A DNA stretch of 20,000 bases from an uncultured virus (IMG/VR IMGVR_UViG_3300027563_000599) (taxonomy: Duplodnaviria > Heunggongvirae > Uroviricota > Caudoviricetes), in IMG/VR virus record IMGVR_UViG_3300027563_000599; one strand, 5' to 3'. The position numbers were made by a program, and so were the translations under genes. Within the stretch, counting starts at the first letter, position 1. Every line of letters begins with the position of its first letter. A model generated the notes under the pieces. That model made no database searches, was not told where the DNA came from, and worked only from the letters and a program-made list of their open reading frames with translations. Shown here piece after piece: positions 1-20,000 of this stretch.

Positions 1-500
1 GGCAACACAGTGGCGCCTTTGTAATAGCTTTTTTGATCACTGTTTTGCAAATCAAATGCAGAGCTTGCACCAATTGCTGGAATCATGTGAGTCATGCCTT
101 GGTCCGGAATACAGCCAATGTAATATCCCAAGTTAGGGTCTCCGCTGGCAAACACACACAACACGCTCACACCCAGGTCTGGAGGAGTAAACCACATGCC
201 GTAGCTTTGTGGATTGCCGCCAATGTAGCCGCCCACACTGTTAGTGTCGCCTTTGTTGCCGGGACTGCGTGGTGTTGCTCCGTAGAATGAAGGACAGTAA
301 CTCACTGTGCGCCACAATGTTTTATCTTCTGGATCTGTACCGGCAAACTGTTCAATGTACACTTGTAATCGGCCTTGTCTTGTGGGGTCAACGTTGTTTT
401 TGACCACTCCAACAAAGGGTCCAAAAGCCGCAGTTGTGCCGCCACGATCAAGTTTGTAGTTTGGTGCAACTCCACTGTTTCTAATGATATTGTCTGACAT
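1..500 (-). CDS. Baseplate hub/spike protein, gp5/VgrG-like N-terminal OB-fold region (partial, runs off the left edge)
   Basis: Not in the ORF track; translated manually from ATG at 500: MSDNIIRNSGVAPNYKLDRGG...FGPFVGVVKNNVDPTRQGRLQVYIEQF...QSYGMWFTPPDLGVSVLCVFASGDPNLGYYIGCIP. The G-V-(x)-DP-x-x-x-GR-x-x-V and PP-x-x-G-x-x-V-x-x-x-F-x-x-GD motifs are typical of gp5 OB domains. TAATG overlap with the upstream gene. Confidence 0.8.
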   Translation of the reverse strand, partial: MSDNIIRNSGVAPNYKLDRGGTTAAFGPFVGVVKNNVDPTRQGRLQVYIEQFAGTDPEDKTLWRTVSYCPSFYGATPRSPGNKGDTNSVGGYIGGNPQSYGMWFTPPDLGVSVLCVFASGDPNLGYYIGCIPDQGMTHMIPAIGASSAFDLQNSDQKSYYKGATVL

Positions 501-2293
501 TATGGTTCTCTGTTCATTATTTGATTTACTGGAGGAATAGTTGTAAATGCAGCAGCATCATCATCGGCTGCTATTTGTTCTTGACGTATAGCCGCATCTT
601 CCGCTGCCAACACTCCGTACGGATCAGTTGGAGGTCGGCGCAGGCTTGCAAATGCTTCTGCATCCCCTTGTGCTGCTGCATCCGCAGCTATGGCAGCATC
701 TTCAGCTGCCAACACTCCATAAGGATCAGTTGGAGGGACAGTTTTAAATGCGGCAGCATCATTGGCAGCCACTGCTGCTTCTGCTATGGCTGCGTCTTCT
801 GCTGCAAATATTTCGTTTCTTTGTGCATCGGTCATGACGTTGGGTGGTCGTACCTGGCCAGCAGCTATGGCATTGTCAATTCTGCGAACATCTGCTTGAG
901 AGGCGCTTTCAGCACGCTGAGTATTGTTGTTTTTGCCAGCAGCAGCGGCAGCAGTAGCTGGATCCAATAAATCAATAAAAGTTCCTTTGATGTCTTGTTC
1001 AAATCTACCTTTGCTGAATCTACTAACAACTTGCGTAGTTTTGTATGTATACACCGCTGAGGCTGTACCTGTTTTGTTGGGGTTGGCTAGGCCGGTGCCT
1101 GTTAGATCATAGTCAACTCCAGGATTCCATTGTATATCAAAAATAATTTCCTGAGCGTCAAAATTGATTCCGCCATCGGGATTGAACGGATTAAAATTAA
1201 AGTTGAGTGAGCTGATGCCGGTAGCAGCTTCTCCTTGCTGTAGCCAGGCCGGATCGCCTACAATGTTCAACTCACAGTTGGCAATGTCTGACCTGCTGTA
1301 CAAGTAATCCGCTGCTGATGCACCTATTGAGTTTGTTCGGCCGTCGGCTCCCTGACTGCCGCTGTCTGCCACAGCCGCTTGATATTCACGAGGAGGTGTT
1401 TCTCTGTTGTTTGCAATTCGTGTGGCAGTCAACAACTGAGGGCTGGTAAATGTTGTGTGGTATAATTTGTTAAAACTTTGTTCGAATCTCAACACCTGAG
1501 TGTTTTGTCCTGTGAACCAGTATTTGTAGCTCTTGTGTCGGCCGCGCAAGGTTGCGTTTGAAAAATATTCACTTTCCATACTGTTTATAGGATACGCAGA
1601 AATCACATATGTGATGTTGTAAGCATAGTCATTGCGTTTTTTGTCCAGCTTGATTGGAGTGGTCTGCACTGAAATTTTGTACCAGACCAAATTTCCCAGT
1701 GGTTTTTGTGGTTTTGGTTTTTGCGTTGGTTCATCAATTATGGCAGATGCTTGATCAGCAATATAGGTGCTGTTTTTTAATATTTCATCCAGAATAACCA
1801 CAATCGGTGTGCCGGCTTTGGCGTCAAAAGTTCTCACATCATAATCAGCAGAGTTGGTGTTAGGATTGACCTTGTCTGACGGGCTTTTTGACTGTTGCAT
1901 AGGCACCTTGGCCTTGTTGGGCTTGCCGCCCTTGGTAACACGGGCATCTCCCAGGCCAGCAGGTGCAAATTCTATGCTGTAGTGATTGGCCACTTCCCAA
2001 ATTCCAGCACTCACAAGGTCAGCTTCTTGTTTGTTCAATGCAGCGATGAGACCAACTGCAATATTTTTATTCACACTGGGCGCAGCGTTGGCCTTGGGTG
2101 GTGCAGATGTAGCAGATGCAGGTTTGGTTTGGAGAGTTGAAAGATCTACTGATCTTTCAGTGGGTGTGGAGCCTCGTACCAAAATTGCTTGTTTGGCCGC
2201 CAACTCCTCTGGCGTCGATGGTAAGGGAGTCCCATTGGGTCCGCCGAATCTTTTTTTAGAAATGCGCTCTGCATCAAATAATATATTGGCCAT
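500..2293 (-). CDS. Putative baseplate hub/tail structural protein (597 aa) with C-terminal acidic Ala-rich repeats
   Basis: Long ORF directly upstream of the gp5-like gene. It contains a beta-rich region with CELNIVGDPAWL and SRFSKGRFEQDIKG, resembling gp27-type hub C-termini. AGGAG RBS upstream of the ATG. Confidence 0.6.
   Translation of the reverse strand: MANILFDAERISKKRFGGPNGTPLPSTPEELAAKQAILVRGSTPTERSVDLSTLQTKPASATSAPPKANAAPSVNKNIAVGLIAALNKQEADLVSAGIWEVANHYSIEFAPAGLGDARVTKGGKPNKAKVPMQQSKSPSDKVNPNTNSADYDVRTFDAKAGTPIVVILDEILKNSTYIADQASAIIDEPTQKPKPQKPLGNLVWYKISVQTTPIKLDKKRNDYAYNITYVISAYPINSMESEYFSNATLRGRHKSYKYWFTGQNTQVLRFEQSFNKLYHTTFTSPQLLTATRIANNRETPPREYQAAVADSGSQGADGRTNSIGASAADYLYSRSDIANCELNIVGDPAWLQQGEAATGISSLNFNFNPFNPDGGINFDAQEIIFDIQWNPGVDYDLTGTGLANPNKTGTASAVYTYKTTQVVSRFSKGRFEQDIKGTFIDLLDPATAAAAAGKNNNTQRAESASQADVRRIDNAIAAGQVRPPNVMTDAQRNEIFAAEDAAIAEAAVAANDAAAFKTVPPTDPYGVLAAEDAAIAADAAAQGDAEAFASLRRPPTDPYGVLAAEDAAIRQEQIAADDDAAAFTTIPPVNQIMNREP
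548..810 (-). repeat. 2-3 copies of the coding repeat DPxGVLAAEDAAI...DAxAF
   Basis: Two full copies (DPYGVLAAEDAAI...) and one degenerate copy (EIFAAEDAAI...) in the translation. Confidence 0.85.
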
Positions 2294-2296
2294 GTA

Positions 2297-3769
2297 TTAT
2301 GCTCCTGCTCCTAAACTGTTGATGGTTCCGCCACCTACTTCTTGATTGGGTGTTCCATCAATCACGGTTGACGTCTGAGGTGTAGGTGTTGTTTGTCTGC
2401 CATCATCTGGTGATACTTCTGCCAATACTACACCTTTGGTCAGCAGGTCTTTGACTGTGGCTCCTGATATCTCAATATCAGCTTTGATCACACCTAGGTT
2501 AGAACCAAATCCTATTGAGTAAGGAATAGCTGTTGCTTTGACCTGATATTCAACCAACCTGTTGTTTACACTGAAATTGATGTCAGACAGTCTAAAAGGT
2601 ATAATTTTTTCCACAACGGCATTGTTGTTGTCAGAGTCGCTGGCCTGCACAATTTTTCCATTTTGATCGTAGCCGTAAAACCGTATGATCAGTGCATAAT
2701 AGGCAGCAACATAGGGAACTCCGTTCACAGATTCTTCGGTGATTTTTTTGTACACTGATTGTACTGCTTTGTACAAGTTGTCGATCAGTGTTATGCCCGA
2801 AGTTTCAGTCACAGTAAAACTCAACTCAGTGGCGTTGTGGGCTCTATTGCTGCCTTTGCCGGTTATTGTGCTTTTTATTTCTAGATTGTCAAAATAGTAA
2901 TCCAATCCAAAGAATGGGTTGCGACCTGCGTTGGTTGAGTTGCTGCCAGCAAAGGTGGTTGATCTAGGATCGCTTGATCCAGTCCTTCTTCCGGACGCAT
3001 CTCGAAGTTCAGGTTGTACTCCAGCAGTTCCTGCTGGAGCTCCTCCGCTTTGAATCAATAGGTTGTATTGACTCACTGTTATTTTTGATGTTTTTTGCAG
3101 GGTAGTGTACTGCTCCGGTGTCAGCAGGTACCAGCCAATGTTGTAGGTATAACTGGCATATTGATCCAACACATTGTTTTTTGGCGCAAAAGTACTTTGG
3201 CCAGCAGTGGCAGCTGATATAATTTGCTGTGTGTTTGCAGCAGTAACACCATCATCACCTTTGGTGGCCGCACCGGGTTCACCGCCTGGGCGTCCTTCTG
3301 CAAGCGGAATGTACAGTTCTCCTGTTTCGGGATTTCGACGAGAAGTTGCCAGGGCGCCTTCTTCATTGTATATTGGCAATCCTCTGGTATTGTCGACCGA
3401 TTGTGTTTCTGTTAAGGTCTTTACCGGAGGATTGGTTCCTGTTTCTGTGTTGCTGGCCAAGGTGGCAGCTTGATCCGTTGTTAATCTTCCTGTGCTGGTA
3501 GGAGCCGGTGCAGGATTCTGTGTGGCTCCGGTATCACTAGTAGCAACATCTGCGGCTGCTGTCGTTTGAGTCGGTTGTGTTTCATTTTCTTTGTCAACTA
3601 CAGCTCGTGCTTCATTCAGCAGGCTTTGTTTGTCTACTGGTGCACCTTTTTCAATTGCAAGATTAATTGCATCTGATGGTAGCTCAGCTCGCGATATAGT
3701 TTTTCCAGTATCTGTATCAACGACTATGAATAAGCCTGTAGTCGATTGGCGTTTAATTTCATAGGCCAT
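2297..3769 (-). CDS. Putative baseplate hub-associated structural protein (490 aa)
   Basis: Long ORF within the baseplate operon. Low-complexity T/A/P-rich N-terminal part, then a globular region starting NVLDQYASYTYNIGWYLL. Confidence 0.55.
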   Translation of the reverse strand: MAYEIKRQSTTGLFIVVDTDTGKTISRAELPSDAINLAIEKGAPVDKQSLLNEARAVVDKENETQPTQTTAAADVATSDTGATQNPAPAPTSTGRLTTDQAATLASNTETGTNPPVKTLTETQSVDNTRGLPIYNEEGALATSRRNPETGELYIPLAEGRPGGEPGAATKGDDGVTAANTQQIISAATAGQSTFAPKNNVLDQYASYTYNIGWYLLTPEQYTTLQKTSKITVSQYNLLIQSGGAPAGTAGVQPELRDASGRRTGSSDPRSTTFAGSNSTNAGRNPFFGLDYYFDNLEIKSTITGKGSNRAHNATELSFTVTETSGITLIDNLYKAVQSVYKKITEESVNGVPYVAAYYALIIRFYGYDQNGKIVQASDSDNNNAVVEKIIPFRLSDINFSVNNRLVEYQVKATAIPYSIGFGSNLGVIKADIEISGATVKDLLTKGVVLAEVSPDDGRQTTPTPQTSTVIDGTPNQEVGGGTINSLGAGA

Positions 3770-3772
3770 ATA

Positions 3773-4072
3773 TTAGAATCCCAACGCTGAACGCAGTGTG
3801 CTGATCTTGGGTATGTAGATCAATGTGTTGATCACAAAGTCCAAGGGTGGCTTGGTCAAGGTGTTGGGATTGCGTTGATAGAACACCCACCACAGGCCCG
3901 CATTCTCGTACAGGTCAAAGGCCAAGAGATCTGGTCTGTACTGATAGGTCTGATTGATTGTAAACGGCAGATCATCACTCTGCGCAGGTATGGGTCTGTT
4001 GACCATGACATCTAGAAAAAACTGACTGTAGCCAGTGGCTGCGTACGGACTGGTTGCGTTGTAGGTTGCCAT
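3773..4072 (-). CDS. Baseplate wedge protein, gp53-like/LysM-like (99 aa)
   Basis: YRPDLLAFDLYENAGLWWVFYQRN matches the RPD-x-x-A-x-x-x-Y-G-x-x-x-x-WW pattern of gp53/LysM baseplate proteins. Confidence 0.8.
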   Translation of the reverse strand: MATYNATSPYAATGYSQFFLDVMVNRPIPAQSDDLPFTINQTYQYRPDLLAFDLYENAGLWWVFYQRNPNTLTKPPLDFVINTLIYIPKISTLRSALGF

Positions 4073-6303
4073 TACCAGAATCCTCCTTTGAGTAGGTCGC
4101 CATTGGCATATTGTCGTAGGCTAAACTGTTGGCTTTGTTGCTGGCGACTTTGAACTGGCAACAGTGTTAAGGCTATTTCAATCTTGGTAGGAACATATGT
4201 GGGACTGTTTAGTCCAAAGGTGGCCGGTGCTGGTTGTGCTGTTTTTCCGCCCTTGGGCAGGCCGGCATTGGCCAGTCGGTTGATTGCGCCGCCAAACAAT
4301 GGGCCCAGGATGCCACCACCCCAGGTAGTGCCAGGTGAGCGAGCATTGCCAGCTTGCCGTTGATTCAGCATGTTGCTGTTGTTGACGTTGGGACTGCGAG
4401 CACGTATGTAGTCCACATCTGTTGGCAAGGTATAGGTAAATGAAGTGACCACACAAGGGTGTTCGTTGAATTGATATTCGCCCAGTCCTGTGAGATATAC
4501 CAAAGGTGGCGGTGTGCCACGTTGGGCATCTTGTCCGTAGAACATCTTGGTCACTGACTTGAAAAAATGTATCACTGCCAGCAAGTAGTTGGCTTCGGTT
4601 GTGCTTTGTGCAGTGAACGGACAAGACAGAGTGACTGCGTCTACTGAACTGCTTTGGTAGTAGTAACCTTTGTAATTGGAGTGTGTGAGATCGTAACTGG
4701 AATAGTTGGCCTTGTAGGCAGTGCTGATTGCAGGTGTGTAGGGGAATATCACACCGCCTTGATCTTTAAGAGGTTGCAAGATACCAGGTGCCGGTGCTGC
4801 ATACAAATAATCAGCCTGTGGTGCCAAGCGTAGCTTAACCCGCCAATCTGCATTGTTGGGATTTCTACGCTGGTTAGCAATGGTGTTTTGTGCTCGTGCC
4901 TGATCCAGTGTGGCTTGTTGTTGTGCGGCCGCTTGTTGTGCAGCCACTTGGTCAAACAGTGCCGCATCTTCGGCTGCTATCTGATCCTCACGTATGGCAG
5001 CATCTTCGGCTGCCAACACCCCGTTGGGGTCAGCTGGACCACGTGATAAATTTTCAAACGCATCAGCGTCGCCCTGAGCTGCTTGTTGTTCTGCTATGGC
5101 AGCGTCTTCGGCTGCCAATACCCCCGTAGGGTCAGTGGGCAAGGTAGTGGGAAACGCTTCGGCGTCACTGCGAGCTATTTCTTCTTGACGTATGGCCTCA
5201 TCCTCAGCTGCCAGTACTCCTGTAGGATCGTTAACTGTTTCGTTCAATCGAAACGCGGCAGCGTCATCAGCAGCAATTTGTTCTTGACGTATGGCCTCAT
5301 CCTCAGCTGCCAGTACTCCTGTAGGGTCAGCTGGACCACGTGATAAATTTTCAAATGCATCAGCATCGCTTTGTGCTGCTGCTTGTTCTGCTATGGCTGC
5401 ATCTTCGGCTGCCAACACCCCATTGTCAGCCGGGCCACGTGATAAATTTTCAAATGCATCAGCATCGCTTTGCGCAATTGCCTCATCCTCAGCAGCCAGT
5501 ACTCCATTTGGGTCAGCTGGGCCACGTGATAAATTTTCAAATGCATCAGCATCGCTTTGTGCAATGGCATCGTCTTCGGCTGCCAACACCCCATTGGGGT
5601 CAGCTGGGCCACGTGATAAATTTTCAAATGCATCAGCATCGCTTTGTGCAATTGCATCGTCTTCGGCTGCCAACACCCCATTGGGGTCAGCTGGTCCTAC
5701 TGTTTGGAACGCAGCAGTGTCATCATCACCAAAGCCTGTGCCGGCGGTGGCTGGATTTACTGTAGGAGTACTTTTTGGTACTGCTGTGCTGGCCGGCAAA
5801 ACATCCTTTGTGCTTTTGAAGATACCTCCAATCCTGCTGGCCAAGGCGGCAGTAGCCAATGGGTTGGCTACAGCAGCGCCCAGTGCAACTGCACCCAATG
5901 TGTCTAATAGTCCGCTTGAATTGCTCAACATGCTGCCTGTTCTGGGCGACGGTGTTGACACATTGTAAGGCAGTTGTTTGTTGGCCGGGTCGATTAATGG
6001 ACTCACACTACCATTTTGGTTGCCAGCTGCCGCAAGTGAATTAGGAACACCAGGACCGGTGGAGGGCGGGGTTTTTCCAGCAGCAGAGGTCACTGCCGCT
6101 GTGGCATTGTTTGAAGCCAGTTGTGTGGATTTTACTGCTTCGGTAGCAGCTTCAACTGCTGCCAGTGCCGCAGGAGAAGGTGTTCGGCCAGCTTTTTGTG
6201 CTGCAATCACTGTGTTTTGCGCCGCTGCCAGTGTTTTGGTCGCGACAGCAAGTTCACGCTGTGCTTGTGAGGCCTGTGCTGTTAGTGATGGGGTGGTTGC
6301 CAT
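4072..6303 (-). CDS. Tail tube initiator/baseplate protein (gp48/54-like C-terminal domain) with long low-complexity and repeat N-terminal extension
   Basis: The C-terminal ~255 aa (DWRVKL...VIFPYTP...THSNY...PPPLVYL...PCVVTSFTYTLP) resemble tube-initiator domains. The start was placed at 6303 (MATTPS) because of an AGGA RBS and an upstream ATAAATA motif. Confidence 0.65.
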   Translation of the reverse strand: MATTPSLTAQASQAQRELAVATKTLAAAQNTVIAAQKAGRTPSPAALAAVEAATEAVKSTQLASNNATAAVTSAAGKTPPSTGPGVPNSLAAAGNQNGSVSPLIDPANKQLPYNVSTPSPRTGSMLSNSSGLLDTLGAVALGAAVANPLATAALASRIGGIFKSTKDVLPASTAVPKSTPTVNPATAGTGFGDDDTAAFQTVGPADPNGVLAAEDDAIAQSDADAFENLSRGPADPNGVLAAEDDAIAQSDADAFENLSRGPADPNGVLAAEDEAIAQSDADAFENLSRGPADNGVLAAEDAAIAEQAAAQSDADAFENLSRGPADPTGVLAAEDEAIRQEQIAADDAAAFRLNETVNDPTGVLAAEDEAIRQEEIARSDAEAFPTTLPTDPTGVLAAEDAAIAEQQAAQGDADAFENLSRGPADPNGVLAAEDAAIREDQIAAEDAALFDQVAAQQAAAQQQATLDQARAQNTIANQRRNPNNADWRVKLRLAPQADYLYAAPAPGILQPLKDQGGVIFPYTPAISTAYKANYSSYDLTHSNYKGYYYQSSSVDAVTLSCPFTAQSTTEANYLLAVIHFFKSVTKMFYGQDAQRGTPPPLVYLTGLGEYQFNEHPCVVTSFTYTLPTDVDYIRARSPNVNNSNMLNQRQAGNARSPGTTWGGGILGPLFGGAINRLANAGLPKGGKTAQPAPATFGLNSPTYVPTKIEIALTLLPVQSRQQQSQQFSLRQYANGDLLKGGFW
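4960..5696 (-). repeat. Coding tandem repeat array of 8 GVLAAED-containing units, core period 87 bp (29 aa)
   Basis: GGTCAGCTGG recurs at 5511, 5598 and 5685 (87-bp spacing). Unit GPADPNGVLAAEDDAIAQSDADAFENLSR, with longer variant units downstream. Confidence 0.95.
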
Positions 6304-6321
6304 GGTCTTTTTCCTATACAA

Positions 6322-6328
6322 TATTTAT
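6322..6328 (-). promoter_or_regulatory. Putative late (gp55-type) promoter ATAAATA for the baseplate operon
   Basis: The minus strand reads GATAAATA, a 7/8 match to the T4 late consensus TATAAATA, 18 nt upstream of the ATG at 6303 and ahead of its RBS. Confidence 0.6.
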
Positions 6329-6361
6329 CGCAAAAATAAACTGGTCATATAATGATAAAGG

Positions 6362-6389
6362 TTGACAATGCAGTAAAAAGTGTTATAAT
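6362..6389 (+). promoter_or_regulatory. Consensus sigma70 promoter with extended -10
   Basis: TTGACA (6362-6367), 16-nt spacer, TATAAT (6384-6389) preceded by TGn. AAGGAG RBS follows before the GTG at 6416. Confidence 0.85.
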
Positions 6390-6415
6390 AAATACATTAC
6401 AAGGAGACACTGCCT

Positions 6416-7405
6416 GTGGCTACAAAACGCACAATATCAACCCTGGATCCTACCAAATCCATATCTGCACCCATTGCACCCAAAGTTAATTATCTCAACA
6501 ACAGAGACATTTTAAAAGAAATTCACGCCAGCAAGAACACCTATTGCTACTACAGAGATCCTGCTGTGGACAGCCAATATGACATTATCTTGGCCAGCCT
6601 GGAGAAAATCAATCAGCGAACCATTGCTGAGGCACGTAGGAATCGAGCAGACCGGCTCAAACGCGAAGGCACTATTGTGGATCCGGTAAAAATTCCCAAT
6701 ACCGATCTAGTGTTTAGAATCGCCTGCTGGGATCATATCCCAATGGCAGAGAAAAAGATTCCCAAGTCTGCGCAGAAGAAAAAACAAAAACTCGAAGATC
6801 TATTGGAGTTTGATGCTGAAGAAGAAATTGATGATTCCTTAGGTGAGTTACTGGATGATGTAATATTGAATCCTGTACGACAGCGTCTGAACTTTCCGCC
6901 GTTTGAACACTGGCGCCTGGACGAAAACAAAGAACGTGTTTGTGTAGGCCGCAGTCACTGGCTGGGTGATTTAGAAACTGGTGTGTTCAGCCGAGACCAT
7001 GGCAACATGACACGCAAGCTGGCACACATGTTCATGAAACTGTGTGAACGCTATGCCACACGATCAAACTGGAGAGGCTACACCTACAACGAAGAAATGC
7101 GCGGCCAGGCCTTGCTGCAACTCAGTCAAATTGGATTGCAATTCGACGAATCAAAATCACAAAATCCATTTGCCTACTACACCGCAGCCATCACCAACAG
7201 CTTTACTCGCATCTTAAATTTGGAAAAGAAAAGCCAAAACATCCGCGATGACATATTAGAAATCAACGGACTTAGCCCTAGTTGGACACGTCAAAATTCC
7301 GGGAAGGCCAGCATGGCAGCTCTGAGTGGACCAGTTACTGTTACCACTTACATTGTGGACAAGCCAGTGGAAGAAACCCATTTGGATTCCAACAACATTG
7401 TGTAA
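6416..7405 (+). CDS. gp55: T4 gp55-like late transcription sigma factor (329 aa)
   Basis: NYLNN N-terminal motif, then NWRGYTYNEEM and FDESKSQNPFAYYT...NSF-x-R-x-x-x-x-EKK. Classic position upstream of gp47/gp46. Confidence 0.88.
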   Translation: MATKRTISTLDPTKSISAPIAPKVNYLNNRDILKEIHASKNTYCYYRDPAVDSQYDIILASLEKINQRTIAEARRNRADRLKREGTIVDPVKIPNTDLVFRIACWDHIPMAEKKIPKSAQKKKQKLEDLLEFDAEEEIDDSLGELLDDVILNPVRQRLNFPPFEHWRLDENKERVCVGRSHWLGDLETGVFSRDHGNMTRKLAHMFMKLCERYATRSNWRGYTYNEEMRGQALLQLSQIGLQFDESKSQNPFAYYTAAITNSFTRILNLEKKSQNIRDDILEINGLSPSWTRQNSGKASMAALSGPVTVTTYIVDKPVEETHLDSNNIV

Positions 7406-7417
7406 TTTTACAAGCCC

Positions 7418-8302
7418 ATGACCATTGCTATTGTATATAACGGTGGAAGTTATGGTACCTATCTCGAATGGGTACTCACTACCTTAACTACTGATAATCC
7501 TATTATAGCCCCGTTTAGTTCAAACGGAAACAGCCATCAATTTGGGAGTGGTGCGGGCAACATACATTCTTCTAAATGGAAAGCAGTTGCCAACAAAGAA
7601 AAGTCCTGTTTGTTTGTTCGGCTGCATCCAAAAAATCACCAACACGAAGTACTAGATAATAATTTAAATCAAATTTTGGATGTTGCAGAAAAAATTATAT
7701 ATCTGTATCCAGGCCACGATTCGGTGTTGTTAAATGTAAACAACTTCTATTCAAAAATTTGGTTAGATTGGTGGAGTGCGCGATTATTAGATCCAGTATT
7801 TGCTGACAACTTGTACAGCAATTGGCCAGTTGAACGAGATACGCCTGTTGATCAAATACCGGTCTGGATAAAGAGAGAAATACTCAGTTTTAACTTGATG
7901 CCGGCCTGGGAGGACCAAGTGGAATGGTATCACCCAGACCGATGGAATCACCCACGATGTCAATTGGTATTGATTAACCAACTGTTGTATGATTTTGAAT
8001 TGACTCTGCTGAAGTTACAGGAATTTTGCAATTTGGAATTCAAAAAGGACATTGGTGATCTTGTTCCATTCCACCATACTATGTTGTCACTGCAACAGCA
8101 TCTTTCTCAAGATCAATTGTGTCACCGCATAGTTGACTGTACGCTGAACAATCAAATGTTTGAATGGACAGACATTCCTTTGCCCAGTCAAAGTTGGATA
8201 CAATGGCAATTGAGAAACCTGGGCTACGAAATTCGCTGTTATGAGCTTGACATGTTTCCGACAAATAGTGTACAATTAAAAAAACTACTTTATACTGTAT
8301 GA
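7418..8302 (+). CDS. Hypothetical protein, possible P-loop/sulfotransferase-like fold (paralog of 9309-10109)
   Basis: 294-aa ORF. N-terminal beta strand plus Gly-rich loop IAIVYNGGSYGTYL, and an FSSNGNSH motif. ATGA overlap with gp47. Confidence 0.5.
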   Translation: MTIAIVYNGGSYGTYLEWVLTTLTTDNPIIAPFSSNGNSHQFGSGAGNIHSSKWKAVANKEKSCLFVRLHPKNHQHEVLDNNLNQILDVAEKIIYLYPGHDSVLLNVNNFYSKIWLDWWSARLLDPVFADNLYSNWPVERDTPVDQIPVWIKREILSFNLMPAWEDQVEWYHPDRWNHPRCQLVLINQLLYDFELTLLKLQEFCNLEFKKDIGDLVPFHHTMLSLQQHLSQDQLCHRIVDCTLNNQMFEWTDIPLPSQSWIQWQLRNLGYEIRCYELDMFPTNSVQLKKLLYTV

Positions 8303-9312
8303 ATCTTTTTAAAAAAGCTGCGGTCTTTACTGACATACATTTTGGACTCAAGTCGAATTCGGTACTACACAACGAAGACTGTTTGGCTTTTGTGAAATGG
8401 GCCACAACCAAGGCTCGCGAAGAGGGTTGTGAAACCTGTTTGTTCCTGGGCGACTGGCACAATAACCGATCCAGTTTGAACATTGTCACACTGAACTACA
8501 GCCTACAAGCACTGGAGCACATGAATGCAAATTTTGACACTGTTTACTTTATCCCTGGCAACCACGATCTATATTATCGCGATAAACGTGATATACAAAG
8601 CGTGGAATGGGCTAAACATCTTCCGAATGTGGTCATATGTAACAATTGGTTTAATAGTGGCGACGTGGTTATCGCTCCTTGGCTCTGCGGAGATGATTAC
8701 AAGCGTATTCCCAAACTAACAGGCAAGTACATGTTTGGGCACTTTGAACTGCCCGGTTACTTGATGAACGCCATGGTAGAGATGCCGGACCACGGCGAAG
8801 TACGTAGAGAAGACTTCAACAACTTTGAACATGTGTTTACTGGACACTTTCACAAGCGGCAGACTAAAAAGAACATTACCTACATTGGCAATTGCTTTCC
8901 ACACAACTATGCCGACGCTGGCGATGATGAGCGTGGTATGATGATCTTAGAATGGGGCCAGGAACCAGCGTTTCATGCTTGGCCTGATCAACCGCGTTAT
9001 CGTGTGCTGGGGCTCAGCAACATTATTGATAATGCACCCACTTTACTTGCAAAAGACATGCATGTTCGTGTGCAGTTAGACATTGAGATTTCGTACGAAG
9101 AAGCCAACTTTATCAAAGAGACCTACATCAAAGAATACAGTCTTAGAGAAATGGCTCTGATTCCAAACAAGGCAGCCGGCGTAGATACAGACATGGCGCC
9201 AGGCGAAGTAAAGTTTGAGTCAGTGGATCAAATTGTCACAGACCAACTTACCAATATTGAGAGTGAGTTTTACGATAACAAACTATTGCTAAAGATTTAT
9301 CAGACTTTATGA
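8299..9312 (+). CDS. gp47: Recombination endonuclease subunit gp47 (Mre11/SbcD metallophosphoesterase)
   Basis: Motifs DIHFG, GDWH, GNHD, GHFE and GHFH. Confidence 0.93.
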   Translation: MNLFKKAAVFTDIHFGLKSNSVLHNEDCLAFVKWATTKAREEGCETCLFLGDWHNNRSSLNIVTLNYSLQALEHMNANFDTVYFIPGNHDLYYRDKRDIQSVEWAKHLPNVVICNNWFNSGDVVIAPWLCGDDYKRIPKLTGKYMFGHFELPGYLMNAMVEMPDHGEVRREDFNNFEHVFTGHFHKRQTKKNITYIGNCFPHNYADAGDDERGMMILEWGQEPAFHAWPDQPRYRVLGLSNIIDNAPTLLAKDMHVRVQLDIEISYEEANFIKETYIKEYSLREMALIPNKAAGVDTDMAPGEVKFESVDQIVTDQLTNIESEFYDNKLLLKIYQTL

Positions 9313-10109
9313 TTTATTGTGTTTGGTACCCCAGTGGTGGGTTTGGTCACTTTGTTAATGCTGTGCTGACCCTTCACGGTATTGGATTTGTTAGACCAAA
9401 GAATCAACTGAGATTTTCCAAAAACGGCAATAGTCATAATCTTGATCTAGTGGTCCCTAAGTATTCAAAAGAATGCTGGCCCGGTGGGATAGAATTTCTC
9501 AACGATAAAAATTATTGTGTGCTAGTGGACAACGGAATCAATAGCGAATCAACTCAATTCAAGTCTAATTTTCCTAACTCAAAAATTATTAAAATTTGCT
9601 ATTCTGACCGCAGTTGGCCTGTGGTGGCTCGTACCATGATTGAAAAAACCATGAAAAGTAGCATTGACAAACAATTGCCAACTGATAACTGGGACACCAG
9701 TGCTCCGTGGGCACAACGAGAAAAGTATTTTTTATTTTTACGTGATCATGATCTAAGACATGCCTGGAGATCCACAGATGACAGTGCATTGTACATAGAA
9801 GAATTATATGAAAATTATGATGAGTTTTTTAACATTGTAAACTCTTTTGTCAAAATAGAACAGTGTGAAGATTTATGGATGCAGTGGAGGAAATCAAATG
9901 CTGTTTATATTGATCCAGTTGTAATTGCCAAAAACATAGTAGGTGATGTACTTGCAAAATGGTCTACCGACTTAACCCATATCAAAGATGTTTGGACCCA
10001 AGCTGTGGTTTACTATTATATTTGGTTAAAGTTCGGAATAGAAGTTCCGCACAACGATTTTGCTGATTTTTTTTCTAATACCAAACAGATCATAGAGTTA
10101 GTTGAATGA
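9309..10109 (+). CDS. Hypothetical protein, possible P-loop/sulfotransferase-like fold (paralog of 7418-8302)
   Basis: 266-aa ORF with YCVWYPSGGFGHFV and FSKNGNSH motifs. ATGA overlaps at both ends. Confidence 0.5.
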   Translation: MIYCVWYPSGGFGHFVNAVLTLHGIGFVRPKNQLRFSKNGNSHNLDLVVPKYSKECWPGGIEFLNDKNYCVLVDNGINSESTQFKSNFPNSKIIKICYSDRSWPVVARTMIEKTMKSSIDKQLPTDNWDTSAPWAQREKYFLFLRDHDLRHAWRSTDDSALYIEELYENYDEFFNIVNSFVKIEQCEDLWMQWRKSNAVYIDPVVIAKNIVGDVLAKWSTDLTHIKDVWTQAVVYYYIWLKFGIEVPHNDFADFFSNTKQIIELVE

Positions 10110-10849
10110 AATTATTAACAATAGCAGATGGCTACGGAGATAGTGTCGCAGTACCGTTGTGGTACACCAAGTACTGGAAATGGCCGGAAATTATTAATTT
10201 GATGACCAAGGGTGTAACTCTCAATAACTGTAGTAGGTACGGAGCCGGCAACGAGTTTATTGTTAATCAGTTAAAAAATAATATTGATTCTGCCGACGTG
10301 GTAATGATACAGTGGGCAAAACCTAATAGATTAGATCTAGTTCTTGCCCATCTTGATTCTAAATTTTGGAAAGATGTTATTGCAAGTGATCAAGTGTACC
10401 ACAACAATGTGGCAGATTGTGGCAACAATAAATTTTGGATTAGCAGTGGGTCTCAGACTGAGGCCATTCAAGAATACCACCAACGGTATATATCTGTCAA
10501 ACAGCACCAAATGCGATCGCAAATATTTGTAGAGTATGCTAAAATGTTACTTGAGCATCACAATATTGATTATCGATTCATGCTTGTGGATGATAGTGAG
10601 TATCTCGGAATTGATGCCAATTGGGTTTGTCACGAACCATTCAAGGGCATGAATAATTTTAGGTACAAAAGCAAATATCGTGAGTTAGAATTAGGTATCA
10701 AACAACCTACTCCGTTAGTGGCATTTGATTTTATCAAGCAGTATATTATGCCCAGCATCGACTTACAATGGCGCAGTAGTCGCGAAATTGATGCAGTTGA
10801 AAACATGCTGTATCGACATTACCAGGAAGCCGTAAAAAATAAACCATGA
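10106..10849 (+). CDS. SGNH/GDSL hydrolase-like protein (divergent)
   Basis: GDS near the N-terminus, WP, N-x-S-x-x-GAGN (block II-like) and DVVMIQW (block III-like). QP stands where the catalytic HP is expected. Confidence 0.5.
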   Translation: MKLLTIADGYGDSVAVPLWYTKYWKWPEIINLMTKGVTLNNCSRYGAGNEFIVNQLKNNIDSADVVMIQWAKPNRLDLVLAHLDSKFWKDVIASDQVYHNNVADCGNNKFWISSGSQTEAIQEYHQRYISVKQHQMRSQIFVEYAKMLLEHHNIDYRFMLVDDSEYLGIDANWVCHEPFKGMNNFRYKSKYRELELGIKQPTPLVAFDFIKQYIMPSIDLQWRSSREIDAVENMLYRHYQEAVKNKP

Positions 10850-12927
10850 TCCAAATTAAAAATTTAACTGTTAAGAACTTTATGAGTGTGGGCAATGCTA
10901 CACAAGGTATTGACTTTAACCGTAACGACCTTACATTGGTACTGGGCGAGAACTTAGACTTAGGTGGCGATGGCTCGCGCAACGGCACAGGCAAGACCAC
11001 AATCATCAATGCATTGAGTTATGCCCTGTATGGACAAGCATTAAGCAACATTCGCAAGGATAATCTTGTGAACAAAACCAACAGCAAAGGCATGTTGGTC
11101 AGTTTGGACTTTGTTGTAAACGGTCAAGAATACAAGATTGAGCGTGGGCGTAAACCCAACGTATTGCGTTTTTATGTCAACAACGAAGCTCAAGTGGCCA
11201 CAGACGAAGCACAAGGTGACAGTCGCGAAACACAGGATGCCATTGAACGTGTTATGAACATGAGTCACGACATGTTCAAACATGTGTTGGCCTTGAACAC
11301 CTACACTGAACCATTCTTGAGTTTGAAGGCCAACGACCAGCGTAATATCATTGAACAGTTGTTGGGCATTACCTTGCTTTCGGAACGTGCAGATGCTATC
11401 AAAGAACTCAATCGTCAAACCAAAGACAGTGTCAGTCAAGAAGAATTCCGTATCCGTGCAGAACAAGAAGCTAACCGACGCATTGAAGAACAGATCGAAA
11501 GTTTGAAACGCAGACAAGTGCTGTGGCAGAAGAAGTACGACAGTGATGTTGCGTACCTTGTGGCACAATATGATGATCTAGCAAAAATTGATATTGAGGT
11601 AGAACTGCTGGCTCACAAAGATCTAGCTGTGTGGACCGCAAGAAAACAACAGCAAGACGCATACATTGCTCTTGTGGGTCGACAGACTGCATGGAAGCAA
11701 AAACAAGACCGAGACATTAGAGAGTTAGAATCATCTTACAATGATCTCAGTCATATTGATATTCAGGCAGAATTACAGGCACACGTGGACTTGGCCGCAC
11801 ACACACAACAAGCCAAGGACATTGCTGAGCTTGAGAAGCTGATTGCTAGGTGTGTAGTTGACGAAGAAAAAGAACAAAAGACCATTGACAAACTTCGGAC
11901 CGAAATTGAAGAGTTAAAAAATCACAAGTGCTATGCCTGTGGGCAAGACTTTCACGACGCCAATCACGAAACAGTGTTGGCCACTAAAGAAAAAGCCCTA
12001 CAAGAAGCCGCACTGCAAGCACTGGCTACCAACGGTCAGTGGATGGAAAATACAGATGCATTACGAGCACTAGGTGCCTTGGGTGCTAAACCTACCACAC
12101 ACTACCGAACAGAAACAGAAGCCATTCGTCATTCAAGTGAACTGGAAAACATTCAGCACAAGATTGATGCCAAACGTGCAGAAACAGACCCATATGCCGA
12201 ACAGCTGGCAGAGCACACGCCTGTAGAAGCGGGCACACCGCCTGTTACACACTACGATACAGAAGCACAAGCTGTTGATCATCGCGGTCGTATGAACACC
12301 TTGCTGACACAGATTGCCACTAAGGGTGAAGAGAAAGATCCTTATACTGAACAAATTGCCGAAATGCAACACCAGGCATTGCAGACTGTGAGTTATGATG
12401 CACTCAACGAACTCACACGCTTGCAAGAGCATCAAGACTTCTTACTCAAACTGTTGACATCAAAAGATTCATTTGTTCGCAAGAAGATCATTGATCAGAA
12501 TTTGAGTTACCTAAATTCAAGACTCACACACTATTTGGATCGTATTGGATTACCACACACTGTAAAGTTCCAGAATGATTTAACTGTAAGCATTGAAGAA
12601 CTGGGTCGTGAGTTGGACTTTGACAACTTGAGTCGTGGCGAACGTAACCGATTGATCTTGAGCATGAGCTGGGCATTCCGCGATGTATGGGAAAGTTTAT
12701 ACAGCCCAATCAACCTGTTGTTTATTGACGAACTGATTGACAATGGACTAGACACGCAAGGCGTGGAGAATGCATTGGCCTTGCTGAAGAAAATGAGTCG
12801 TGAACGTCACAAGTCAATCTGGCTCGTGAGTCACAGAGATGAGCTTGCTGGACGTGTGGAGAACATTCTCAAAGTGATCAAAGAAAACGGCTTTACTAGT
12901 TACAACACGGATGTTGACCTTGCGTGA
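10846..12927 (+). CDS. gp46: Recombination ATPase gp46 (Rad50/SbcC)
   Basis: KNFMS, Walker A NGTGKT, zinc hook CYAC, signature LSRGE, Walker B LLFIDE and H-loop VSH. Confidence 0.95.
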   Translation: MIQIKNLTVKNFMSVGNATQGIDFNRNDLTLVLGENLDLGGDGSRNGTGKTTIINALSYALYGQALSNIRKDNLVNKTNSKGMLVSLDFVVNGQEYKIERGRKPNVLRFYVNNEAQVATDEAQGDSRETQDAIERVMNMSHDMFKHVLALNTYTEPFLSLKANDQRNIIEQLLGITLLSERADAIKELNRQTKDSVSQEEFRIRAEQEANRRIEEQIESLKRRQVLWQKKYDSDVAYLVAQYDDLAKIDIEVELLAHKDLAVWTARKQQQDAYIALVGRQTAWKQKQDRDIRELESSYNDLSHIDIQAELQAHVDLAAHTQQAKDIAELEKLIARCVVDEEKEQKTIDKLRTEIEELKNHKCYACGQDFHDANHETVLATKEKALQEAALQALATNGQWMENTDALRALGALGAKPTTHYRTETEAIRHSSELENIQHKIDAKRAETDPYAEQLAEHTPVEAGTPPVTHYDTEAQAVDHRGRMNTLLTQIATKGEEKDPYTEQIAEMQHQALQTVSYDALNELTRLQEHQDFLLKLLTSKDSFVRKKIIDQNLSYLNSRLTHYLDRIGLPHTVKFQNDLTVSIEELGRELDFDNLSRGERNRLILSMSWAFRDVWESLYSPINLLFIDELIDNGLDTQGVENALALLKKMSRERHKSIWLVSHRDELAGRVENILKVIKENGFTSYNTDVDLA

Positions 12928-13783
12928 TATAAAAGTTCTACACCTAGAGCCCACTGATGTGTGCCAAGCGGCCTGCGCTTTGTGTGCTCGCGAAACAGAT
13001 CAAAATTTTAGAAAAGATCTTCAACATCATCTTTCAATGAGTCAAATCATCAAGGTATTTGGCCAAGAAAAAATCCAACAACTGGACAAAATGTTCATGT
13101 GTGGAGTGTATGGTGATCCTGCTGCTGGCAAGTACACATTGGACATCTATAGAGAATTCCGAAAACTTAACCCCAACATTGTGTTGGGCATGAACTCCAA
13201 TGGCAGCATACAAAGCACAATTTGGTGGCATGAACTGGGCACAATGTTCAATCAATCCCAAGACTATGTGGTATTTTCAATTGATGGTCTCGAAAGTACC
13301 AATCATGTGTATCGTAAAAATGTCTCTTGGACCAAGCTCATGCAAAACGCACAAGCGTTTATTGCAGCCGGAGGTTCTGCACACTGGGACATGTTGGTTT
13401 ATCGACACAATCAACACCAAGTGGATGAATGTGAGCAGTTGGCACGAGACATGGGGTTTACATGGTTTAGAGCCAAGGTCAGTCGACGAGGATTTACAGA
13501 TAACCTAGAACAGCCCATTGGTTGGCAGCTGCCAAACGTGCAAGGCACAAAAATAAACTGTCATGCACTCAATGAACAAAGTACATATATCGATGCACAG
13601 GGTCGAGAAAGTCCGTGCTGTTGGTTGGGGTCAAGACAAAAAGATTTTGTAACAGACTTTGAAGAAGTCAAGAACTCCTGGACCAGCATTCAACCCAATA
13701 TTGTTTGCATGGATGCTTGTGGTACTACCGATATTGAGACTAGTTTTAGCAAGCAATGGCAACGAGCAGTAGAATTATGTTAG
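12911..13783 (+). CDS. Radical SAM protein with C-terminal twitch/SPASM-like region
   Basis: CQAACALC (CxxxCxxC), CGVYGDP, FSIDG, and a C...IDAQG-x-x-x-PCC...CxxxC C-terminus. Confidence 0.88.
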   Translation: MLTLRDIKVLHLEPTDVCQAACALCARETDQNFRKDLQHHLSMSQIIKVFGQEKIQQLDKMFMCGVYGDPAAGKYTLDIYREFRKLNPNIVLGMNSNGSIQSTIWWHELGTMFNQSQDYVVFSIDGLESTNHVYRKNVSWTKLMQNAQAFIAAGGSAHWDMLVYRHNQHQVDECEQLARDMGFTWFRAKVSRRGFTDNLEQPIGWQLPNVQGTKINCHALNEQSTYIDAQGRESPCCWLGSRQKDFVTDFEEVKNSWTSIQPNIVCMDACGTTDIETSFSKQWQRAVELC

Positions 13784-14787
13784 CAACTTGGCATTTTCAT
13801 ATTGAGATTTCCAGCAAGTGTACCTTGCGGTGCCCCCGGTGTTCTCGGCAGGAAGTGCCCAACGGCCTTGTCAACACAGAACTAGATTTGGAATTTTTCA
13901 AACGTAACTTTACTCCAGAGTTTGTACAAACACATATAGAGAAAATTACATTTTGTGGCGACGACGGCGATCCCATCTATGCACATGACTTGATCCCGGT
14001 TATAGAATACATCAAAAGCATCAAGCCGGTAGAGATTGTGATCGTGACCAATGGCTCACATAAGAAAGTTCAATGGTGGACACAGTTGGGCCAACTGTTA
14101 GACTCCAATGACAGTGTACATTTCAGCATCGACGGGTATGATAACGACAGTAATAACATATATCGCATCAACAGTGATTACGACAGTATCATTTTAGGAC
14201 TAAAAACATTGCGAGCCACAAGTGATTGCAAAATTATCTGGGCCGCGATTGCATTCAAGTTCAACGAAGAACACTTGGACACTATGAAAGCGTTTGCACA
14301 CACTGTGGGAGTTGATCGATTTCAATTGACCAAGAGCACCAAGTTTGGCAGTGTGTATCCATCCTACGGGGTCAGCGATCCACTACAACCCAGTGTAAAA
14401 TACATCAGCAGTACACATCGCTTTGAACGTGAGTTCACTGCCTTGACACCACGGGACAAAGTGGAATCAATTTCCACTACCAACATTAAATTATTCAATC
14501 AAATTAAAAGCAGCAACGGCATTACTCCGTTGTGCATGATAGGCAACAAAGGCTTGTACATTGATGCCCGCGGTAGGTTATTTCCCTGCTGTTGGGTAGC
14601 AAATAGATACAGCCACAATTCAGACTGGCAGCAACTGGCAAACAATTTTGATCTACATAAAAAAACTTTAACAACTGTGCTGGCAGACACATTTTGGTCT
14701 ACAGAATTTCAAACATTTAAATGGCAGGAATGCCAGACCAAGTGCAAGAGTTCAGTGGTAGATAAAAATTATGCAACTGCCTGGTGA
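13777..14787 (+). CDS. Radical SAM protein with C-terminal twitch/SPASM-like region
   Basis: CTLRCPRC, CGDDGDP, TNG, FSIDG, YIDARG-x-x-x-PCC and CQTKC. Start at 13777 preferred by comparison with the upstream paralog. Confidence 0.88.
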   Translation: MLATWHFHIEISSKCTLRCPRCSRQEVPNGLVNTELDLEFFKRNFTPEFVQTHIEKITFCGDDGDPIYAHDLIPVIEYIKSIKPVEIVIVTNGSHKKVQWWTQLGQLLDSNDSVHFSIDGYDNDSNNIYRINSDYDSIILGLKTLRATSDCKIIWAAIAFKFNEEHLDTMKAFAHTVGVDRFQLTKSTKFGSVYPSYGVSDPLQPSVKYISSTHRFEREFTALTPRDKVESISTTNIKLFNQIKSSNGITPLCMIGNKGLYIDARGRLFPCCWVANRYSHNSDWQQLANNFDLHKKTLTTVLADTFWSTEFQTFKWQECQTKCKSSVVDKNYATAW

Positions 14788-14791
14788 TCCG

Positions 14792-14798
14792 ATAACTA
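14792..14798 (+). promoter_or_regulatory. Possible variant late promoter ATAACTA
   Basis: One mismatch to ATAAATA, 6 nt before the GIY-YIG ATG, with no SD in between. The same heptamer occurs on the minus strand at 18536-18542. Confidence 0.4.
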
Positions 14799-14804
14799 TG
14801 TTAC

Positions 14805-15233
14805 ATGACATGGTTCTACAACAATCAACTGATAGAAACTCTACCCGACGATTGTGTGGGCTTTGTCTATTTGATTACAAATAATCTTTCTGGACGCAAG
14901 TACATAGGCAAAAAATTAGCAAAATTTAGTAAAACAACGCAACGCACTGTCAAACTTAAAAACGGCACAAAGAAGAAGAAAAAGATACGATCAAAGGTCG
15001 ACTCAGACTGGAGAGAGTACTATGGGTCAAGCCCAGAATTGACTTCGGACATCGAAAAACTAGGCACCGAAAACTTCACCAGAGAAATACTTTACTATTG
15101 CAAATCCAAAAGCGAATGCAGTTACATTGAGGCACGGGAACAATTTGCAAGACAAGTATTAGAATCACGAGATTATTACAACGGCCATATACAAGTGCGT
15201 GTACATGGCTCACACATTATAAACAAACTGTAA
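14805..15233 (+). CDS. Short GIY-YIG nuclease-family protein (142 aa)
   Basis: GFVYLITN...RKYIGKK, YYGSS, FTREIL, a conserved Glu (YIEA) and YYN. Contains a Lys-rich insert. No C-terminal DNA-binding domains. Confidence 0.8.
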   Translation: MTWFYNNQLIETLPDDCVGFVYLITNNLSGRKYIGKKLAKFSKTTQRTVKLKNGTKKKKKIRSKVDSDWREYYGSSPELTSDIEKLGTENFTREILYYCKSKSECSYIEAREQFARQVLESRDYYNGHIQVRVHGSHIINKL

Positions 15234-15239
15234 GGCAGC

Positions 15240-15580
15240 ATTAACGACACTGTGTTGGGTGACATGGCCCAACCCCATTGAGGATATGTGAGATACCATA
15301 TTCAGATTCTTGGGCGTCAAAGGCAATTGCTAACTTAAGGCAACAAATGGTTTGGGCTCCGTTGAAAAAGATACGACCCATGCTTATAGGACTTGGATCT
15401 ACATCGGGTTACTAGGGTTCCGTTGATATGTGAAGCTTGAGTAGGGGGTACCGGTCAACCGCCTCCGCGCAGGAAACTGCAATCTCATTATGATAGATGA
15501 CTGGGCTACTCAGATAATGCTAGGCTCATCGTTCACCGTGCTTACGGTGAATTATGACCAGTTAATCTAGATAATACTTA
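15240..15580 (+). ncRNA. Candidate large structured non-coding RNA (family not recognised)
   Basis: ORF-free stretch in an otherwise gap-free genome. It has many stems with G-U pairs, a GCAG-GAAA-CTGC GNRA hairpin (15469-15480), a long-range TGAGTAG/CTACTCA helix (15438-15444/15506-15512) and TTCACCGT/ACGGTGAA (15532-15551). Confidence 0.6.
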
Positions 15581-15600
15581 AAGAAGAAGACAAAGAAAAA

Positions 15601-15643
15601 ATTGACGAGCAGAGCGAAGTCAATAGAACTTCGCAGAAGTTCT
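15601..15643. terminator. Tandem hairpins between convergent transcription units; probable terminator for the minus-strand operon
   Basis: ATTGAC/GTCAAT (15601-15624) and AGAACTTC-GCA-GAAGTTCT (15625-15643). The A-run at 15596-15601 gives a U-tract on the minus strand. Confidence 0.55.
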
Positions 15644-16185
15644 TAAATGGTTACGCCAAGTTCTTGCAGTTTAGCAACAAAGAATGATTGGCCTTGAGAA
15701 ACAGATTGTTGCCATGAGGTATGAGCAGAGTGATCTGCTTGATCAGTGATGTACTTGAAACAACGAAATTCAATACGATTACGCAGACAGACTTTGGCAA
15801 TGGCATAGGCTTCCATGTCTACTAGATCTGCAGGAATGTCTAGCTCTGGGTTCATCACAAAGTCATCGCCGGTGCTGCAGGTGAGTCCTGCTGTGCCAGT
15901 GGTTAAGATAATATCATCTTCAAATGGTGTTTGGCCATTGCTGCATCCTAGCCCCAGGCATCGGATATCACGTTGTACAAAATGACTGCATTCATGTAGT
16001 CCGGGCCCAACTGTTATGCCACCCGCTGTGCCAAGATTGATCACACGATCGGGTTGATATCGTTCAATCACCTGCGCCGCAGTCATGGCAGCATTTACTT
16101 TGCCAACTCCGGTATAAAACACATTCATCATGTGCCGTAGACCCGGAGCTTCAGCCTGCAAGGCAATTAAAACTATGGTTTTCAT
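15643..16185 (-). CDS. mtnN: 5'-methylthioadenosine/S-adenosylhomocysteine nucleosidase family protein
   Basis: TGVGKVNAA, INLGTAGG, STGDDFV, VDMEAYAIAKVC and KYITDQAD motifs of the PNP/UDP phosphorylase-MtnN family. Confidence 0.85.
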   Translation of the reverse strand: MKTIVLIALQAEAPGLRHMMNVFYTGVGKVNAAMTAAQVIERYQPDRVINLGTAGGITVGPGLHECSHFVQRDIRCLGLGCSNGQTPFEDDIILTTGTAGLTCSTGDDFVMNPELDIPADLVDMEAYAIAKVCLRNRIEFRCFKYITDQADHSAHTSWQQSVSQGQSFFVAKLQELGVTI

Positions 16186-16517
16186 TCAAAAGTGTCGGGC
16201 CAGTCACGGAACAGGGCATGTTGAATATCACCACTGACAAACTGATTGAAGCTCTTGTGTTTGACTTCCAGTTCGCCTTCCAACGGTGCTACACGTTTAA
16301 ATGCTGAGTCCATTTGACCCATATCTTTAAATTCCATAAGTATCATCCATTCTGGCATATCTGCAATTGAACGAAACCCCATCTTGCATCTAGTGATGCG
16401 ATAGTTTTCCATCTTGCCCTCAGATACCAAATGATCAAAAAAACTCCGCATCCCTGTGACCCAGTCAATATCAGAAATGTCACCTTCTTTGTTTGCCCAA
16501 ATTGTATAAATGTCCAT
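16182..16517 (-). CDS. Small conserved hypothetical protein (DUF6614-like, possible dimeric alpha-beta barrel)
   Basis: 111-aa ORF, coupled by an ATGA overlap. The YRITRCKMGF and EWMILMEF...ALFRDWPD patterns were recalled from a bacterial DUF. Confidence 0.45.
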   Translation of the reverse strand: MDIYTIWANKEGDISDIDWVTGMRSFFDHLVSEGKMENYRITRCKMGFRSIADMPEWMILMEFKDMGQMDSAFKRVAPLEGELEVKHKSFNQFVSGDIQHALFRDWPDTFE

Positions 16518-16519
16518 AA

Positions 16520-16954
16520 TTACTCCAGTGGTCCTAGTATTTCAAAGCCATCCATGTCAGACTTGTATAGATGTGCCTGTTCAAGATACAAGTATCTAAA
16601 TCCGCGATCTTTGTAAATTGCACACTCTGCTTGTAGTGTTTCGATACCCAATCTCATTTTGGGTCTATTATAATTCCATGCAAACTGATCACACAAGGCA
16701 TTGTGATCGTCGTAGCGCCGTATCAGTGAAAATGCCACCAAACGATCCACATCGTAGTAGCCGATCACATCGGTCATTGGGTCTGTGTATCTGCTGTCAA
16801 ATATCGGCATCACCGATGCAAAGTGCTTGTATTTGCAGTAGTCTCGATAGATCAGATTCAGCTCAGCAATGTTGGGTGTGCGCAGATACTCCCACTTGAC
16901 ATTGATTTTGTAATTGGTCTTAGCTAAATCAATTCTAGCAAACTGGTAGCTCAT
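16520..16954 (-). CDS. GNAT-fold protein resembling the C-terminal domain of Arg/Leu-tRNA-protein transferases (ATE/Bpt)
   Basis: YYDVDRLVAFS and AWNY...RLGIETLQAEC...GFRYLYL...YK resemble the ATE_C pattern (YDP...SLG...L-x-EI...G-x-x-Y-x-YLG...YK). Confidence 0.5.
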   Translation of the reverse strand: MSYQFARIDLAKTNYKINVKWEYLRTPNIAELNLIYRDYCKYKHFASVMPIFDSRYTDPMTDVIGYYDVDRLVAFSLIRRYDDHNALCDQFAWNYNRPKMRLGIETLQAECAIYKDRGFRYLYLEQAHLYKSDMDGFEILGPLE

Positions 16955-17454
16955 GTTCTGGGATCCTGTCTGTGCTGAAACAGGCCGGTTAGATATTCTT
17001 CAGGCCAGTCATGATAAAATCCTCGGCTGGCCATGAGTCGAGCCTTGGTGTTTAGATCACTGAGACTCTGCACCAGAGCCAAGGCATAAGTGCCTTGATT
17101 CATGCATACTCCGTTGACCATTTCCACATCTGCAGGATGGTCTTCCAAGGCCAACATGTCTCTAGGCAGCAGAACTTCTTGGTTTGCCAGTTCAATGCTA
17201 CCAGCCAGCTGTTCATGCGTCCATTCTTGAGGATCATACACATAGATGACAACTTCTTTATCGCCCATGCCCTGTCGGCCACGGTGTTTAAGATCATAAT
17301 AAGGATCTGCACCAAGATACACTGCATAACTGTTCTTTATTCGTGCTGACCGTGCGTAGGGACAAGGCGAAAAGCCCCCCAGGGCTGGATGCGGAACTTC
17401 TAGGAAGTTTGCAATCCACAGTTCTATATCTTTTTTAACTTGTTCGATATCCAT
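16951..17454 (-). CDS. DUF1415-like hypothetical protein
   Basis: W...PCPYAR near the N-terminus and a central LEDHP, resembling the CPFA and FHP motifs of DUF1415. Confidence 0.45.
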   Translation of the reverse strand: MDIEQVKKDIELWIANFLEVPHPALGGFSPCPYARSARIKNSYAVYLGADPYYDLKHRGRQGMGDKEVVIYVYDPQEWTHEQLAGSIELANQEVLLPRDMLALEDHPADVEMVNGVCMNQGTYALALVQSLSDLNTKARLMASRGFYHDWPEEYLTGLFQHRQDPRT

Positions 17455-17463
17455 GGTTGATTT

Positions 17464-17700
17464 TTAGAAAAACGGTAGTCCTGATTTTTTAGTAGTTTCT
17501 AAATTGTCTTTGATAATGTCAGACACTGAATTACGCTCTTCATAGCTGAGATTTAGTGCAGCTTCATATGATAGGCCACCGCGCATGTACCATACCATTT
17601 TTAACGCCTCTTGTTTGATGGACTTGCTTTCTTTGTCTAACTGATCAACCCATTTGGAAATTTGATCAGAATCCAGCACTAGGAGGCGTCCGCGAAAAAA
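17464..17700 (-). CDS. Small baseplate/tail assembly chaperone ORF (gp51- or gpT-like), probably reached by -1 frameshift or by a GTG start overlapping the upstream stop
   Basis: The frame is open across the end of the upstream gene and encodes WYMRGGLSYEAALNLSYEER...LPFF, a helix pattern seen in tail chaperone C-terminal extensions. Confidence 0.6.
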   Translation of the reverse strand, partial: FFRGRLLVLDSDQISKWVDQLDKESKSIKQEALKMVWYMRGGLSYEAALNLSYEERNSVSDIIKDNLETTKKSGLPFF

Positions 17701-18515
17701 CTTGTCATGTCCAATGTAATGGCCTGTAGATATTCTTTGGTGCATTCTGCACACTGCAAGGTCACCGGTTGTAGTTCAGCATTGGCCTTGGCTTCCACAA
17801 TGTGATCACGTATCTTGGCAAACAGTCTTCGATCGCAATTTTTCAACATGTCTTCAATGAACTCACGTTCGGTCACAAGTGCAGCAGGTGTTTTGACAGC
17901 CTTGATGCTTTGTCCCAAAACATTCACAGTGATTTCTGTAATTTTCATCAATGCTGCACTCAATGCACTCATACGTTGATCATCGGGCATGTCTGCGCCC
18001 GGTAAGACCTGTAGAATTTTTTGTTCTTCAAACTGGCGTAGATTATTGGCATTGAGGTCTTGGTAAGTCATGGGCTTGAAAAAGATTTCAAGATCGCCGT
18101 CAGTTATTGGCTGTGAGTAATCTGGTGCTCGCATGTTTTCTAGCACTCTTCTTAGATCCAGTCCGTAGTCTGCTTCGTGACTGCAATTTGGACATCTGGT
18201 TGAAATTTCCATGTTGTGTCCGTAACTGGCAATGCGAATTGCAACCAATATAGTGTCAACATCCACAGCAGGTATAGCCCATGGGTCTCGAATGGCAGGA
18301 ATACAACTTTTGATAACATTGACAACAGCATTGCCGTTAAACAATGCATCGGGTGTGCGATAGGTAATTTCGTCAATTGCAGTCATTGGATACACCGGCA
18401 ATTCTCTCGTAGGTGGCATGGCCAATGCACCATCAGGATAATATTTTCCGTCGCTGGGCAGACGGATATACACCGCTGGCTGTCTGAAATACTGTGTTAA
18501 TGGGTTATTTTGCAT
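17679..18515 (-). CDS. gp26-like baseplate hub assembly chaperone (278 aa)
   Basis: MQNNPLTQYFRQP...LPSDG, PMTAIDE, D-x-x-LVAIRIASYG and two CxxC pairs (CPNC, CAEC). AGGA RBS before the ATG at 18515. Confidence 0.75.
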   Translation of the reverse strand: MQNNPLTQYFRQPAVYIRLPSDGKYYPDGALAMPPTRELPVYPMTAIDEITYRTPDALFNGNAVVNVIKSCIPAIRDPWAIPAVDVDTILVAIRIASYGHNMEISTRCPNCSHEADYGLDLRRVLENMRAPDYSQPITDGDLEIFFKPMTYQDLNANNLRQFEEQKILQVLPGADMPDDQRMSALSAALMKITEITVNVLGQSIKAVKTPAALVTEREFIEDMLKNCDRRLFAKIRDHIVEAKANAELQPVTLQCAECTKEYLQAITLDMTSFFADAS

Positions 18516-18527
18516 GTGGTTTTCCTG

Positions 18528-18535
18528 TATAAATA
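18528..18535 (+). promoter_or_regulatory. T4-type late promoter TATAAATA
   Basis: Exact T4 late consensus, 5 nt before the ATG at 18541. Confidence 0.75.
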
Positions 18536-18540
18536 TAGTT

Positions 18541-20000
18541 ATGGCAAATGCATACACCCCAGAAGAAATCGCAGAACTCAAAGCACGAGAAGCAGATGAG
18601 ATAAAACGCTTTGGTAAAGCCACAGTCGAAACCAGAATGGCTCTGATAGACATGGCTGTGGGTGCCAAAGGCGCCACAGCCGCAATGACCAAAGGATTCA
18701 ATAGTCTAGGTACATCGGCACTGGGTCTTACCAAACAACTGTACGACGGGGAAGTTGGCGCCAGTGTGTTCAACAAAAGCATTGGCGGTGTCACTGACGC
18801 ATTGGGCGATCTAGTTGGATTGATTCCTTATGTGGGCGGCGCTCTTAAAACACTGGTAAAGGGTGCCAGTGAGTACACACAAGCTGTAAACAAACAAGCA
18901 GATTTACTATACAGTAATTATCAACGCATGTCCGAAATGGGTGCTGCTGGCGCCAAAGGCATGCAAGGAGTTTATGATAATTTAAAACGCATGAACTACG
19001 GTACTGAAGAACTGGACAAGTTTGTTAGTATTGTTAAAGAAAATTCTCAGACGCTGGCACATTTTGGTGGCACAGCAACCCAAGGACTTGATCAAATTTC
19101 CAGTGTGGCACAAGCCATACAGCAGAGTAATCTTGGGACAGAATTCCGCAACATGGGTATCAGTGTTGACGAAATCAACAAAGGTATTGCTGGTTTTACA
19201 AAAATGCAATCTCTCTACGGCACACGCCAGAGAATGACTTCTGAAGAACAGGCCGCAGCAGCTTCTAATTACATTAGAGAAATAGACTTGCTGGCCAAAA
19301 TTACTGGCAAAAATAGAGAACAGCAACAGGCGCTGGAAGAAAGCGCCATGGCAGAAGAACGTTTTGCTGGCTACAGACAAGAATTAAAAAAACGTGCAGA
19401 AATGGGTGACCTTGCTGCCGCAGAACAAATAAAGACAGTTGACGCTACGCAAAAATGGCTAGGAGACCAAGCACCCGAAACACGCAAAGGTTTCTTGAAT
19501 ATCTTGTCAGGAACACTAGACACTCCTGAAGCAAAGAAACTACTGCTGACCATGCCTGAAGCAGCCGCAGTAGCAAGTAAAAAGATGTTCTCTGTTACAG
19601 AATTTCAGACAGCAATGTTGTCTGATCTAAAAAGAAACGAAGACGCTGCAAATCAAATGGCACAAGTGGGTGTCAACGATTCAACTTTTCTCAAGTACAC
19701 TGAACAATTAAGGTTGCGTGCAAATCTTGAAGGCGGCCTCATGGACGAACGCCTGAAGCAAGCCAAACAAGAACAAAAAGTCAATGACCAAGGCACTAAG
19801 GATATAACCAAGATTCAAGAAGAAAATCGCAAATCACGTGATAATCTTCAAGATCTTGTCAACGCAGGCATACCCAAGGTCACCGCAGGCATGAAAGGGC
19901 TAGCCACTGCTACTGACAAAACCATTGATACAATGACCAAAGCGGCTGAAAAATTAGGGGTCAGCGTTAAAAAGAGAGACGAATCTGCACCACCTGCTGT
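18541..20000 (+). CDS. Tape-measure-like long helical virion protein (partial, runs off the right edge)
   Basis: Not in the ORF track because no stop falls in the window. Manual translation MANAYTPEEIAELKAREADEIKRFG...YIREIDLLAKITGKNREQQQALEE is Ala/Gly/Gln-rich and helical. Adjacent to tail chaperone genes and behind a late promoter. Confidence 0.65.
   Translation, partial: MANAYTPEEIAELKAREADEIKRFGKATVETRMALIDMAVGAKGATAAMTKGFNSLGTSALGLTKQLYDGEVGASVFNKSIGGVTDALGDLVGLIPYVGGALKTLVKGASEYTQAVNKQADLLYSNYQRMSEMGAAGAKGMQGVYDNLKRMNYGTEELDKFVSIVKENSQTLAHFGGTATQGLDQISSVAQAIQQSNLGTEFRNMGISVDEINKGIAGFTKMQSLYGTRQRMTSEEQAAAASNYIREIDLLAKITGKNREQQQALEESAMAEERFAGYRQELKKRAEMGDLAAAEQIKTVDATQKWLGDQAPETRKGFLNILSGTLDTPEAKKLLLTMPEAAAVASKKMFSVTEFQTAMLSDLKRNEDAANQMAQVGVNDSTFLKYTEQLRLRANLEGGLMDERLKQAKQEQKVNDQGTKDITKIQEENRKSRDNLQDLVNAGIPKVTAGMKGLATATDKTIDTMTKAAEKLGVSVKKRDESAPPA

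Follow-up and report, generated by a model that had tools for sequence, protein, structure and literature searches.

Several described systems resemble the locus analyzed here. Polynucleobacter-1 (Rfam RF01718) is an RNA motif that was flagged as probably cis-regulatory, and the 2010 set contains one chromosomal Polynucleobacter copy (Weinberg et al. 2010, PMC2864571). GOLLD and ROOL are phage-carried RNAs with complex, multi-domain, pseudoknotted folds that are not known to have a function (10.1101/2024.12.08.627333), and the supplements of PMC10690425 hold thousands of candidate phage RNAs. In the IscB and TnpB systems, a small nuclease gene is located beside a long structured RNA (omega-RNA, HEARO) on the same strand. 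To our knowledge, large, intricately folded phage RNAs with no known job are few, and every one of them has so far opened up new biology.

The window is a stretch of 20,000 nucleotides from an uncultured virus (IMG/VR IMGVR_UViG_3300027563_000599), and its features are summarized in Table 1. A GIY-YIG nuclease gene and the next gene, PNP_UDP_1, converge on a gap of 409 nt (15234-15642), which contains a structured RNA on the + strand (~15246-15577) followed by two likely terminator hairpins. The genome that hosts this RNA is that of an uncultured giant T4-like freshwater (lake) phage of ~347 kb, in which the RNA is present once; the complete 346,856-bp genome G003 gave a single BLAST match. 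The rightward unit has the order gp46, variable enzymes, small nuclease, and RNA, and the RNA is always last. In the loci read, the end of the last + strand ORF was 152-195 nt before the invariant motif, whichever gene preceded it, and the stop codons of GIY-YIG or PDDEXK genes were 164-180 nt before this motif.

Table 1. Coordinates of the nuclease gene, RNA elements, and flanking features in the window.
Feature	Position	Strand	Evidence
142-aa stand-alone SegE-type GIY-YIG nuclease gene	14805..15233	+	Pfam PF19835 at 9.1e-34, whole model
5' domain of the RNA, type 1	15246..15410	+	helices 1-8 paired 72-100%, compensatory changes in most pairs
Hairpin loop pairing with 15491-15498 (long-range PK1)	15397..15403	+	covariation
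Conserved core	15411..15487	+	invariant ACTAGGGTTCCGTTGA; helices 11-15 of alignment A1
Repeat R1, ACTC + variable 7-mer AGATAAT + G	15508..15519	+	repeat comparison
Hairpin between repeats R1 and R2	15532..15551	+	helix 18, 98.8% paired (A1)
Repeat R2, ATCT + same 7-mer + A	15565..15576	+	repeat comparison
Terminator-like hairpin	15602..15623	-	T run after it on the - strand (15593-15601 = A on +)
Terminator-like hairpin	15626..15642	+	T-rich tail after it; directly adjoins the - strand gene at its stop codon
PNP_UDP_1 gene	15643..16185	-	

Among the GIY-anchored loci that extended 600 nt or more downstream (72 loci), 71 had an RNA of some type, and the invariant 16-mer was present in at least 120 viral contigs. 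In the GenBank phage collection, the gap had no match and the surrounding 4.6 kb had one weak match. Scanning bacterial genomes with the core pattern gave six matches. Four were contigs of MAGs, three of which (L203, L204, and L205) carried phage genes, while L202 (1.7 kb) held only the 3' half of the RNA; the other two were rejected as chance matches inside GC-rich coding DNA.

We consider a structured non-coding RNA of the architecture described below to be almost certainly real. The comparative evidence for it is decisive. Alignment A1 comprised 92 relatives, each less than 95% identical, and 75 pairs were scored; L195, a sequence with the 16-mer but just 28% similarity, was excluded. Changes on both sides of a pair were observed in 49 of the 75 pairs against 34.3 +/- 2.1 in shuffles, which is the covariation downstream of homologs that the earlier note had proposed to look for. 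Furthermore, 90.8% of cells were paired (81.5 +/- 0.2 in shuffles, 0 of 500 as high), and the covariation score was 0.270; shuffles scored 0.115, and slid controls were far lower than the RNA at 0.036-0.066. None of the five structure measures was matched by any of the 500 shuffles. G-U pairs were abundant and fixed at many positions (G-U in 91 of the 92 sequences at 15446/15464), and they fit the + strand only, as had been proposed from the single sequence.

The single sequence had been described as a large gap at the GIY-YIG stop that folds throughout. The gap was confirmed, but the folding energy did not support the second part: it was -108 kcal/mol on the + strand, whereas shuffles averaged -105.7 +/- 6.4 and 36 of 100 folded as well (z -0.36), and the - strand gave no signal (z -0.26). 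Since the single-sequence fold was no better than chance, folding throughout is not evidence in itself. The gap held no ORF longer than 46 aa, and the variable columns lacked codon periodicity (56/47/53). A conserved small ORF was rejected because the two longest frames were open in only 2 and 4 of the 92 relatives. A tRNA or tmRNA was also rejected (0 genes in the window by ARAGORN), as was an internal sigma-70 promoter, for which one site was found versus 2.7 expected by chance.

The 5' domain is closed by helices 15246-48/15316-18 and 15274-76/15312-14 and contains hairpins at 15254-73, 15282-15303, 15327-43, 15353-80, and 15391-15409. The first four hairpins had been drawn from the sequence alone and were borne out by covariation in A1; the same applied to the GGGGG/CCTCC stem, the GNRA hairpin, and the hairpin between the repeats. 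The loop of the last hairpin of the 5' domain forms the long-range pairing PK1, the helices of which (9 and 10) were 96% and 89% paired in A1, with changes on both sides in six of seven pairs; the pair 15399-15496 was T-A in 50 sequences, C-G in 33, and T-G in 5. The core comprises an H-type pseudoknot (15422-26/15455-59 and 15444-48/15462-66), the GNRA hairpin (15469-80), and a helix, 15438-41/15484-87. Two elements of the original drawing gave way here. Instead of a TGAGTAG/CTACTCA closing stem, covariation paired 15438-41 with 15484-87 (T-A 46, A-T 42), and the TCAAC that had been placed in a CGG-TCAA-CCG hairpin pairs with GTTGA of the pseudoknot. This pair occurred as GTTGA/TCAAC, GTTGT/ACAAC, GTCAT/ATGAC, GTCGT/ACGAC, and GTCAG/CTGAC, and the core pseudoknot covaries across RNA types. 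Unpaired invariant stretches were 16-23 nt long.

In the 3' part, the hairpin between the repeats showed a G-C to C-G exchange in 11 sequences, and another hairpin takes its place in types 2 and 3. A candidate helix that would enclose R1 (15502-07/15523-28) was paired in no more than 50% and 40% of the A1 cells, and an anchored test (3.96 versus 3.75 +/- 0.07) tentatively hints at its presence. The loop palindromes CUUAAG, GGUACC, and AUCUAGAU were rejected as dimerization sites; variants, read by eye, broke the palindromes without compensation.

Beyond the RNA, the stem of the first terminator-like hairpin covaries in relatives (TTGAT/ATCAA, ATGTCT/AGACAT, and GTTGTT/AACAAC) with a conserved loop, GAGC..AGCGAA, and that of the second (GATTAGC/GCTAATC, GATCTC/GAGATC, and GACTTGC/GCAAGTC) is followed by TCTTT. 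Judging from these patterns, the former is likely the terminator of the convergent PNP_UDP_1 unit and the latter that of the + strand unit. A simple promoter and terminator scan called neither hairpin. The RNA may be looked at as a cis element of the 3' untranslated region that keeps 3' exonucleases from degrading the operon mRNA, or that insulates the convergent units, with no function in trans. Its terminal place in the + unit, whichever gene precedes it (loci read), its position directly before the interlocked convergent terminators, and the probable cis-regulatory nature of Polynucleobacter-1, as given in PMC2864571, are all in line with this explanation. However, a length of ~330 nt, two pseudoknot-type pairings, and invariant stretches of such length far exceed the needs of a 3' stabilizer, and no + strand gene follows the RNA to be regulated. 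We regard a purely cis-acting element as unlikely.

Rfam gave no hit in the window at the gathering threshold, nor at E up to 10 on 15150-15720; this search had been proposed to settle whether the family was already described. The sister RNAs told more. RF01718 (model of 141 positions, gathering score of 37 bits) matched the 5' half in 27 sister loci with 59.5-122 bits, and G001, the nearest record, gave no match. Most of the 27 matches began 10-53 nt past the GIY-YIG stop. An nhmmer profile of type 1 matched the 3' half of type-2 loci with E-values from 4e-8 to 7e-16 (5.6e-6 in L044), and the nhmmer matches were restricted to the 3' half in 31 loci. The sister RNAs at the same site share with the window the core (CCGTTG .. 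GGTACCGGNCAACCGCC) and a 3' module with twin repeats, and the 5' domain occurs in three forms, of which the window has type 1 while type 2 is Polynucleobacter-1. Since the core and 3' module are shared and the 5' domain of the sister RNAs is RF01718, the RNA of the window is a novel form of a more extensive, modular RNA of phages.

Polynucleobacter-1 thus has the same genomic slot, core, and twin-repeat module as the window RNA, and both are from fresh water. However, the 5' domain of the window has a different helix layout and gave no hit with RF01718. In the type-2 RNA, the RF01718 model accounts for the 5' third alone, and the core and 3' module are in no Rfam family. The proposal of a ~340-nt non-coding RNA of no recognized family therefore stands as a conserved + strand RNA without an Rfam match at threshold, but its novelty is reduced by RF01718 in the sister form. 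GOLLD and ROOL are similar in their complex folds, phage carriage, and lack of a known function; in contrast, the window RNA gave no Rfam hit to those families and is smaller (~330 nt).

The GIY-YIG protein consists of the catalytic domain and a basic beta-hairpin insert of 27 residues (residues 40-66), without a C-terminal DNA-binding or other further domain. The whole-model match to PF19835 and the AlphaFold2 fold (pLDDT 95.9) agree with the original description of the protein as a catalytic domain plus a basic insert. The best solved fold was the I-TevI catalytic domain (Foldseek probability 0.99, E 0.05), and a PDB sequence search with the nuclease gave 0 matches at E up to 1. Stand-alone proteins of ~140 aa are the norm in the SegE-type GIY-YIG family (2280 clusters at 50% identity). 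We infer that the protein belongs with the block of recombination genes, as an ordinary structure-specific DNA nuclease. It may also be the only junction resolvase of the phage: G003 and G004 had no matches to the EndoVII, RuvC, RusA, Hjc, and PDDEXK_15 families. G005 carries both EndoVII and the GIY-YIG gene, together with a second, weak GIY-YIG family match (40 bits) elsewhere.

The GIY-YIG gene was upstream of the RNA in 71 of 75 informative loci and PDDEXK_15, an unrelated nuclease of the PD-(D/E)XK fold, in the other four, in three of which it took the place of GIY-YIG while it was further upstream in the fourth. PDDEXK_15 (Pfam E 1e-24 to 1e-26) and GIY-YIG were mutually exclusive in the records searched. 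A small nuclease gene was thus upstream in 75/75 loci, a tighter link than that of the downstream cassette (41/61), and a functional tie to "a nuclease" is therefore still conceivable. The earlier note had suggested a ribonucleoprotein in which the RNA is the partner of the minimal nuclease and supplies recognition or a scaffold, with the 7-mers of the repeats as recognition elements in the form weighed here. The constant presence of a same-strand nuclease gene, the alternation of two unrelated small nuclease folds while the RNA stays, contigs from RNA libraries that span gene and RNA, and a protein with a basic beta-hairpin and no DNA-binding module speak for such a partnership. However, nuclease and RNA are adjacent in only 58 of the 75 loci, with one or two other + strand genes between them in 16, and the RNA was absent from all 39 loci of distant GIY-YIG relatives. 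The stand-alone form is the family norm, no protein column tracks the 7-mers, the 7-mers take few forms, no nearby complement is enriched, and our literature search revealed no RNA-guided GIY-YIG system. The RNA also resembles omega-RNA in lying beside a small nuclease gene on the same strand; unlike in IscB and TnpB, the nuclease is GIY-YIG or PD-(D/E)XK and not RuvC/HNH, there are no transposon ends, hypervariable guide, or HEARO match, and the nuclease gene and the RNA appear to be separable. Separate occurrence had been named in advance as speaking against the proposal, and we find a scaffold or guide of this nuclease quite unlikely.

The nucleases may instead have settled by the RNA gene as free-standing homing enzymes that cut it in phages lacking them, the function of the RNA itself being unrelated to nucleases. 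Two unrelated nuclease genes in the same slot and a region that is a hot spot of gene insertion are expected from homing, and Seg-type GIY-YIG genes of T4 adjoin conserved targets. However, the GIY-YIG gene is near-universal, is found once at the RNA site in all five records examined, and is syntenic with 73-98% identity across 80 retained loci, which is not a sporadic pattern. The window protein shares the GIY-YIG catalytic domain with T4 Seg and I-TevI, but in contrast to this homing type it has no DNA-binding domain, carries the basic insert, and is encoded by one syntenic, conserved gene copy beside the RNA site. Homing is rather improbable as an explanation.

R1 and R2 carried the same 7-mer in 110 of 112 distinct RNAs, yet the 7-mers varied between phages. 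With just 10 forms observed, they lack the diversity of guides. A variable, guide-like segment at either end had been put forward as a feature to look for; the RNA had no hypervariable end, and it varied in two linkers and in the stems and loops of its hairpins. The reverse complement of the own 7-mer gave 44 matches in the locus, compared with 32.6 for each other variant, and the matches did not peak at any position; at one mismatch, the motif occurred 15 times in the window versus 7.2 +/- 2.8, a possible enrichment. Pairing between linkers L1 and L2 was rejected (3.38 versus 3.36 in shuffled partners; z 0.4). No convincing co-variation of the 7-mers with GIY-YIG, DUF6614, or two neighboring proteins was found, the highest MI of a GIY-YIG column with the 7-mer being 0.43 versus 1.0 for R1-R2. 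We nevertheless considered the RNA as the recognition subunit of swappable GIY-YIG and PD-(D/E)XK nucleases, with the locked 7-mers reading a target strictly by Watson-Crick pairing, and hold this to be very unlikely. If true, giant phages would have a previously unseen kind of RNA-directed nuclease.

The lambdoid boxB sites of nutL and nutR are twin RNA sites that are alike within a phage and different between phages. R1 and R2 are similarly identical within a genome and vary among relatives. However, they are 57 nt apart in one RNA, and no co-varying neighbor protein was found. Base pairs of like with like may join the two motifs in parallel, although we know of no such element in natural RNA. 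Segments that stay identical, and not complementary, present a clean puzzle.

Contigs from RNA libraries bridged the nuclease stop codon into the RNA in two of four runs (14886-15440 in run X2 and 14886-15312 in run X4), and the RNA of relatives appeared as loose ends. The Logan contigs give no RNA levels, the libraries may contain DNA, and the cover over 15440-15555 was thin; missing contig cover elsewhere in the stretch does not speak against expression there. The proposed co-transcription with the nuclease is compatible with the bridging contigs. The contigs of two runs stopped short of the first helix, at 15243 and 15241. These ends weakly hint at a ribozyme, in which the invariant core would self-cleave or process the RNA free of the operon transcript, and the near-invariant core with a pseudoknot fits this idea. 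However, no Rfam ribozyme family matched at E up to 10, and the contig ends are equally explained by breaks at strain variation. We consider a ribozyme highly unlikely. Regarding a group I intron, no intron family matched at E up to 10, and no + strand coding sequence was located downstream.

As a whole, we see about an even chance that the locus is best explained by a ~330-nt non-coding RNA gene (15246-15577) at the end of an operon, modular in structure, that docks a partner in trans. The RNA is encoded on the + strand, where it probably forms the 3' end of the operon transcript, and it likely ends at a hairpin terminator interlocked with the terminator of the convergent unit. The stable folded RNA may then dock its partner via the invariant core and twin motifs, and may act in trans as a scaffold, decoy, or regulator without guiding the neighboring nuclease. 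A trans-acting, nuclease-independent role is in itself slightly short of an even prospect, and it does not explain the required identity of the two 7-mers.

The alternation of two unrelated minimal nucleases upstream keeps the hypothesis of a nuclease-RNA partnership alive. The RNA behind the nuclease adds a rare case of a large phage RNA with no known job. The orphan motif Polynucleobacter-1, which one paper of the literature searched mentions, can now be placed as an exchangeable domain within a modular RNA gene of ~330-350 nt, and the pseudoknot core and twin-repeat module extend the known structure beyond the Rfam model. This RNA gene has a fixed place in giant T4-like lake phages.

The structured RNA on the + strand downstream of the GIY-YIG gene (~15246-15577) is a new version of a modular RNA of phages that extends beyond a known orphan Rfam motif, the motif being part of another of its forms. 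The gap in which it lies (15234-15642) contains no ORF longer than 46 aa, and ARAGORN found no gene. Folding energy by itself was uninformative (z -0.36 on the + strand and -0.26 on the - strand), and the evidence for structure comes instead from covariation among relatives. A search of IMG/VR with the GIY-YIG protein returned 587 relatives, from which 80 loci were kept. The gap aligned over at least 250 nt at 76-98% identity in 30 of these loci (blastn), and compensatory changes were seen by eye in the alignment of relatives. An invariant 16-mer, used without the protein, retrieved at least 120 further stretches. The resulting 141 sequences (103 distinct) were reduced to 93 representatives below 95% identity; L195, with a similarity of 28% and most likely matched by chance, was left out. 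The final alignment (A1) comprised 92 sequences, including the window's own row.

RNAalifold predicted 55 pairs on A1, 23 of them with double changes, and a mutual-information scan contributed long-range pairs. The combined model consists of 75 pairs in 18 helices. Paired cells amounted to 90.8% (81.5 ± 0.2 in shuffles), 49 pairs were altered on both sides (34.3 ± 2.1 in shuffles), and the covariation score was 0.270, against 0.115 in shuffles and 0.036-0.066 in slid controls. None of 500 shuffles equalled A1 on any of five measures. The comparison of relatives confirmed and refined the structured RNA of the earlier note; the note's TGAGTAG/CTACTCA stem was supplanted by helix 15438-41/15484-87 (T-A in 46 sequences, A-T in 42). 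Helix 15502-07/15523-28, paired in 50% and 40% of A1, is poorly supported and tentative. Since G-U pairs are fixed, for example, at 15446/15464 (91 of 92) and 15331/15339 (90 of 92), the structure belongs to the + strand only. The region is non-coding: reading frames are open in just 2 and 4 of the 92 relatives, and codon periodicity is absent.

Features of the locus and of the RNA (positions in the window unless a locus is named)
Feature	Position	Strand	Remarks
gp55-type late sigma factor	6416-7405	+	
gp47 (SbcD-like)	8299-9312	+	
gp46 (SbcC-like)	10846-12927	+	
Two radical-SAM genes	12911-14787	+	
SegE-type GIY-YIG gene	14805-15233	+	142 aa
5' domain	15246-15410	+	A1 model
Enclosing helices	15246-48/15316-18, 15274-76/15312-14		5' domain; around hairpins 15254-73 and 15282-15303
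Hairpin	15282-15303		5' domain; conserved loop UGAGAUAC
Hairpin	15327-43		5' domain; near-invariant loop UAACUUAAG
Hairpin	15353-80		5' domain; loop GAAAAAGAUA
Hairpin	15391-15409		last of 5' domain
Core	15411-15487	+	starts with invariant ACTAGGGTTCCGTTGA
3' module	~15496-15577	+	ATGAC, linker, repeat R1 (15508-19), spacer, hairpin 15532-51, ATGAC, linker, repeat R2 (15565-76)
PNP_UDP_1	15643-16185	-	
DUF6614	16182-16517	-	
Two small ORFs, baseplate genes	beyond DUF6614	-	
PDDEXK_15 gene, locus L116	2684-3190	-	directly upstream of RNA, spacing unchanged
PDDEXK_15 gene, locus L132	2683-3192	-	directly upstream of RNA, spacing unchanged
PDDEXK_15 gene, locus L147	2681-3193	-	directly upstream of RNA, spacing unchanged

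The loop of the last 5' hairpin (15397-15403) pairs with 15491-98, and the pair 15399-15496 is T-A in 50 sequences, C-G in 33, and T-G in 5. The core forms an H-type pseudoknot, in which GTTGA (15422-26) pairs with TCAAC (15455-59) within the loop of helix 15444-48/15462-66. This pairing is invariant within type 1, the window's form of the 5' domain, and covaries between RNA types: GTTGA/TCAAC in 84 sequences, GTTGT/ACAAC in 18, GTCAT/ATGAC in 4, GTCGT/ACGAC in 2, GTCAG/CTGAC in 1, and one mismatch in 2, as read by eye across types because the MAFFT alignment is out of register there. The GNRA hairpin of the core (15469-80) shows strong covariation.

An nhmmer profile of A1 matched 65 of the 80 GIY-anchored loci, at full length in 32, cut by the contig end in 2, and over the 3' half only in 31; the other 15 gave no match. 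The Rfam search suggested by the earlier note left the window itself without a family: no match at gathering scores and, at E up to 10, just four noise matches, all on the - strand. In the sister RNAs of type 2, which belong to the 3'-half-only group, the 5' half is RF01718 (Polynucleobacter-1). This family matched 7 of 16 sources (the other nine were not type-2 loci) and then 20 of 20, at 59.5-122 bits (threshold 37) and usually starting 10-53 nt past the GIY-YIG stop. Weinberg et al. (2010, PMC2864571) described this motif from 16 sequences, one from a Polynucleobacter chromosome and the others from fresh-water and estuary metagenomes, and labelled it a likely RNA with a likely cis-regulatory role. 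Our literature search found no other paper naming it. Type 3 loci (L002, L027, L028, L032, L034, L036, L048, and L049) have a different 5' part and retain the twin repeats, each of which contains ACATGAA.

The shared core pattern had six matches in 185,579 species genomes, four in MAG contigs and two by chance. Among the MAG contigs, L203-L205 bear phage genes, and L202 has just the 3' half of the RNA. Bacterial MAGs from unrelated phyla include RNA-bearing phage contigs, 148 and 183 kb long; L203, L204, and L208 belong to one MAG labelled Haliscomenobacter, L202 and L205 are also MAG contigs, and one bin contains type-1 and type-2 RNAs together. The presence of phage contigs in bacterial MAGs looks like binning contamination.

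The most unusual feature of the RNA is its identity-locked twin 7-mers. These were read as the seven bases after ACTC in R1 and after ATCT in R2, anchors that are independent of identity. The two 7-mers, 57 nt apart, are identical rather than complementary in 110 of 112 distinct RNAs and agree at 6 of 7 positions in the other two. Between phages they differ at four positions (G 57/A 54; G 55/A 57; T 97/A 12/G 2; one T-to-C), and ten different 7-mers were seen. Mutual information between matched columns was 1.07 of an entropy of 1.07 and 1.00 of 1.07. Tract-wise gene conversion appears unlikely because the flanks remain distinct (ACTC versus ATCT; final G versus mostly A). Linker-linker pairing was checked and did not explain the identity. 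Neither a complementary site nearby, 7-mer enrichment in the window, nor co-variation with GIY-YIG, DUF6614, and two neighbouring proteins accounted for it. We speculate that the identity is maintained by a partner that has two equal sites and reads them strictly by sequence, or by like-with-like pairing of the two segments in parallel.

The earlier note had placed the nuclease directly 5' of the RNA and raised the possibility that they form a ribonucleoprotein. In 80 RNA-anchored loci, the adjacency held in 55; GIY-YIG was separated from the RNA by one or two further enzyme genes on the + strand in 16, a PDDEXK_15 nuclease occupied the slot in 3 (Pfam 1e-24 to 1e-26; PHROG 244) and lay further upstream in 1 (L108), and 5 were too short to tell. 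Conversely, 72 GIY-anchored loci extended for 600 nt or more past the gene, and 71 of these, all but L068, carried an RNA of one of the three types. GIY-YIG was replaced in four relatives by the PDDEXK_15 nuclease, a ~169-aa protein annotated in PHROG as "RusA-like Holliday junction resolvase"; the two nucleases were not seen together in the records searched, in which PDDEXK_15 lies on fragmentary contigs. GIY-YIG belongs to a very large family: at least 8000 proteins were close to it, and clustering at 50% identity gave 2280 groups. Members are mostly of 130-190 aa, and none of 39 loci from a distant branch had the RNA or T4-like neighbours. A structure model (pLDDT 95.9) shows an I-TevI-like catalytic domain, in which the "basic insert" is a long beta-hairpin. 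In G003, a complete genome, BLAST matched the RNA once, and there is a single GIY-YIG gene. A role of GIY-YIG in resolving junctions or debranching DNA may reasonably be inferred because G003 and G004 (complete, ~346 kb) gave no EndoVII (gp49), RuvC, RusA, Hjc, or PDDEXK_15 family match; this is weakened by G005, which has EndoVII as well as GIY-YIG. A nuclease-RNA partnership is a live option, though a minority one.

The nearest record, G001, is fragmentary, with a length of 63.6 kb and an estimated completeness of 18%. Since the relatives include the 346,856-bp G003, which has terminal repeats, the window derives from a giant T4-like phage. Runs containing its stretch are labelled as freshwater or lake-water metagenomes. 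The interval between gp46 and the RNA (12911-14787; equivalent in loci L003-L160) is a hot spot in which the enzyme genes on the + strand vary, including 0-2 radical-SAM genes, ORFs with a FAGCS.TAG motif that looks SGNH/GDSL-hydrolase-like, and others of 258-356 aa; some are inserted after the nuclease gene and ahead of the RNA. In 41 of 61 loci, a - strand cassette of DUF6614 and two small ORFs (16182-17454) follows the RNA at a distance of no more than ~2.5 kb, a looser link than that between the RNA and the nuclease.

Two covarying hairpins, 15602-23 and 15626-42, lie 3' of the RNA. The former leads into a run of Ts when read on the - strand and is likely the terminator of the convergent unit; the latter has a T-rich tail on the + strand. 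A simple terminator scan called neither. Hairpin 15602-23 may be more than a terminator because its "loop" is conserved (GAGC..AGCGAA) and TCGCTTCGCTC, found right after R2 in some relatives, is complementary to it.

Of the words sampled from 14700-16000, 31-56% were present in four freshwater metatranscriptome runs. Contigs span the GIY-YIG gene and extend into the RNA in two runs (X2, 14886-15440; X4, 14886-15312); those of two others end at 15243 in one run and at 15241 in the second. The RNA of a relative was present as a loose end among such contigs. These data, which are contigs rather than reads and come from libraries that may contain DNA, are at most compatible with transcription of the RNA and its co-transcription with GIY-YIG. 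We favour the reading that the RNA acts in trans as a folded molecule freed from the operon's 3' end.
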